Part shown: one piece after another, positions 1 through 64,000 of the stretch
How the letters are laid out: each line of letters starts with the position of its first letter
How positions within the stretch are numbered: position 1 is the stretch's first letter
Virus record (IMG/VR): IMGVR_UViG_3300021197_001635
Location: 32,001-96,000 of that record
Length of the DNA: 64,000 nucleotides
Reading direction: 5' to 3' (one strand)
From: a virus
The notes under the pieces: model-generated
Databases searched by the model: none
What the model was told of the DNA's origin: nothing
What the model saw: the letters and a program-made list of their open reading frames with translations, nothing else
Program-made: the position numbers and the translations under genes

Positions 1-8
1 TTAGACAC

Positions 9-1124
9 ATGATCAATAATGATAGAGGTCTCCTTTTATCACCCACTGGTTCTGGTAAAAGTCTAATAATATATGCTCTGATGAGATATTATTTGGATAT
101 CATACCTGAAGACAAAAAAGTGCTTATCATAGTCCCTACTACCTCTCTGGTCACACAGATGTACTCTGATTTTGAGGAGTATTCTGGGAATAATGGGTGG
201 TCGGTAACTAATAACTGCCACAAGGTCATGGCGGGTAAGGACAAAAGTCACATTGATAAGAGGGTCATTATCTCTACTTGGCAAAGCATCTATAAGATGG
301 ATACTAAATATTTCTCCTCTTATGGAGCCGTCTTCGGAGACGAATGCCATCTATTTAAGTCCAAATCCTTGACCACTATTATGTCTAAGATGGTTGATTG
401 TAAATATAGGATAGGGACTACTGGAACATTGGATGGTACTAAAGTACACAAGTTAGTGATAGAAGGTGCTTTCGGTCCAGTATATAAAGTCACTTCTACT
501 GAAGATCTAATCAAAAAGAACATATTATCTGAATTCGAGATAGACTGCATTCTACTCAAATACCCTGACGAGATGAGGAAAAGGGTGAAAAGAGTGACCT
601 ATCAGGAAGAGATAGATGAGATAGTATCATATGGCAAACGAAATGAGTTTATCTCAGATCTTGTAGAGAGTCTGAAAGGCAACACGCTGGTTCTATTCCA
701 GTATGTAGAAAAGCATGGGAAGCCTCTCCATAAAATGATAGAAGAACGATGTAATGACAAGAAAGTATTTTTTGTCTATGGGGGGACTGATACCGATGTG
801 AGAGAAGAGATAAGAAAGATTGTAGAGGGGGAAGATAATGCTGTCATTGTTGCCTCCTATGGGACCTTCTCCACTGGCATCTCTATTAGAAAACTGCACA
901 ATATCGTGTTCGCCTCCCCTTCTAAGAGCAGAATCAGAGTGCTACAGAGTATAGGAAGACAGCTTAGGAAATCGGACCAAAAAGACAAGGCTAGACTGTA
1001 TGATATATCAGATGAGATATGTTGGAAAAAATATAAAAATCATACCTTTAGGCATTATGAAGAGAGAATTAAAATATACGACTCCGAGAGATTTTCTTAC
1101 AGAAAAGTGATTATAAATATTTAA
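9..1124 (+). CDS. uvsW: UvsW-like SF2 DNA helicase (probably 5'-truncated by the window edge)
   Basis: Walker A SPTGSGKS, DECH box, QSIGRQLR motif VI; T4-like position upstream of gene 55. Confidence 0.93.
   Translation: MINNDRGLLLSPTGSGKSLIIYALMRYYLDIIPEDKKVLIIVPTTSLVTQMYSDFEEYSGNNGWSVTNNCHKVMAGKDKSHIDKRVIISTWQSIYKMDTKYFSSYGAVFGDECHLFKSKSLTTIMSKMVDCKYRIGTTGTLDGTKVHKLVIEGAFGPVYKVTSTEDLIKKNILSEFEIDCILLKYPDEMRKRVKRVTYQEEIDEIVSYGKRNEFISDLVESLKGNTLVLFQYVEKHGKPLHKMIEERCNDKKVFFVYGGTDTDVREEIRKIVEGEDNAVIVASYGTFSTGISIRKLHNIVFASPSKSRIRVLQSIGRQLRKSDQKDKARLYDISDEICWKKYKNHTFRHYEERIKIYDSERFSYRKVIINI
1112..1119 (+). promoter_or_regulatory. T4-type late promoter TATAAATA
   Basis: Exact TATAAATA followed by RBS AAGGAGG and ATG at 1139. 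Confidence 0.6.
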
Positions 1125-1138
1125 TGAAGGAGGTTTCT

Positions 1139-1720
1139 ATGAAAACGAACTCCAGAAAAGACAAGGGCTACAGAGTAATCAAGCTCACTACTGGTGACAA
1201 GATAATTGCCAAAATCATAGGATCCAATGAAAACAAATTGATGATAGATAGGCCCATGGTGATCAAAGGCATGGTCATGGGCGATATGCTAGGTGGGGTC
1301 CAAAAAGAATTTGTTATGCTCAATAAGTGGGCAGAATATTCTTCTGATGAGAGGATCAGCCTGTATAAGAAATTCGTTATGATAATCTACAAGCCTGACG
1401 ATGCACTATTTGATATGTATGATAAGGCTAAGAAGCTCGAAGATTCTTATGACGAGTACACCGACAATCAAGATGCTGCTTTTTCTTCTGATGATTTGGA
1501 TGCCGACATCGATGCCATGATTGAAGAACATGGTTTGGAAGGTGTGGATGAAGAACACATACGCACCATCATGGACGGCGTTCTAGAGAATATCATTAAT
1601 AAACTCAACGATCCCGCCGAAGAATGGTCTGAGGAAGACATCGACAAGAGTAGGGAAGATTATGGTAATGATTTGGATGATTGGTCGCCTTACACGTCAG
1701 ACTACTTCGATGAGTTGTGA
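1139..1720 (+). CDS. Conserved T4-like hypothetical protein (Sm-like N-terminus, acidic tail)
   Basis: ORF with strong RBS (alternative start 1124); VIKLTTGDKIIA motif typical of the gene between uvsW and 55 in marine T4-like phages. Confidence 0.6.
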   Translation: MKTNSRKDKGYRVIKLTTGDKIIAKIIGSNENKLMIDRPMVIKGMVMGDMLGGVQKEFVMLNKWAEYSSDERISLYKKFVMIIYKPDDALFDMYDKAKKLEDSYDEYTDNQDAAFSSDDLDADIDAMIEEHGLEGVDEEHIRTIMDGVLENIINKLNDPAEEWSEEDIDKSREDYGNDLDDWSPYTSDYFDEL

Positions 1721-1789
1721 CGTTTCTTTTCTTTTGGCAACCAAGACACTGTATTTATCGAAGCCTGCAAGAATTTGTCAAGATATATA

Positions 1790-1818
1790 TTGACAAGGCA
1801 GTCTAAGTATGGTACAAT
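1790..1818 (+). promoter_or_regulatory. Sigma70-type early promoter
   Basis: TTGACA-17 nt-TACAAT with extended TG, upstream of gene 55. Confidence 0.8.
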
Positions 1819-1842
1819 GTATTAAACGATGGAGATTTCAGC

Positions 1843-2442
1843 ATGAGCAAAAAGAAAAAGTACAAGAAGAATCCAGCACACTACGTGGACAACAAGGAGT
1901 TCTACGATGCCTTGTGTGTATGGAAGGATGGAGTGGTAGAGGCTGATGATTGTGGAGAGCCTAGACCACCGATTCCAGACTATATTGGGGAATGCTTCCT
2001 CAAGATGGCAGAAGGTTTGTCCAGAAGGGCCTGCTTCATCAATTATGACTTCAGAGAAGAGATGGTAGGTGATGCAATCGAGAATTGCATACTTTATGCA
2101 CATAACTTCAAGAAGGAAGGCAAAAATCCCTTTGCCTACTTCACGCAGATGATGTATTATGCTTTTTTGAGAAGGATTCAAAAAGAAAAGAAGCAGATGT
2201 ATATAAAGTACAAACTAGTGGAACAAGACCCAGATCTTAGAAATTATATGAAGTGGGATGATAGGGATCCACATGAGAAGCTGAGTGTCCAGAAGCAGTT
2301 CAGACTGTCAGATAACGATGTTAGTAAGTTTGAACCAGCTGGAAAATCCAAGAAGAAGACTAAGAAGAAGGCTTCCAAGAAAAAGACCAAGAAGTCTAAC
2401 GGCAGTGGTGGTACTTTAGATTTTATCATGGAAGATAGTTGA
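1843..2442 (+). CDS. 55: gp55 late-transcription sigma factor
   Basis: HYVDNKEF, YIGECFLKMAEGLS, NPFAYFTQ..YYAFLRRIQKEKKQ motifs. Confidence 0.95.
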   Translation: MSKKKKYKKNPAHYVDNKEFYDALCVWKDGVVEADDCGEPRPPIPDYIGECFLKMAEGLSRRACFINYDFREEMVGDAIENCILYAHNFKKEGKNPFAYFTQMMYYAFLRRIQKEKKQMYIKYKLVEQDPDLRNYMKWDDRDPHEKLSVQKQFRLSDNDVSKFEPAGKSKKKTKKKASKKKTKKSNGSGGTLDFIMEDS

Positions 2443-3500
2443 TGAAGGTAGCAATCGTAACGGATACACACTTCGGCATCAGAAATGATTCCCAACTGTT
2501 CTTAGATCACTTCGTGGAGTTTTTCAAAGAGGATTTCTTTCCTGCTTTGCGAAGATATGATATCGATACAGTTATCCATGCTGGTGATCTGTTGGACAGA
2601 AGGAAGTTCGTGAACTTCAATACACTTTCATGTGTCAGAGAGAACTTCATGGAGCCTCTAAAAGAGATGGGTGTCACAGTGCATTGCATCTTGGGTAATC
2701 ACGACACCTATTACAAGAATACTAATGATCTCAACTCTATTAAAGAGTTGTTCGGTGATAGGTATGACAATTTTCATCTCTATGAGAAGCCCACAGTGAT
2801 CGATCTAGAGGGGTTTGAGGTAGCGATGCTTCCTTGGATTAACAAAGAGAACCACGACGATAGCATGAAATTCATAGATAGCACTAAGGCTGAGTGGTTG
2901 ATAGGTCATCTGGAATTAGACGGGTATGAGGTCCTAAGAGGCATTAAATATGATGGTGGTACAGACCCCAGAATTTTCGAGAGATTTGAACAAGTTCTCA
3001 CTGGGCATTTCCATTGCAAGCAAGAAGACAAGAATATTATCTATCTGGGAGCACCATACCAGATGACCTTCGCAAGTGTCAACGAGGTTAAAGGATTCTG
3101 GATTTTAGATACTGAAACCAGAGAGCTTGAATTCATTGAAAATGACAGAAAGATGTTCCACAACATCATGTATGATGACTCTAAGAGGGATTATACCAAG
3201 TTCATTTCTAAGAAGCATCCTCAATACAAAGACACCTACGTTAAGATATATGTGAACAACAAGACTCAGCCCTATATACTTGACAGGGTGATCGATTGCT
3301 TGTATAATAGTGGTGTATACGATCTAACCGTGATAGAAGACAGTATAGAGATAGGTGAGGATAATTCCAGTAAGGCAGATGTTACCAAGACCACCTTGGA
3401 ACTGATTTATGAAGAAGTAGATGGGATCAAGGATCTAGAAGATTCCACCAAGATTAAGGATCTGATCCATGAATTATACATGGAATCTATGAAGGTTTAA
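2442..3500 (+). CDS. 47: gp47 recombination endonuclease subunit (Mre11/SbcD-like)
   Basis: DTHFG, GDLLD, GNHD, GHFH metallophosphoesterase motifs; synteny. Confidence 0.95.
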   Translation: MKVAIVTDTHFGIRNDSQLFLDHFVEFFKEDFFPALRRYDIDTVIHAGDLLDRRKFVNFNTLSCVRENFMEPLKEMGVTVHCILGNHDTYYKNTNDLNSIKELFGDRYDNFHLYEKPTVIDLEGFEVAMLPWINKENHDDSMKFIDSTKAEWLIGHLELDGYEVLRGIKYDGGTDPRIFERFEQVLTGHFHCKQEDKNIIYLGAPYQMTFASVNEVKGFWILDTETRELEFIENDRKMFHNIMYDDSKRDYTKFISKKHPQYKDTYVKIYVNNKTQPYILDRVIDCLYNSGVYDLTVIEDSIEIGEDNSSKADVTKTTLELIYEEVDGIKDLEDSTKIKDLIHELYMESMKV

Positions 3501-3501
3501 T

Positions 3502-3741
3502 ATGAGCAAATATAGAATACATATAGATATGCCATTGGGTACAGACCAAGAAGAGGCACTGTCTAAGATAAAGAGTGTGATGGGTCATTGTATATCAGAA
3601 GAGGTTGATTTTTTTAGAAGCATAGGCATCGATAAAATCGGCATTAGGCTTGGTCATGATGATGACAGACAAAAATCCAACTACCTGAATATAAACGATA
3701 ACGGTCATGTGTCTAATAAAAAGACCATGATAGATATATGA
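3502..3741 (+). CDS. Hypothetical protein
   Basis: 79-aa ORF tightly packed after gene 47. Confidence 0.55.
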   Translation: MSKYRIHIDMPLGTDQEEALSKIKSVMGHCISEEVDFFRSIGIDKIGIRLGHDDDRQKSNYLNINDNGHVSNKKTMIDI

Positions 3742-3746
3742 TTTAT

Positions 3747-3819
3747 GGGACGGAAGCGGATGGCATCAGCAGCATCGCTTATAACGATGTTTTCGTGAGT
3801 TCGAGTCTCACTCGTCCTA
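3747..3819 (+). tRNA. tRNA-Ile(UAU)
   Basis: Acceptor GGGACGG/TCGTCCT, anticodon arm CATCG-CTTATAA-CGATG, T arm GTGAG-TTCGAGT-CTCAC; A at position 8; no encoded CCA. Confidence 0.85.
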
Positions 3820-3845
3820 TTGAGTGAAAGTCTAGGAGATTTATT

Positions 3846-5306
3846 ATGAGCAACAGTGTGACACCTTTTTATACCTCACCATTCATGACTAGGTATGCCT
3901 CTAAAGAAATGTCTTATATATGGTCTGACCATTATAAGATTTCGACTTGGAGAAAGTTATGGTGTTGTCTTGCACAAAGTCAGAGGGATGTGGGAATTGA
4001 TATTCCCCAGAAGATCATAGACAAGTTAGTAGACAATATCGACAATATTGACCACGACTCTATATCTAATCACGAAAAAACAACCAAACATGATGTGGTT
4101 GCCAACTTGTTCGCTTTCAGCGACTTGGTGGAAGGGTCTAAGCCTTATATCCATATGGGTGCTACAAGTCAATTCGTGGTAGATAACCAAGAATATTGTG
4201 CTTTAAGAGATTCTATGATAAGGATACTGGGCAAAACCGCCAAGGTGATATCGTCTATAGGCAGTTTTGCTTCTTCTTGGAAGGGAGTGCCAGTAGTCGG
4301 TATGACTCATCTGCAGACTGCCCAACCCACCACGGTTGGTAAAAGAGCATGTATGTGGGCGCAGGATTTTGTAATCGCCATTGAGGATATGGGCATTAAG
4401 ACTGATAACCTCAAGATGAGGGGAATCAAAGGAACGACTGGCACACTGTACTCCTTCTTGGAGATGTTTGAAGGTGATGAGTCTAGATTGTCTGATCTTG
4501 AATATGCTATATGTGATAGGATGGAATGTAAAAGGGAGAATTTGATAAAGATATGTGGTCAAACCCTACCTAGAATTCTAGATGCATCCCTTGTATCCTC
4601 TTTAGGACTAGCCGCCTCTGCGGCATATAAAATGTGTGGTGATATTAGGTTGCTTTGCTCTAGGGGTGAGATGATTATCACCAAGGACACCAACCAGATA
4701 GGATCGTCTGCCATGCCTTATAAAAACAACCCAATAGCGGCAGAGAAGGTTTGTTCTCTTTCTAGACACATTATATCTATGATTCAAGAGCCTTATTATA
4801 CTGCTGCCAACCAATGGTTGGAGAGGAGTCTAGATGATTCTGCTGGAAAAAGAATTTATATCCCAGAGATGTTCTTGTGTTTGGACGAGGTATTGGATAC
4901 ATGTATAAACCTATTTGAGGGTATGATACCCAATCTAGATGTATGTAATAATAACTACAATGATAGCAAGCCATTATTCATATCTGAAGATTTAATACTA
5001 GAGGCTATCAAGAAGAATGATTCAGACAGAGATAGCATGTATACTTACATTAGCGAGTGTTATGTTAATTCCAATACTAATGGGAATATTGACGTTGATA
5101 GACTTGTCAACTTGATCTCTGGTGAGATCTCTTCTAAATCAACGGTTAACAGAGAAGCATCAATGTTTGATGGTATTGATGTGAGAGAATTCTACGAGAG
5201 CAGGATGGATAAAGACTACACTGGTATGTCGGAGTCCCAGACTGAAGACTATACTGATAATGTGATATCCCAAATAAGAGACCATTACTTGGTCGAAGGG
5301 GCATAA
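3846..5306 (+). CDS. purB: Adenylosuccinate lyase
   Basis: RYASKEM, HDVVA, HMGATS, THLQTAQPTTVGKR and fumarase-family signature GSSAMPYKNNP. Confidence 0.93.
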   Translation: MSNSVTPFYTSPFMTRYASKEMSYIWSDHYKISTWRKLWCCLAQSQRDVGIDIPQKIIDKLVDNIDNIDHDSISNHEKTTKHDVVANLFAFSDLVEGSKPYIHMGATSQFVVDNQEYCALRDSMIRILGKTAKVISSIGSFASSWKGVPVVGMTHLQTAQPTTVGKRACMWAQDFVIAIEDMGIKTDNLKMRGIKGTTGTLYSFLEMFEGDESRLSDLEYAICDRMECKRENLIKICGQTLPRILDASLVSSLGLAASAAYKMCGDIRLLCSRGEMIITKDTNQIGSSAMPYKNNPIAAEKVCSLSRHIISMIQEPYYTAANQWLERSLDDSAGKRIYIPEMFLCLDEVLDTCINLFEGMIPNLDVCNNNYNDSKPLFISEDLILEAIKKNDSDRDSMYTYISECYVNSNTNGNIDVDRLVNLISGEISSKSTVNREASMFDGIDVREFYESRMDKDYTGMSESQTEDYTDNVISQIRDHYLVEGA

Positions 5307-7040
5307 ATGTTGATTTTTAGAGAGATACGGTGGAAGAATTTTTTATCCACTGGTAATAACTTCAATGAGGTGTATCTAGACAGATACGACACCACCTTGA
5401 TATCTGGTGACAATGGCTCTGGTAAGTCTACGATGTTAGATGCTATTACCTTTGCCTTGTATGGTAAATCCTTCAGGGGTATTAATATTAAAAATCTGGT
5501 TAACAGTGTCAACGATAACGAATGTTTGGTAGAGATAGAGTTCACCATCAATAGACACGACTATAAGGTAAGAAGGGGCATTAAACCCAAGGTCTTTGAG
5601 ATCTTCAAAGATGGATCAATGATGCCCCAAAATGCTACTGTCAAAGATTATCAAAATGTACTGGAAGAACAGATACTCAAGATGTCTTATAAGGCCTTTT
5701 GTCAGGTGGTATTATTAGGATCTTCCAGTTATATACCATTCATGAAGTTGCCTAATAAGGACAGGAAGATAATTGTAGAAGATCTCTTGGATATTAATAT
5801 ATTTTCGATTATGAACAATCTAATAAAGGCTAGATGCTCTGTCAACAAAGATCAGATAGCGATCCTATCCAATAAGACTGGTATCCTTAAAAACAAGATA
5901 GAGAATCACGAGAGGCTGATAGAGAGAATCAAAAGGAAATCTAAGGAATCGTCTGAAGGTTATCAAGAAGAGATAGACAACACCAAATCCCAGATAGAGT
6001 CTATAGAAGGAGAGATCAATAAAATCAGATCTGAGATTTCTGATCATCTGTCCTCTATTCAGGATTCCGATAAGTCTTTCAACCGACTAAACAAAATGGA
6101 GTCAGTTGATAACCAGTTGAAGAAAAATATAAAGAAGATCAAGAAAGAGATAGACTTTTACAAAGAGAACGACAGTTGTCCCTCTTGTCATCAGGATATT
6201 ACTAGCGACCATAAAAGCAAGCAGGTATCCCTCAAGGGGGAGAAACTAGACGAGATAGAAAAGGCTATAGATTCCATATCAGATAATATATCATCTATAG
6301 AAGAGGAAGTCAGCAGAATCAATAGAGTTAACAATTTGGTCTCTGACCTAGAGTCTGAGATATCAGACAAAAAGAGCACACTTAAGGCATGTGACATTTA
6401 TGTTGATAAGATGCAGAACAGCATAGAGGCATTGGAGTCTGATGTGGGAGAGTTGGAAAAAGAAGAGGAAATGCTAACGTCTACTAGTAAAGAATATAAA
6501 AAGTTCGATGACAAAATGCGGGGATTAGTAGAGGACAGGACTGATTTAGAAATAGTGGGTGGTCTGATGAGAGATACTGGTATCAAATCAAAGATAATAG
6601 GGTATTATCTACCAGTGATGAATAGACTAATCAACCAATACCTTTCCTCTATGGACTTTTTTTGTCAATTCACCCTCGATGAGAATTTCGATGAAACTAT
6701 CAAGAGTAGGTTCAGAGATGACTTCAGTTATCATAACTTCAGCGAGGGGGAAAGACTTAGGATAGACCTTTCTCTGCTATTGGCATGGAGAGAAATCGCT
6801 AGATTGAAAAACAGTGTGAACTGCAATCTATTGCTACTGGACGAGGTTTTTGATTCTAGCCTAGATGCAGTCGGAACTGAAGAATTCCTTAAGATTTTAG
6901 GTAGTCTAGGGAAGAAGGCTAATGTGTTCGTAATTACCCATAAAACTGATCAACTAATCGATAAATTCGACAATAACCTTCATTTCACCAAGAAGGGCAA
7001 TTTCAGCAGCATGACCTTTAGGATGCATAAAGATGCCTAA
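5307..7040 (+). CDS. 46: gp46 recombination ATPase (Rad50/SbcC-like)
   Basis: WKNFLSTGN, GDNGSGKST, CPSC zinc hook, FSEGE signature, LLLLDEVFD. Confidence 0.96.
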   Translation: MLIFREIRWKNFLSTGNNFNEVYLDRYDTTLISGDNGSGKSTMLDAITFALYGKSFRGINIKNLVNSVNDNECLVEIEFTINRHDYKVRRGIKPKVFEIFKDGSMMPQNATVKDYQNVLEEQILKMSYKAFCQVVLLGSSSYIPFMKLPNKDRKIIVEDLLDINIFSIMNNLIKARCSVNKDQIAILSNKTGILKNKIENHERLIERIKRKSKESSEGYQEEIDNTKSQIESIEGEINKIRSEISDHLSSIQDSDKSFNRLNKMESVDNQLKKNIKKIKKEIDFYKENDSCPSCHQDITSDHKSKQVSLKGEKLDEIEKAIDSISDNISSIEEEVSRINRVNNLVSDLESEISDKKSTLKACDIYVDKMQNSIEALESDVGELEKEEEMLTSTSKEYKKFDDKMRGLVEDRTDLEIVGGLMRDTGIKSKIIGYYLPVMNRLINQYLSSMDFFCQFTLDENFDETIKSRFRDDFSYHNFSEGERLRIDLSLLLAWREIARLKNSVNCNLLLLDEVFDSSLDAVGTEEFLKILGSLGKKANVFVITHKTDQLIDKFDNNLHFTKKGNFSSMTFRMHKDA

Positions 7041-8631
7041 TAAATTTTACGAGAAGAATACCCATATCTTAAAATCGCATGTCAATATCACCTATGAGGA
7101 ATTGGTTAGCCTTAGTGATGAAGAATTCGTAGAATGGGTGAAAGAGATGAGGAAGGAAATCCTCAGGATATGGGACGATTATAACATACCCCCTAGATCT
7201 GGTGGTAAATCGGAGCAGGAGATCACATCACAATTCAACAAAATGAGCGAATACTCCATCAATAAGTTTATCTACACTGATGCCTTGGAGGACCAAGAGG
7301 ATGACACGATATTGAACACTTCGGGTCTGGGTGTAGAAGCAGACCAGTGGTTTGACAACATGTATAAGACCAGAATCAATAGGTCTGATAAGGATGATGG
7401 TCATTCTGTTTATGACTTGTTTAATGACGATCAATACCTAGACAGTGTTGTCAAAAGATCACATAGGCACTTCAGGAGGGACGGCTTCTACCTTCACGCA
7501 CAGTCGATCAAGAAGAATGACAAGAAGTCTGGTTTAGTATCTGTATCCAATGCTAAAGAATGGATGGAAGCCTTTATAAATAATGAAAAGATATTTAAGA
7601 ACCACGATTTCATCCTAGAAGAGGTAAAACCCCCCACTGGAATGAATGCTGGTTATTTTCAGTTGGATGAGACTGATTTGTTGCACTTGACGAAAGAAGA
7701 GGTAGAATATTACAATGATCGAGGAATTTTACAACATCGCCATACTTCTAATATTGATCTGTCTAGCCTTGATGCCAGACGACTCTATAGAATAAGACTA
7801 TATGAAAAAGGGAGGAGTATCTTCCCCAAAGGATTTATTCCCTTCAGGATTGGTTATATCCAACCTGCTGTCAACTTCCCTCCCATGACTGCTAAATATC
7901 TATATGAGAGATTCACAAATCATATCAAAAATCAAGACGTTATTAATATATACGACCCTTCTTCTGGTTGGGGTGGTAGGATACTCGGTGCTATGTCTGT
8001 CAGGGATGATCGCAGGGTTCATTATGTTGGTACTGACCCTAATCCTGATAACTTCTACAATGATTTTAATAACAGCAAGTATGCTGATCTCGCTGATTTT
8101 TACAATACCAAGACTTATAGGGGAAATCCTTTCTTTTCCCATACCAATTCTTATGAGATTTTTAATGAATGCTCAGAAGAGATTGGGGATAACCCCGATT
8201 TCAGAAAATATAGAGGAAGAATCGACCTCATATTCACTTCGCCGCCTTATTTCAACAGAGAGGCATATAGCGAAGATCCTAAGCAATCGTACAAAAAGTA
8301 CGGGTCGTCTTATGAATCATGGAAAGAAGGATTTTTGAGACCCACACTTGAGACGTGCTATGAGTTCCTGAAGGAGGATAGATATCTTTTGTGGAACATA
8401 GCCGACCTCAGGATGGCTAACAAAGAATATTTGCCCCTAGAGCAAGACTCGGTTGATATACTGGAGTCTTTGGGCATGGAATATGTTATGACTTTTAAAA
8501 TGGCTCAGGTTGGTATGCCTGGCTCTAATAGGTTGACTGAAGATGGGAAGCCACATGTAAAGAATTTTTGCCTGATAGGGGAAAAATACTACAAGTACGA
8601 GCCAGTGTTCGTATTCAGGAAGGGGGGTTGA
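7033..8631 (+). CDS. DNA amino-methyltransferase (N4-C/N6-A class)
   Basis: SAM-binding YDPSSGWGGR and catalytic FTSPPYF motifs. Confidence 0.8.
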   Translation: MPNKFYEKNTHILKSHVNITYEELVSLSDEEFVEWVKEMRKEILRIWDDYNIPPRSGGKSEQEITSQFNKMSEYSINKFIYTDALEDQEDDTILNTSGLGVEADQWFDNMYKTRINRSDKDDGHSVYDLFNDDQYLDSVVKRSHRHFRRDGFYLHAQSIKKNDKKSGLVSVSNAKEWMEAFINNEKIFKNHDFILEEVKPPTGMNAGYFQLDETDLLHLTKEEVEYYNDRGILQHRHTSNIDLSSLDARRLYRIRLYEKGRSIFPKGFIPFRIGYIQPAVNFPPMTAKYLYERFTNHIKNQDVINIYDPSSGWGGRILGAMSVRDDRRVHYVGTDPNPDNFYNDFNNSKYADLADFYNTKTYRGNPFFSHTNSYEIFNECSEEIGDNPDFRKYRGRIDLIFTSPPYFNREAYSEDPKQSYKKYGSSYESWKEGFLRPTLETCYEFLKEDRYLLWNIADLRMANKEYLPLEQDSVDILESLGMEYVMTFKMAQVGMPGSNRLTEDGKPHVKNFCLIGEKYYKYEPVFVFRKGG

Positions 8632-8656
8632 CGCATTTCAGCCTCTATGGTATAAT
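8628..8656 (+). promoter_or_regulatory. Sigma70-type early promoter, probably leaderless transcript
   Basis: TTGACG-17 nt-TATAAT with extended TG; ATG follows 6 nt after the -10 box. Confidence 0.8.
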
Positions 8657-8662
8657 GGTATT

Positions 8663-9766
8663 ATGAAATTCAAAAGACTAAAACTGCATGGTGTTGATGA
8701 ACCACTTACAGACTGGAGCAAGCTTAATAGCGAGAGCGACAGGGAGTGGGCATGGTTAAAAAATATGTATTGGTATAGGCTTCATTCTAATATCAAGCAG
8801 CAAAAATCTTGGATCAACAACTATCTAAAGGGTCAAGGATTAGATCCCAAAGAATATAATAGCGGTAAGAAGAGAATGTATGAGGGTGCTGGCGGTTTAT
8901 GTAGGATTCTAGAGACTGGGTGTCCTGAAGACTATAAGCTGATTAATCTCCTCAAGATGCTATTGAACCAGATCAAAGATGAAAGCAAGCGATCTTCAGC
9001 AGTTGCTAAGGCTAGTGCTAAGAGAAGCAAGAAGACTGTGCCCATTAAGGAAAGGATGGATGACCAGTTGTCCGAGTATATGGACGAGATCAATAGAGCG
9101 ATAGACATCTTCACTGGAAATTCCAAAATCAAGAAGAAGGAATGGTTCAGTATTGGAAAGTGGTTGTCTGACAACAAGGTCAAGTCAACCCAGACGATGG
9201 CGATTCTCAAGGAGATCAAGCCTGTCTATAATGAAGTATCTTCTGCTTATAATAACGAAGACGATCAACTAGCAGAAGCCTACGATTTCATGCGTAAGTC
9301 TCATCTTCATAAATTCGTAGAATTTCTAGACGTGATGGTAAAAGAGACCAATCAGCATTTAAAGAAGGTAAAACCCAAGAGACCTTCACGAAAGACTAAT
9401 CCTGAGTCTGCTGTGAAGAGACTCCCCTTCAAGAAGAGCAGCGACGAATTCGGTGTTGATTCAATAGACCCCACAGAGATACTGGGTTGTACCACCCTGT
9501 TCGTATACAATGAAACTAGTAGACTTATATGCATCTACAAGTCGTTCGACAACAATGGTGGTCTTTCTGTGAAAGGTGCATCGATCACTCATTTCGATCC
9601 TGCTAAGTCTTTCGTGAAAAAATGCAGGAATCCCAAGCATACCATTCGAATGATAGGCAGACTTAACAAGAAGCATGCAATAGAGCATGTTGAAAATATC
9701 AAGACGGTAAAGAAGCCTGTCAGACCCAGAATTAACAAGAATTGCATCATTTTGAGGGCATTTTAA
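8663..9766 (+). CDS. Conserved T4-like hypothetical protein upstream of rnh
   Basis: 367-aa ORF; DDQLAEAY, SIDPTEILG, LSVKGASI, PRINKNCIILR features recur in this position in marine T4-like phages. Confidence 0.65.
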   Translation: MKFKRLKLHGVDEPLTDWSKLNSESDREWAWLKNMYWYRLHSNIKQQKSWINNYLKGQGLDPKEYNSGKKRMYEGAGGLCRILETGCPEDYKLINLLKMLLNQIKDESKRSSAVAKASAKRSKKTVPIKERMDDQLSEYMDEINRAIDIFTGNSKIKKKEWFSIGKWLSDNKVKSTQTMAILKEIKPVYNEVSSAYNNEDDQLAEAYDFMRKSHLHKFVEFLDVMVKETNQHLKKVKPKRPSRKTNPESAVKRLPFKKSSDEFGVDSIDPTEILGCTTLFVYNETSRLICIYKSFDNNGGLSVKGASITHFDPAKSFVKKCRNPKHTIRMIGRLNKKHAIEHVENIKTVKKPVRPRINKNCIILRAF

Positions 9767-9767
9767 T

Positions 9768-10649
9768 ATGATCTTGCTAGACGCTAATCAGACAATGATT
9801 TCTAATGTATTTGCCATCTATGGCAAGAAGACTGACAGTCTAACAGTGAATGATGTTAGACACTCCCTTCTCAAGGGAATCATGTATTTCAACAATAGAT
9901 TTAAAGATTATGGAGACATGGTTTTGTGCTATGACTCCCATAATTATTGGAGAACTTCTTATTTTCCTCATTACAAGGCCGCTAGGAAGACTAAGCAAGG
10001 TTCCAGCAATATTCAGTGGGGAAAAATCTATAAATTCTTTGATATTGTCAAGAAGGAAGTAGATGAGAACTTTCCGTATGTGTCTATGGAAGTCCCCTCC
10101 ATGGAGGCAGATGATTTGATCCATGCTATTGTATCAGAGCATCATGATCATGAGGAGATTATGATCGTATCCTCAGACAAGGACTTTCAACAACTACAAT
10201 CTTATGAGGGTGTTCACCAATATAGTCCAGCACATAAAGATATGCTAGTTTGTGAAAATCCCGCTTCACACCTGATGGAGCATATTATCAAGGGGGATTC
10301 ATCCGACGGCGTTCCAAATGTGCTGTCAGATTCCGATACTTTTGTAGTCGAGGGTAAGAAGCAGAAGATTATGAATTCTAAGAGATTTAATGCTATCTTG
10401 TCTAAAGTAGAAGACGGGTCCATCCTTGATAGTGAGTATGGGGTTAACTTCCAGAGGAATAAGAATCTAATTGATTTGTCCTCCATAGATAGCGAACACA
10501 AAGAACTGATTATAAATAAATTCAGGGAAGAAATGTCTGCTCTGGCAGACTGGAAAGACGATGGCAAAATGATGAATTATCTCACTAGCAACAGACTAAT
10601 GAGCATTTTGAAGGAGATGGATCAATTCCAGAATAAGATCGATGCCTAG
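9768..10649 (+). CDS. rnh: T4 RNase H / 5'-3' flap exonuclease
   Basis: ILLDAN, YWR..FPHYKAAR, EADDLI, SSDKDFQQL, GDSSDGVPN. Confidence 0.94.
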   Translation: MILLDANQTMISNVFAIYGKKTDSLTVNDVRHSLLKGIMYFNNRFKDYGDMVLCYDSHNYWRTSYFPHYKAARKTKQGSSNIQWGKIYKFFDIVKKEVDENFPYVSMEVPSMEADDLIHAIVSEHHDHEEIMIVSSDKDFQQLQSYEGVHQYSPAHKDMLVCENPASHLMEHIIKGDSSDGVPNVLSDSDTFVVEGKKQKIMNSKRFNAILSKVEDGSILDSEYGVNFQRNKNLIDLSSIDSEHKELIINKFREEMSALADWKDDGKMMNYLTSNRLMSILKEMDQFQNKIDA

Positions 10650-10821
10650 TAATAATAGCAAAGACAACAAGATCAAGCAGTGCACCAACAAGATTCATGA
10701 AGATGATATGTATCAAGAAGATAGGGGTACTAAAAAGCATGATCGAAGGAAGAGAAGACATAACGACAAACAGTTCTTTAAAGAACATGGACAATATTTA
10801 GAACACTATGACACTGAATAG
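10642..10821 (+). CDS. Small charged hypothetical protein (59 aa, not in ORF track)
   Basis: ATG 10642 to TAG 10821 (MPSNNSKDNK...HYDTE) fills the rnh-45 gap. Confidence 0.5.
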   Translation: MPSNNSKDNKIKQCTNKIHEDDMYQEDRGTKKHDRRKRRHNDKQFFKEHGQYLEHYDTE

Positions 10822-10847
10822 CAGAACCTATATTATGGAGAAACGTG

Positions 10848-11543
10848 ATGACAACTGCTACCAAAATGCAAATCTCTAGAAATACTCTAGAGATCCTAAA
10901 GAATTTTGCTTCAATCAATTCTAATATTTTAGTGAAGCCTGGTAATAAAATCAGGACCATCTCTAATTATAAGAATGTATTGGCAGAAGCAGATCTAGGA
11001 GAAGATTTCGACACAGAATTCGGAATCTGGGACCTGAACAAATTACTGGGTACTATCTCTCTATTTGACTCGCCTAAATTCGAGTTCGATGAGAAGTATA
11101 TGACCATCGAAGGTGACAACGGTGCTACGGTTCGATACTATTATTCTGAACCGAAGCTGCTCACAACCGTCACCAAGGAAATCAATATGCCGAATGTGGC
11201 AGTGAGTTGCACCATCAATGAAGATGATTTTAAGGAAATCCATAGGGCATCGTCTGTCTTGCAATTGCCAGATCTGAAGATTTCTTCTATGGGGGACTCC
11301 TCCATTCTTACTATCCATGACCGCAAGGATTCATCTTCCAATAGTTACACCTTCGAGGTTGGTAACAACCCAGATGGTGCTGAATTCAATTTCTACTTCA
11401 AGGTAGAAAATATGAAGATGCTCCCAGGCGAATATGATGTCGACATTTGTGAGACTGCCGTTGCCAGATTCAGCAACAAGAATGTGGGTCTCAGATACTG
11501 GGTCGCCATGGAACCAGATTCTTCCTACTCTGGTGCAGAATAA
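10848..11543 (+). CDS. 45: gp45 sliding clamp
   Basis: TLEILKNFASINSNI, FGIWDLNKLLG, FKVENMKMLPGEYDV, YWVAMEPDS. Confidence 0.95.
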   Translation: MTTATKMQISRNTLEILKNFASINSNILVKPGNKIRTISNYKNVLAEADLGEDFDTEFGIWDLNKLLGTISLFDSPKFEFDEKYMTIEGDNGATVRYYYSEPKLLTTVTKEINMPNVAVSCTINEDDFKEIHRASSVLQLPDLKISSMGDSSILTIHDRKDSSSNSYTFEVGNNPDGAEFNFYFKVENMKMLPGEYDVDICETAVARFSNKNVGLRYWVAMEPDSSYSGAE

Positions 11544-11944
11544 TGGATCCCCATAGCAAGATATATATTGCTGGTCCCATGAGAGGGAAACCCAACTGGA
11601 ATTATGATGAGTTCAACAGGACTGAGAAGATTCTTATTGGCAATGGATGGGAAGTAGTTAACCCAGCTACGTTGGATACCAACTACGAGGACACAGCAGA
11701 TCTGGGATGTGAAGCAGAAGATTTCGACCCAGATGGCAATAAAAAGCACAAAAGTGTGAATAGAAGGATCATGAAAAGAGATCTGGATATTATATGTGAT
11801 GAATGCTGTGCAATCTATATGTTGAAGGGATGGCAGGTATCTCAGGGAGCATGTGCTGAGTTTTATCTGGCATGTTCATTGGGTCTTGATATCTATTATG
11901 AAGGATGTAAGCACGACATAGGTTCAGATAGACTGTGCTTCTAA
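11543..11944 (+). CDS. DUF4406 / nucleoside 2-deoxyribosyltransferase-like protein
   Basis: KIYIAGPM, VVNPA, CCAIYMLKGW..SQGACAE motifs. Confidence 0.75.
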   Translation: MDPHSKIYIAGPMRGKPNWNYDEFNRTEKILIGNGWEVVNPATLDTNYEDTADLGCEAEDFDPDGNKKHKSVNRRIMKRDLDIICDECCAIYMLKGWQVSQGACAEFYLACSLGLDIYYEGCKHDIGSDRLCF

Positions 11945-11963
11945 TAAGTCGGGAGATGTTGAT

Positions 11964-12863
11964 ATGCGTACTATGGTGACAGGTGGTGGAGGTCTAGTAG
12001 GATCCGCTATTGAATCGGATTTTAAGCCCTCTAGCAAAGAGCTTAATCTTTTCAATCTAGGTGATATTGTTGATTACCTCCAAGAGAACAGGATCGATAA
12101 TGTTATTCATTGTGCTGCTAAGGTGGGTGGAATCAAAGCGAACTCTGAGAAGTTGGCAGATTTCTTCTATGATAACACTTTGATGAATACTAATCTATTA
12201 GAGGCTGCTAGACTATGCAGACTCGAAAAGGTGGTATCCTTCATGTCAACATGTGTGTTTCCCGCTGATGCTGAATATCCACTTCAATCGGATAGGATCC
12301 ACGACGGGGAACCACACCAATCCAATTATGCTTATGCCTATGCAAAGAGAATGTTGGAAGTACAGAGCAGAGCATATAGAGACCAATACGACTGCAATTT
12401 TGTTACGGTTATTCCATGTAATATCTATGGACCTAACGACAATTTTAGTATGGACTCTGGGCATGTTATCCCATCTCTCATCCACAAATGCTATCTTGCC
12501 AGAGAGAATGGCACTGATTTAGAGGTCTGGGGTACTGGCAGGCCTTATAGGGAATTCATTTATTCAAAGGATGTTGCAGAGGCGGCAGTATGGGCACTAG
12601 ATAATTATGACGATCCAGAACCCCTGATCATTTCTCCTAATGAAGAAATATCAATAGCAACCTTGGCATCGGCAATCTGCTATAGAATGGGTTTCAAAGG
12701 GAGAATAGTGTTCAATCAGAAGATGGATGGTCAGATGCGTAAACCATCGGATAATAGCAAATTGCTGTCATTGATGGGTGATTATAAGTTCGTGCCGATT
12801 GAGATCGGTCTCACTAAGACTATAGAATGGTTCGAAGAGAACTATCGGGAGGCTAGAAAATGA
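11964..12863 (+). CDS. fcl: GDP-L-fucose synthase
   Basis: GGGGLVG, HCAAKVGGI.AN, YAYAKR, NIYGPNDNF, HVIPSLI, WGTGRPYREF. Confidence 0.93.
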   Translation: MRTMVTGGGGLVGSAIESDFKPSSKELNLFNLGDIVDYLQENRIDNVIHCAAKVGGIKANSEKLADFFYDNTLMNTNLLEAARLCRLEKVVSFMSTCVFPADAEYPLQSDRIHDGEPHQSNYAYAYAKRMLEVQSRAYRDQYDCNFVTVIPCNIYGPNDNFSMDSGHVIPSLIHKCYLARENGTDLEVWGTGRPYREFIYSKDVAEAAVWALDNYDDPEPLIISPNEEISIATLASAICYRMGFKGRIVFNQKMDGQMRKPSDNSKLLSLMGDYKFVPIEIGLTKTIEWFEENYREARK

Positions 12864-13903
12864 CGAATATCTCCGATGCAAAATACGGTGGAGAGTTATG
12901 GAAGAAGGAGAGGGGACTGAAGAAGACCGCTCTGATTACGGGCATTAATGGTCAAGACGGTTCTTATCTTGCTGAACTTCTTCTTAGCAAGGGGTACGAG
13001 GTTCATGGGGTATTGAAAAGGAACTCTGTTGCTGAGAACCAGACAGCTAGACTGGACAGTATTTTCGACAAGTTGACCCTGCACTATGGTGACCTCAATG
13101 ATTTATCTTCCTTGATCTCCATCTTGCAGAAATCTAAACCAGACGAGGTGTATAGTCTGGCAGCACAATCTCATGTCAGAATAAGTTTTGACATGCCCAT
13201 CTACACTGCTGCAACTACGGGCATGGGGATCCTCAACTTGCTAGAAGCATGCAGACTGACATGTCCTGAGGCTAAAATCTACCAAGCATCATCCTCTGAG
13301 ATGTTTGGGAATATGATTGATGTGGATGGTTTCCAGAGAGAGACCACCCCCATGAATCCAGTTAGTCCTTATGGTTGTGCCAAGGTGTTTGCATATAACA
13401 TTAGCAGAAACTATCGCAATTCTTATAATATGTTTATCTCTAATGGGATACTTTTCAATCATGAGTCTCCTAGAAGAGGATCCAATTTTGTAACCAGCAA
13501 GATAGTAAAGGGTGCGGTGGCAATAAAGAACGGTCTAACAGATGAGCTTAGATTGGGTAACCTTGATGCGACTAGAGACTGGGGACATGCTAAGGACTAT
13601 GTTAAAGCAATGTGGTTGATGTTACAGCATGACCAACCAGATGATTTTGTATGTTCGACTGGTATATCTAACAGTGTCAGAGATTGTTGTGAGTGTGTAT
13701 TTGATAGACTGGGTATGGATTATAGGGATTATGTTAAGATAGACCCAAAATACTTCAGACCAGAAGAATTAGAGCATTTAAAAGGAGACGCAACCAAGAT
13801 AAAAGATGTTCTAGGTTGGAAGCCTGAATATGACTTCAGGTCTATGATGAATGAAATGGTAGAGATGGAAGTGGGATCTAATACCCACGTTTTGAATCAG
13901 TGA
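12860..13903 (+). CDS. gmd: GDP-mannose 4,6-dehydratase
   Basis: ALITGINGQDGSYLAE, AAQSHV, YQASSSE, SPYGCAK, GILFNHESPRRG, RDWGHAKDYV. Confidence 0.96.
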   Translation: MTNISDAKYGGELWKKERGLKKTALITGINGQDGSYLAELLLSKGYEVHGVLKRNSVAENQTARLDSIFDKLTLHYGDLNDLSSLISILQKSKPDEVYSLAAQSHVRISFDMPIYTAATTGMGILNLLEACRLTCPEAKIYQASSSEMFGNMIDVDGFQRETTPMNPVSPYGCAKVFAYNISRNYRNSYNMFISNGILFNHESPRRGSNFVTSKIVKGAVAIKNGLTDELRLGNLDATRDWGHAKDYVKAMWLMLQHDQPDDFVCSTGISNSVRDCCECVFDRLGMDYRDYVKIDPKYFRPEELEHLKGDATKIKDVLGWKPEYDFRSMMNEMVEMEVGSNTHVLNQ

Positions 13904-13910
13904 GAACTTT

Positions 13911-14879
13911 ATGACTATGATTATTGATAATGATACCCACCAGAAGCAGTATCTCTGGGTGGAGAAATATAGACCGAACTGTATCGAGGATTGTATCCTT
14001 CCCGATAAGATCAAGAAAACATTCATGGATATGGTGGAATCTGGGGAGTCCCAGAATCTGTTGTTATCTGGGTCTGCTGGTTGTGGCAAGACCACGGTGG
14101 CAAAAGCATTGTGTATGGAATTGGATACCGATTGGTTGATGATCAACTGCTCAGAAGACGGAAATATCGATACCCTTAGGACCACCATCAGGAATTTTGC
14201 CAGCACAGTGTCTTTGAGCGGTGGCAAGAAGGTGGTGATCCTAGACGAATTCGATTATGCAAATGCTCAGAGTATGCAACCAGCATTAAGGGGTTTCATT
14301 GAAGAATTCGCTAACAATTGCAGATTTATTCTGACATGCAATTTTAAGAACAGGATCATTGAGCCTATTCACTCCAGATGCACCTGCATCAACTTCCAGT
14401 TCACTAAAAAAGACAACTCCCAGATGTGTGCTAAGTTCATGAAGCGAGTTGGAAGCATCCTAGAATCTGAGGGTGTGCCAGTTGAAGATCCAGCAATTAT
14501 TGCTAAGTTGATATTCAGATACAGCCCAGATTTCAGAAGGGTCATTAACGAATTGCAGCGATACTCGGTGTCTGGTACGATTGATGTTGGAATCCTTACT
14601 GACATCGAGAACGTCAAGATAGAAGATCTCCTCAAAAGCATGAAGACCAAGAATTTCGGGGAGGTCCGAAAATGGGTGGTAGACAACCTAGACAATGATC
14701 AAAACCAGATCTTTAGAAAAATGTATAATTCTATGTCTGAATCCATGGAGGCCCAGAGTATTCCATCTGCAATTTTGATTCTAGCAGAATATCAATACAA
14801 ATCAGCCTTCGCTGCAGATCAAGAGATTAATATGACTGCCTGTCTAGTAGAAATGATGATGGAATGCAAATTCAAATAG
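13911..14879 (+). CDS. 44: gp44 clamp loader large subunit
   Basis: LWVEKYRP, GSAGCGKTT, ILDEFD, SRC motif. Confidence 0.96.
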   Translation: MTMIIDNDTHQKQYLWVEKYRPNCIEDCILPDKIKKTFMDMVESGESQNLLLSGSAGCGKTTVAKALCMELDTDWLMINCSEDGNIDTLRTTIRNFASTVSLSGGKKVVILDEFDYANAQSMQPALRGFIEEFANNCRFILTCNFKNRIIEPIHSRCTCINFQFTKKDNSQMCAKFMKRVGSILESEGVPVEDPAIIAKLIFRYSPDFRRVINELQRYSVSGTIDVGILTDIENVKIEDLLKSMKTKNFGEVRKWVVDNLDNDQNQIFRKMYNSMSESMEAQSIPSAILILAEYQYKSAFAADQEINMTACLVEMMMECKFK

Positions 14880-14891
14880 GGGAGACACTAA

Positions 14892-15233
14892 ATGTCAAAT
14901 GAAGAAAAAGGCACAACAGAGTTGATCTCAAGATTCGACACCCCCGAGGAGGGTAAAGGGACTTTCTCTCCTGTGGGGAACAAGGTGTTGGTTCATTGCG
15001 TGATCAATAGGGAAAAGACCACCGATAGCGGAATCGTCTACACTGAAAACAACGGCCATGAGCCTATGAAGGTGCTGGTGGTTGCTGTCGGTGACGAGGT
15101 GAAAGAGGATATCAGGATAGGCGATATAGTTTTGTGGGAGAGGGTATCCCTTGGTGAATGGAACGGATACCAAGTTGTGGAGGAGAGTTCCATTCTAGCA
15201 ATATGGGCGAGGTTAGAAGATGAAGCTGGGTGA
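14892..15233 (+). CDS. groES: GroES-like co-chaperonin
   Basis: PVGNKVLV, mobile loop TTDSGIV, VVAVG, IGDIVL, ESSILA. Confidence 0.75.
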   Translation: MSNEEKGTTELISRFDTPEEGKGTFSPVGNKVLVHCVINREKTTDSGIVYTENNGHEPMKVLVVAVGDEVKEDIRIGDIVLWERVSLGEWNGYQVVEESSILAIWARLEDEAG

Positions 15234-15609
15234 TTATCTGAAAGCAATTAATTGGAAGAAGACTCCAATGAAGAAATTGGATGAAGACTTTCATACCACG
15301 AAGAAGAAGTATGTTCCTTTCATAGTGAACAAATGTATGTCTTACTTTTCAGACACTATCATTCAGTCTAATAATATGAACTTGAATTCTCACATAGACA
15401 AAGAGATGCATTATGACTATCTGATGTATTCTACCAGAAGCAGAAACAGATTCAGCAAGTGGCATAGAAAGAGTGTACCAGATGATTTGGATCTGATAAA
15501 GGAATACTTTGGATACTCTAATGAGAAGGCCTGTGAAGCCTTAAAGATATTGAGTAAGGACGACATCGAAGGAATCAGATCCGATATGGATACTGGAGGG
15601 CAATCTTAG
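15220..15609 (+). CDS. 62: gp62 clamp loader small subunit
   Basis: YLKAIN, YVPFIVNKCMS, RFSKW, IKEYFGYSNEKA. Confidence 0.92.
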   Translation: MKLGDYLKAINWKKTPMKKLDEDFHTTKKKYVPFIVNKCMSYFSDTIIQSNNMNLNSHIDKEMHYDYLMYSTRSRNRFSKWHRKSVPDDLDLIKEYFGYSNEKACEALKILSKDDIEGIRSDMDTGGQS

Positions 15610-15621
15610 AGGCTGTTCTAT

Positions 15622-15629
15622 TATAAATA
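15622..15629 (+). promoter_or_regulatory. T4-type late promoter TATAAATA
   Basis: Exact motif in the intergenic gap before regA and the glycosylation island. Confidence 0.65.
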
Positions 15630-15648
15630 TCCACAGAAGCCTTTCAGT

Positions 15649-16080
15649 ATGGGTGAAAGATTTAAGGATATTAATATGAGTAATAGATTAACGGCAGAAG
15701 ACCTAGTTGAAGTCAGTCTAGGACATGAAGAAGACTTCCTTAAGGTCAAAGAGACTCTAACCAGAATGGGTGTTTCCTCTCGAAAAGAGAAGAAATTGTA
15801 CCAATCTTGTCATATTCTCCACAAAAAAGGCAAATACTATATAGTTCATTTTAAAGAACTGTTCGGTCTGGATGGACTTCCCAATAATATATCTGAGGGT
15901 GATATTGCAAGAAGGAATATGATCATCAGCCTGTTGGAAGAGTGGGAACTAATTGGTGTTGTGGATATAGATAAATGTGAAGAACCCATGGCATCTTTGG
16001 GTCAGATCAAGATAATACCCCACAGGGACAAAGAAGAATGGGAGCTGATACCCAAGTATCATATCGGCAACAAGAGATAG
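15649..16080 (+). CDS. regA: RegA translational repressor (alternative start 15676)
   Basis: DFLKVKETLTRMGV, LYQSCHILHKKGKYYIVHFKELF, WELIPKYHIG. Confidence 0.96.
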   Translation: MGERFKDINMSNRLTAEDLVEVSLGHEEDFLKVKETLTRMGVSSRKEKKLYQSCHILHKKGKYYIVHFKELFGLDGLPNNISEGDIARRNMIISLLEEWELIGVVDIDKCEEPMASLGQIKIIPHRDKEEWELIPKYHIGNKR

Positions 16081-16101
16081 TTTGATTAAGGATTTTTTAT
16101 C

Positions 16102-16809
16102 ATGAGAAATAGCATTGACCTTAGAGACACAAAATGTGTCTATATCAACCTCGACACCGCAGAGAGAAATAAAGAAGAGATGGATGCCCAGTTGGGGTCT
16201 CTGGAGTTTAAGGACTTCGAGAGACTCTCAGCCAGGGTTGTTGCACCTCCCACACCAGAACCTCCACCAGAATACGGTTCGAACGCCGATACTTGGTGGA
16301 ATATCTTTAGGGGTGTGGCACAATCCCATATTGATATCCTAGAAACTAATGACGCACCCGTCCTTATCTTAGAAGACGATTCAGTGGTGACTGAGGATTT
16401 CCGTCCGATTCTAGAAAATATCCCAGAAGATACTGACGGGATATATCTAGGCATATCTCAGAGCGATGGTAAATATAATGCATATGATATAGGGTCGGGT
16501 TATGCATGGATAAGGGGTATTTTCTCTACACATGCTATCCTGTATCTCAGCGAACGGTATAAAAATGCGGTCCTAGCGATGGCAAAGGATTGGGCATACA
16601 ATAAAAATTTTGCGACTGATATTGGTTGGTGCAGACTCCAAAACGATTTCAATATCATAACCCCCCACAAGCCCTTCTTTTATCAGGCAGATGATAGAGA
16701 GAGCCTAAACAAATGGGGTAACCTTACCAAGACTCCTCTAAGGCTTAAAGAACTACCAGTATCAAAACCCAGTAGTCCAGCACCCATAGGTCCAATCGGA
16801 GCCCCCTAA
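16102..16809 (+). CDS. Glycosyltransferase, GT25-like
   Basis: VYINLD...ER, SH, LILEDD, YLG, THAILY motifs. Confidence 0.7.
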   Translation: MRNSIDLRDTKCVYINLDTAERNKEEMDAQLGSLEFKDFERLSARVVAPPTPEPPPEYGSNADTWWNIFRGVAQSHIDILETNDAPVLILEDDSVVTEDFRPILENIPEDTDGIYLGISQSDGKYNAYDIGSGYAWIRGIFSTHAILYLSERYKNAVLAMAKDWAYNKNFATDIGWCRLQNDFNIITPHKPFFYQADDRESLNKWGNLTKTPLRLKELPVSKPSSPAPIGPIGAP

Positions 16810-16811
16810 TC

Positions 16812-17783
16812 ATGATCCTGTATCGGTGTCCTGTGAGGGTGGGAATAGCTGGTGGTTCCACTGATTTGGAATCATTCATACAGCAGAATGGTAGAGGGTC
16901 AGTAATTAACTTCCCTATTGATCTGTATACTTATATACTGGTGCATAGAGATAAGATGGGTCTCAACTCTTCATCTGGCAGGTACGTAGTCAACTACTCT
17001 TTGAGAGAAGAGTGTGAAAGCATAGATGATATCAAAAACGACGTGATAAGAGAATCCGTTAGAGAATGCTATGACTCTCCTTGCTTCATCACCATGACTA
17101 GTGATATAAGTTCCTCTGGGTCTGGACTAGCATCCTCTTCAAGCTACATGGTGTCGGCGGTTAAGGCTCTTACCGAGATGTCTGGAGATGATATATCTCA
17201 GTATGATTGCTGCAAGAAGTCTATGGATTTAGAGAGAAGATTCAACCCTTTATTGGGTTATCAAGACTCATATGGGTGTGGGATAGGGGGTCTGAAACGA
17301 CTAGACTTTATGCCCAATAAAGACCCTAAGATCAACTACCTCCCCTCTGGCATTCTGGGGGGAATAAATATGCACCTTGTGAATACCTGCATAAATAGAT
17401 CGTCCACCAAGATTCTTGGATCTATAGAGACCAAGAATAATGACAGGCTCCATAAAATATTAGGTATTGTCGACGAAATGGAAGATGCTATTGTGAGGCA
17501 AGACATCGATTCATTCGTGAACCTGATCAATAACGGTTGGGAGGAGAAGAAAAGGTCTTCTAGCATGATATCCAATGAAGAGATCGCTGTTATGGACGAG
17601 ATGATTCTTGGTACGCCTGGTGTCCTAGCTAGGAGAGTGTGTGGTGCTGGAGGTGGGGGTTATTTTCTGGTATTCTCCGATAAAGGGTATAAGGTGGGCA
17701 ATTCACTCATTGATACTTTCGGAGAGAATAGGGTGCTGCCAGTCAGTATAGACAATGAAGGTGTTAAGAGGATGGGATTATGA
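16812..17783 (+). CDS. GHMP sugar kinase, HddA-like heptose-7-phosphate kinase
   Basis: PVRVGIAGGSTD, GSGLASSSS, GYQD, GAGGGGY. Confidence 0.85.
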   Translation: MILYRCPVRVGIAGGSTDLESFIQQNGRGSVINFPIDLYTYILVHRDKMGLNSSSGRYVVNYSLREECESIDDIKNDVIRESVRECYDSPCFITMTSDISSSGSGLASSSSYMVSAVKALTEMSGDDISQYDCCKKSMDLERRFNPLLGYQDSYGCGIGGLKRLDFMPNKDPKINYLPSGILGGINMHLVNTCINRSSTKILGSIETKNNDRLHKILGIVDEMEDAIVRQDIDSFVNLINNGWEEKKRSSSMISNEEIAVMDEMILGTPGVLARRVCGAGGGGYFLVFSDKGYKVGNSLIDTFGENRVLPVSIDNEGVKRMGL

Positions 17784-18313
17784 ACAACCACTATAATACA
17801 AGCAGAAATCTTGATTCGATATCTGACTCCATTTCTAAGATAGACAAGGCTGAAGTGGGTAAATTATCGGATCAGGTGAAGGATCATAAGGATATCATAA
17901 TAATAGGCAATGGGGGTAGCAATGCTATGGCATCTCATATGGCAATAGACTACACCAAGTTCTTGTGCAAGAGGTGTACCTCTTTCGATGAGGGTCCTAG
18001 ACTGACTTGTTATTTCAATGATTATGGGGTAGAGGAAGCCTATAGGAGATATCTGAACGAGTTCATATCAGATAATAATTATCTAGTTATATTAATATCC
18101 TCTTCAGGAGAGTCCAAGAATATAATAAATTGTGCCGAATACTGCTGTAGGAATGGAATCAACTTCGTGATTCTGACTGGCATGAGAGAAGACAATAAAC
18201 TGAGGATGCTATATGGTGGGCAAGCATCTGCAGATATTTGGGTTGATTCAGATAAATACTCGGTGATAGAGTGCACACATGAGGTATGCCTCCATTCTTT
18301 AGTAGGGAGTTGA
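17780..18313 (+). CDS. gmhA: SIS-domain phosphoheptose isomerase (GmhA-like)
   Basis: IGNGGS.A.ASH, NDYG, ISSSGESKN, E..H. Confidence 0.8.
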   Translation: MNNHYNTSRNLDSISDSISKIDKAEVGKLSDQVKDHKDIIIIGNGGSNAMASHMAIDYTKFLCKRCTSFDEGPRLTCYFNDYGVEEAYRRYLNEFISDNNYLVILISSSGESKNIINCAEYCCRNGINFVILTGMREDNKLRMLYGGQASADIWVDSDKYSVIECTHEVCLHSLVGS

Positions 18314-18315
18314 TA

Positions 18316-19047
18316 ATGATATACTGTTTTGATATTGATGGAACCATTTGCTCCCTTGAAGTGGACGGAATGGAGGAGGGCAGAGAGAAAGACTTCGCCC
18401 AGATAGAGAATACTAGACCTTTCACAGACGTTATTAATAAGATAAACAGACTTTATAGCGAGGGTAACACCATTAAGGTTTACACTGCTAGAGGTGATGT
18501 GTCTGGTATAGATTGGAAGGACAAAACCTTATCCCAACTAGAAGAGTGGGGTCTCAAGTTTCATAAGTTATATATGGGTGCTAAGCCTGCTGCTGATCTT
18601 TATGTCGACGACAAATGCATTAACATACAAGACTGGAGAGATCATTCAGCGACTGGGATTATTGCGGGATGTTTCGACATAATCCACCCTGGCTATATTA
18701 AGATGTTTAAGGATGCTAAGGATGTATGTGATAATTTGGTGGTCGCATTGCATGAAGATCCATCAGTTGAAAGGGAGCATAAACATTCCCCAATCCATAC
18801 GGTTCAAGAGAGAGAAGATATACTGAGATCGATTAGGTATGTAGATGATGTGATTAGATATAAGACCGAGAATGATTTACAATCTTTATTAATCAATACT
18901 AAACCAGAATTTAGAATCATGGGGAGTGATTATAAGGATACGAGATTTACTGGGGACGATTTGGGTATCCCCGTTCACTGGCATGACAGGGATCATGACT
19001 ACTCATATTCTTCACTTAGATCAAAATTAGAAGGGACTTTACAATGA
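18316..19047 (+). CDS. HAD phosphatase fused to cytidylyltransferase-family nucleotidyltransferase
   Basis: N-terminal FDIDGT/TARG/KP..D.YVDDK; C-terminal GCFDIIHPGY, GSDY, SYSSLR. Confidence 0.8.
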   Translation: MIYCFDIDGTICSLEVDGMEEGREKDFAQIENTRPFTDVINKINRLYSEGNTIKVYTARGDVSGIDWKDKTLSQLEEWGLKFHKLYMGAKPAADLYVDDKCINIQDWRDHSATGIIAGCFDIIHPGYIKMFKDAKDVCDNLVVALHEDPSVEREHKHSPIHTVQEREDILRSIRYVDDVIRYKTENDLQSLLINTKPEFRIMGSDYKDTRFTGDDLGIPVHWHDRDHDYSYSSLRSKLEGTLQ

Positions 19048-19946
19048 AAAAGGTGATGGTGACTGGGGGCGCTGGTTTCATAGGATCTAATTTGGTAGAT
19101 GCTTTGGTAAACAAAGGATATGAAGTTGTTGTTCTGGATGACGAAAGTGCTGAATGCAATGAGGAGTTCTTCTATAATGAAGAAGCAGAGAATCTGAAGA
19201 TAGACATATCTAAAGACAAAGAAGGAATTGATAAGGCTATGAAGGGCGTAAACGTGGTTTTCCACCTGGCGGCAGAGTCCAGATTGCAACCTGCGATTAT
19301 CAATCCAGATAGAGCATATAACGTTAACTTCATAGGAACAAATAACGTTTTGGCGGCTGCTCACAAGCATAGGATCAACAAGTTCGTGTATTCGTCCACC
19401 AGTTCTGCCTATGGACTAGAAAACGAACCCCCGTTGGTAGAGACGATGCACCGAGATTGTCTCAATCCTTATTCGGTTTCCAAGGTAGCAGCAGAAGATC
19501 TATGCAAGATGTATTATAAATTGCATGGTCTGGACACTGTGATACTGAGATATTTCAACGTCTATGGGGAAAGAATGCCATCAACTGGTCAGTATGCTCC
19601 AGTGATAGGTGTTTTTCAAAGACAAAAAAAGGAAGGCAAGCCTCTGACCGTAGTTGGTGACGGTAGTCAGATGAGAGACTTTGTTTATGTTGGGGACGTA
19701 GTAAATGCCAACATTTCTGCCTCAAACACTAACCACCATCATTGCCCAGGCGAGATTATTAATATTGGAAGTGGCAAGAATATTTCAATCCTTGAAGTGG
19801 CAAAGATGGTGGATAGAAGCAAGATAGAGTTCATACCCAGAAGAAGCGGGGAGGCAGATACCACAGTGGCAAATATCTTGAAGGCTCGTAGATTGCTGGA
19901 TTGGAAACCCAATCAAGATTTAGGAGGATGGATAGGTGGTCAATAG
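19044..19946 (+). CDS. NAD-dependent sugar epimerase/dehydratase
   Basis: VTGGAGFIGS, YSVSK, LRYFNVYG, GDGSQMRDF. Confidence 0.92.
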   Translation: MKKVMVTGGAGFIGSNLVDALVNKGYEVVVLDDESAECNEEFFYNEEAENLKIDISKDKEGIDKAMKGVNVVFHLAAESRLQPAIINPDRAYNVNFIGTNNVLAAAHKHRINKFVYSSTSSAYGLENEPPLVETMHRDCLNPYSVSKVAAEDLCKMYYKLHGLDTVILRYFNVYGERMPSTGQYAPVIGVFQRQKKEGKPLTVVGDGSQMRDFVYVGDVVNANISASNTNHHHCPGEIINIGSGKNISILEVAKMVDRSKIEFIPRRSGEADTTVANILKARRLLDWKPNQDLGGWIGGQ

Positions 19947-20790
19947 AAAGATTTTCACAGTTGGATGCCCCTTCGCCCATGATTTGAGCTCTTGTAATTC
20001 TTGCAGCGGATCTGCCCCCAAGAGGATCAATTGGTCACATAAATTTTTACCAGAAGATATCGAAGAGGGCGATTCTGTGGTATATTTCGACATGAATCAC
20101 AGGGCAGGACTGGACATACCACTAGACTCTGGGATAAACACTTTCCTCTGGTTATGTGAGTCTAGAGAGGTGACACCAAAGGCACATAAAGATGTTTATA
20201 CCAACTCAGATCTGTTTTTGTCCAGATACAAAGGTGTATTCACTTGCGATGATAACTTGTTGAGACTAGATGATAGATTTTTCAAGATCCCCAATGGGTC
20301 GAACCTTCCATGGATAAGGGACACTGGAGTTCACCCTAAGTCCAAGTTGATATCGATGGTATGCTCTGGAAAGAGTTCATGTGAAGGTCACCGTGTAAGG
20401 AATAAGGTGGCAGACTCCCTCATTGGCAAGATAGACCTATTTGGGAGATTTATAAACCCAATAGCAAGCAAGGAGGAAGGCCTCAACGACTACATGTTCT
20501 CTATAGCAATGGAGAATGCTAGGTATAAAACATACTATACAGAAAAATTATTAGACTGTTTTGCCACTGGGACTATACCCATCTATTGGGGAAGCCCAGA
20601 TATTGGTGAGCATTTTAATATGGACGGAATTATCATCCTAGACGATAATTTTGAAGAGGTAATATCCAATCTCAGTCCAGAATACTACAATGATAGGATG
20701 GATGCCATTAAGGATAACTACCAGAGATGTATGGATATTGAGATGGCAGATGATCTGGTGTGTGACAAAATATTGGAGATACTGTCATGA
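19936..20790 (+). CDS. GT10-like (alpha-1,3-fucosyltransferase-like) glycosyltransferase
   Basis: YMFSIAMEN...YYTEKL.D.F..GTIPIYWG. Confidence 0.8.
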   Translation: MVNRKIFTVGCPFAHDLSSCNSCSGSAPKRINWSHKFLPEDIEEGDSVVYFDMNHRAGLDIPLDSGINTFLWLCESREVTPKAHKDVYTNSDLFLSRYKGVFTCDDNLLRLDDRFFKIPNGSNLPWIRDTGVHPKSKLISMVCSGKSSCEGHRVRNKVADSLIGKIDLFGRFINPIASKEEGLNDYMFSIAMENARYKTYYTEKLLDCFATGTIPIYWGSPDIGEHFNMDGIIILDDNFEEVISNLSPEYYNDRMDAIKDNYQRCMDIEMADDLVCDKILEILS

Positions 20791-21608
20791 TAGTATTCAG
20801 CAGATTGGGAAATTACGGCAGGCATGGAAACCAGATGTTCCAGTATGCTGCCACTTATGCAACTGCTAAAGAGCTTGGTGTAGAGGCATACTGCCCATTG
20901 TCTACCAAGAAAGTGACACTAAGCTATTGCTTTGAACTTGGGGGTGTCAAGGACATGGGTGATATCGAATCCCCCGTGGTAGCAGACAATATGTATCTAG
21001 AGAAAGACGGTCATGCCCAGATACATGACAAAGAGATGGTAAAATCTATTGAACCAGTTAAAGACTCCGTTGTCGATCTAGTAGGTTATTTTCAGTCAGA
21101 GAAGTATTTCGAGAAGTATAAATCAGACATAATCAGAGAGTTCACCTTCAAGGAACCAATAGTGGAGGCTGCTAGCAAAATCTTTAAAGACGTGACTTCT
21201 GGTGGCAAGGTTGTGTCTCTACATGTAAGAAGAACAGACTATACCATGTTGTCCGCACATCACCCATTAATGACTAAGGAATACTGGGATGAGGCACTTG
21301 AGCACTTCCCAGATCACGAAGTGTTGATATCATCTGATGATGTTGAATGGTGCATGGATAACTTTGTGGGGGACAGATATACATTCACATCTTCAATAAT
21401 GAATGACATAGGGATCTACCCAGATATAGATATGTGCTTAATGACCATGTGCGATGGGAATATAATTGCTAATAGTAGTTTCAGTTGGTGGGGTGCTTGG
21501 TTAAATCAAAACGAGAATAAAAAGGTAGTAGCACCCAAGACGTGGTTTGGACCAAAGGGCAACAAGGAATGGCCCGACATTTATTGTGAAGGATGGTATA
21601 AATGCTAG
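20787..21608 (+). CDS. GT11 alpha-1,2-fucosyltransferase
   Basis: GRHGNQMFQYA, GYFQSEKYF, HVRRTDY, IIANSSFSWWGAWL. Confidence 0.9.
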   Translation: MIVFSRLGNYGRHGNQMFQYAATYATAKELGVEAYCPLSTKKVTLSYCFELGGVKDMGDIESPVVADNMYLEKDGHAQIHDKEMVKSIEPVKDSVVDLVGYFQSEKYFEKYKSDIIREFTFKEPIVEAASKIFKDVTSGGKVVSLHVRRTDYTMLSAHHPLMTKEYWDEALEHFPDHEVLISSDDVEWCMDNFVGDRYTFTSSIMNDIGIYPDIDMCLMTMCDGNIIANSSFSWWGAWLNQNENKKVVAPKTWFGPKGNKEWPDIYCEGWYKC

Positions 21609-21910
21609 TGATATATGTAGACATTGATGAGACTGTATGTGACACCCCCACCGATCCAGATGATGGGTCCAGAGACTATCACTCTTCCATCCCCAGAGAA
21701 GAGATGATAGATAAGGTTAATCAGATGTACGATGAAGGCAATAGGGTGGTGTACTGGACTGCTAGGGGAAGTAAGTCTGGTATAGATTGGTATGACCACA
21801 CAGAAAAGCAACTCAAGTCTTGGGGTGCTAAACACCACGAGCTTAGGTGTGACAAGCCCTTTTATGATATCTTCTACGATGACAAAACGATGAGAATAGA
21901 AGAAATCTGA
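21602..21910 (+). CDS. Small HAD-family phosphatase (capsule-cluster type)
   Basis: VDIDET, WTARG, KP.YD...DDK; paralogous to the N-domain of 18316. Confidence 0.8.
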   Translation: MLVIYVDIDETVCDTPTDPDDGSRDYHSSIPREEMIDKVNQMYDEGNRVVYWTARGSKSGIDWYDHTEKQLKSWGAKHHELRCDKPFYDIFYDDKTMRIEEI

Positions 21911-21917
21911 GAGAAGG

Positions 21918-21925
21918 TATAAATA
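21918..21925 (+). promoter_or_regulatory. T4-type late promoter TATAAATA
   Basis: Exact motif, intergenic, followed by RBS GAGGTG. Confidence 0.7.
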
Positions 21926-21951
21926 AACTAGTGATTTATTGAGGTGTTTAT

Positions 21952-22650
21952 ATGATTAATATAATAATAGTCGAATGTGATGGGGTCAGAAACCCCGAGG
22001 ATAATTACAATATACTTGATAGGATTGAAAGTCTTCCTGAGTCTTCTCTCCGCATTTTCATGTGTAAAAGGAAATGTCAAGATGAATGCGGGTTGGCAGA
22101 AGAAATTGGCAAAAGATACCCCGAATCCACCATCTATCTTGGAGAAGAGGAATGGGGAGAGGCTAGTAGCCTCTCAAAGGTTCTTGCATACACACATGAA
22201 ATCAATAATGGTCAGGATATGCTGGTTAGTTTCATTGGAAGATGTGACAACACTATAGATTTCGACCCCAATAAATTTCAAGAACTGCGTGACGACTCAG
22301 ACTTAGTAATATGGTCCGTGTTCAACAGCAGCGAACCCGAAGAGCCTAATATACAGTTAGAGACCGATGAAGGTTATTTTATACAGGCACACAGAGATAG
22401 TGTCCTAGATGATAACCGAGTGTCGGTGGGTACTTATTATTTCAGAGACTGGAATATTTACATTCAGGCCTATAATAATCTTCAGTCTACTTGGGGTGCA
22501 GAAACAGAAATACCATATAATGAGGTTGCTATTTGCGATATATGTAACTTCATCGATGAATCAGTTAAGGCTAAAGTATTCGATGTGATTGAAAACACAA
22601 CTATTTCGGAGGACGATAATAATGTTGTTAGACCTACAAAGCATAAATGA
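21952..22650 (+). CDS. Hypothetical protein, possibly degenerate sugar nucleotidyltransferase
   Basis: SVGTYYF and NEV.I..I.N resemble the C-half of capsular NTP-transferases; no Gly-rich N-terminal motif. Confidence 0.4.
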   Translation: MINIIIVECDGVRNPEDNYNILDRIESLPESSLRIFMCKRKCQDECGLAEEIGKRYPESTIYLGEEEWGEASSLSKVLAYTHEINNGQDMLVSFIGRCDNTIDFDPNKFQELRDDSDLVIWSVFNSSEPEEPNIQLETDEGYFIQAHRDSVLDDNRVSVGTYYFRDWNIYIQAYNNLQSTWGAETEIPYNEVAICDICNFIDESVKAKVFDVIENTTISEDDNNVVRPTKHK

Positions 22651-23254
22651 ACAATATAATATGGATGTCAGGGGTGTGATACACATCGGTGCACACTGGG
22701 GACAAGAGGTAGAAAGTTACAAGAGTTATGGTTGGGATAATATTTTGTTATTTGAACCACAACCATCATGTTATAGCATTCTAGAGGGCAAGTTCGGAGA
22801 TGACGATAATGTCGTATTGGTGAACAAAGCTTTAGGACCCAAACCCTGCAATATGAAGATGTATGTTGAGAGAGCGAATTCAGGAATGTCTAGTTCCCTT
22901 CTCAAACCATGTATGCACCTTGATCAATATCCAGGCATACTATTCAATGAAGAAATAGAAGTGGGTGTAGTCACCCTAGATGGCTACTTAGAAGAATCTG
23001 GACTTGACCAGTCTAACTATAATATGATAAATATAGATGTTCAAGGTTTTGAACTTGAAGTGTTTAAAGGTGCTGAATCAACCCTCAAAAATGTAGACTA
23101 TATCATTACCGAGATAAACAGAGCGGAGGTCTACGAAGGTTGTGCTAAGCACGATGAGTTAGATAAACATCTGGGATCTTATGGATTTAAGAGGGTGGAA
23201 ACTAACTGGGCTGGTTGGACTTGGGGAGATGCCTTCTATATAAAGGACGTTTGA
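22622..23254 (+). CDS. FkbM-family methyltransferase
   Basis: HIGAH.GQE, FEP, TLD, IDVQGFELEV.KG, WGDAFY. Confidence 0.9.
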   Translation: MLLDLQSINEQYNMDVRGVIHIGAHWGQEVESYKSYGWDNILLFEPQPSCYSILEGKFGDDDNVVLVNKALGPKPCNMKMYVERANSGMSSSLLKPCMHLDQYPGILFNEEIEVGVVTLDGYLEESGLDQSNYNMINIDVQGFELEVFKGAESTLKNVDYIITEINRAEVYEGCAKHDELDKHLGSYGFKRVETNWAGWTWGDAFYIKDV

Positions 23255-23255
23255 T

Positions 23256-24191
23256 ATGATGGACAAAGTTTCCAATGTGATATTCTTTAACTTCTATAAT
23301 AACGGGGATATTCATATCTCTAGGAATTATATAAAGATAATGATGGAGAGGCTAAAAGGCAAAGTAGAAGGTCAATTCTACGAAACCCACAAAAACAACC
23401 CATATATCTTGTCAGATATAGAGGGTCTATCTCACCTGCCGATTCAGGTACTGAGTCAGAATCCAGTCCCTTATAATGTTCCTTATTACCTTGATAGTAG
23501 TAGGAATTTGTTCATAAACACTTGGGCTGGTCAGGATCACTGTAGAAAGAACCCCAAAGAGAAGAAATGCACATTCCCCTTCATTACAGATAATTATAAT
23601 ATGATATTGGAAGATTTAGGACTCGATACAATAGATGTAAACATTGTGGATATATTTCCCAGCCTAGACTATAATAAGTTCAAAATCCACAATATAGACT
23701 CTCACTTCGTTGGGACTGATAGACATCATGTTCTGGTGTGTAATGGGGACACAATGTCTGGTCAATGTGAGAATTTCGATTTCAATCCTATAATCGAGAG
23801 ATTGTCGGATAAGCACAAAGATATTGATTTTGTAATGACTAATCATTCAGACAAGAAGATAGAGAGAGAAAATGTAGTATATAGTGAAGATATTATAATG
23901 TCTGACTCTTGTGATCTGAATGAGACTGCATATCTGAGCACCTTCTGTGGTGTAATTGTAGGCAGGATATCAGGACCTCACACATTTTCTTTCGTGAAAG
24001 AGAACTATACCAACGGCAAGAAGATTAATATTTCAATATGCAACGATTATGAGGAGGCTGATTATGATGCTAAAATCTATGAAGAATGTAAGATGAAAAC
24101 AATTTGGTCCGAATACAAGTCGGAGGACCAGATAGAAAACCTAATAGACATGGCATTAAGTGAAGCATTTTCAAAGAAAGTGAGTGTATAA
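23256..24191 (+). CDS. Hypothetical protein, possible GT-B glycosyltransferase
   Basis: NGDIH at N-terminus and IVGR.SGP near C-terminus resemble GT9-like proteins; island context. Confidence 0.45.
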   Translation: MMDKVSNVIFFNFYNNGDIHISRNYIKIMMERLKGKVEGQFYETHKNNPYILSDIEGLSHLPIQVLSQNPVPYNVPYYLDSSRNLFINTWAGQDHCRKNPKEKKCTFPFITDNYNMILEDLGLDTIDVNIVDIFPSLDYNKFKIHNIDSHFVGTDRHHVLVCNGDTMSGQCENFDFNPIIERLSDKHKDIDFVMTNHSDKKIERENVVYSEDIIMSDSCDLNETAYLSTFCGVIVGRISGPHTFSFVKENYTNGKKINISICNDYEEADYDAKIYEECKMKTIWSEYKSEDQIENLIDMALSEAFSKKVSV

Positions 24192-24595
24192 TGTATATAG
24201 AAGTGTCTAATGGAGATTTCTTTGATAGATTCTCGATACTCAATATTAAGAAGGATAGAATAGAAGATAAAGACAAGCTAGCATTCATAGAGATAGAGCT
24301 TAATAAGATGCGGAACCAGATTCATAGTCAGTACATATATATGCCAGTGCTAAGCAGTGATGACTACCGTGACTTATATGAGGTAAATGATCAATTGTGG
24401 GATATTGAAGACAGAATCAGACAAAAAGAAGAGCTTAAAGAGTATGACGAAGAATTCATTGGTTTATCTAGAAAAATATACATCAAAAATGACCTCAGAT
24501 TCAGGCTTAAAAACAAGATAGATACAGACACAGATTCCAAACTCCAAGAGCAGAAGAGTCATAAGACTTGTGAACGCCATGATACCAGTGTATAA
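24191..24595 (+). CDS. DUF6165-like protein
   Basis: EVS.G...D..SIL.IK, L.EVN..LWDIED.IR, ND.R...K..I, EQKS. Confidence 0.75.
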   Translation: MYIEVSNGDFFDRFSILNIKKDRIEDKDKLAFIEIELNKMRNQIHSQYIYMPVLSSDDYRDLYEVNDQLWDIEDRIRQKEELKEYDEEFIGLSRKIYIKNDLRFRLKNKIDTDTDSKLQEQKSHKTCERHDTSV

Positions 24596-25670
24596 ACCAT
24601 ATTTGTCTAGCAGAACAATAAACCTGGCCAAAGATGCCCTCGACGAAGGTTGGATCTCCTCTAATGGCAGATTCAAACAGATGGCATCAGATTTGCTGTG
24701 TGAGAAGACTGGGAGCAATTATGCATATCTCACCTGCAATGGAACAGCTGCATGCCATGCTATGTTTAGATCTATAAGAGAATTCTACCCTTCTCATATA
24801 CGTATGGCAGTACCCAACAACTGTTATGTAGCAGCATGGAATTCTCTACTATTCGATGGAGACTACATAGATATCACCCCAGTGGATGCAGACCCTGACA
24901 CTTGGAATATGAATGTAGAAGATATACCCGATAGTTGTGACACCTTAATGGTGGTCCATAATCTTGGTAATGTTGTAAATGTCCCCAAGATTAAGGAAAA
25001 GAGACCAGAAATGTTAGTGATAGAAGATGCATGTGAGGCCTTATTCGGTGACTATGGAGGCAAACCAGTTGGATCTGATTCTTTTTGCTCAGCATTTTCT
25101 TTTTTCGGGAATAAGAATATCTCCTCTGGAGAAGGTGGTGCACTCGTCACCGATGATGAAGACGTAATATCCTATGTCAAGCACATCTGTGAGCAAGGTC
25201 AAACAGATAAGAGATTCATACATGACACCCTAGCATATAATTACAGAATGAGCAACATCCATTCTGCCATACTTTACGGTCAGTTGATGGACTTCGAAGA
25301 CATCGCCGATATGAAAAAAGAAGTATTTCATAACTACAATGAAATGCTTTCAGGTCTGCCCCTAGAAGTGCAAGTAGAAGAGGAAGACACCAACCACTCA
25401 TTGTGGATGTATGGGGTTAAGATGCCTTCCATAGATGCTAAAGAATCGGTAGTTTCAAGTCTTAAAAATGCTGGGATAGAGACTAGACCCATGTTCTACC
25501 CCATGTCTAGTCATGAACATCTGTCGGGTATAGCAAACCCAGATGATGAAGAAATTGCCGTGGACTTGTCTGAGAGATGTATAATGCTACCAAGCTATCC
25601 TGATTTGGACAAATCAAATATCAAACAGATAACAGATGTGATAAAGGAATCCATGAATGAGCATATTTGA
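24579..25670 (+). CDS. DegT/DnrJ PLP aminotransferase (perosamine synthase-like)
   Basis: NGTAA, EDACEA, FSFFGNKNISSGEGG, YNYRM, ETRPMF. Confidence 0.9.
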   Translation: MIPVYKPYLSSRTINLAKDALDEGWISSNGRFKQMASDLLCEKTGSNYAYLTCNGTAACHAMFRSIREFYPSHIRMAVPNNCYVAAWNSLLFDGDYIDITPVDADPDTWNMNVEDIPDSCDTLMVVHNLGNVVNVPKIKEKRPEMLVIEDACEALFGDYGGKPVGSDSFCSAFSFFGNKNISSGEGGALVTDDEDVISYVKHICEQGQTDKRFIHDTLAYNYRMSNIHSAILYGQLMDFEDIADMKKEVFHNYNEMLSGLPLEVQVEEEDTNHSLWMYGVKMPSIDAKESVVSSLKNAGIETRPMFYPMSSHEHLSGIANPDDEEIAVDLSERCIMLPSYPDLDKSNIKQITDVIKESMNEHI

Positions 25671-26691
25671 CTTCGATGATGATAAGATAAGATTAGACTT
25701 CATACATGGTAACAGCTTTAGAGATATGGCACATATCGACATAGACAACAGGATACCGATGGGGTTTCACACTAAGAGGGTTGATCCAGAGGATTTGCCC
25801 ATGATGAAAAATGGTAAGAGAAAGGCAATAGTCTGTACTAGGGTAGATTGGGAAACCAGAGGACACAACTTGGTCAGCACCCTTAATTTTCTAAACAGTT
25901 ATGCCAATGTAGAGGTGATCCTGATAACTTATGGCTCTTATCTCACCCCAGATAAGAGTATATTCGACAACATACCAGAATGCGTTTTTAAGTGGTATGC
26001 TGTCAATGCCGAGCACCCCAATGAAAAAGTGGTGGGGATACCGCTGGGGATAGCAAAGCCTATATGGGAGAATGGTCAGATATCCAACCTAGTAGACAAC
26101 CGATCAGGAGACAAGGACAGACTGCTATATATCAACCACAATACTAGCACTGATCGCAACTCTCCCAGAGGCAATCTTAGGCAAGTGATCTATGACAGAT
26201 TCAGATCTGAAGAGGGAGACTGGTTTACCTTAGTAGACCAGTTTGGAGAGTGCAACCTATATGGTTATGATAGTATGGAAGACCTTGCAAAGGACAAAGC
26301 AGCATCCAATATGGAAATAGCAGAGGGTATCAAAGAGAGAGGAAGAAGAATATTTGCCGAGGGTGGCAAGGAGATCAGAGACTCATCCAAGAGATACGTC
26401 CAAGAAATGAGTTCCCACAAGTTTACGTTGTCTCCTTCTGGGATGGGATATGACACTATGAGAACTTGGGAGGCCCTTTATTCAAAGACCATACCCATTG
26501 TTACTGATTACCAAGCAATGAAGCACTTCAGCGATCTGCCTATCTTATACACTAACGATTATAGCGAGATTACCGAAGATTACCTAAATAACAAGTATGA
26601 AGAATTTCAGTCCAGAGACTGGGACCTATCTAAACTGTTTTTCTCTTATTGGAAGAACAGAATAAACGAGGATTTTAACAACCATGAGTGA
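25657..26691 (+). CDS. Exostosin/GT47-like glycosyltransferase
   Basis: IPLG, KFTLSP.G.G.DT.R.WEALY..TIPIV. Confidence 0.7.
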   Translation: MSIFDFDDDKIRLDFIHGNSFRDMAHIDIDNRIPMGFHTKRVDPEDLPMMKNGKRKAIVCTRVDWETRGHNLVSTLNFLNSYANVEVILITYGSYLTPDKSIFDNIPECVFKWYAVNAEHPNEKVVGIPLGIAKPIWENGQISNLVDNRSGDKDRLLYINHNTSTDRNSPRGNLRQVIYDRFRSEEGDWFTLVDQFGECNLYGYDSMEDLAKDKAASNMEIAEGIKERGRRIFAEGGKEIRDSSKRYVQEMSSHKFTLSPSGMGYDTMRTWEALYSKTIPIVTDYQAMKHFSDLPILYTNDYSEITEDYLNNKYEEFQSRDWDLSKLFFSYWKNRINEDFNNHE

Positions 26692-27958
26692 GAGCAATAT
26701 GCATAAATTAACATTATCAATGATCGTGAAGAACGAGTCCCATATTATCAAAGAATGTCTGGAGTCTGTTTCACCATATATTGATTATTGGGTCATAGCA
26801 GACAACGGTTCTACTGATGGAACCCAGCAGTTGGTCAAAGATTTCTTCGAAGATAAGGGCATCCCAGGCGAACTACATGAAGTAGAGTGGGTAGACTTCG
26901 GTCATAACAGGACGGAGGCCCTAAATCTATGCAAGGGAAAGGCTGATTATTGTCTAATGATAGATGCCGATGACGAACTCAGAGGTAAGATGGAACTTCC
27001 TAGGGACATGAATGCAGAAGGATACGCCCTAAGGATCCAGAGAGGAGACTTTACTTGGTGGAGGACGCAGATCTTTAAGACTGATGCAGGCTGGAAGTAT
27101 ACTGGTGTTCTCCATGAATATGCAGAGTGTCCAAGAGAAGAGGGAGAGCCTTTGATCACTATGGAGAGGGTCAAAGGTGATTATTTCGTTGATGCCAGAA
27201 CTTTGGGTGCTAGAAACAAGAATGAAGATGGGACTGGGATAGATCCCATCCAAAAGTATAGTAGAGATGCCGAAGTATTGTTGGAAGCCTTAAAGAAGGA
27301 TCCAGAAAATGCAAGATACCAGTTTTATCTAGCACAATCCTATTTCGACTCTCAACAGTGGGAGAAATCTTTGGAGGCATATACCCAAAGAGCAGCAATG
27401 GGTGGTTGGGCAGAAGAGGTATTTTACTCTGTCTTTAGATGTGCTATGATAAAGCTAATCAAGGGGGACGACTGGCCCGAATCTCAAGACACTATGATGC
27501 AGGCATGGAATGTGAGACCCCATAGAGCAGAACCCTTATATAATCTAGCAAAGATTCATAGGACCAATGGTAATCCCAATCTAGCATACTTATTTGCTGC
27601 TCAAGCAATGAGAATACCGTATCCCAAGGATGATATCCTATTCATTAGTGATGACATCTATAAATGGCAAATATTGGACGAGTATGCCTCTGTAGCCTTT
27701 TACGTTAATGATCTAGAGGGGGGTTATCAGGCCGCCCAGAAGTTAGTCAACATGTGTAATAAGGGAGAGATCCCAGTGGAGAATCATGAAAGACTAACCC
27801 TTAACCTTAACCACTATGCTAATGCCTTGGGGGAAAGATCCAAAGTAATGGCAGAGGTCAATAAGGCAGCGATTGACAATAAGAAGAAATACCAGGCTAA
27901 GATTAATGGAATGAAAAATAAGAGAAAGAAGAGAGATAAGAAGAAGGCTAGGAGTTGA
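26684..27958 (+). CDS. GT2 glycosyltransferase with TPR repeats
   Basis: LSMIVKNE, D.GSTDGT, DFG.NR, IDADD, GVLHE; C-terminal RYQFYLAQSY, RPHRAEPL TPR-like repeats. Confidence 0.88.
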   Translation: MSESNMHKLTLSMIVKNESHIIKECLESVSPYIDYWVIADNGSTDGTQQLVKDFFEDKGIPGELHEVEWVDFGHNRTEALNLCKGKADYCLMIDADDELRGKMELPRDMNAEGYALRIQRGDFTWWRTQIFKTDAGWKYTGVLHEYAECPREEGEPLITMERVKGDYFVDARTLGARNKNEDGTGIDPIQKYSRDAEVLLEALKKDPENARYQFYLAQSYFDSQQWEKSLEAYTQRAAMGGWAEEVFYSVFRCAMIKLIKGDDWPESQDTMMQAWNVRPHRAEPLYNLAKIHRTNGNPNLAYLFAAQAMRIPYPKDDILFISDDIYKWQILDEYASVAFYVNDLEGGYQAAQKLVNMCNKGEIPVENHERLTLNLNHYANALGERSKVMAEVNKAAIDNKKKYQAKINGMKNKRKKRDKKKARS

Positions 27959-27963
27959 ACCAG

Positions 27964-27971
27964 TATAAATA
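27964..27971 (+). promoter_or_regulatory. T4-type late promoter TATAAATA
   Basis: Exact motif upstream of the structural fibre genes. Confidence 0.75.
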
Positions 27972-28005
27972 TGTTTGAGAACCCCAAATACTGGAGAACA
28001 TTCAA

Positions 28006-28470
28006 ATGGCAAGAGCTGGTGTATATGACATAACCACAGAGCAGGGTGCTAGCTTCACCCTGCATCTTACTTACCAAGATTCCGACTCCAACGGATTCAC
28101 GTTAGATGACTATAAGGCAACTATGCAAGTCAGAAGATCTCCAGAAGATCCTGATTTGTTGCTCTGGATAACAGGTTCCACTGCTAGTCTAACTGCTGGT
28201 ACTCCTCATACGGGATCGCTCACTGGTGGAGGTAGCACTGGTGAGTTTGGATCTACTCAGGGTGTCTCTGGGACTGGCAATATAAACTTGGATGTATCCT
28301 CTGGTGGCGCTACTGGAACTACTGGTGGTATCCTTGTAACTATAGACTCTAATACCATGGCAAATGTCCCATCGGGTAGACACTTCTATGACTTAGAGAT
28401 ATATGCTGGAACTTCGGTCACAAAACTGGTCAAGGGAAGATTTGAGGTAGAGGCGGAAGTTACTAGATGA
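28006..28470 (+). CDS. Putative virion structural protein (fibre-associated)
   Basis: YDIT.EQGA.F, MQVR, G...YDLE, KLV.G.F.V..EVTR pattern typical of small phage adaptor proteins; late promoter. Confidence 0.6.
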
Positions 28471-31400
28471 GAATTTCACTGTCAGATTCAAACCAGCACA
28501 AGATAATAATCACTGGTAAGAACCAGGCTAGGGTTATTGTACAACCAGACACAGACAAGGTGTTGATTAATACCCCATCTGGTGTGGGTCCTCAAGGTCC
28601 TCAAGGCGTTTCTGGACCACGAGGTGTCACTGGTCCACAAGGTGTTACTGGAACCACAGGAGCAACAGGAACAACTGGTAGCACAGGGTCGACTGGCAGT
28701 ACTGGTGCTACTGGTGCTACTGGTGCACAGGGACCTGCAGGTCCAGGATTTACTGGTGCTCAGGGACCAACAGGTGCTACAGGCGCTACTGGTGCTACTG
28801 GTTCACAAGGACCCGCAGGTCCACAAGGTGTAACTGGAACCACAGGAGCAACTGGTGCGACAGGAACGACTGGTGCTACTGGAACCACGGGATCCACTGG
28901 ACCAGCAGGACCCCAAGGTTCAGCAGGACCACAAGGTCTGACGGGAGCTACTGGAACCACTGGGGCAACTGGAACTACGGGATCCACTGGACCAGCAGGA
29001 CCCCAAGGTTCAGCAGGACCTCAGGGTGCTACTGGAACTACAGGAGCTACTGGGGCCACTGGGGCAACTGGAACTACAGGATCCACTGGACCCGCAGGAC
29101 CACAAGGTTCAGCAGGACCACAAGGTTTAACGGGAGCTACGGGTACTACTGGTGCAACAGGCACTACAGGATCCACTGGACCCGCAGGACCACAAGGTTC
29201 AGCAGGACCACAAGGTTTAACGGGAGCTACGGGTACTACTGGAACAACTGGTGCTACGGGTACTACTGGGTCCACTGGGTCCACTGGTAGTACTGGGCCT
29301 TCTGGATATATTACATATACCTACGATGAATCTGATGCACAAAGTGCTGGTAAAGTACACTTCACTAATGCTACAAGCGCGGGTTTCAAAATCAACTTGG
29401 ATCCAGGCGGAGGATTAGATGATATAGGTGATATAGAATCGTCACCCATAGTGGTCACTGTAAATAGCCTTGCAGCAGCGAAAAGAGCAGTATTCAGGAT
29501 TATTGGAACCCCAGATGAAGGAACTGGAGGCGAGATCAGTTGGTCGGGTGGAAGCAATACAAGAATCCTTCACTATGGTGGGAACTTCACTGATGGCGAA
29601 TCCGTAATTGTGGGTTGGTTGCGTGAAGGTGGGGCTACTGGTACTACTGGGGCTACGGGATCCACTGGACCCGCAGGACCCCAAGGTTCAGCAGGACCAC
29701 AAGGTTTGACGGGGGCTACTGGTACTACTGGTACTACTGGTGCTACTGGAACCACGGGATCCACTGGTGCTGATGCTGGAGCACCATATATCTTTCAGAC
29801 TGGAGACTCGAGTCCAGATGATGGTAATCTATATGTGTTAGACTCCTCCAACGGCAACACCACCGTTAGTGCCAATGTAGCATTCTTAGTGATAGGCAAT
29901 AGAGATACCACACTAGCTAATAATAGCGACTGGATCAGTTCATGGGATGATTCTACCTCGGTTAAGAGAGGTAGTGTGACTGTCAAGCAAAGAGGCGGCA
30001 GTAAATATATGGTTCTGGACGTGATAGGTGATATGACCGACTCAGGTGATGGTGATTCTAGGAAGATACCAGTAGAATTCGTAGGTGGTGGTCTGGACCT
30101 GGCCGATGATGCTCAGGATGTAAGTGTTAGCTTCACTAGGTATGGAGATGCTGGTACAGGTGGATATGGTAACCTGTCATGGAAATACTCAATAGACACA
30201 ACTACTACTGTACCAGGCGGAATTCCTCAAGGAGGCATTAGATTAAGTAGTGCGACTATCTCAGCGGCTACCCATGCTTACTTCAGTGATTTCACCAATG
30301 AATTTGGTAATCCAGGCATAACTCAATGGTATGAATACGTAGTGTCTGGTGTTTCCGCTGGTGCTGAATACCCACAGGATTTATTTTACCTCAAGTTGTT
30401 CAAGCAAGCAGAGGATTATAAATGGGCGGTATTCTCTATAACTAACGGCATTAGTGCTTCAAATGCTGGCAATGCTTCTGGTAACACTGGATATTATGAC
30501 TTTGATATAGCCCACATAGCATCTAGTGTGGATACCGTCAGCAGTCTGGCAGACGGTGAAGGTCAAGCAATTGCTACATTCAGTGAGGCTGGTAGACATG
30601 ACAGGATACCAAGTTCTCTTGGATTCGATGCAGGTGATTATTTTTATATATTACCTGCTGCCAGCATAGTTGACAACGGCAGTAATTGTTATTTCTTAGG
30701 TATAGACCCAAATGGCCAAGGTAATGCAGGCAGAGGACTTGTCTGGGGTTATAGTAAAAATGATGGTGGATATGATGACAAGCTACAGACTAATATAACC
30801 TGCCAAAATAGGAGTGGTGATAGCAATTGCACTATTTGGGACAACATACCCGATGGGGCACAGGTCATAATGAGGATTGCGTTTGATGGTATAGGTAGTA
30901 ACCCATCAGCACATGTGGACTATCTTGGATATTTCGATGAAGGCAATTGTTCCAGTGAGAGAAAATTCTACTTCGCACAAGATGCGGGTGGCGCAGGCAT
31001 TGTACCAGTAGCAGTAGATGTGCCTGACGGTCGAGTCGACGATGAAGGCGATCCTAGTTTTAATGCCTATATGAGGCATATTCTTGGACAGTACATACAA
31101 TTCAACAATGCCGTTCCAGTGAAGATCAGCGTAGATGTCGTTAATCCTTTATTCGGTTTCAATCTGGCTACTTTAGACGGTATCACCTCTGGTACGACTA
31201 GCGGGGCATCTGGTGCTGGTCTCACTGGTAATACTTCGGGCAATGCGATATTCAATTCTGGTGTCAGTGGCAAGATTCAATTCACAGCACCTACCCTCTT
31301 GTCTACCATCACCACCAGATCATCTATCGGTATTGGTGCTAGTAAAACAGCATCTGGTGCATCTGGTTCCATACTGCAGGTGATTGCAACTGGTACGACT

Positions 31401-31784
31401 CTAGAATATGTGGATGATACATTCGATATTGGTGCACTCGTAGACAACGGTGTGTCAGAAATCACTACTGGTCCTAAGGGACACAGGGTCCTTCGTAACA
31501 ACTGTGAACTAATACAATGGACTGTCACCAGCAATGTCACTGGGTCAGTAGAGTGGGGAATAGACTTCGCGGCATCGGGTGCATGGCCTGTCGTTACAGC
31601 AATTACACATGAGGCGGGTGAGTACCCAATTCTGGAGAACAAACCATGGAGCACCAAGTCTATAACAGGATCAGAATGGGGTAAAAGGGTGTTCTCAGAA
31701 GGAGATATCATCCAGTTCAGGGTTGATGGTGCTACTGGTGTCAGTGCATCTTCCATTACCCTCAAGGCTAGGAGGATTCCATAA
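28467..31784 (+). CDS. Collagen-like tail fibre protein
   Basis: Long G-X-Y tracts ([12 protein letters not shown]) followed by Gly/Ser/Thr-rich beta-type domains. Confidence 0.8.
28581..29300 (+). repeat. Collagen G-X-Y tandem repeats (second block ~29630-29780)
   Basis: Reiterated unit [24 protein letters not shown] with near-identical DNA copies. Confidence 0.9.
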
Positions 31785-32914
31785 TGACAGATTTAAGAGG
31801 TGCTAACTGTGCAGTTTACTATGTTAATGGAGCTGCTGGAAATAACTCCAGTGCAGGTACTGCTACAGGCACAGCATGGGCAACCATACAATACGCACTT
31901 GATAAAATAGCAGACGGAACTGTCAACGACGGTGACGAAGTCAGAATAATGGCGACTGGCAACTATACTATATCGTCTACTTTGAACCCAGCATTTAACA
32001 ATAAAGAGATAACTATCACTGGTGCTGATGCCAGCGGCAATGTAGATGGGACTAAAGCAGTCCTCATCGGGGCTGTGGGTGGTTCTTCTGCCATGCTGGA
32101 ATTTGAGGCTACTGAAGGAGAAAGACTAGTTATTGCACACCTCCATTTCGATGCGAACGATAACTCGCAAAACTGCATCTTAAGTGCTACAGACAACCAC
32201 TATATCCATTTCATAAATTGCAGATTCTCTCAGGCGACTGGTGAAGGAGTGGTGTGGGCAGGTAACAACTATTGGGATTTCTTATATTGCAGATTCGATA
32301 ACTGTGCATCGAGCGGACTCAAGATGGATGGTCTAGCCTTTGGTGTTGGATACAGGTGTTTGTTCGATAACAACGGTGGAGATGGATGCGACTCTCATAC
32401 TCTAAACGGTTTCAGACATAAATGGATTGAGTGTGTGTTTTACAACAATGCAGCCGATGGAATGGACTGGGTAGGTGCAGGTGGATTTGTAGCAAACTGC
32501 GTTTTTGATAGTAACGGAGAGCATGGCATCACTGACAGGTCTTCCAGTATACAATCTTTAAGACTCAATAATATCTACACCAATAACAGCAGTGCAGGTG
32601 TGAATGCTAGGGGAAGTACGGACTCGGTAGCATTTAACGAGGTATTCCATGGTAATGATAATGATGTAGAAGATACTGGTGGTGGAGCACAGGCAATATC
32701 AGAGCTTGCCCACATGATCAACTACATTCATGGAACGGCTGATAATACCAATCCCATGTACGCAGACGCGGCTAATTTTGACTTCACGCCTACAAACACC
32801 CATTTTGCGGGGTTCAACAAAGGCATAGCCACGCCATTCCAGTGGTTCGGATCGACTGCTAGCGATATGGGACTGGGCAAGTTCAAATCTTCAGAAAGCA
32901 TATCAACTTTCTGA
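31784..32914 (+). CDS. Right-handed beta-helix (pectate lyase-like) virion protein
   Basis: YYVNG..G.N...GT...AWATIQ.A cap; repeated CRF/CLFDNN/CVFYNN/CVFDSN rungs. Confidence 0.7.
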   Translation: MTDLRGANCAVYYVNGAAGNNSSAGTATGTAWATIQYALDKIADGTVNDGDEVRIMATGNYTISSTLNPAFNNKEITITGADASGNVDGTKAVLIGAVGGSSAMLEFEATEGERLVIAHLHFDANDNSQNCILSATDNHYIHFINCRFSQATGEGVVWAGNNYWDFLYCRFDNCASSGLKMDGLAFGVGYRCLFDNNGGDGCDSHTLNGFRHKWIECVFYNNAADGMDWVGAGGFVANCVFDSNGEHGITDRSSSIQSLRLNNIYTNNSSAGVNARGSTDSVAFNEVFHGNDNDVEDTGGGAQAISELAHMINYIHGTADNTNPMYADAANFDFTPTNTHFAGFNKGIATPFQWFGSTASDMGLGKFKSSESISTF

Positions 32915-32917
32915 GTA

Positions 32918-32946
32918 TTGACAATCAAAAGCCTCAATGGTATAAT
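32918..32946 (+). promoter_or_regulatory. Sigma70-type early promoter
   Basis: TTGACA-17 nt-TATAAT with extended TG, heading the dut-pol block. Confidence 0.85.
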
Positions 32947-32977
32947 GTATTTTTACTTTTAGATATGGAGGTTTGTT

Positions 32978-33556
32978 ATGGATTTACCAACACTTGGGTA
33001 TTATAGAACGCACAGCAATGCGATCCCACCCAAAATGAGCACAGCGGGGGCAGCCTGCTATGACCTTTCTGCACAACTGGTTGTTGAGGACAACAGTGGC
33101 AGAGTAACCGATTATAGAGAGGTCACAATTTTCACACCAGAAAATGAGACCTACACAGAGACCGCAACCTGCAGGGTTCACCCTACCGAGAATGGAAGAT
33201 TTACACCTTTCAGGGTAACAATCCCACCTAGACACAGAGCCATCATTCCAACTGGAATCATATTCGATATTCCAGACGGTTATTCTGTCAGACTGCACCC
33301 TAGGTCTGGTCTTTCCATCAAAAAGGGATTCATCGTCGCCAATTGCGAGGGTGTCATTGACGAGGACTACTTCCATGAGATCAAATCTTTGATGGTGAAC
33401 ACAAGCGAGATTCCAATCGTAGTCGAGCATGGTGATAGAATCGTTCAGGCAGAGATTGTCAAGACGGTACAGCACTACATTGTAGAGACCCACGTTGAGC
33501 CTTGCCAGAAGACAGATAGAGTGGGTGGTCTTGGTAGCACGGGAGTTAAAGTATGA
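32978..33556 (+). CDS. dut: Trimeric dUTPase
   Basis: AACYDL, PRSGLS, GVIDEDY, GDRIVQ, RVGGLGSTG. Confidence 0.93.
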   Translation: MDLPTLGYYRTHSNAIPPKMSTAGAACYDLSAQLVVEDNSGRVTDYREVTIFTPENETYTETATCRVHPTENGRFTPFRVTIPPRHRAIIPTGIIFDIPDGYSVRLHPRSGLSIKKGFIVANCEGVIDEDYFHEIKSLMVNTSEIPIVVEHGDRIVQAEIVKTVQHYIVETHVEPCQKTDRVGGLGSTGVKV

Positions 33557-33942
33557 ACAGAGATGAATTAATACAGCATCATGTAGCATTGTGTGAAGAG
33601 GCTAGATCCCTCATGAGAGTCAAGAATCATGATTATGCAGGCAAGGACACTGATACCCCTTGGATGAACTTCCAGAGATCAGAGATAATGGGTCTTTGCA
33701 AGACCGAGCAAGCATTCATGGTTAGGATTCTGGACAAGATTTCAAGACTAATCACCTACACGACTAGCGGGGAACTGATGGTCAAAGGTGAGGGTGTTAA
33801 GGACTCAATAGTCGATATAATTAATTATATGGTCTTGTTCTCAGCATTCATAGAAGACGGCAATGTGAAGGACGAAGACCCTGACGGCTCGAAAGATACT
33901 GCTATGAATTATGACAACATCGAGAGAGAATCACTCGTATGA
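33553..33942 (+). CDS. DUF1599/Nmad1-like alpha-helical (MazG-related) nucleotide-modification domain protein
   Basis: KNHDYAG, NF, RILDKISRL, E...DSIVDIINY. Confidence 0.65.
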   Translation: MNRDELIQHHVALCEEARSLMRVKNHDYAGKDTDTPWMNFQRSEIMGLCKTEQAFMVRILDKISRLITYTTSGELMVKGEGVKDSIVDIINYMVLFSAFIEDGNVKDEDPDGSKDTAMNYDNIERESLV

Positions 33943-36461
33943 AAGAAATGTACTCCAATGTGGTTACCTATGGTAACACCCTGATGTACAGAGGATACGA
34001 CTCGGAAGGAAATAAAGTCGAGGATAGGGCGGAGTTTAATCCAGTCCTATATGTTCCTAGCAGCAAAGGCAAGGAATTCAAGACTCTGGAAGGCTCCCCT
34101 CTTGAAGAGATTGAGATGGGATGCATCAAGGAATATAGAGACTTTATCAAGCAATATGATGGTGTTGCTGGCATGACAGTATACGGGGATATTAATCTAG
34201 AGTGCCAGTACATAGGCAGAAGGTTCACCGACAAGAAGGTGGACTACGATTATGACCTGCTCAACGTGGTTAGCATCGATATTGAAACCACCTGCGAGTA
34301 CGGATTCCCCGATGTGGAGAACCCAAATGAAGAAGTTATTGCTATCACTATTCGGATTAATGATCAAACTTATAGTTACGGTCTGGGTGATTTCGACATT
34401 GATGGTGTTCATTGTCATCCTTATGCTAGGGATGAAGAGTTAGACCTAATCAATGATTTTCTGGGCAAGTGGGAAGAGATTTCACCAGACATCATCACTG
34501 GTTGGAATATCAGATTCTTCGATATGCCTTATCTTTATAACAGGATCAAGAAGATAGCAGGTCCCAAGCAGGCTAAGAGACTTAGTCCTTGGAAGATAGT
34601 CAAAGAGAAGACCATCCACAGACGAAATCGGGAGCAGAAGGTGTTGGATATTGTGGGTATTGCCACAATGGACTATTATGATCTATACCAGACTTTCACA
34701 TACACCAATCAAGAAAGCTACAGATTGGATCATATAGCATATGTGGAATTGGGTGAGCGGAAGTTGTCCTACTCAGAATTCGGCAGCATCAGAGAATTCT
34801 ATAAGAAGGATTTTCAGAAGTTCATGGAGTACAACGTGATAGACGTGGTACTGGTGGACAGACTGGAAGAGAAGTTGCGACTGATGGAACTAGCCGTCGC
34901 CTTGGCATATGCTGCAAAGGTCAATTTCATGGATGTCTTCAGTCAGGTGAAGATGTGGGACAGCATCATCTACCATCATCTTCATGATAAGAAAATAGCG
35001 GTTCCACCTAGAGTTGTAACCCAGAAGTCAGAGCAGTATGCTGGTGCTTATGTGAAAGACCCTATCGTGGGTATGCATGATTGGATCATGTCTTTCGACC
35101 TCAATTCCCTGTACCCCCATCTGATCATGCAGTATAATATCAGTCCAGAGACCAAGGTACACAATATTGATAACATTCATGCTAGGGATATTATTACACC
35201 CAATGGCATCTTGGACTGTTCTGAGCAGACCGAAAAATACCTAGAAGAATGGAGGAGAAGGGATCTGTCTATTGCTAGCAATGGGATCACCTTCACCAGA
35301 GACTTCCAAGGGTTCCTACCATCGATTATGGAAACGCTCTATGAAGAGAGGAAAATCGCTAAGAAGAAGATGATTCAAGCACAGCAAAAGCAGCAATCAT
35401 CCGACGACCCTCAGATCGCCAGAGATATATCCAAATACAAGAACGAGCAGCTGGTGAGAAAAGTGCAATTGAACTCCGCATATGGTGCTATTGGAAATCA
35501 ATACTGCCGATATTACGATGTGGATATGGCAGAGGCAGTCACAATATCTGGTCAACTTAGCATCAGGTGGATTGAGAGAGAATTGAATGCTCTTATGAAT
35601 AAGATATTGGGAACTGACGACGAGGACTACGTGGTCGCCATTGATACCGACTCTGTTTATATCAATGTGGGTGATCTAGTGAAGAAGATCGGTGGAGGTA
35701 AGAGCAAGCAAGAAGTGGTCGATCTATTGGATCAGTCTGCCAATGATATATTCTTACCTTTCATCGACAAAAAGTATATGGAGATGGCATCTAAAGTCAA
35801 TGCTTATCAGCAAAAGATGAAGATGGGGAGAGAGGTAATAGCAGATAAAGGAATCTGGACTGCTAAGAAGAGATATATCCTCAACGTCATAGACAATGAG
35901 GGCGTTAGATATGATAAGGCTAAGATCAAAGTGGTTGGACTGGAAACCACAAGGTCTTCTACCCCAGAGGCAGTCAGGAACCAGTTGAAAAGCATGATAA
36001 GACTTATATTGGATACTGATGAGGGCACGGTCATTAGAGAGATCGAGAAGGTGAGGGAGATATTTTATGATCTTGAACCCGAGCAAATAGCCTTCCCCAG
36101 AGGGGTGAAAGGACTTGGTAAGTATTCTGATGAAAACAATATATTTGCCAAGCACACCCCCGTCGCAGTCAAGGGTTCCCTCATTTACAATCATTACATA
36201 AATAAATTGGGTCTGGACAAGAAGTATGAGCTAATCAGGGACAATGATAAGGCGAAGTTCATATACCTTAAGGAGCCTAATCCAGTGAGAGACAAAGTTA
36301 TCACCTTTCCTAATGAATTACCAAAGGAATTAGAATTGGATGATTACATCAATTATGAATTACAGTTTGAGAAGTCTTTCCTAGATCCCTTAAAGGCTAT
36401 TTTAGAGGCTATTGGGTGGAAGTCAAGGAAAGAGAGTTCACTAGAAGGTTTGTTTGTTTGA
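33939..36461 (+). CDS. 43: gp43 family B DNA polymerase
   Basis: DIET exonuclease motif, SFDLNSLYP, K..LNS.YG, DTDS, KKRY. Confidence 0.97.
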   Translation: MKEMYSNVVTYGNTLMYRGYDSEGNKVEDRAEFNPVLYVPSSKGKEFKTLEGSPLEEIEMGCIKEYRDFIKQYDGVAGMTVYGDINLECQYIGRRFTDKKVDYDYDLLNVVSIDIETTCEYGFPDVENPNEEVIAITIRINDQTYSYGLGDFDIDGVHCHPYARDEELDLINDFLGKWEEISPDIITGWNIRFFDMPYLYNRIKKIAGPKQAKRLSPWKIVKEKTIHRRNREQKVLDIVGIATMDYYDLYQTFTYTNQESYRLDHIAYVELGERKLSYSEFGSIREFYKKDFQKFMEYNVIDVVLVDRLEEKLRLMELAVALAYAAKVNFMDVFSQVKMWDSIIYHHLHDKKIAVPPRVVTQKSEQYAGAYVKDPIVGMHDWIMSFDLNSLYPHLIMQYNISPETKVHNIDNIHARDIITPNGILDCSEQTEKYLEEWRRRDLSIASNGITFTRDFQGFLPSIMETLYEERKIAKKKMIQAQQKQQSSDDPQIARDISKYKNEQLVRKVQLNSAYGAIGNQYCRYYDVDMAEAVTISGQLSIRWIERELNALMNKILGTDDEDYVVAIDTDSVYINVGDLVKKIGGGKSKQEVVDLLDQSANDIFLPFIDKKYMEMASKVNAYQQKMKMGREVIADKGIWTAKKRYILNVIDNEGVRYDKAKIKVVGLETTRSSTPEAVRNQLKSMIRLILDTDEGTVIREIEKVREIFYDLEPEQIAFPRGVKGLGKYSDENNIFAKHTPVAVKGSLIYNHYINKLGLDKKYELIRDNDKAKFIYLKEPNPVRDKVITFPNELPKELELDDYINYELQFEKSFLDPLKAILEAIGWKSRKESSLEGLFV

Positions 36462-36479
36462 AACGAGAGGTAACGAAAA

Positions 36480-37541
36480 ATGACAGGATTTCTTGAATCG
36501 ATTATTAAAGATTCTGGCAACGAGTATGCCAGCATTGTGGAAGGTGGGGTTGAAGGTAGTGATGTCACTGGTTTCATCAACACTGGTAGTTACGCGTTAA
36601 ATGCACTTCTATCTGGAGATATTTATCAGGGGATGCCAGATAATAAGATTATCGCTTTGGCAGGAGAGAGTGCGACAGGTAAGACCTATTTCGCATTGGA
36701 TATCTGCAAGAAATTCCTTACTGACAAAGAAGATGGGATTGTCTTGTATTTTGATACAGAGCAGGCGATCACTTCAGACATGATTAAGGATAGGGGCATT
36801 GACTCTTCTAGAGTCGCCATATTCCCAGTTGCAACGGTAGAAGATTTCAGACACCAGTGCATTAAGATCGTGGATAAAGTTCTTGAGCTGCCTAAGGAAG
36901 AGCGAAAACCCATGATCATCGTTCTCGATTCTCTTGGCATGTTGTCTACCAACAAAGAGATGGCAGATACGGCAGAAGGCAAAGAGACCAGAGATATGAC
37001 ACGTGCACAACTGGTCAAGGCTACCTTCAGGGTATTGACCCTTAAACTGGGAAGAGCACACATTCCTCTGATCTTGACCAACCATACCTATGATGTGGTG
37101 GGTTCTTATATTCCTATGAAAGAGATGGGTGGTGGTTCTGGTCTCAAGTACGCAGCATCCACAATCGTGTATCTGTCCAAGAAGAAGATTAAAGACGGAA
37201 CAGACATTATAGGCAATATTATCAGATGCAAGTTGTTTAAAAGCAGACTGACCAAGGAAAACAAGCAGGTTGAAGTCCAACTAAGCTACGACTCGGGTCT
37301 CAACCCTTATTATGGTCTTTCTGATCTGGCGATTAAGTATGACATATTCAAGAAGGTAAGCACTAGAATCGAATTGCCCGATGGAAGAAAAGTCTATGAG
37401 AAGCAGTTAAACGCCGACCCAGAAAAATATTATACAGAAGATATCCTCGACAGGATAAACGAGGCCGCTTCCAAAGAATTCAAATATGGAGGATCATCAG
37501 ATGGGGAACTGCAAGAAGTGCGAGAAGAAGAGGATGAGTGA
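36480..37541 (+). CDS. uvsX: UvsX RecA-like recombinase
   Basis: [32 protein letters not shown]. Confidence 0.95.
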
Positions 37542-37704
37542 AGAAGCAGAATCCTCCGCATCAGAGGGCCTAGGAGATACCATCTCCAAGTTTATAAAGA
37601 ACGTCACTATGGGTAAGGCAAAAGAATGCGAACCTTGTAAGAAGAGGAGGGAAGCATTAAATAAGATGTTCCCTTACAAAAACAATGAAGATATTCAGGA
37701 ATAA
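37501..37704 (+). CDS. Small Cys-containing hypothetical protein
   Basis: GLGDTI...[12 protein letters not shown] pattern; alternative start 37486. Confidence 0.55.
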
Positions 37705-38020
37705 ACAAGACCCACCCAAGTATAAGTACGCAGACTACCCCAGAGATAGTAAATGGGGTGCGTTAAGGATATTGGATGGGGAGTACGAGGGTATCATCTT
37801 CAAATTCGGAGTAGTTAGTCTGTCTGACGATGATGATCACTGCTCAGTTAATTTCACCTATGATGTGCTTAAAAATCCTAACTATCTGTCAGAAGACGAT
37901 AGCATGAGGTCTGTCATGGGTGAGATATTGGTTGAAATATTGAAGAAGAACTACGGTGGAGAATATGATGACAATGATGACCACGGAAATGCTGATTCTG
38001 TCCAATCTGGTGCAGAATGA
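37685..38020 (+). CDS. Probable gp40-like head vertex assembly chaperone
   Basis: Position between uvsX and 41; ILDGEYEG..FKFG.V, F.YDV, GEILVEIL. Confidence 0.55.
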   Translation: MKIFRNKQDPPKYKYADYPRDSKWGALRILDGEYEGIIFKFGVVSLSDDDDHCSVNFTYDVLKNPNYLSEDDSMRSVMGEILVEILKKNYGGEYDDNDDHGNADSVQSGAE

Positions 38021-39365
38021 TAGGTATATGAGGAAGGCACTGCCATTCCTCAAGGAAGACTATTTCTCAGACAGGGTAGAAAGAAAAGTGTTCACCCTGA
38101 TTTCGGATTTTGCAGCAAAGTACAACCAGCCTCCCAATAAGGACGCACTAGGTATTTGCCTAGACAATGCTAGCGGTCTTAGTGAATCAGAGTTCAAGGA
38201 TGCCAGAAGCATTGTAAGAGACATCACCAATAAGGTGGATGACTCCCAAGAAGACCAATGGTTGCTGGACACCACAGAGTCTTTTTGTAAAGACAAGTCC
38301 ATATACAATGCAATCCTAGAATCTATACAGATAATCGATGGTAAGTCTGATATGAGCAAGAATCACCTGCCCAGTCTCTTGCAAGATGCTCTATCTGTAT
38401 CATTCGATGTCTCTGTTGGTCACGACTATATAGAAGACTCCGAGCAGAGGTACGATTTCTACCATAAGAAAGAGAATAAGATTCCTTTCGATCTGGAATT
38501 TTTCAACAGGATCACCAATAGCGGAACTCCGCAGAAGACTCTCAATATATGTCTAGCTGGTACTGGTGTCGGAAAGTCCTTGTTTATGTGTCATCATTCT
38601 GCTAATTGCCTGACTCAGGGTAAAAATGTTCTCTATATCACATGTGAAATGGCAGAAGAGAGGATCGCAGAGAGAATCGATGCCAATCTGATGAATATTA
38701 CGATGGATGAGCTGAAAGACCTACCCAAGAATGTGTATGATAAGAAGATTGAGTCTGTGACGAGTGGCATCTCTGGTAAGTTGATCATCAAAGAATATCC
38801 AACTGCGACCGCAAATGTCAATCACTTTAGATCTCTGCTTGAAGAATTGAAGATGAAGAAGAATTTCGTTCCCGATATCATATTCATTGATTATCTCAAT
38901 ATTTGTGCTGCTGCCAGATTTAAGAATGCTGCAAACGTCAACTCCTACATGTATATCAAGGCGATAGCGGAGGAGCTAAGAGGACTTGCCGTGGAGCAAA
39001 ACGTCCCTATCTTTTCTGCCACCCAGACCAATAGGAGCGGTTTCGCTAATACCGATGTGGGTCTGGAAGACACCTCAGAATCATTCGGACTGCCAGCAAC
39101 AGCAGATTTCATGTTTGCCATAATATCCACAGATGAACTAGATAGTATGAATCAAGTATTGGTAAAGCAGTTGAAGAACAGGTATAATGATACAGCGGTA
39201 AACAAGAAGTTCATAGTGGGCATAAACAGGGCTAAAATGAAGCTATATGATGTGAGTAACAAAGAACAGGACGACCTTGTAGATTCTGGTCAGTCTACAT
39301 ATAGTAGAGATGATCTTAATAGTAAGATCAAACAGGATGGTGTTTTTTCTGATTGGAAAATTTAG
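37956..39365 (+). CDS. 41: gp41 replicative DNA helicase (start may be one of the ATGs at 37965-37977)
   Basis: LAGTGVGKSL, IIKEYPT, IDYLNIC, ATQTNRSG, SESFGLPATAD, KQLKNRY. Confidence 0.96.
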   Translation: MENMMTMMTTEMLILSNLVQNDRYMRKALPFLKEDYFSDRVERKVFTLISDFAAKYNQPPNKDALGICLDNASGLSESEFKDARSIVRDITNKVDDSQEDQWLLDTTESFCKDKSIYNAILESIQIIDGKSDMSKNHLPSLLQDALSVSFDVSVGHDYIEDSEQRYDFYHKKENKIPFDLEFFNRITNSGTPQKTLNICLAGTGVGKSLFMCHHSANCLTQGKNVLYITCEMAEERIAERIDANLMNITMDELKDLPKNVYDKKIESVTSGISGKLIIKEYPTATANVNHFRSLLEELKMKKNFVPDIIFIDYLNICAAARFKNAANVNSYMYIKAIAEELRGLAVEQNVPIFSATQTNRSGFANTDVGLEDTSESFGLPATADFMFAIISTDELDSMNQVLVKQLKNRYNDTAVNKKFIVGINRAKMKLYDVSNKEQDDLVDSGQSTYSRDDLNSKIKQDGVFSDWKI

Positions 39366-39379
39366 ATTGGGGAAATGCG

Positions 39380-39544
39380 ATGAATAATAGAGAATTGAAA
39401 GAATGGAAAAGATGGGCTGAAGAGTACGAAGCGGATCGACTGCAAAAGAAGGTCGATATTTCGGAGAAATTCTCCAAGTCCGTTGGTAATGAAGACATTA
39501 ATAATGATAGTGATGAAGTGAAAAATGAGCATAATAATAGATAA
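39380..39544 (+). CDS. Small hypothetical protein
   Basis: Short ORF filling the 41-61 gap. Confidence 0.4.
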   Translation: MNNRELKEWKRWAEEYEADRLQKKVDISEKFSKSVGNEDINNDSDEVKNEHNNR

Positions 39545-40586
39545 GAAGTTTATCAATCTGGTATCACCAGAATTGCGTAATTTCAAATGGAAAAAAGAAA
39601 AGCTTGCCAACTGTTCTTGCCCAATATGCGGTGATAGTAAAAAGAACAGTAGGAAGGCTAGAGGTTATTTCTACGAGAAGCATGGACGATTCTTTTATAA
39701 ATGTCACAACTGTGACTTTTGGTGTAACATATATAGTTTTTTGAAAGAGATTTCTCCTGCACTTTGCAAAGAATACGCAATGGAGGGGTATAGAGAAAGA
39801 ATATCTCAGGGATTTATAAAAGAGAGGGTGAGGGTAGAACCAGAAGAGATGAAGTTTAATTTCAAGAAGCCTAAGAAGACTGTAATCAACAAGGATATGT
39901 TGAAGGATTGCGTTTGTCTAAACGATCTACCCGATGATCATGAGGCAGTCCAATTTGCCAATATCAGAATAATTCCCAAGCAACACTGGAACATCTTGTA
40001 TTATACAGAAGACTTTGGTGCTCTAATGAAGCACATGGATCCTGATTGCCTGAGTGTAGGAAGAGAGTCTAGACTGGTAATACCATTCTTCAACAAGAAG
40101 GGAGATGTGGTAGCAGTTCAGGGAAGATCCTTGAAAATGCAGGATGAATCTAATGCACGCAAGACCGTAAAATACTTAACAGTCAAGTCTGATAAGAGCA
40201 TAGACAGACTATGGTATGGACTTTGGAGGTGTGACACCAATAAGAAAGTGCACGTCGTTGAAGGTCCACTTGACAGTTTGTTCCTCAGCAATTCAGTCGC
40301 CATGGTTGGTGCGGGTGCTGTTGATAACATACCAGATAGGCTGGTTGACAAAGATTTGATTTTTGTGCTAGATAATGAACCAAGAAACAAGCAAATTGTT
40401 CAGTATAATCAGAATTTAATAGATCAAGGTAAGAAGGTGTGCATCTGGCCTAAGACGATCGTAGAGAAAGATATCAATGATATGGCATACAAGATGTCTA
40501 CGAGAAAAATTGAAAAAATCATTAACGAAAATTCTTTTAGTGGGTTGCAAGCGATAGCGAGACTCAGGGAATGGAGAAGAGCATGA
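39525..40586 (+). CDS. 61: gp61 DNA primase
   Basis: CPICGDS..KARG, CHNC zinc finger, VEGPLDS, DNEPRN, KDINDM. Confidence 0.95.
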   Translation: MSIIIDKKFINLVSPELRNFKWKKEKLANCSCPICGDSKKNSRKARGYFYEKHGRFFYKCHNCDFWCNIYSFLKEISPALCKEYAMEGYRERISQGFIKERVRVEPEEMKFNFKKPKKTVINKDMLKDCVCLNDLPDDHEAVQFANIRIIPKQHWNILYYTEDFGALMKHMDPDCLSVGRESRLVIPFFNKKGDVVAVQGRSLKMQDESNARKTVKYLTVKSDKSIDRLWYGLWRCDTNKKVHVVEGPLDSLFLSNSVAMVGAGAVDNIPDRLVDKDLIFVLDNEPRNKQIVQYNQNLIDQGKKVCIWPKTIVEKDINDMAYKMSTRKIEKIINENSFSGLQAIARLREWRRA

Positions 40587-41647
40587 GAACTAATTGTAAG
40601 ATGGAATACCTGTGGTTGGATGGATATGAGACACCCAACATCAGAAGCAAGACCCGATACATGACCTTGGAATCTGATGACGAATCTATGACAGTTGAAG
40701 ACATTCCAGAGTGGGGATTTGACGGTTCCAGCACTGAACAGGCATCTGGCAGCGATAGTGATTGCATCCTCAGACCAGTATCAGTATTCTTGAACCCTGT
40801 GGACTCGACATCTTTCCCCAATTCTTATCTGGTATTGTGTGAGGTGTTCAACAAAGATGGCACACCCCATGCATCCAATCACAGATCTTCTCTCAGAGAG
40901 ATTTGTGAGGGTACAGATGATTTAGAAATGTGGATGGGTATTGAGCAAGAATATACAGTGATGGATTCTGAAAAGGGTAGACCGTATGGGTGGCCTGATA
41001 TGGGTTATCCCCAGCCCCAAGGGCGATATTACTGCGGAGTTGGTGGTGATGTAGTTAAGATGAGAGATCTCGCCCATCAACATGCCATGTGTTGTCTGGA
41101 CTCAAAAATACCATTATGTGGAACCAATGCTGAGGTTATGCTATCTCAATGGGAATATCAGATAGGACCAGCATCCCCAATCAATGTATGCGATTTCTTA
41201 TGGGTGTCAAGATACATACTGGAGATTCTAGCAGAGAGTGTGGGTGCATCAATCAGTCTTGACCCTAAGTTAATCAAGGGTGATTGGAACGGGTCTGGAG
41301 CACACATCAACTTCTCCACCAAATTCATGAGAGAAGTTGGAGGCAAGGATTACATCAACGACGTCTGTGAGAGCCTAGGCAAGGCACACGAGGACCACAT
41401 CGTTAATTATGGTGTTGGCAACGAACAGAGACTCACTGGTACTCATGAGACCCAACATATCAATGAATTCACTTATGGGGAGTCCGACAGAGGTGCTAGT
41501 ATTAGGATCCCTCACTCTACTTCGGAAGAATACAGGGGATACCTAGAAGACAGAAGACCAGCATCCAATATGGACCCATACAAGGCAACAAAATGCTTGG
41601 TAGAAACGATGAAGAAGGTAGATTCTAAGGTAGAAATTGAAGTATGA
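40583..41647 (+). CDS. glnII: Glutamine synthetase type II
   Basis: EYLWLDG, WGFDGSST.QA, PQG.YYCGVG, NAEVM..QWE.QIGP, DWNGSGAH, RLTG.HET, EDRRPASN.DPY. Confidence 0.93.
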   Translation: MRTNCKMEYLWLDGYETPNIRSKTRYMTLESDDESMTVEDIPEWGFDGSSTEQASGSDSDCILRPVSVFLNPVDSTSFPNSYLVLCEVFNKDGTPHASNHRSSLREICEGTDDLEMWMGIEQEYTVMDSEKGRPYGWPDMGYPQPQGRYYCGVGGDVVKMRDLAHQHAMCCLDSKIPLCGTNAEVMLSQWEYQIGPASPINVCDFLWVSRYILEILAESVGASISLDPKLIKGDWNGSGAHINFSTKFMREVGGKDYINDVCESLGKAHEDHIVNYGVGNEQRLTGTHETQHINEFTYGESDRGASIRIPHSTSEEYRGYLEDRRPASNMDPYKATKCLVETMKKVDSKVEIEV

Positions 41648-42393
41648 ATGTGCTAGATCATGGTCATGTTGAGTTGGTAGACCACATGGGGTCTGATCTG
41701 ACAGTATGTAACTCCGCCAGAGTATCCTTCGCCAAGGAGACCGAATGGGAGGTCGACAAAGAGGCAGAAGATAGATTGAGAAAATCTGGTTCAAAGTATA
41801 GAGAATCTGATGTTGAAAAGTTATCTACTAAAGACGAACATTTAATCAGATACCTAGCAGAGCACGATCATTGGACCCCCTTTGCACATCCACAAGTCAC
41901 CTTAAGGATCAAGGCCCCAGTATCAATAAGGACACAGTTCTTCAAGCACAAGCAAGGTTTTGTTGAAAATGAGATATCGAGGAGATACGTGGACGAAACA
42001 CCTGAATTCTATCACCCCAACTGGAGGAAAAGACCTTCTAAGGGGATGAAGCAGGGTAGTGACGGCACTCTAGAATGTTCAGGTGGAGGAGATACCTCTG
42101 GGGGGTTTGCCACACACCCTTTGTATCGAAACTACAGCAGTCTGATGAAACAGGCAGAGTGTCTATATGAAGAACTGATTTCTGCAAACGTAGCACCAGA
42201 ACAAGCAAGATTCGCACTGCCTCAATCAATGTATACTGAGTGGTACTGGACTGGATCTTTGTCAGCATATGGAAGATTTTATAAACTTAGGATCGACGCC
42301 CATGCACAATGGGAGATTCAGCAGTATGCTGATGCTATAGGTAAACTTATTAGACCTCTATTCCCAGTGTCTTGGAAATATTTGGTATCATAG
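41644..42393 (+). CDS. thyX: Flavin-dependent thymidylate synthase
   Basis: ARVSF, HWTPF, NEISRRY, EQAR..LPQ, HAQWEI. Confidence 0.94.
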   Translation: MNVLDHGHVELVDHMGSDLTVCNSARVSFAKETEWEVDKEAEDRLRKSGSKYRESDVEKLSTKDEHLIRYLAEHDHWTPFAHPQVTLRIKAPVSIRTQFFKHKQGFVENEISRRYVDETPEFYHPNWRKRPSKGMKQGSDGTLECSGGGDTSGGFATHPLYRNYSSLMKQAECLYEELISANVAPEQARFALPQSMYTEWYWTGSLSAYGRFYKLRIDAHAQWEIQQYADAIGKLIRPLFPVSWKYLVS

Positions 42394-42420
42394 AATGCAT
42401 ATTTAAGATGGAGAATCATA

Positions 42421-42993
42421 ATGCAAAGAGTAAAAGAAGAAGTACAACTGCTTAAGGGTAAATTCGAGTTCCTTAATTGTCTAGAGACTGGAACAATTAG
42501 AACCTACACAGAAGGTCATGAAAGTACCAGACACATCTCAGAGGTGATAGGCGAAAATGGACACATTAAATCCTTAGAACTAATACCAGCCCATATCGAA
42601 GTGGCTAAGAACATATGTGTCAATTGCTGCGATAACATCACTTGGGTAGAGTGCGACTCTCTAGATCACCTTAAGAACGATGATGAGGAGATATATCACT
42701 TCGTCCTGCTAGACAGTGTAAATGATCCAGTGCATATAATGGAGGAGTTCAAACTCGTTGCCAACAGAATGCATGAGGGTGGATCTATTATGGTAGATGA
42801 CGCTGGCACAGATGAGCAGGGCAACTACACCCCCAACCCCAACGAACAACATCAACCCAAGAAGGGTTGGCATATCTGGGATTGGTGTAAGGAGAAAGGT
42901 GTAGATGCTAAAATTGTCACTGGTGGTCATTCAACACAAATAATGATACCTATGACCGAAGGAAATATGAAGATCTTCTCAGAATCTTTATGA
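42421..42993 (+). CDS. Class I SAM-dependent methyltransferase
   Basis: LETGT, DSL..L, LLDS, GG.IMVDD. Confidence 0.7.
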   Translation: MQRVKEEVQLLKGKFEFLNCLETGTIRTYTEGHESTRHISEVIGENGHIKSLELIPAHIEVAKNICVNCCDNITWVECDSLDHLKNDDEEIYHFVLLDSVNDPVHIMEEFKLVANRMHEGGSIMVDDAGTDEQGNYTPNPNEQHQPKKGWHIWDWCKEKGVDAKIVTGGHSTQIMIPMTEGNMKIFSESL

Positions 42994-43070
42994 CCCACTT
43001 GCGACACCACACTAACTGAAATAAATATGGATGCGTCTAATAGAATTCGAGCGAACAGGAGACAGAACCA

Positions 43071-45008
43071 ATGATTGAGTTGCCGACACCCTACCAACAG
43101 TTCATCCATCTATCTAGATATAGTAGATGGTTAGATGAAGAAGGAAGAAGAGAGACTTGGAATGAGACTGTTAGTAGATATATGGGGTTCTTCAAGGAGC
43201 ACTTGGAGAAGACTCTGGGTTATAAGATGAGCGTAAATACCGAAAATACGGTTAAAAATGCTGTCCTCAATCTTGAAGTTATGCCCTCAATGCGATGTCT
43301 AATGACTGCTGGTGATGCATTAAAGAAAGATGCGGTTGCAGGATATAACTGTTCTTATCTGGCAATCAATAGAGTCAGAGCATTTGATGAAGTTCTTTAC
43401 GCCCTGATGTGTGGCACTGGTGTCGGTTTTTCTGTGGAGAGAGAGTATGTATCTAAACTACCCACTATTGCAGAAGAATTTGAAGAATCAGATTCTACTA
43501 TTGTTGTTCAAGATTCAAGAATTGGTTGGTGTAAGGCTTACAGGGAGCTTGTCTCCCTACTTATTACAGGTCGTGTACCAAGATGGGACCTGTCACGTGT
43601 GCGTCCTAGTGGGTCGAGACTTAAGACTTTCGGAGGAAGAAGTTCAGGACCAGAAAGTCTGGAAGATCTATTTAGATTCACGGTGGAAGTCTTTAAGAAA
43701 GCATCTGGCAGAAAACTCACGACTATTGAGTGTCACGATCTCGTATGCAAGATTGCAGAAATTGTAGTGGTTGGTGGTGTGAGACGTTCCGCACTCCTTA
43801 GCCTTTCATCCTTGACAGATGAGAGAATGAGAGATGCCAAGCAGGGACAATGGTGGGTGATTGAACCACAACGTGCATTATCCAACAATTCGGTATGTTA
43901 TAAGGAAAAGCCTGAGATTGGGACCTTCATAGAGGAGTGGTTGGCACTCTACAAGTCCAAATCAGGTGAAAGGGGCATCTTTAATAGAGACTCTGCCAAG
44001 ACCACGGTGTCTAAAATCCAAGGTGGAAGAAGAGATCCCGATCATGACTTCGGTACTAATCCTTGCTCCGAGATTATACTTAGAGACAGAGAATTCTGTA
44101 ATTTGTCAGAAGTGGTTGCAAGAGGAGATGACACGGTAGAGACTCTTAAGGAGAAGGTAAGACTTGCGGCAATCATAGGCACATGGCAGTCTACATTAAC
44201 CGACTTTAGGTATCTATCGGCAGAATGGAAGAAGAATTGTGAAGAGGAAAGACTCTTGGGTGTTTCTATCACGGGAATCATGGATTCTGTTCTTCTTAAT
44301 GGAGACAAGAAAACACTTGCTGCATTGCCTGGGCTACTAGAAGAATTAAGAGATATTGCAGTTAAGACCAATAAGGAGTGGGCATCTAGACTAGGTATCA
44401 ATCCCTCTGCTGCTATCACCTGTGTTAAGCCTTCTGGTACTGTTTCTCAGTTGGTGGATTCTGCATCTGGTATTCATGCTAGACATAATCCATACTATAT
44501 TAGAACTGTGCGTGCTAACGTTAAGGACCCGTTATGCAAATTCATGCAGGACAAGGGGTTCCCTTGTGAACCCTGCCACATGAAGCCTGATACAACCATG
44601 GTGTTCTCATTCCCAGTAGAGTCTCCCAAAAAGGCAATATTCAGACAGGATAAATCAGCCATCGAGCAGTTAGACTTATGGTTATTGTACCAAAAGCACT
44701 GGTGTGAACACAAGCCTTCTATCACGGTTTCGGTCATGGAGGGAGAATGGTTGGACGTTGGCACTTGGGTCTATAATAATTTCGACGATGTATGTGGGGT
44801 ATCATTCCTGCCATTTAGCGATCACTCATATAAGCAAGCACCTTATCAGGACTGTTCCAAAGAAGAATACAAGGTCTTGCTTAAGGAAATGCCCAAGGAT
44901 ATTGATTGGGATGAATTGTGTGCATACGAGAAGGAAGATAACACGGCTGGCAGCCAGACGCTAGCATGCTCTGGGACGTCATGCGAGGTGGTTGACCTGA
45001 CCCCATAA
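43071..45008 (+). CDS. nrdJ: Class II (B12-dependent) ribonucleotide reductase
   Basis: RRETW.ETV.R, PSMR, YNCSY, GGVRRSA, TNPCSEI, TCVKPSGTVSQL, C-terminal C..C pair; no nrdB adjacent. Confidence 0.9.
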   Translation: MIELPTPYQQFIHLSRYSRWLDEEGRRETWNETVSRYMGFFKEHLEKTLGYKMSVNTENTVKNAVLNLEVMPSMRCLMTAGDALKKDAVAGYNCSYLAINRVRAFDEVLYALMCGTGVGFSVEREYVSKLPTIAEEFEESDSTIVVQDSRIGWCKAYRELVSLLITGRVPRWDLSRVRPSGSRLKTFGGRSSGPESLEDLFRFTVEVFKKASGRKLTTIECHDLVCKIAEIVVVGGVRRSALLSLSSLTDERMRDAKQGQWWVIEPQRALSNNSVCYKEKPEIGTFIEEWLALYKSKSGERGIFNRDSAKTTVSKIQGGRRDPDHDFGTNPCSEIILRDREFCNLSEVVARGDDTVETLKEKVRLAAIIGTWQSTLTDFRYLSAEWKKNCEEERLLGVSITGIMDSVLLNGDKKTLAALPGLLEELRDIAVKTNKEWASRLGINPSAAITCVKPSGTVSQLVDSASGIHARHNPYYIRTVRANVKDPLCKFMQDKGFPCEPCHMKPDTTMVFSFPVESPKKAIFRQDKSAIEQLDLWLLYQKHWCEHKPSITVSVMEGEWLDVGTWVYNNFDDVCGVSFLPFSDHSYKQAPYQDCSKEEYKVLLKEMPKDIDWDELCAYEKEDNTAGSQTLACSGTSCEVVDLTP

Positions 45009-45012
45009 ATCT

Positions 45013-45020
45013 TATAAATA
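45013..45020 (+). promoter_or_regulatory. T4-type late promoter TATAAATA
   Basis: Exact motif heading the small-protein/porin operon. Confidence 0.7.
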
Positions 45021-45123
45021 TTCGCTTACGGGTTAAATTAACCCTAGGGGGACACGTTGTCCCCACCATTTTTAAATGGGGACTGGAGTTGGTCCCTATT
45101 GCTCAAACACAAGGAGAAATCTT

Positions 45124-45318
45124 ATGAGCACCAAGAAAGAGTCTTGCCCCGCGATGGGATGCAGCGACGCAGTTACGCGTACCTTAGGTAAGGTCGGAGT
45201 ATGTCGCAGCATGCTAATCACATTAGCACTACTTCCATACTCATGGAACGGTGTAGTCTGGATTGCTGATGCACTTCATTCACTTTGGAATGCTGCCACT
45301 AACGCAGTTGGAACCTGA
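45124..45318 (+). CDS. Small hydrophobic protein
   Basis: RBS AAGGAGA, 64 aa, hydrophobic segment MLITLALLPYSWNGVVWI. Confidence 0.65.
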   Translation: MSTKKESCPAMGCSDAVTRTLGKVGVCRSMLITLALLPYSWNGVVWIADALHSLWNAATNAVGT

Positions 45319-45348
45319 ATCGCTTAAGCGATTCAAGGAGATAATCCT

Positions 45349-46518
45349 ATGAATATTTCAAAGAAAAAGTGGATGATGTACGGTGGTATTGCCGCTGCTA
45401 TTCTAATCGCTTCGGTCGCGGTTGCTGATGGACCTTCATATGAAGACCTTCAGGCCCGTCTAGACGCAGCAGAGGCAAAGATCGCACAGATTGATTCCGA
45501 CCGTGCTCCAAGCTGGTTGGAAAGCAGACGTAGTGAAGAAGTTCAATCGCTAGTGCAAGATGTCCTTGCCGATGCAGAAGCACGAACGATGATGCAGGGA
45601 GACAATTCCCCAGTCACCGTTAATCTTCATGGATTTGCCATCACCCGTTGGGATTACAACAATGGTGGTGGTGTGGCAAGAAATAATGAATTCAGCATTC
45701 CATATGCTCGACTTGAAGTCTCAGGAGAGATCCTAGGCAAGGTTGGGTACTATGTCAGTGGTGAATTCAGTGACTACACGAATGGCAGCATGGATCTTGT
45801 CGACGCCTACCTCACAATGGATGTGGGTCTGGGAGTGGACATGATGGCTGGTCAGTTCGTGACTGCATTCTACCGAGGTTTCACTGATTCACCATTGGAT
45901 CAGATCGCGGGAGAGTACAGTATTCTTGCTACCACTTTTGGTCAAGGACGATCGCAGGGCCTTCAATTCACCAAAGATTTTGGTTGGTTGGATCTCTCTG
46001 CCTCTTATAACGACGGTTTCGACACCAGCAATTCATTCATGATGGACAATGACTATGGTGTCAGTGTTCGTGGTGATGTGGATTTTGGTGCTGGATTCCG
46101 TGCAGGTGCAGCCTATGCTTATCAGTCAGAACTTGAAGACTACGGTACTTACACCGTGGACTTCGGATATTCTACCGATAAGCTAGATGCACAGGTCTCA
46201 TGGGTTTCTGCCGACTATGCTGTCGGTGGATACAGTGACAACTATGGCTTCAACGCTAGTGTTGCTTATCGTTGTGCTGCCGACTTTACTGGTTTTGTTA
46301 ATTATCAATGGGGCAAGCTAGGAGTTGCTTCAGAAGATCTTAACGTGCTAGAAATCGGTGCTAACTACGATATCAACGAATACGTTCGTTGGACCACCAC
46401 CTTGGGTTATGCATTTGATGCTGTAGCCCCAGAGTGGAATACCGCTCGTTCTGGATGGAACAGCGGTTCGGAGAATGGTCAGTATCTACTGCGTACACAA
46501 CTCAGTGTAAGCTTCTGA
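45349..46518 (+). CDS. Outer-membrane beta-barrel porin (OprO/P-like, planctomycete type)
   Basis: Signal peptide, coiled coil, WL...R.EE...LV.DVLADA..R motif, alternating beta strands, C-terminal RTQLSVSF. Confidence 0.8.
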   Translation: MNISKKKWMMYGGIAAAILIASVAVADGPSYEDLQARLDAAEAKIAQIDSDRAPSWLESRRSEEVQSLVQDVLADAEARTMMQGDNSPVTVNLHGFAITRWDYNNGGGVARNNEFSIPYARLEVSGEILGKVGYYVSGEFSDYTNGSMDLVDAYLTMDVGLGVDMMAGQFVTAFYRGFTDSPLDQIAGEYSILATTFGQGRSQGLQFTKDFGWLDLSASYNDGFDTSNSFMMDNDYGVSVRGDVDFGAGFRAGAAYAYQSELEDYGTYTVDFGYSTDKLDAQVSWVSADYAVGGYSDNYGFNASVAYRCAADFTGFVNYQWGKLGVASEDLNVLEIGANYDINEYVRWTTTLGYAFDAVAPEWNTARSGWNSGSENGQYLLRTQLSVSF

Positions 46519-46552
46519 TCTGTACGGGGGTCTCACCCTCGACACTTCACAG

Positions 46553-46586
46553 GAAGACCCCTGGCTCAGGCTGGGGGTCTTCTTTT
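46553..46586 (+). terminator. Rho-independent terminator
   Basis: GAAGACCCC...GGGGTCTTC stem followed by TTTT. Confidence 0.85.
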
Positions 46587-46622
46587 ATATACCCTAACGC
46601 CTGTTAGGTATTTCTAGATATG

Positions 46623-46713
46623 CCCCTTCCTGATATCCCCCTTTTGATATCAGGAAGGGGTATTGATACCACCCGTTGTATATCTCCTAGGGGGTATACC
46701 ACCCGTTGTATAT
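46623..46713. repeat. 15-bp perfect inverted repeat plus 18-bp direct repeat
   Basis: CCCCTTCCTGATATC(46623-46637)/GATATCAGGAAGGGG(46646-46660); ATACCACCCGTTGTATAT at 46666 and 46696. Confidence 0.85.
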
Positions 46714-46736
46714 GAAGCCTTTTGGTAGGTAATATA

Positions 46737-46765
46737 TTGACAGAAGAATCCGCCTGTGGTACAAT
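46737..46765 (+). promoter_or_regulatory. Sigma70-type early promoter, probably leaderless transcript
   Basis: TTGACA-17 nt-TACAAT with extended TG; ATG 6 nt after the -10 box. Confidence 0.85.
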
Positions 46766-46771
46766 GGAAAT

Positions 46772-49039
46772 ATGGAAAAAACCGCTTTGAATACCAATCG
46801 TGACTCTAAGGATATCCTCGCTCGACTGCTGGCGACCGAGAATATCTGTGTCGAACACCAACCAGTACCAACAGCATACTTCGATACAGTCGAACGTCGA
46901 CTGGTCCTCCCAGTCTGGGAAAATATGGATAATGACCTTTACGACATGCTCGTTGGTCATGAAGTTGGTCATGCACTGTTCACCCCACATGGCAACGACT
47001 ACACCAAGGCCGCAATCGAGCGAATCGATGCTGCTGCGCCTGATAGTCGAGTCATGCCATACCTGAATGTGGTCGAAGATGTCCGCATCGAGAAGGCAAT
47101 CAAGGACAAGTTCCCAGGCCTTCGTCGCAATTTCATCAAGGCATACAAGGGCCTTGTTGACAGTGACTTCTTTGGAATCGCTGACAAGAATATCGATGAA
47201 ATGTCGCTCATCGATCGAGTTAATGTACACTACAAGGTGGGCAACCACGTGGAAGTGGCATTTTCTTCCGAGGAGCAGGTCATCGTCGATCAGATCGATC
47301 AGGTCACCACATGGGATGAGATGGTCGATGCCGCTGACGCATTGTACTCGCTCGCCAAAGAGCAGAAGCAGCAAGAGAAGCAGCAGGATCCTGATGATCA
47401 GGAAGAGTCTGCTTCTGCTGGTGACCACATGGACAACGAAGGTCAGTCCAGTTCTGCTGCCGATGAGGGCGACCAGTCCGACCAGACCGAGAACACCGAT
47501 GGTGAAGGTGGAGAGCAGGGTGGTGAAGAGCAGGGTGATGACTCTGGTGACTCGATGGACGATGATACCGACGATGGTGAGTCTGCTGATAGTCAGATGT
47601 CTGACAGCAGCAGCGATTCTCAGGATGGTGGAAATCAGACAGTCGACCAGATGGTTGATATGTCAGATCTTCCTGATGAATGTGAGACACAGAAGTCGAT
47701 GGAGAATGCCATCGAGAAGATGACCGATCAGATTGATGACCGTCGTCGAGTCTATATCACAATGCCCAAGCCTGACCTCGATGCGATCGTCATTCCAGTG
47801 GGCAAGGTGATGGATGACTTCCGCAAGCACCTTGCTCGTGACCGATACGATAGTTATCGCGATGACTATCTTTCCGCTTGCTACAACATCTTCACCTCCT
47901 TCCAGAAGGATGTGTCCAAGACCGTCAACAAGATGGCACAGCAGTTCGAGATGAAGAAAGCAGCAGACCAGTACAAGAGACGTGCAGTTACCGATTCTGG
48001 TGTGCTCGACACAATCAAGATGGTGAACTACCGATGGTCAGATGACGTGTTCCTGAAGAATACAGTCGTCCCTGGCGCTAAGAGTCACGGCATGATCATG
48101 TTCATCGACTGGAGTGGTTCGATGACTGATAAGATGTCCGATACCCTCAAGCAGTTGATGACTCTGATCATGTTCTGCAAGAAGGTCAACATCCCATACG
48201 ATGTCTATGCCTTCACGAGCAGCTACGTAGAAGATCCTGACCGCTGCTCCGCTACCAGCCGCAGCTACAAGGAAGGAGATGGTTTGATTGGTGACCTCCG
48301 CCTTCTCAATCTCATGTCTTCCTCGATGAAGAATCGCGATTGGACAGAGATGATGACTTACATGACCATGCTCACCAATGCATATGCTAACACTAACGAC
48401 AAGCACTTCACCACTTCATATCGGGTGGTCCCACAGGGTTACCATCTGGGTTGCACACCTCTTGACGATGCAATCGTCTGTGCTGCTGCAGTTGCCAAGG
48501 ATTTCAAGAATACGTACAATACTCAGATTGTCAACACCATCTTCTTGACTGACGGTTGTACCTCCAGTAGTCCTCTTTCTGGTTATTATAGCGGTGCGAA
48601 GCATTACAAGAACGGCCAGATGATCCATATTGATGGCATCGCTGTCCTCCGTGGCAAGCATGGCAAGATCTTCAACAATCACAAGACCACGACAGACAAT
48701 CTGCTTGAATGGTTCACAGCAGAGACTGGTATCCCAGTGCTGGGCATCTACGTTTGCCGCGACCGAGAGCTATACTACCTCTGCAATGAAGTCACCGATG
48801 AGATGTACACGAAGTTCAAGGCAGAAAAGAGCCTGGTGCTTGAGAATAGCGGTGGTTACAAGTCATTGTACGTGATGAATTCGACGAACACCAAGAAGGT
48901 CAAAGGCATCGATGATCTTTCTGGAGTAGTCAAGCCCGTGATGGTCAAGAATGCCATGGTCCGCGAGGCAAAGGCACGTAAGGCACAGCAGCGGATCATG
49001 GACACATTTGTCGCTAATATCTCCAAGGAGACAGTTTGA
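46772..49039 (+). CDS. Metallopeptidase-like/vWA (CobT-like) protein of T4-like phages
   Basis: LARLLATENI.VEH, HEVGH, NVVED.RIE, acidic linker, MIDAS DWSGSM and FLTDG. Confidence 0.8.
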   Translation: MEKTALNTNRDSKDILARLLATENICVEHQPVPTAYFDTVERRLVLPVWENMDNDLYDMLVGHEVGHALFTPHGNDYTKAAIERIDAAAPDSRVMPYLNVVEDVRIEKAIKDKFPGLRRNFIKAYKGLVDSDFFGIADKNIDEMSLIDRVNVHYKVGNHVEVAFSSEEQVIVDQIDQVTTWDEMVDAADALYSLAKEQKQQEKQQDPDDQEESASAGDHMDNEGQSSSAADEGDQSDQTENTDGEGGEQGGEEQGDDSGDSMDDDTDDGESADSQMSDSSSDSQDGGNQTVDQMVDMSDLPDECETQKSMENAIEKMTDQIDDRRRVYITMPKPDLDAIVIPVGKVMDDFRKHLARDRYDSYRDDYLSACYNIFTSFQKDVSKTVNKMAQQFEMKKAADQYKRRAVTDSGVLDTIKMVNYRWSDDVFLKNTVVPGAKSHGMIMFIDWSGSMTDKMSDTLKQLMTLIMFCKKVNIPYDVYAFTSSYVEDPDRCSATSRSYKEGDGLIGDLRLLNLMSSSMKNRDWTEMMTYMTMLTNAYANTNDKHFTTSYRVVPQGYHLGCTPLDDAIVCAAAVAKDFKNTYNTQIVNTIFLTDGCTSSSPLSGYYSGAKHYKNGQMIHIDGIAVLRGKHGKIFNNHKTTTDNLLEWFTAETGIPVLGIYVCRDRELYYLCNEVTDEMYTKFKAEKSLVLENSGGYKSLYVMNSTNTKKVKGIDDLSGVVKPVMVKNAMVREAKARKAQQRIMDTFVANISKETV

Positions 49040-49533
49040 TGGATCTTTTCGAAAGAGCATTAGTAGTCATAGTTTTTTCCTTTATGACTTGGTTCGCCAT
49101 AGCCTCCACTGCGTATGCGGTGGAGGTGGGCGACATCAAAAAGCAGAATAAGTCCCTTCGCAAGCTGCTCGACGCAATTTGTGAGGTGGAATCAGGCTGC
49201 GATTCTTCCGCAGTTGGTGATAATGGAAAAGCCATCGGTGCTTATCAGATTTGGGAGAGTTATTGGATCGATGCCTGCAATTATAGCAGGAACGACGACT
49301 TGAGTCTTGACGACGGTTATGAAAGTTGCCTAGATAAGGAATACGCAGAGAAAGTAGTGTTGACTTATTGGGAACGATATGCCAACGAGAAAAGACTTGG
49401 ACGCAAACCAACACTCGAAGACAGAGCACGAATGCACAATGGTGGACCTCGTGCTGTATGGGCGAAGGGCAAGAAGAAGGAGAATCTTGACCTGTATTGG
49501 GAGAAGGTAAGTGAGGTACTTAACGGAGGCTGA
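49039..49533 (+). CDS. Lysozyme-fold muramidase (destabilase/i-type-like) with N-terminal membrane anchor
   Basis: AICEVESG, GAYQI...YW.DA, ARMHNGGP. Confidence 0.7.
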   Translation: MDLFERALVVIVFSFMTWFAIASTAYAVEVGDIKKQNKSLRKLLDAICEVESGCDSSAVGDNGKAIGAYQIWESYWIDACNYSRNDDLSLDDGYESCLDKEYAEKVVLTYWERYANEKRLGRKPTLEDRARMHNGGPRAVWAKGKKKENLDLYWEKVSEVLNGG

Positions 49534-49536
49534 ACG

Positions 49537-49680
49537 ATGTCCGAAGGAGCAGGGAAGGGAGACAGGTTTAGACCAGTTGACCAAAAGAAATATGACGAGG
49601 GTTGGGAGTCCGCCTTCGGTGACAAGAAGAAAAAGAAAAAGAAGCATGTCGTAAAACGGCAGAAGGGCAAGAAAAAATGA
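49537..49680 (+). CDS. Small basic hypothetical protein (47 aa, not in ORF track)
   Basis: MSEGAGKGDRFRPVDQKKYDEGWESAFG..., RBS GGAGG. Confidence 0.6.
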   Translation: MSEGAGKGDRFRPVDQKKYDEGWESAFGDKKKKKKKHVVKRQKGKKK

Positions 49681-49835
49681 GTTATACAGATGGAACCCCT
49701 CTGGGGAATTTAATCGACCGATGTGTTGATGGATGGGCTAACATTCTTGGTTTCACCCAAAAGGGCAAAAATACCAAGAAGAAGGTCACAGTTAAAAAGA
49801 AAGCCGTAAATAAGAAGGTGAAGAAAAATGGATGA
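49677..49835 (+). CDS. Small Lys-rich hypothetical protein (52 aa, not in ORF track)
   Basis: ATGA overlap with previous stop; MSYTDGTPLGNLIDRC... Confidence 0.5.
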   Translation: MSYTDGTPLGNLIDRCVDGWANILGFTQKGKNTKKKVTVKKKAVNKKVKKNG

Positions 49836-50142
49836 TCCAAAATTGATTCGAACGAGTGCTGGTGAAGAAATCCTATGTAAGGTAGAGTACAATGGCGACT
49901 CTTATACTATGAAGGATCCTCTGGTGATGATCCCTGCTGGAGACCGTCAACTGGGGTTTGTACCTTGGTTGCCATACTGTGATTGGACTAATGGCCTTAC
50001 AGTGGACAAGTCATTCGTGTCCTTCATCGCAGAACCCAGCAAGGTATTGATTTCTGAATACCACTCCAGCATGACTGGTCTTGTGGTTCCCACAGAGAAG
50101 TCTGTAACCACCAGCATCCCAACATTGAAGATCACGGAGTAG
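49828..50142 (+). CDS. Conserved T4-like Sm-fold hypothetical protein
   Basis: KLIR...GEEI, PWLPY, GLVVP pattern. Confidence 0.65.
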   Translation: MDDPKLIRTSAGEEILCKVEYNGDSYTMKDPLVMIPAGDRQLGFVPWLPYCDWTNGLTVDKSFVSFIAEPSKVLISEYHSSMTGLVVPTEKSVTTSIPTLKITE

Positions 50143-50146
50143 AACA

Positions 50147-50278
50147 ATGGCTAAGAGAGGGCACGACCCGACAGTACAGAACCGCATCAAGGCAGGCTCA
50201 CCTAGGACCTCCAAAAGGAAGAAGGGCAACGCCCCTTCAAGGACGTCTAGGAAGGGAAACGGAACGAGGATCCGATGA
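50147..50278 (+). CDS. Small Arg/Lys-rich hypothetical protein (43 aa, not in ORF track)
   Basis: RBS GGAG, MAKRGHDPTVQNRIKAG... Confidence 0.5.
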   Translation: MAKRGHDPTVQNRIKAGSPRTSKRKKGNAPSRTSRKGNGTRIR

Positions 50279-50285
50279 CCCCCAC

Positions 50286-50359
50286 GCGTCTGTAGCTCAA
50301 ATGGACAGAGCAACGGCCTTCTAAGCCGTAGGTTGCAGGTTCGAGTCCTGCCAGACGTG
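50286..50359 (+). tRNA. tRNA-Arg(UCU)
   Basis: GCGTCTG/CAGACGT acceptor, ACGGC-CTTCTAA-GCCGT, GCAGG-TTCGAGT-CCTGC. Confidence 0.95.
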
Positions 50360-50385
50360 CTTCAAAATGTAAGACCCCAGTGATT

Positions 50386-50769
50386 ATGTCAATCAGCATT
50401 ACAAATAGATTTCTGAAGTACGCCGATACTGCCCTTGGGATATCGAGAGAGATATGTCGTTCCAAAAGGCATGTGAGTCTCATAACCACCAAGAAGGGTT
50501 CTGTGCTCGCATGCGGGACGAACCAGTTCCGAACGCATCCTCTGGCAAAGCAATATGGCTATCGATACGATGAGGTACATTCAGAATTGGATGCCCTCCT
50601 GAAGCTACCCAAGGGTGCTGATAGGAACGACCTCGTTCTCCTCAATTTTCGATTTAATAGATTCGGAGATATGAGGATCAGCAAGCCATGTTGTCTTTGT
50701 CTACCTTGGTGCAGGGTGGTATTCAGTGACATTTTTTATAGCACCGATGAAGGAATGATGAGGCTATGA
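50386..50769 (+). CDS. Zinc-dependent cytidine/dCMP deaminase-like protein
   Basis: HSE and SKPCCLC motifs. Confidence 0.75.
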   Translation: MSISITNRFLKYADTALGISREICRSKRHVSLITTKKGSVLACGTNQFRTHPLAKQYGYRYDEVHSELDALLKLPKGADRNDLVLLNFRFNRFGDMRISKPCCLCLPWCRVVFSDIFYSTDEGMMRL

Positions 50770-51251
50770 ATATTTTTGCAGTACATAAAGATCCTAAGAT
50801 CTCAGCACGTATGCTTTGTGACAAGCACATCTGCAAGATGATCCTAGAGTCGGTGCAGATGCTATGCACTGCGTTTCCTGATGGTGACGCACCAAAGACT
50901 TGCGGTGCTAGCCATGTTAATCATCCTTGCTCACGTTGGGCAAGAGAGACATCCAGCAACTATGATTGGTTGTCTGAGCATGTCATCACCCTGTGTGATG
51001 AATATACTAAGCGGTATGGCAAGGTCCATGCTTGGGATGATGCGGTTAAATGGTTGTATGATAACAACCCTCTCCCCAAGGGAGACATTACCCAACACCC
51101 CCAATGCATGCCTGCCTACTGTAAGGTAGATGGAGACCCCATCGAGGCATACCGAAATTATTATGTCCACGAGAAAGCCTACATGGCAAAGTGGAAGAAC
51201 AGTGATACTCCTAGGTGGTATCTCACCGCAATCGAGGAAGTGAAGAAGTGA
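50766..51251 (+). CDS. Pyrimidine-dimer DNA glycosylase (DenV-like family)
   Basis: MNIF....P...A...DKH..KM.LE..QML, H.NHPC..W, EY..RYGK.H, AYR.YY. Confidence 0.75.
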   Translation: MNIFAVHKDPKISARMLCDKHICKMILESVQMLCTAFPDGDAPKTCGASHVNHPCSRWARETSSNYDWLSEHVITLCDEYTKRYGKVHAWDDAVKWLYDNNPLPKGDITQHPQCMPAYCKVDGDPIEAYRNYYVHEKAYMAKWKNSDTPRWYLTAIEEVKK

Positions 51252-51418
51252 TTGATTTTCTTGTAAAAGCACTACCCCTTATATCTGCCATCCTTTACAT
51301 GGTAGTCGGCATTGGATACGGGATTAGGAAAGAGTGGGCATGGTGTCTGGTGTGGATGTCTTACGCCCTTGCCAATGTTGGACTCGTACTGGCGGCTATC
51401 GCAGGAGAGGCTAAATGA
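51248..51418 (+). CDS. Small membrane protein
   Basis: Two hydrophobic helices, W..YALANVGL. Confidence 0.55.
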   Translation: MIDFLVKALPLISAILYMVVGIGYGIRKEWAWCLVWMSYALANVGLVLAAIAGEAK

Positions 51419-51759
51419 CTTACGTTTCCGTGCGTGGTGGATACGAGAGAGGCGAAATCGCCGTGAAGGTGGCAGAGTGGTGTGTTGAGCATTTTGACAT
51501 TGAACCGAAGAGGGTGGACATCCAAGTCAACCATGCATACAGGGATTGCTGGGGGGCCTGTGATGAGGTGTCTAGAGGAGAATACTCGATAATTGTAGTC
51601 GCTAGGCAGTCTCTAAGAGACTTTATTGCCACTGTCACACACGAGATGGTGCATGTCAAGCAGTGGGAGACTGGCAGATGGTCTGGTGACGGTGAAAAGG
51701 AAGCAGAGAGATTGCAGTACAAGCTTGCTGACAAGATCTGGAAAGAAGATGTGATTTGA
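51415..51759 (+). CDS. Small HEXXH zinc metallopeptidase-like protein
   Basis: HEMVHVKQ and E.EA motifs. Confidence 0.7.
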   Translation: MTYVSVRGGYERGEIAVKVAEWCVEHFDIEPKRVDIQVNHAYRDCWGACDEVSRGEYSIIVVARQSLRDFIATVTHEMVHVKQWETGRWSGDGEKEAERLQYKLADKIWKEDVI

Positions 51760-51766
51760 CAACTAT

Positions 51767-51839
51767 GCGCCTGTAGCTCAATTGGTAGAGCGTTAGATTT
51801 CCAATCTAAATGTTGACGGTTCGAGTCCGTCCAGGCGCT
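51767..51839 (+). tRNA. tRNA-Gly(UCC)
   Basis: GCGCCTG/CAGGCGC, TTAGA-TTTCCAA-TCTAA, discriminator U. Confidence 0.92.
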
Positions 51840-51843
51840 TTAA

Positions 51844-51916
51844 GCGAGTGTAGCCCAACGGCAGAGGCAGTGGACTTAAAATCCATACAGTGTGGGTTCG
51901 AATCCCACCACTCGTA
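51844..51916 (+). tRNA. tRNA-Leu(UAA), short variable loop
   Basis: GCGAGTG/CACTCGT, GTGGA-CTTAAAA-TCCAT, GTGGG-TTCGAAT-CCCAC. Confidence 0.88.
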
Positions 51917-51933
51917 TTTTCGAGAGGAAGATA

Positions 51934-52192
51934 ATGAAGAATAAAATCGTACTTGAAATCACATTAGAGAGCGAGGCCTATGTGGATGAGTTCAAATCGG
52001 ACCCCAACCGCACCATGGATCTATGCCCTATTGATATGATGAAAATGATTGCAGGACAATGTAGACTTCCTTGGATGACCCACGGTATTAAAACGGTCAG
52101 ATGGAAAGAGCAGAGTCAGGATGAACAATATGAATTCGATGTGTATCGACTTCAGTATGCATATGATGATATAGGACAAAAGGACAAGACCA

Positions 52193-52215
<23 letters not shown>
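51934..52215 (+). CDS. Hypothetical protein
   Basis: ORF with RBS GAGGA after the tRNA pair. Confidence 0.55.
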
Positions 52216-54296
<2,081 letters not shown>

Positions 54297-54317
54297 TAGT
54301 ATTCTGAGATATATTCA

Positions 54318-54670
54318 GCAGCCATGTATGTGCATTCCCAGTATTGGGAGCCATAGCCGTCCCAGTGATTTAGACAGCCGCTAGTGTGCAACACGAGATT
54401 ATGCTAATAGCTCGGCATATCGTGTAACAAATCAAACAAATTTAAATACGTGCAAACGCCTCACGCCGCAAAGCCGCTGTGTGGGCGTTTGTTGTATCAT
54501 GAGCTAGAACAAATCAAATCAAATCGAAGTGCTCATGGATTTTACCAGGTGAACTGTTTGTGCATGTGTGCAAATCTGTGCACATTAGCTTTTGTGTAAT
54601 TAAGAATGCAACGCCGCATGCACGGCTGTTAGTACTGTCAGAATCAATTGAATCAGTGCAACATGGCTGC
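54318..54670 (+). ncRNA. Putative large structured non-coding RNA (unassigned)
   Basis: Nested long-range helices with G-U pairs favouring the + strand, in a gene-free gap (see findings). Confidence 0.55.
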
Positions 54671-54885
54671 GGGCGCATAACCTTTATAATAATTGCAATA
54701 ATAAAAACAAAAAAAAATAGAGACTGGTGTATCCATGTATATCTGCAGTATGGATGTATATCTGGTGTATTTGAATGTAATGCACGCCTACGAAATATAT
54801 GGGGGGATATTCGCGGAGCGAGATATATACCCCTAGGGAACCCCCCCAACTAAACCACCCGATTCTCTGTGAGGCTCTGATTCCT

Positions 54886-54893
54886 TATAAATA
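54886..54893 (+). promoter_or_regulatory. T4-type late promoter TATAAATA
   Basis: Exact motif upstream of the putative internal-protein cluster. Confidence 0.65.
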
Positions 54894-54984
54894 CATGCAG
54901 AAGACAATATACACCCCCTCGGCGGGGGGAAAACATATACTACCCAAGGGACCCACAATTTTTCCTAAAAAGGATATTTGAAAA

Positions 54985-55626
54985 ATGACAATCCAAAACA
55001 GAATTTACATGCAGAAGTTAATGGATAGCTTGAAAAGAGCAGAAGAAGATTTACTAAAGGAAAATATCGCGGGTATGCCCCCTGCTGGCGGTGGATCTCC
55101 TTTAGGTTCGATGCCCCCAGGCGGAATGAGACGTATCCCTGGAATGGGTAGTACACCATTCCGTAGTAAAAGGAATCCTGGAAGTAATACCGATCAAGTA
55201 CAGGGTGATAGATTCCCTGATAAGATGGATGTGATCAGTCAAGATGGTGGAGTAGGATTCCCACCATCATGGTGGTCAGAAGAAAACGGACCTTTCCAAG
55301 ATCAGACGCACCAGATGGCTGCATGGTTCCAGTGGTTGCATAATCATGGTGGACTCGAAGCATTCTTGCAGGGATACCAAGGTCAAGTCACCCCCGCTAT
55401 GGAATATTTCTGGGAGAACCTTGGTTATCTCTTGAATAACATGGAAAACTATTACGGGTGGGATCCAGATGGATGGAGTCCTTACATAACTGGTTATTTC
55501 AATCAGTTAATGGGTGCTATTAATAACTACAATGCTCATATGGCTGGTGGTTACATAGATAATCCCGATCCTTCCATCGACGGTGGGTTGACCAATGGAC
55601 TTGGTGCACCTCCTGCTGGTGGTTGA
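54985..55626 (+). CDS. Hypothetical low-complexity protein (possible head internal protein)
   Basis: G/P/W-rich ORF; LLKE possible prohead-protease site. Confidence 0.55.
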   Translation: MTIQNRIYMQKLMDSLKRAEEDLLKENIAGMPPAGGGSPLGSMPPGGMRRIPGMGSTPFRSKRNPGSNTDQVQGDRFPDKMDVISQDGGVGFPPSWWSEENGPFQDQTHQMAAWFQWLHNHGGLEAFLQGYQGQVTPAMEYFWENLGYLLNNMENYYGWDPDGWSPYITGYFNQLMGAINNYNAHMAGGYIDNPDPSIDGGLTNGLGAPPAGG

Positions 55627-55677
55627 TAACCCCTTTCCTCTTCCGAAAGATTCGACCTTTAAAAAGGATGCTGAGAT

Positions 55678-56193
55678 ATGGGAATGTTCTTCGAAAACTT
55701 CGACCCAGTTGCGGGTGTTGCCGTGCCCGCAACTGGGGGATTGACTGTCAATGAAGCAAAGGGAGTGCCTATGAATCATAGGCAGACCTATCCTGGGAGA
55801 GAGAACCACCCCGCAGTTCCGCCTCCTTCCCAACAAGTGGATCGCTTCCGCTATGATGTCGAGTCAAGGCCAGATACGCCTGGCTCTCTAGATTGGTTAC
55901 AACAACTTCGGAAGCCCGACGCTCAACAGTGGTATGAGTTTCTGGTTCCAATAGAGTTCAGGGATCCGAGGTTCACGCTCGAAAGATTGCCACCCATGCC
56001 ACCAATCCCTCCCCAACAGCAGTTTAGTAACCCTGGACCTCTCCTACCCGATGACCCTTCAGATATTGGTGAGCCTGGACCACCACGTTTACCATATCAG
56101 CAACTTACACCGCCAGGAAATCAGGTAAATCCTACACCCATGACACCACAAGAAGTAAAAAACATGCTTAAAGACATGATGAGGAGAAAATAG
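55678..56193 (+). CDS. Proline-rich hypothetical protein
   Basis: 171-aa ORF, co-oriented. Confidence 0.5.
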   Translation: MGMFFENFDPVAGVAVPATGGLTVNEAKGVPMNHRQTYPGRENHPAVPPPSQQVDRFRYDVESRPDTPGSLDWLQQLRKPDAQQWYEFLVPIEFRDPRFTLERLPPMPPIPPQQQFSNPGPLLPDDPSDIGEPGPPRLPYQQLTPPGNQVNPTPMTPQEVKNMLKDMMRRK

Positions 56194-56194
56194 A

Positions 56195-56638
56195 ATGAGC
56201 ATCTATAGGAAAAATGATAATATCAAAAGCCTAACAGAGGCATACAAGGGAATGTTCTCCCCTGAGAAATCGAACGATCCCATCGCAGATGATTATGCAG
56301 CATCGCAAAATGAAACATATATGGCGCCCAACGCAAATTCACCAATGATGAATGATAAACCAGCATCACTCTCTAAGGGTGATATGGGTTCTAAGATGCC
56401 TGATCAATCCGTCTCCCAACCCCCAGAAGGCGGTTTGGACATGTTAGGTACATACACTGAGTCTTTCTTGGACTGGTTCTTATGGTTTATGGAAAATCAG
56501 GACTCTCTTGATTTTAACAACATGGGTTCTTACATGCAGCAAATATACAATATAATTGGTAATTCTGTTCCAAACGGTCAGTTTAACCAAGATTCATTGA
56601 ACCACATACTAGCAAACTGGGGGCAACCTTACGTATGA
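56195..56638 (+). CDS. Hypothetical protein with MSIYRKNDNIKSLTEAY leader
   Basis: Shares first 50 nt with next gene. Confidence 0.6.
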   Translation: MSIYRKNDNIKSLTEAYKGMFSPEKSNDPIADDYAASQNETYMAPNANSPMMNDKPASLSKGDMGSKMPDQSVSQPPEGGLDMLGTYTESFLDWFLWFMENQDSLDFNNMGSYMQQIYNIIGNSVPNGQFNQDSLNHILANWGQPYV

Positions 56639-56976
56639 GCATCTATAGGAAAAATGATAATATCAAAAGCCTAACAGAGGCATATAATAAAATGTATTCT
56701 TCTGATGAAGATGTTCAGGGCATTGAAGAAATTCATGATATGCCAGACCGTCTAGGTCCAGATGGAGTGCCGAATTCACCTAGCACCCCACAAACACCCA
56801 AGAGGATTAAAGAGCCTGGAGTTCCTAGACCACCCATTAGTCCTATTACCAATCCAACTCATCCGAACGCACCCCCACCACCAGTGATTAAACCACAACT
56901 CCCGTTGGATCGACTAATCCCAGACCTGCTGGACCTTTGGGACAAGATGACCAGTCCATACCGTTTTAGGCGATAG
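56635..56976 (+). CDS. Proline-rich hypothetical protein with MSIYRKNDNIKSLTEAY leader
   Basis: Shares first 50 nt with previous gene. Confidence 0.6.
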   Translation: MSIYRKNDNIKSLTEAYNKMYSSDEDVQGIEEIHDMPDRLGPDGVPNSPSTPQTPKRIKEPGVPRPPISPITNPTHPNAPPPPVIKPQLPLDRLIPDLLDLWDKMTSPYRFRR

Positions 56977-56997
56977 GGTATTCAAACCTATTGAGAT

Positions 56998-57005
56998 TAT
57001 AAATA
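56998..57005 (+). promoter_or_regulatory. T4-type late promoter TATAAATA
   Basis: Exact motif, intergenic, upstream of a structured element. Confidence 0.7.
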
Positions 57006-57009
57006 ATGT

Positions 57010-57282
57010 GTGAAAGGAAACAATAATAATCAATGATTAGAGATACCTCTTCACAATCAAATACCATAACAAGACAGGACGGTGTGCCATGCGAAAGCGG
57101 GTACGCCGTCCTTTCTTATAAGGATTTCTCCTACGGTCCGAGCAAGATAGGCAGTGCGCCAGTCGTTACGCTATCCATGCAAGGTGAGGGTGTATCAGAC
57201 CCTCACTAAGGAACTTCGCTACCTTTGGACCGTCATTCATAGTAGGCAACCCCTTGACCTTTGTCAGGGGGTTGTCTTTTTT
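57010..57282 (+). ncRNA. Putative structured small RNA with segments antisense to 23S rRNA domain IV
   Basis: Late promoter, GAAA-capped hairpin 57076-57112, closing stem 57133-57142/57223-57233, terminator; 57152-57181 and 57208-57233 are reverse complements of conserved 23S sequence. Confidence 0.65.
57245..57282 (+). terminator. Rho-independent terminator
   Basis: GGCAACCCCTTGAC-CTTT-GTCAGGGGGTTGTC followed by T6. Confidence 0.85.
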
Positions 57283-57319
57283 ATATATAAAGGAGAACAT
57301 ACCCTAGGAGACTCCCTAT

Positions 57320-58690
57320 ATGAAGAATTTCAAACAGTTTGTCTTGACAGAGGCTAGAGGATTCTTCATGGGTCACCACATAGGTGATGATGTGGTGTTC
57401 AAATCAGGATCTTATGCTAGTGCTGGGTCTTTCACCATTGTTTCTCATGACATGGTATCGGACATTCACTCCAAGGTGGATGGTTATGTTCAAAAAGGTT
57501 ATGAGGTTGCACAACAATGGACTGGTCCAGATAAAGAGATCACTGATACTAGTAAGGTAGATAGTTATAATGATGGTAGAATCATAGTATTAGATAGCCA
57601 GAAGAAAAAAGTCATAGTGGTCATATTTGGCAAGGGTAAAAATTCTGGTGCATCACCTAGAAGATTCAACCTTAGATACTCAACAAGCACAGAATCGCTA
57701 GACCTTAAACCTCAATCATTGGGTCTGAAAGAGAAGCCCTATGGTATGGATTCTTTCGCTAATACTGTAATAAATGCGGTCCTCGACAGGAAAGATTTAG
57801 ACCCAGCAGTCAAGGGTTATCTCGAACTTCTAGTTGAGTATTATTGGAATAATTATAGCAATGAAGTGGCAAACGACATCAAGAATGAGTATGGTGATGT
57901 CCTCAGTAGCATGCCCATGGGTCAGATTAAGAAGAACTTCGGTGAAATAATAGGTCCCTTAGCAATTCTTGCAAGCAAATCCGTACTGTTCAAATCAATG
58001 AAATTCAATAAAAGAGACAAAATACTCTTGCCTTTAAGGGGTAACGAGGAACTGGTAGACTTCTATCTTGTGAAAGACGGGAGACAAATACCTTTCTCTG
58101 CCAAGTCTGGAAGATCTACTACCAACTTGGTAAAGCCAGGCAATATAGTGTCACTGATTGATGCTAACCCCTCCTTCAAGAGGAAATACGGTAGGTCTCT
58201 GGAAGTCAAGGTTATGAAAGACCTTGCCAGCAACGTAGCAACTGATGGACCCATGGTAGCAGCATATAACCTTAACAAATCTATCAAGGAATTCAAGAAG
58301 ATCTCCAAGGAGATGCTAGACCATTGGACTTCTACCTCCAGTAGGAAGGGCAGAGATTGGAAGTATATCCCCGAGTTATATGATGACTATGCTTCGGCTA
58401 TCGGATTGAACACCAGCGGAAGAAAGAAACCAACGTTTGGTGAAATACTCTATTACACCGAAACAACCCTCGCTAGAGCAAGCAAGGGTGGGATATTAGA
58501 CTACTCAGAGATGTTCAATGAGGTGGTAGGTGGTGCAGTCAACTACATCAACCTAGTCAAGATGGATAAAAACGGTCTACCAGTGTGGGAGACCTCAGAA
58601 GGTGGAAGATCAACTGCCCATTTGAGAACTAAAAATGGAACTACTAGGATCGCAACAGACAAAGTTGGTTTACAAGTACATACAGGGTAA
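57320..58690 (+). CDS. Putative PD-(D/E)XK nuclease-like protein with capsid-targeting-like N-terminus
   Basis: MKNFKQFVLTE leader; FGEI.GP, P..GNEELVDF...FSAKSG. Confidence 0.5.
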   Translation: MKNFKQFVLTEARGFFMGHHIGDDVVFKSGSYASAGSFTIVSHDMVSDIHSKVDGYVQKGYEVAQQWTGPDKEITDTSKVDSYNDGRIIVLDSQKKKVIVVIFGKGKNSGASPRRFNLRYSTSTESLDLKPQSLGLKEKPYGMDSFANTVINAVLDRKDLDPAVKGYLELLVEYYWNNYSNEVANDIKNEYGDVLSSMPMGQIKKNFGEIIGPLAILASKSVLFKSMKFNKRDKILLPLRGNEELVDFYLVKDGRQIPFSAKSGRSTTNLVKPGNIVSLIDANPSFKRKYGRSLEVKVMKDLASNVATDGPMVAAYNLNKSIKEFKKISKEMLDHWTSTSSRKGRDWKYIPELYDDYASAIGLNTSGRKKPTFGEILYYTETTLARASKGGILDYSEMFNEVVGGAVNYINLVKMDKNGLPVWETSEGGRSTAHLRTKNGTTRIATDKVGLQVHTG

Positions 58691-58693
58691 TAA

Positions 58694-59239
58694 ATGAATA
58701 GATTTATATGGTTCAATACTGACGAAGAGACTATAACACTTGAAACAAGATCTTATAAATCTCATATGGCTGGATGGCATGCATTAGTGGCAGTTCAAAA
58801 TCCTGATTCTATGGGTTTTGACCAGTCTGTGATTATGGATTTGCTGGGAGAGGAAAGATATAATACACTAGCAGGAATACCGATCGAAAGTGCATTCTCT
58901 GGTGATAACAAGAAGAAATTGCAACAAATGGAAGATTATGAGAGACCGATAGAATCCTTGATTTACAAAGAAAGACCAATGATGGTGAAGGCTAGGAGAT
59001 CTTTAGATTCTCACAGCGGTAAAAACTGCTGGTTTATCACATCCACAGATAAGGATAAGGCTAGAATATTTCTAAAGCGGATGGGTGGAGAGATGAAAGA
59101 CAGAGATATTATTATGATATCTACCCTGTCTAAGGAAGTGGATAAAGAGTTCACATGTAGAGAATCGGCGATAAGACATCTAGAAGGAAGAAAGAGATCT
59201 ATTATAGGTGAAAGAATGGAACAGATAAGGAACTTATAG
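58694..59239 (+). CDS. Hypothetical protein
   Basis: 181-aa ORF, weakly similar to the N-half of the next gene. Confidence 0.55.
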   Translation: MNRFIWFNTDEETITLETRSYKSHMAGWHALVAVQNPDSMGFDQSVIMDLLGEERYNTLAGIPIESAFSGDNKKKLQQMEDYERPIESLIYKERPMMVKARRSLDSHSGKNCWFITSTDKDKARIFLKRMGGEMKDRDIIMISTLSKEVDKEFTCRESAIRHLEGRKRSIIGERMEQIRNL

Positions 59240-59243
59240 CACT

Positions 59244-60608
59244 ATGAATGAGAATCTCAATAAAGGCACAAATAAAGACCACGGTTCCTCATCGGGCAAA
59301 TTCGTCAAAGGTTGGGTTCATCCCTCTGGTAAGGTATATGTGTGGAACAAGATGGAACCGTATCATGTTCAGTATATTGCTAATAATCCTAGCAAGTTTA
59401 GACTCAAAGAGCAAGATATACTAGACCATCTAATAGAAAGATATGAAGACTATGGTGTTAACCAACCAGCTACATCAGCAAGAAGCGAGATGATCAATCT
59501 TAAGAATGGTCGTACTGATATTGATAGAAAAGTAGAATTGATGGTGATAAAAAAGGGTTGGTGTAGATTTGTGCTTGATGATGACTGGGGGGGTCTCAGA
59601 GGTATCAAAAATAAAGACATACACAAATGTGCCAAGATATTGTTCGACAAGATGGAAAGAAGGTTCACCAAAAGTTTTGGACTAGAGGTGAATATAATAG
59701 ATGCTAGGCTTGGGGACTATAATTACCGAAAAGGTAAATATCTGGCCCACGACATGCTAAGGGCATGGGTAAACGGTAAACAACCAGACCCCCATAGTGT
59801 TCAATTAAGGAAGCATACCGAAATAGGAAGGACTATGAAAATGTTCAGGGGTCATGACTGGGACGAGCCAGTAAAGATTTATAGTAGTCACATACCTTTA
59901 TCGTTCAAAGAATGGTTGAAAGAATCCGTGGAAATGAAAGACGGAAAGTATGTTACCGTGAAGCAGTTTAACTCTGAGGATGCGGCTATGGCATCTATAG
60001 AGAATGCAGAAGGTCTTATTGACCACATGAAGATTATGGATTCTGTATATACTATGGTGTTCGATAGTGAAGACCACAAAGAGAAGTTCGTAAAAGATCA
60101 TGAATTTAATCTTATGGGGGAATCAACCACACATGATTCTAACTCAATTAGTGAGAAGAGCAGTAGAGCAGAGATAGAAGGTGCTATGGAGTGGTGGCAT
60201 GGCGAAATCACTGCATCCAGTAAGAGAGATAGAGCCGCTATGGGGTATGGTAGACCTGAGCATATTAGGGAACTAATCAAAAGACCTGTGCCTAATCTTA
60301 AATATCATATTAAGATGTATAATGCTTACCTAGACGAATACGGTCCTTTTGATGAAGTACCATCCAGATTAGAAGAGGCAAGAAGATTTACACCATCTGG
60401 TACATTCCAATTTCCTAGTGCAAACCAAGCAAAAGATTTCATGAGTGATATTTCAAGAGAAGGAAGAGGGAATATCCAAACTCAACACAGATTTGAACAA
60501 GGTTATGGCAGGAAGAATATAATCGATGTAAAATGGTCAGGCACTATGGATAGAGTAGTATATGACGTTCTTAGAAAATATAATGGCCGTGCATGGACTC
60601 AAGGGTAG
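59244..60608 (+). CDS. Hypothetical multi-segment protein (possible internal head polyprotein)
   Basis: Internal LSFKEWLKE, ISE, LEE possible protease sites. Confidence 0.55.
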   Translation: MNENLNKGTNKDHGSSSGKFVKGWVHPSGKVYVWNKMEPYHVQYIANNPSKFRLKEQDILDHLIERYEDYGVNQPATSARSEMINLKNGRTDIDRKVELMVIKKGWCRFVLDDDWGGLRGIKNKDIHKCAKILFDKMERRFTKSFGLEVNIIDARLGDYNYRKGKYLAHDMLRAWVNGKQPDPHSVQLRKHTEIGRTMKMFRGHDWDEPVKIYSSHIPLSFKEWLKESVEMKDGKYVTVKQFNSEDAAMASIENAEGLIDHMKIMDSVYTMVFDSEDHKEKFVKDHEFNLMGESTTHDSNSISEKSSRAEIEGAMEWWHGEITASSKRDRAAMGYGRPEHIRELIKRPVPNLKYHIKMYNAYLDEYGPFDEVPSRLEEARRFTPSGTFQFPSANQAKDFMSDISREGRGNIQTQHRFEQGYGRKNIIDVKWSGTMDRVVYDVLRKYNGRAWTQG

Positions 60609-60615
60609 GACCTTA

Positions 60616-61275
60616 ATGAAATCATTTAAGCAATTCATACTAGAGACATATGCTGATTCTGGCATAGGCAAGTGGATGAGACAGTCTGCTGGGGGATCAC
60701 CAGGCTGGGATAGGTATGGTACTAGCGGACAAAAACTGGGTAAATGTGGGGATGCAAAAGAGGGAGATGCATACTCTGCATGCTTATCTGCTAGCAAGGC
60801 TAAGAAATTGGGTAAAGATGGAATAGCATCATATGTTAGAAGAAAAAGGGATGCACAGAAGAAGTCTGGCGACTCTTCCAAAGGTGGTGAGGAAAAGAAG
60901 GGTCAGAAACCAGTATATGTCAAGACAGAGAGTAAAGAGCCTGGTAAGGACTATCATGAAAAGATGGCAGATAAGTTGAGGAAAGCAGGATTTGACCTGA
61001 GGAAACCAATCAGCAGGAAAAAAGCATGGGATGTCATCGGAAGTATGGCAGTTAGCAGGCTTGCTGACAAAGGATATATAGATATAGAGGGTGGTGAGGG
61101 TAGACAGAAAAGAGAATCTGTTATAGAGTCTGACAACAAGCCTACCAACCCATCTCTATGGAAGAAAGCATTATCTAAGGCTAGATCTAAATTCGATGTA
61201 TTCCCATCAGCATATGCTAGTGCTTGGGCATCAAAGTGGTACAAAGAACAAGGTGGAGGTTGGAAAAAGAAATGA
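60616..61275 (+). CDS. Putative internal head protein (DUF5872-like C-terminus)
   Basis: MKSFKQFILE leader; PTNPSLW...KFDVFPSAYA..W....YK..GG.W. Confidence 0.6.
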   Translation: MKSFKQFILETYADSGIGKWMRQSAGGSPGWDRYGTSGQKLGKCGDAKEGDAYSACLSASKAKKLGKDGIASYVRRKRDAQKKSGDSSKGGEEKKGQKPVYVKTESKEPGKDYHEKMADKLRKAGFDLRKPISRKKAWDVIGSMAVSRLADKGYIDIEGGEGRQKRESVIESDNKPTNPSLWKKALSKARSKFDVFPSAYASAWASKWYKEQGGGWKKK

Positions 61276-61931
61276 AATCATTTAAGCAATTCATAAAAGA
61301 GCAGCAAATGGGTGGTGGACCTCCAGGCGGTTTCCCAGACGATTTGCCTGATTGGCCAGAAGAAGATATGTGGGATACTATAAACGATGATGGGACTTGG
61401 ACTTCTGGAGGATATACTTGGTATATTCGAGATGGTCAACTATATGTATACATAGATGGAGAATGGTACTTGCGTGGTGCTTCACTAGACACTGGTGAAG
61501 ACGAAGATTCGACCGCAAATGGACGAGATGGGATAGACTGGCGTGATAGTTATGGTCTCCTGTTCCAGATTCTTATAGATTTGGGATATAGTATTAAAGA
61601 AATACGTGAACTGGGCATTCCAGTCCCTGAACATGAGCCATGGGAGGACCCCAAGGACGACCCTGATTACGACCCAAATGTGGATGGGATACCACCTTGG
61701 TGGGACCAACCAAATAACCCCCCACCACCTCTCCCCGATGGAACTGATCCTGTTTATCTAGAGGATGGTCCATATGGACCAGGCTGGTACTATGATGATG
61801 AATTTACTCCAGTTCTTCCAGAAGATTATGAATCAGGCATGATGTCTAATTATGGACCATCTGGGGTAGCGGCCATGCCTTCATCTATACCATCGCTTAC
61901 ACCTAATATCAAGGGTGGAGGACCCAAATGA
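61272..61931 (+). CDS. Putative internal head protein, acidic/Pro/Trp-rich
   Basis: MKSFKQFIKE leader; ATGA overlap with previous gene. Confidence 0.6.
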   Translation: MKSFKQFIKEQQMGGGPPGGFPDDLPDWPEEDMWDTINDDGTWTSGGYTWYIRDGQLYVYIDGEWYLRGASLDTGEDEDSTANGRDGIDWRDSYGLLFQILIDLGYSIKEIRELGIPVPEHEPWEDPKDDPDYDPNVDGIPPWWDQPNNPPPPLPDGTDPVYLEDGPYGPGWYYDDEFTPVLPEDYESGMMSNYGPSGVAAMPSSIPSLTPNIKGGGPK

Positions 61932-62884
61932 AGTCATTTAAGCAATTCATCATAACTAAGGCAGATATAGACAGTATCACATATGGTACTCCTACCGTCC
62001 AACAGCAAGAGAGAATGGACAAGGAACTGGAGTATTTTGATGACAGTATATATGACCTAGTTACGATGGGGTGTGCACCGAGCAATACCAGCGACACTAC
62101 CAAGAAAGAATTGTATTACCTACACAGGGTAGAAAAAAACGAAGAAATGTTTGAAAAGTATGACATGCATTTTTCTCCCTCTATATTCGGTTATGCTAGA
62201 GATAATGGTCTAGACTTTGATGAAGAAGAACTTAGACGGATAAAAAGAGAAGCATCTAACATATTGCTACACGTAAAATTCCACTTTAACAGGCCTAGAC
62301 CTTATCAGATAGCGGACTCCCTTGGTATGGAGCTAGACCACATGAATACCGAATCTGGTCACACACCCTCATACCCCAGCGGGCATGCAGGTTTGGCAAG
62401 GCTATTGGCACTGCTGATTGCTAAAGACAACCCAGATTATAAAGACGAACTAATCGCCATCGCGGATGAGATAGCCTTATCTAGAGAGATAGGCGCTGTT
62501 CATTTTCCCTCAGACAATGATTTTGGTAAAGAAGTTGCCAATATAATGTATAGCGAACTCACTGGTGAGGAATTGCAGGAATGTGATTGCGGTTGTGATG
62601 AGCGTTTAGATGAGGCAGAATACCAAGGCAAGAAGGTAACATTAAATAAGCCTTTTAGAACGCCTGGAGAATCTAAGAAATTTGCAGTTTATGCCAAGAA
62701 TGATAAAGATAAAGTGGTAATTGTTCGATTTGGTGACCCGAATATGGAAATCAAGAGGGATGACCCGAAGAGATTAAAAGCATATCGCTCAAGAATGGGT
62801 TGCGACACCGATCCAGGACCCAAATGGAAAGCAAACTACTGGTCTTGTTATCAGTGGAGAGCTGGTGCAAAAGTAGACGACTAA
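61928..62884 (+). CDS. PAP2/haloperoxidase-family phosphatase fused to a conserved phage C-terminal domain
   Basis: K..FNRPRP, PSYPSGH, SR..G.VHFPSD; tail AEYQGKKVTLNKP...RFGDPNM. Confidence 0.8.
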   Translation: MKSFKQFIITKADIDSITYGTPTVQQQERMDKELEYFDDSIYDLVTMGCAPSNTSDTTKKELYYLHRVEKNEEMFEKYDMHFSPSIFGYARDNGLDFDEEELRRIKREASNILLHVKFHFNRPRPYQIADSLGMELDHMNTESGHTPSYPSGHAGLARLLALLIAKDNPDYKDELIAIADEIALSREIGAVHFPSDNDFGKEVANIMYSELTGEELQECDCGCDERLDEAEYQGKKVTLNKPFRTPGESKKFAVYAKNDKDKVVIVRFGDPNMEIKRDDPKRLKAYRSRMGCDTDPGPKWKANYWSCYQWRAGAKVDD

Positions 62885-62925
62885 TTCGGAGGTAGGTGAT
62901 ATGTTCATCATGAAAAAAGAATCAT

Positions 62926-63144
62926 ATGACAATAGACTGGATAGACGTAGCACTAACACTCCTAACTACGGGGTTTTTTTCCCTAATAGGGTTTGTATGG
63001 AAATACTCACATAAGGTAACAGCATTGGAAAAAGATGTTGCTGATAATAAGAGAAGAATAAGGAAAATGGAATCTGACCACGACAAGGTAATGGACAAAA
63101 TGTATTCTATTGTGAAATCCCGTGGGGACTTTCAAATCAAATAG
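62926..63144 (+). CDS. Small membrane protein (TM helix plus coiled coil)
   Basis: N-terminal hydrophobic helix, heptad C-terminus. Confidence 0.55.
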   Translation: MTIDWIDVALTLLTTGFFSLIGFVWKYSHKVTALEKDVADNKRRIRKMESDHDKVMDKMYSIVKSRGDFQIK

Positions 63145-63154
63145 GGGTACTCAA

Positions 63155-63499
63155 ATGGAAAAATCAACCAATAAAGAAGAATGTTCAGTGTGTCGTGAAA
63201 AAGATGTAGAGAGACTCAAGTTCGAACTACATAAATGTAAAGATGCAGGTAAGGTTAAAGATAAGAAGATTAAACAGTTAGACAAAAAGGTGTTCGTACT
63301 CACTTTCATAGCAGTCGCTATTGGTGCTATTTTTGGTAAGGAAGTGTTAGATACAGTCATTGAATGGTTGGAATCAATCGGCAGTTTTAATTCTGGTGTT
63401 AATCACATAACTCATACTGGGGTATATCCAGCGCCTGGAACATTGGCAGTATTTGCACTACCAGTAATCATGGGAAGAAGAAGCAGGAAGAGAAAATGA
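63155..63499 (+). CDS. Membrane protein with C-terminal PEP-CTERM-like (PAP-G) sorting signal
   Basis: TM helix, then YPAPGTLAVFALPVIMGRRSRKRK. Confidence 0.65.
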   Translation: MEKSTNKEECSVCREKDVERLKFELHKCKDAGKVKDKKIKQLDKKVFVLTFIAVAIGAIFGKEVLDTVIEWLESIGSFNSGVNHITHTGVYPAPGTLAVFALPVIMGRRSRKRK

Positions 63500-63948
63500 A
63501 ATCATTTAAACAATATATTGACGAAGCAGTGACCGATGATCGCAAGGAAGTCGCTAAAGGGCTTAAGAAGTGGGCAAAGCAATATGTGAGCGGATCTATA
63601 TCGGTTAAATCGGGTAGTGGTAAAACTCCCTTTGTCCAGTTGACGGCAAGAGGAGGGGAGATCAGCAATGACCTCCGCAAGATGGTAATCGACAAAATAT
63701 TCACAGATGCTAAAGTACGCGACATGAATGATATTAGTTACGGTAACGTCACTAAGAATTATATCGCTATCACCTCTGATCAATGGAAGAAGGTGATGGG
63801 ACTGGATGAGACTATAGTTAAGAGCGGTGACAAGTGGAAGGTCATGAACAAGGACAAGTCAAAGACCTTAGGTACTCACGACTCTAAAAAGATGGCCCTC
63901 AAGCAGTTAGCAGCCGTAGAAATAAGCAAAGCGAGCAGAGGGAAATGA
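63496..63948 (+). CDS. Putative internal head protein
   Basis: MKSFKQYIDE leader; internal LDE; C-terminal LGTH.SK..A.KQLAAVEISK. Confidence 0.6.
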   Translation: MKSFKQYIDEAVTDDRKEVAKGLKKWAKQYVSGSISVKSGSGKTPFVQLTARGGEISNDLRKMVIDKIFTDAKVRDMNDISYGNVTKNYIAITSDQWKKVMGLDETIVKSGDKWKVMNKDKSKTLGTHDSKKMALKQLAAVEISKASRGK

Positions 63949-64000
63949 AATCTTTCAAAGAATATATAATAGAGAGGCTTAGGATCAACTACAAAAAAGG
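63945..64000 (+). CDS. Start of another putative internal head protein (truncated by window end)
   Basis: MKSFKEYIIERLRINYKK, ATGA overlap. Confidence 0.55.
   Translation, partial: MKSFKEYIIERLRINYKK

Follow-up and report, generated by a model that had tools for sequence, protein, structure and literature searches.

The stretch at positions 54318-54670 of the analysed phage DNA is a real, non-coding, single-copy element. We read it tentatively, with a probability of about 0.4, as the structured 3' untranslated region of an early operon, a terminator-insulator that lies in a variable slot of the genome. The window, by which we mean the whole analysed stretch of 64,000 nucleotides, covers bases 32001-96000 of a 136,012-base IMG/VR virus record (genome G000). 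The original prediction had placed the element outside coding sequence, between early-type and late genes, and on this we agree. It lies in the gap 54297-54984, which with 688 nt is the largest in the window between ORFs of at least 100 aa. The small ORFs in this gap gave no family match above the cut-off (DUF1636 reached 18.4 bits, the cut-off being 31.6).

PHROG matches of the phage include a family-B DNA polymerase, a gp46-like SbcC nuclease, a DnaB helicase, a ribonucleotide reductase and tail fibres. The best polymerase matches are T4-like cyanophages (48-49%). Because of these similarities we assign the phage, uncultured and marine, to the T4-like dsDNA myoviruses. The sole related lineage found in the scans of viral contigs, metagenomes and genome contigs is G001 (loci L002, L009, L017, L022 and L023), which is collinear with G000 over most of its length at 65-82% nucleotide identity. 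Terminal direct overlaps were found in G000 (148 nt at 98.6%) and in G001 (116 nt at 99%), and each contig spans the ends of the other. Since both contigs have such overlaps, each is probably a complete genome of about 136 kb, circularly permuted; despite the overlaps, they are labelled linear and 75% complete.

The + strand carries almost all ORFs of at least 100 aa in the window and all convincing genes. The features of the gap and its neighbours are collected in Table 1. Two auxiliary genes of purine salvage, of the GMP-reductase/IMPDH family and of adenosine/adenine deaminase, adjoin at 52193-54296. Among the best 80 of 555 bacterial deaminase loci, the nearest comes from a single-cell genome of the Pelagibacteraceae (69%). 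It is no more than a hint at the host, because many phyla reach 60-66%.

Table 1. Genes, structures and shared modules in and around the gap 54297-54984 (window positions)
Feature	Position	Strand	Basis or remark
IMPDH/GMP-reductase family gene, precedes deaminase	52193-53290	+	family match
Adenosine/adenine deaminase gene, last of the upstream, apparently early unit	53238-54296	+	PF00962, E 7e-92
5' shared module	54305-54380	+	resembles sequence before G001 hsp20 cassette
H1 5' arm	54318-54327	+	pairs with 54661-54670; inside 14-nt stretch missing from G001
H4-closed domain, holds hairpins A, B and C	54380-54589	+	11-bp helix 54380-90/54579-89
Hairpin A, two 6-bp segments	54391-54425	+	-11.4 kcal/mol alone; probability about 0.4
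Unpaired C/A-rich stretch, first AACAAATCAAA, then TTTAAATA	54426-54445	+	sequence, MFE
Hairpin B, candidate intrinsic terminator	54446-54497	+	-27.3 kcal/mol; probability 0.93-1.00
Hairpin C, 7-bp stem, 26-nt C/A-rich loop	54498-54537	+	loop: second AACAAATCAAA and (CAAAT)3
Two small alternative hairpins	54557-54599	+	terminator-like site 54564-54585, then TAGCTTTTGT
3' shared module (CAGA.T..CAATTGA.TCA..GGCTGC)	54638-54690	+	contains H1 3' arm 54661-54670
A-run, then duplicated 17-mer motif GTATCCATGTATATCTG / GTATGGATGTATATCTG	54693-54768	+	common to G001
G-rich block ATATATGGGGGGATAT.CGCGG	54795-54829	+	81% over 37 nt with G001; two copies there
TATAAATA late-type promoter of gene 54985-55626	54886-54893	+	octamer match
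213-aa ORF downstream of gap	54985-55626	+	without family; TATAAATA at 54886 upstream

The octamer TATAAATA, which we take to be the T4 late promoter, has 19 copies on the + strand of the genome and 2 on the - strand. None lies between 45013 and 54886, and the promoter scan found no sigma70-like promoter on either strand in 54000-55200. Therefore the element can be read only from upstream. A strong sigma70-like promoter (TTGACA-17-TACAAT with TG) is located at 46737-46765, and between 46772 and 54296 the + strand holds one weak terminator-like site and no strong one. With this layout, the element is most simply read as the 3' end of the unit that starts there. The sequence TTTAAATA at 54441 differs from the late promoter by one mismatch. 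As a variant late promoter it is unsupported, being present in a single + strand copy in the genome versus 19 copies of TATAAATA.

Non-coding blocks common to G001 fill 54693-54830, between the element and the late promoter, and no sigma70-like promoter was called in them. In the RNA run X20, a marine metatranscriptome, a contig of 192 nt with 6 differences (54743-54934) spans the G-rich block and crosses TATAAATA at 54886. It could be read-through RNA or DNA carry-over. Two further contigs of this run touch only the A-run and have unrelated loose ends. No contig of this run lies on the element, and run X4 gave no contig here at all; such uncovered stretches prove nothing.

Hairpin B is the strongest local hairpin and the most certain local structure of the element, which argues for a terminator. 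It has an A-tract on its 5' side and a U-rich tail, GUUUGUUGUAU, on its 3' side, and at -27.3 kcal/mol it counts as a stable GC-rich hairpin. However, its U-tract (7 U in 11) is weaker than those of the clear terminators 46551-46590 and 57244-57277, whose last bases are UUUU(UU)AUAUA. The tail is partly paired with the A-tract, and the terminator scan called 54564-54585, not hairpin B.

The long-range helices of the original prediction fared unequally. H1, GCAGCCATGT (54318-27) with ACATGGCTGC (54661-70), is a perfect 10-bp complement as had been read in the sequence, and H4, GCTAGTGTGCA (54380-90) with TGCACATTAGC (54579-89), is a helix of 11 bp with one G.T. The pair probability of H4 was 0.97-1.00 in four contexts, and that of H1 was 0.98 alone, 0.65 in 54200-54800 and 0.12 in 54100-54984. 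For H2 (54339-47/54629-37) and H3 (54354-60/54622-28) the bare sequence shows complementary arms, but the pair probability of each was at most 0.05 in all contexts tried. As an alternative to these two, RNAfold paired 54331-37 with 54604-10 and formed a local hairpin at 54342-67. The three enclosed hairpins described earlier (54391-54425, 54452-54492 and 54497-54538) are present in the sequence, and hairpin C has a probability of at least 0.97 in every context. The repeat AACAAATCAAA was likewise found at 54426 and 54508, both copies being unpaired in the minimum free energy (MFE) structure. These two copies of the 11-nt motif are the only ones in the 136-kb genome.

When the element was compared with shuffled sequences, as the original prediction had proposed, both strands folded better than the shuffles. 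The RNA of the + strand had an MFE of -125.4 kcal/mol (z -5.24) and that of the - strand -112.0 kcal/mol (z -3.58), with 0 of 100 shuffles reaching either value; an independent set of 120 dinucleotide shuffles gave the element z -4.70. The difference between the strands disappears under DNA parameters (-60.0 and -60.2, z -3.6 and -3.2). Thus, the advantage of the + strand is specific to RNA and comes from G.U pairs, which make up 11 of the 108 pairs in its MFE structure. Such an advantage fits any RNA reading and does not single out a terminator. Local hairpins with a span of at most 60 nt gave z -2.7 by themselves. On the + strand the long-range pairs gained -26.4 kcal against -17.0 +/- 4.6 kcal in shuffles (z -2.0, 3/120), and on the - strand the same 120-shuffle comparison showed no significant gain. 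This gain, like an H4 probability of at least 0.97, is needless for a plain terminator.

We also scored 353-nt segments taken every 120 nt over the whole genome, with the MFE regressed on GC content. The residual z of the element was -3.24 and 5 of the 1131 segments were lower, a score flattered by placing the element at its own best boundaries. The segment 46361-46713, mostly porin-like coding sequence, beats it with z -4.97. Because a protein-coding stretch scores better, low energy alone is weak evidence. Three other gaps of the same phage reach z -3.4 to -7.5, and other gaps at the ends of units are equally hairpin-rich, as would be expected if the element were one more unit end. Thus, the structure signal of the element is real, but it is not exceptional for this phage.

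Near-identical copies of the element are visible only through contigs of two DNA metagenome runs, X1 and X3, which come from two studies; their depth is below 5 and strains are possibly mixed. The X1 contig covers 54261-54636 and differs by 54533 T>C, 54606-08 ATG>GCA and an 8-nt deletion at 54559. The deletion, seen in both X1 and X3, takes one copy of the TGTGCA tandem and removes a hairpin arm. The X3 contigs have no change in 54299-54520 and show 13 substitutions and 9 gap letters in 54544-54847, including 54620 G>A and 54655 A>G. It turned out that all changes within the element, six substitutions and one deletion, lie in its 3' third (3' of 54532), and its 5' 215 nt are unchanged in both runs. 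In X1 there are no changes in 54261-54532 versus 4 substitutions and the 8-nt deletion in 54533-54636 (Fisher p 0.006; p 0.02 when counted as events), and in X3 the counts within the element are 0/203 versus 5/127 (p 0.008). Since all variation begins downstream of hairpin B, constraint apparently stops roughly at the end of this hairpin, and such a fall fits a terminator.

The same variants give the fold no support. Relative to the MFE structure, three of the six substitutions break pairs, two lead to G.U and one is unpaired; the change 54533 T>C in hairpin C turns an A-U pair into A.C. The absence of change in H1, H4 and hairpins A and B is uninformative either way. The covariation check suggested with the original prediction found no homologues of the core to compare, and among the natural variants none of the changes is compensatory.

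On the terminator-insulator reading, an early unit would run from the promoter at 46737 through the peptidase gene, the tRNAs, the GMP reductase and the adenosine deaminase, with the element as its 3' end. The polymerase leaving the deaminase gene would transcribe the 5' module and hairpin A and would be halted, at least partly, at hairpin B. The hairpins in 54498-54599 may serve as back-up stops. The folded 3' end would shield the operon mRNA from 3' exonucleases, and the stops would prevent early read-through from entering the late module, which begins on the same strand at TATAAATA 54886. H1 and H4 would matter only in read-through transcripts, or they may be fortuitous. The 257-nt core between the shared flanks would be lineage-specific filler at the site where G001 has its hsp20 cassette.

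This site was compared with G001. By blastn, G001 shares only flanks: 54332-54380 (77.6%), 54684-54768 (74%) and 54795-54829 (81%). The first of these matches L002 7239-7287 over 49 nt and includes a run of 16/16 identical positions, and the identity of the 5' module is at the background level between the two genomes. No ORF is kept in frame in this module because of a 14-nt versus a 4-nt indel, and H1 is not conserved, since its 5' arm sits in the 14 nt that G001 lacks. A semi-global alignment of the 3' module with the G001 sequence after hsp20 gave z 3.0 (3/300 shuffles). Between the shared flanks G001 has a TATAAATA late promoter, an hsp20 gene (PF00011, E 2e-17) and a terminator hairpin. 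Between the 3' end of the deaminase gene and 57106, blastn gave no HSP of at least 150 nt with G001, unlike in the rest of the neighbourhood, and the gene order around the slot is rearranged. This interval is hyperplastic as passages of PMC4122927 apply the term to T4-type phages.

The homologue search returned no relative of the core from any collection searched. An nhmmer search with the 257-nt core matched nothing anywhere in G001 at E<=10 and gave no second copy in the 136-kb genome of the phage itself, and distant blastn found nothing in GenBank phages. The deaminase as a query gave 6 viral loci. The downstream sequence was read in L002, L004 and L024, L003 ends inside the gene, and L025 and L026 were compared by blastn only. 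The 213-aa and 456-aa downstream proteins had no relatives among viral contigs. A 16-mer scan of viral contigs gave 14 loci (2 of the G001 lineage and 12 in unrelated coding sequence); all 3 loci of the 18-mer scan, all 3 of the scan with the G-block pattern and the 1 locus of the metagenome pattern scan belong to the G001 lineage. Four gaps compared by blastn with L024-L106, which include the best 80 of 555 bacterial deaminase relatives, gave matches of at most 34 nt with E of at least 0.07. A keyword search of the open-access literature found no description of the element.

The element may also be a functionless spacer, debris of the turnover of cargo such as the hsp20 cassette in a hyperplastic region, with hairpins that are partly relics of old terminators or leaders and partly the work of chance. 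We consider this somewhat unlikely. The lost alignment up to 57106 amid otherwise collinear sequence, the rearranged gene order, the unique core and the freely varying 3' third all speak for it. The core also weakly resembles the leader and the beginning of hsp20 in G001 (score 47 vs 38.2 +/- 5.9, 35/400) and the G001 terminator (185/500), neither resemblance being significant, and we rejected the core as a remnant of the G001 hsp20 cassette on these alignments. A decayed hsp20 gene in the core was rejected as well: PF00011 is absent from the phage's own genome, and tblastn with the G001 Hsp20 gave nothing below E 1. The missing hsp20 trace weighs against debris. So does the compactness of phage genomes, in which a 350-nt relic folding at z -5.2 is unexpected, and so does the constancy of the 5' 215 nt in two other runs from two studies.

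The original prediction also offered a novel large ncRNA. In its present form this reading holds that a lineage-specific structured RNA, either about 350 nt or the 210-nt H4 domain, is cut from the operon transcript and acts in trans. It would, for instance, be a sponge or a scaffold with repeated C/A-rich loops, AACAAAUCAAA and (CAAAU)3, on which an RNA-binding protein could settle. The z of -5.2 on the + strand with its RNA-specific bias and the long-range gain point this way. The same is true of the robustness of H4 and hairpins B and C across contexts, of the two unpaired 11-mers unique in the genome, of the H1 and H4 arms left unchanged in the variants, and of the presence of a better-supported conserved RNA 2.5 kb downstream in the same phage. 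The step from a stable fold to a new large RNA is nevertheless unsupported. The core has no relatives in the collections searched, no change is compensatory, three of six natural substitutions break MFE pairs and the 8-nt deletion takes a hairpin arm. Scans for promoters of the sigma70-like and TATAAATA types gave it none of its own, H2 and H3 are outside the ensemble, H1 fades with context, and the coding stretch 46361-46713 folds better. We therefore regard an RNA acting in trans as unlikely. Still lower stands its specific version, in which the H4 domain, with or without H1, would be an orphan RNA that replaced the hsp20 cassette. In that version the two C/A-rich strands, set between rigid hairpins, would titrate a host or phage RNA-binding protein at the time of the early-to-late switch.

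The conserved RNA downstream lies in the gap 56977-57319, which folds at z -7.5. Its block 57134-57235 is identical with G001 at 115/121 positions, has unalignable flanks and is followed by the strong terminator 57244-57277. RNAalifold predicted a three-way junction with a closing helix of 9 bp. Five of six substitutions fall in pairs, all of them pair-keeping, and one is a complete change from A-U to G-C. The block matches nothing in Rfam. Its position, after TATAAATA 56998 and before the late gene 57320-58690, resembles that of a riboswitch-type leader. It overlaps a 58-aa ORF whose five codon differences in the conserved part are all non-synonymous. We regard 57134-57277 as a candidate conserved structured RNA; on the comparison with G001 it appears better supported than the element.

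Its high identity may partly reflect recent transfer, because the two genomes exchange patches such as the porin cassette (94%). This cassette, 44904-46594, comprises a late promoter (45013), a structured leader of 336 nt, the gene itself, which is phosphate-porin-like (PF07396), and a terminator. Over 1,691 nt its identity to G001 is 94%, compared with 65-82% elsewhere, which suggests a recent exchange between the two lineages. A composite resembling PeSLs lies at 46519-46771, with two long perfect hairpins, one of them a textbook terminator, two copies of ATACCACCCGTTGTATAT and the sigma70-like promoter TTGACA-17-TACAAT. A second copy is found at genome positions 108,620-108,784 (76620-76784 on the window scale, outside the window). 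The 48-nt repeat part is 98% identical at this second site, and pieces are also present at several G001 sites.

The other proposal of the original prediction, an origin of replication or an ssDNA fold that forms a primer, is very improbable. The inverted repeats do fold with DNA parameters too (z -3.6 and -3.2), downstream of the element come a long A-run and conserved motifs, and there are two 11-nt direct repeats. But the phage is a T4-like dsDNA myovirus, a group not known to have an ssDNA stage. The cumulative GC skew peaks at 118 kb of the genome, and the element lies at 86.3 kb. The repeat has only two copies, the A-run is outside the element, and nothing at the DNA level matches the RNA strand asymmetry of 13.4 kcal/mol. 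Equally improbable is an insertion in the slot, either a mobile element of the miniature inverted-repeat kind or a mobile regulatory cassette of the PeSL type. Inverted repeats (H4 11 bp, H1 10 bp) do enclose the core, it replaces other cargo between shared flanks, and PeSL-like composite terminator/promoter repeats occur elsewhere in the phage, but this reading is largely refuted by copy number (one in 136 kb and none in G001), and neither end pair has a target-site duplication nor is there a promoter inside.

If the terminator-insulator reading is true, the element shows how early and late units are separated in a T4-like phage with genes on one strand, and that hyperplastic slots can hold folded non-coding filler in place of genes. 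This would help annotation and would not be surprising. If the ncRNA reading is true, the phage has a new RNA whose repeated loops make an unusual design, but its family counts a single member. In either case, several gaps and one coding stretch reach similar folding scores, and thus energy alone does not single out RNA genes.

Among known RNAs, Rfam 15 at gathering thresholds recognised only 3 tRNAs in the whole window, and at E<=10 in 54200-55000 one chance miRNA match (54725-54790), outside the element. ARAGORN found four tRNAs, all outside the element. The opinion that it is not tmRNA, RNase P or a group I/II intron is borne out by the Rfam check, which included ROOL, GOLLD, manA, wcaG and ribozymes and gave no match. 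Like ROOL and GOLLD, as parts of PMC12286853 describe them, the element is multi-branched, several hundred nucleotides long and found in a phage genome with tRNA genes. Unlike them, it is shorter, has no Rfam match at E<=10 and is without family and covariation. The manA and wcaG motifs are structured RNAs of T4-like cyanophages, and passages of PMC2864571 report manA RNAs in 5' UTRs, among them those of ibpA (hsp20-type) chaperone genes. An hsp20 gene is also the cargo of the slot in G001. However, RF01745 and RF01761 had no match in the window or the G001 hsp20 leader, and the element, unlike these motifs, precedes no gene that it could regulate. PeSLs, according to passages of PMC4122927, are small, have many copies per genome and carry an early promoter; the same passages treat the hyperplastic regions of T4-type phages, and PMC2839356 is a second paper on such cassettes. 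The element shares their setting, a variable T4-like region with short shared intergenic flanks around unrelated cargo in two relatives, but it is single-copy and without a promoter. Intrinsic terminators and structured 3' UTRs are a further comparison. The element differs from intrinsic terminators in its length of 350 nt, its multi-branched form, its weak U-tract and the long-range helices that enclose the hairpin. What it has in common with them is a GC-rich hairpin flanked by an A-tract and a U-rich tail, which closes a run of genes on the same strand and stands directly before a promoter of different timing.

Follow-up and report, generated by a model that had tools for sequence, protein, structure and literature searches.

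The locus described here raises the question of why a phage should carry a structured sequence that reads, on one of its strands, as the reverse complement of two stretches of bacterial 23S rRNA. The window, that is, the whole stretch of DNA that was analyzed, covers positions 32,001-96,000 (64 kb) of the viral record IMGVR_UViG_3300021197_001635, which is 136 kb in full. The best explanation, derived from the sequence, is that a T4-like phage carries here an independent gene for a non-coding RNA, with a predicted transcript that runs on the + strand from 56998 to the terminator at 57244-57283. This RNA would probably pair directly with the ribosomal RNA of the host. We infer that it is expressed and that it pairs in vivo, and we also infer which host it acts in and how the ribosome would be affected.

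The structured RNA lies within positions 56998-57283 (+), where the + strand carries a TATAAATA motif at one end and a strong intrinsic terminator at the other, in agreement with the original prediction of a folded region bracketed by a late-promoter motif and a terminator (Table 1). The TATAAATA motif is presumed to be a late promoter by analogy with that of T4, and T4-like baseplate wedge proteins are encoded in the record (phrog_219, E 2.6e-164). Nine copies of the motif are found in the window, all nine on the + strand, compared with 3.46 expected on the two strands together. In all five members of the window's clade, the motif is invariant and lies at the same place, and the DNA 5' of it is unrelated, while a promoter-like motif also precedes most of the other listed relatives. 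The terminator is retained in the 31 distinct relatives, with 99% of its cells paired and changes on both sides at 10 of its 14 modelled pairs. A search of sequencing runs for the element matched no RNA run, and the best DNA run contained 0.23 of the words.

Table 1. Features of the element and their positions in the window.
Feature	Position	Strand	Remarks
TATAAATA, T4-type late-promoter motif	56998-57005	+	motif present in the sequence; invariant in the clade; promoter role presumed
A+U-rich leader	57012-57070 (start approximate)	+	mean unpaired probability 0.64; moderately conserved in the clade
58-aa ORF	57033-57209	+	overlaps the RNA; judged not to be a gene
Hairpin 1	57071-57119	+	predicted fold; core 57077-57111 with GAAA loop, followed by a U-rich tract
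P1, 5' strand	57133-57142	+	closes the three-way junction; pairs with 57224-57233
P2 hairpin	57143-57181	+	stems 57142-57144/57178-57180 and 57146-57150/57171-57175; loop 57151-57170
P3 hairpin	57184-57206	+	GTGAGGGT / GTATCAG / ACCCTCAC; at the place of helix 71, sequence unrelated
J3/1 junction strand	57207-57223	+	single-stranded; antisense to the helix 70 strand of 23S
P1, 3' strand	57224-57233	+	pairs with 57133-57142; also antisense to the 3' strand of helix 69
Single-stranded tail with CATAGT	57234-57243	+	antisense to the helix 69 loop; four extra bases in the window copy
Intrinsic terminator	57244-57283	+	stem 57244-57277, 15 pairs, then TTTTTATATA T-run

The predicted fold begins with the leader and a 5' hairpin, which are followed by a three-way junction in which P1 is the closing helix, P2 and P3 are hairpins, and the strand between P3 and P1 is unpaired. 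The position of hairpin 1 is kept as a hairpin in the relatives despite their different sequence. In other relatives, the spacing from its U-tract to P1 is only about 8-30 nt (in L251 and L265, for example), and this short spacing, together with the promoter-like motif upstream of the hairpin, identifies hairpin 1 as part of the same unit. Domain V of a group II intron was considered for this hairpin on visual inspection and rejected, as the bulge is on the wrong side on the + strand, the loop is wrong on the minus strand, and no intron model of Rfam matched. P1 is built from other sequences in the relatives (GGCCC/GGGCC, AUCGA/UCGAU, and GUCGA/UCGAC), with 77% of its cells paired in the model alignment, and the P2 stem presents A-U to G-C covariation at one pair in seven of the 31 sequences. 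An unrelated hairpin had been noted in the place of helix 71, and P3, which lies there, does covary: seven of its nine pairs have changes on both sides, and 94% of its cells are paired. It is absent altogether from the short members of the family. The mean unpaired probability is 0.62 in J3/1 (with the central bases at about 0.8-0.9) and 0.51 in the P2 loop, and reaches 0.79 in the tail, and J3/1 is the main candidate for a seed. The 3' strand of P1 is sequestered in the free RNA (unpaired probability 0.04), which counts against a model based on pairing.

Read on the minus strand, 57208-57233 matches the 23S gene of Escherichia coli (L244) at 24 of 26 positions, and 57152-57181 at 20 of 30, both without gaps. 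The two pieces read as originally quoted and the counts are reproduced. The location in 23S is borne out with regard to the segments and their colinearity, but not the E. coli numbering, given that the annotated positions, 1914-1939 and 1958-1987, are five lower than those of the original prediction. The agreement rises to 25 of 26 and 28 of 30 in the 23S of Planctomycetota (L128, L155), where, as foreseen, the mismatches with E. coli (GAAGTTCC, GACTGGCGCACTG, CATG, and ACTATG) become matches in Planctomycetota/Phycisphaerae. Over the 64 positions mapped between the element and L128, 60 form Watson-Crick pairs, two form G-U pairs, and two are mismatched. When the whole window was compared by blastn with five loci bearing 23S genes, the sole match was 57149-57236, which is significant for two Planctomycetota genes (E 7.6e-12), with E 1e-3 for E. 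coli. The predicted net hybridization with a 133-nt fragment of 23S is -74.6 kcal/mol for L128 and -39.6 for E. coli, compared with -10.1 +/- 3.5 for 100 shuffled elements.

The complementary blocks, of about 29 and 34 nt, cover two stretches of domain IV of 23S, the first consisting of the loop and 3' strand of helix 69 with the helix 70 strand, and the second of some 34 nt after helix 71. The reverse complement of these two stretches, in their Planctomycetota form, is made up jointly by the junction strand, the 3' tail, and the P2 hairpin, the last of these mainly through its loop, with the P2 region 57149-57180 being antisense to the strand 3' of helix 71. The claim that the element is antisense to the 23S sequence on either side of helix 71 is thus upheld. 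The starts of the two segments are separated by 44 nt in the rRNA and by 52 nt in the window, so that the sequence standing in for the helix 71 region exceeds it by 8 nt. In most members of the family, U-U and C-C mismatches are found beside the helix 69 strand (columns 125 and 126), and the shorter family types retain just 13 + 18 complementary bases, approximately. The Rfam model of the bacterial LSU (RF02541) aligns with the minus strand over model positions 1873-2021 at 8.9 bits (E 1.4), against a gathering score of 50. The element was rejected as an LSU rRNA gene or fragment based on this score, the replacement of helix 71, and the loss of the rRNA helices. No rRNA gene was found in the 136-kb record.

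The fold and the complementary bases were both followed in the covariation set, which is made up of 31 distinct close relatives and 40 pairs. In the three-way junction and the terminator, 92.1% of the cells are paired, compared with 38-42% when the partners are slid, and 23 of the 40 pairs change on both sides, a number reached by none of 500 shuffles. The 23S-complementary junction strand, P2 loop, and tail stay nearly invariant, and 18 contiguous columns at J3/1 (107-124) are invariant in the 31 relatives, barring one C/U and one A/U column. The 29 unpaired columns that lie opposite well-conserved rRNA positions contain 833 Watson-Crick, 21 G-U, and 35 mismatch cells. Transitions in these columns keep the pairing in 21 cells and break it in one, although the cells counted are not independent events, and the 12 U cells of the C/U column may reflect few changes. 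Within the clade of the window, all five members share an identical block of 46 nt, which begins where P3 ends (57207) and extends over the tail as far as the first bases of the terminator, and the flanks diverge. The complementarity is retained in the homologues and the spacer hairpin covaries, both of which had been put forward as points to test.

The family is defined by the model R1, which has 68 matches at E <= 0.01 in 80 sources, these being 68 distinct family-like sequences, all of which came, in this analysis, from contigs of uncultured phages or metagenomes. The window element matches R1 at 156.4 bits (E 1.9e-41). It has the conserved AGGAAYTTCGCTACCTT, which is single-stranded and leads into the 3' strand of the closing stem (57209-57225), and, further upstream, a segment like ACGCYRTYCRTGC that is complementary to the part of 23S beyond helix 71 (57168-57180). 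The record contains one true copy; a weak R1 match at 46513-46591 was rejected as a second copy because it covers the terminator only. A 17-mer search recovered 79 matches in viral contigs, most of them the same kind of unit, and 28 of 38 matches in metagenomes were also units of this kind. Of the 47 viral loci that contain the 16-mer GGCAGTGCGCCAGTCG, L001-L003 alone are related, and none of the others has a blastn match to the element.

The search of 151 Planctomycetota genomes with R1 returned matches in 73, at 28.8-57.4 bits, and the six top matches that were inspected all proved to be the 23S gene of the respective genome, read in antisense. The family itself was not found in these 151 genomes, in which no match reaches the score of at least 74 bits of the close relatives. 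The shorter family types score 24-58 bits, so that the 67 other genome matches are indistinguishable by score from antisense 23S. Distant-mode blastn of GenBank phages found no match for the window element or for two other members of the family. In the window, Rfam 15 recognized three tRNAs only, with nothing above threshold at 56950-57330, and nothing was found at the position of the element in 14 related loci. A search of the full-text literature returned, among the papers listed, no description of a phage RNA complementary to 23S, in line with the original remark that no phage RNA of this type was known.

The lineage of the matching 23S was approached through the variable bases. The 18-mer in the G form (GAAGTTCC) was found at 120 loci or more, with one genome per species, and among the matches listed, 71 of 80 titles refer to lineages of the Planctomycetota, to which we assign the genera. 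The phylum is itself polymorphic, given that, in 301 Planctomycetota genomes, the G form is present in 86 and the A form in 67. The C of the C/U column of the element pairs with the G present in many Planctomycetota 23S genes, and CATAG, which is complementary to the ACTATG of Planctomycetota 23S, is found in 40 of the 41 family sequences that possess the tail.

The mechanism to which we would give about an even chance, on the evidence of the sequence, is that of a trans-acting antisense RNA directed against domain IV of 23S (H69-H70 and the strand after H71), which would act via unfolded rRNA. This region of 23S is folded and partly buried in the mature ribosome, so that pairing would need unfolded rRNA. 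The RNA would base-pair in trans with host 23S that is still unfolded, whether as a nascent transcript or within a late pre-50S particle. The pairing would be initiated by two exposed segments, the junction strand and the loop of P2, and would then open P1, with two long duplexes being formed, one on each side of helix 71. These duplexes would keep the intersubunit-bridge region (H69-H71) from its native fold, and either the maturation of the 50S or the joining of the subunits would be blocked, or the rRNA would become a substrate for a double-strand-specific RNase. Helices 67-71 are described as highly unstable or flexible in late 45S precursors in one study (PMC3737534), and a PNA against helix 69 inhibited the growth of E. 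coli (Kulik et al. 2017, as cited in the review PMC7038079). The need for unfolded rRNA counts against this model, and new rRNA may be scarce late in a T4-type infection.

The alternative that survives best, although we consider it unlikely, is that the element is a conserved, structured phage RNA descended from a captured and inverted piece of planctomycete rDNA, which now acts without pairing with rRNA, perhaps by binding a protein or by pairing with an mRNA of the host or the phage, or with the rRNA gene, its complementarity being inherited. The colinearity with about 90 nt of 23S on the minus strand does look like common descent, and P2 is a new internal helix, whose changes cost some of the complementarity. 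The Planctomycetota match could then be a historical mark of the captured rDNA, and need not mean that the element follows the 23S of its current host. Positions 1938, 1967, and 1918 are faced by C, A, and C, respectively, throughout the family types, whatever the hosts may be. Some of the phages carrying the family have permuted tmRNA genes, which are typical of other phyla, where the C opposite position 1938 would mismatch, and this counts against the antisense reading. The invariant bases are, however, precisely the unpaired ones complementary to rRNA, and the changes that do occur in them preserve the pairing in nearly every cell, which argues against a merely inherited resemblance. A site complementary to the P2 loop at 16 of 20 positions lies in a phage ORF (window 4429-4448), but a single site of this type is close to chance (an estimated 0.1 per genome). 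A phage mRNA was rejected as the target, as the 136-kb record has no site with fewer than four mismatches in 20-21 bases to either of the exposed segments.

The second alternative, which is highly improbable, is that the minus strand is functional, as a mimic of helices 69-70 that would divert a toxin that cleaves rRNA, or an enzyme that modifies it, by acting as a decoy. This strand resembles 23S in the sense orientation and folds better than its shuffles (z = -4.5), but the + strand folds more strongly (z = -7.6), and helix 71 and the rRNA's own pairings are lost. The G-U pairs point in the same direction, as had been argued originally. They are present in hairpin 1 (57077-57111), in P1 (57133-57142 with 57224-57233), and in the terminator, and the helices of the relatives contain 113 G-U cells, compared with 30 A-C cells, an excess that favors the + strand, given that G-U would be a mismatch on the minus strand. 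The T-run behind the terminator is found on the + strand only, and the promoter motifs are on this strand across the five aligned clade members. A decoy for an rRNA-targeting defense, which had been among the functions proposed, would need the sense strand, and these features do not favor it.

It is equally improbable that the unit acts in cis, either as a leader or attenuator of the gene that follows it (57320-58690) or as part of the 3' UTR of the gene that precedes it. The unit does lie 38 nt upstream of the 456-aa ORF at 57320-58690, and hairpin 1 with its U-tract resembles an internal terminator, but the neighbors vary between relatives, and among the 22 relatives for which a downstream ORF is listed, 11 have it on the opposite strand. 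The unit retains its own promoter motif and a strong, constant terminator, and no alternative antiterminator pairing was found in the folds examined. No PHROGs family was found for eight neighboring proteins, and Pfam returned nothing for five of seven flanking proteins, the other two being HSP20 and a sub-threshold MapZ_EC1, with no functional association. The least probable reading is that the locus encodes the 58-aa peptide: an ATG ORF of at least 50 aa, with the same frame and stop, is open in five of 29 distinct relatives (the window, L276, L271, L001, and L259), with the ATG at about the same place in four of these, but the other 24 have no such ORF (L247 is frameshifted), all six base changes between the window and L001 in the conserved part alter an amino acid and none is silent, the arms of hairpin 1 change together and thereby rewrite the peptide, the GGA of the nearest purine-rich motif is about 14 nt upstream of the ATG, and the conserved sequence and pairing extend beyond the stop codon.

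Returning to the antisense RNA, it is possible, if somewhat short of an even bet, that phages of the Planctomycetota, and perhaps of other bacteria, seize the host 23S by means of a dedicated RNA that forms two long antisense duplexes, one on each side of helix 71, and whose bases are kept matched to lineage-specific variants of the host rRNA. If true, no natural RNA of a virus would have preceded it in acting in trans against rRNA, and the production of ribosomes would be controlled or destroyed in a new way. The host lineage of uncultured phages could then be read from sequence only, through the variable bases of the element. If the pairing is real, the ribosome would have a new point of attack in the bridge region H69-H71, which folds late, and the element would be a natural template for inhibiting the assembly of ribosomes by antisense. 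It would also link an uncultured phage of the T4-like type, and perhaps an entire phage family, to the Planctomycetota, a phylum for which very few phages are known.

Phages alter the translation of their hosts via proteins, tRNAs, and, in some cases, ribosomal proteins. Antisense RNAs that act in trans or present a loop are found in bacteria, plasmids, and phages, as in CopA/CopT of R1, RNA I/RNA II of ColE1, and the seed sRNAs with a Rho-independent terminator. Like these, the predicted RNA is small and structured, a promoter motif and an intrinsic terminator belong to its own unit, and its complementary bases lie in a loop and a single-stranded junction. Unlike them, its apparent target, predicted from sequence, is an rRNA, rather than an mRNA or a replication primer, and its complementarity, in two blocks, is far longer than the usual sRNA seed. 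The snoRNAs of eukaryotes and archaea, and the chloroplast antisense RNA to 5S rRNA, pair with rRNA or its precursors. The element would share with these the RNA-RNA pairing, predicted here, with rRNA outside its mature fold, but it is encoded by a phage, rather than a cell, and its predicted duplexes are much longer; the snoRNA models of Rfam remain below threshold at the element (snoU30, 14.8 bits vs. 45; snR31, 11.5 vs. 45). The synthetic PNA against helix 69, as cited in the review, addresses the same region of 23S by base pairing, but it is man-made and short, whereas the element is natural, folded, and about 270 nt long, and also spans helix 70 and the strand after helix 71. The element also resembles 23S itself (RF02541), with which the minus strand is colinear over about 90 nt within model positions 1873-2021, and from which the element differs in the replacement of helix 71, its new internal helices, and a promoter motif and terminator that lie on the opposite strand.

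The 136-kb viral record that contains the window carries T4-like baseplate genes (phrog_219, E 2.6e-164), and the element occupies a 340-nt gap in it, flanked by two + strand ORFs. The window has nine copies of TATAAATA, every one of them on the + strand, and this motif is invariant within the window's own clade, where the alignment shows the DNA 5' of it to be unrelated, while a TATACATAT-like motif is found at the equivalent place, 5' of hairpin 1, in most other clades.

Features of the element and its predicted fold (window coordinates)
Feature	Position	Strand	Remark
Promoter-like motif TATAAATA	56998-57005	+	Begins the 340-nt gap
Hairpin 1, GAAA loop, then U-rich tract	57077-57111	+	Predicted fold
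P1, closes the three-way junction	57133-57142 with 57224-57233	+	Predicted fold
P2	57142-57180	+	Predicted fold
P3	57184-57206	+	Predicted fold
Single-stranded junction strand between P3 and P1	57207-57223	+	Predicted fold
Terminator: G+C-rich 15-pair hairpin, then T-run	57244-57283	+	Closes the gap

The existence of the RNA gene, and of a family to which it belongs, is nearly certain. The 17-mer AGGAAYTTCGCTACCTT was found in 79 viral contigs, two of which (L025 and L061) are true rRNA gene fragments, with a further eight (L004, L011, L023, L036, L040, L054, L069, and L079) set aside as coding-like context. Most of the remainder contain small units composed of a promoter-like motif, closing stem, conserved core, and terminator with T-run, all on one strand. 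A scan of metagenomes with a more specific 18-mer returned 38 loci, that is, 28 units like that of the window, eight unrelated sequences in a coding-like context, and two rRNAs, and 68 distinct family-like sequences were counted in total. No match was found in the GenBank phages for the three members queried (the window's element and those of carriers L010 and L005), and Rfam offers no family for the element, whether that of the window or those of 14 related loci.

A covariance model of the family (R1), constructed on 29 distinct close relatives, gives the window a score of 156 bits and finds a single true copy across the 136 kb of the record. The G+C-rich hairpin, T-run, and TATATA at window 46513-46591 (+) resemble the element's terminator (R1, 23.3 bits), and were rejected as a second copy, being a terminator of similar style only. 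In 151 Planctomycetota genomes, R1 had hits in 73, at 28.8-57.4 bits, and none at the level of the close relatives (at least 74 bits); the six best of these 73 each correspond to the 23S gene of the genome itself, read on its antisense strand, and, given that the shorter family types score 24-58 bits, the score cannot separate such types from antisense 23S among the 67 other hits. A 21-nt identity to antisense 23S (ACAAGGAATTTCGCTACCTTA) was also observed, in a different setting, in viral contigs L018, L042, L078, L053, L059, L024, L028/L047, and L032, which may represent further classes of anti-23S elements; R1 matches L078, L032, and L053 weakly (20.6-28.5 bits).

The folding z-score is -7.6 for the + strand versus -4.5 for the - strand. 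In 31 distinct sequences aligned to R1, 92.1% of the helix cells are paired, versus 38-42% once the partners are shifted by 1-3 columns; both sides have changed in 23 of the 40 pairs, and none of 500 shuffles attained the observed values. The double changes are mostly in P3 (7/9 pairs) and the terminator (10/14 pairs), with one clear A-U to G-C switch in P2. P1 is built from differing sequences in differing clades, and the low proportion of its cells that pair in the model alignment (77%) is attributed to a register shift between clades. The non-Watson-Crick cells include 113 G-U and 30 A-C, an excess that is expected with the + strand as the RNA.

The two minus-strand strings quoted in the original prediction are present where it had placed them, and its ungapped matches to E. 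coli 23S (24/26 and 20/30) were reproduced in one E. coli 23S gene; the annotated positions of the matched segments, 1914-1939 and 1958-1987, are five lower than it had given. The labels 1918, 1938, and 1967 follow the standard numbering, plus this 5-position offset. The match to E. coli alone is weak, with a blastn E of 1-5 when all E. coli genomes are searched and 1e-3 when the database is small. The mismatches had been expected to disappear in Planctomycetota, and the matches indeed rise to 25/26 and 28/30 in two 23S genes of this phylum (L128 and L155). A scan with the 18-mer in its phage form (G in GAAGTTCC), taking one genome per species, returned at least 120 loci; the matches are 23S genes, and Planctomycetota lineages are named in 71 of 80 titles among those listed. 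The H69-loop part reads ACTATG in Planctomycetota 23S, as the element requires, and ACTATA in the few rRNAs of other phyla in the same set. Across 64 positions mapped to L128, the window RNA could form 60 Watson-Crick and two G-U pairs, with two mismatches, and whole-window blastn against these 23S genes yields a sole match, at 57149-57236 (E 7.6e-12). The predicted net hybridization energy is -74.6 kcal/mol with L128 and -39.6 kcal/mol with E. coli, versus -10.1 +/- 3.5 for shuffled elements. Six Planctomycetota 23S genes are interrupted, most likely by introns, exactly in the loop of helix 69 (L136, L169, L173, and L186) or of helix 71 (L207 and L225), the two places where additional bases or a replacement are seen in the phage element.

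The bases that do not vary are those left unpaired and complementary to 23S. Along the junction strand, 18 contiguous columns are constant, bar one A/U column and one C/U column, the latter facing a G/A-polymorphic rRNA position (G in 86 and A in 67 of 301 Planctomycetota genomes), where C and U are both able to pair with G. In 29 unpaired columns facing well-conserved rRNA positions, there are 833 Watson-Crick, 21 G-U, and 35 mismatch cells, and transitions kept pairing in 21 cells versus one in which it was broken, although these cells are not independent events. Of the 41 family sequences with the H69-loop part, 40 have a C facing position 1918, which fits the planctomycete G.

This planctomycete signature may reflect an origin by rDNA capture as much as present-day matching, given that the shorter family types retain less complementarity and that a permuted tmRNA lies near the RNA in carriers L010, L005, and L044. 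Permuted tmRNA genes point to phyla other than Planctomycetota. Family members outside the window, these three among them, adjoin phage tRNA and tmRNA genes or sit a few kb from them, and L008 (1696-2289) has a standard tmRNA directly upstream. In one subclade, an HSP20-family small heat-shock protein is encoded by the gene upstream of the RNA (L001 1-522, Pfam E 3.6e-17; also L003, L006, L245, L247, and L266). The window's tRNA genes sit 5-7 kb upstream of the element. ARAGORN also calls a fourth tRNA (Ile, anticodon tat) at window 3746-3820 (+), absent from the Rfam gathering run.

Other readings of the locus were rejected. A leader of the next gene is argued against by the neighbors, which vary, with 11 of 22 downstream ORFs listed on the opposite strand. 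Among 29 distinct relatives, five keep the 58-aa ORF open, and all six base changes that distinguish the conserved part of the window's element from that of L001 alter the amino acid, which argues against a peptide gene. An rRNA gene is dismissed by the Rfam LSU model (8.9 bits, E 1.4) and by the absence of any rRNA gene in the record.

The chances that the RNA acts by pairing with 23S are roughly even. The exposed junction strand and the P2 loop would begin pairing with not-yet-folded 23S, P1 would open next, and two duplexes of approximately 29 and 34 bp would flank helix 71, left free by the spacer hairpin P3, a geometry seen in the predicted dimer. Duplexes of such length would also be RNase III substrates. 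The stretch at window 4429-4448 (+), within a 486-aa ORF (3846-5306), is complementary to the P2 loop at 16/20 positions, probably by chance, with approximately 0.1 such sites estimated per 136 kb on both strands. Against pairing, the target region is folded in mature ribosomes, and some of the complementary bases are themselves paired in the predicted fold of the free RNA. In late 45S precursors, helices 67-71 are described as highly unstable or flexible (PMC3737534), and the target may thus be reachable there; a PNA against helix 69 inhibited the growth of E. coli, according to a review (PMC7038079).
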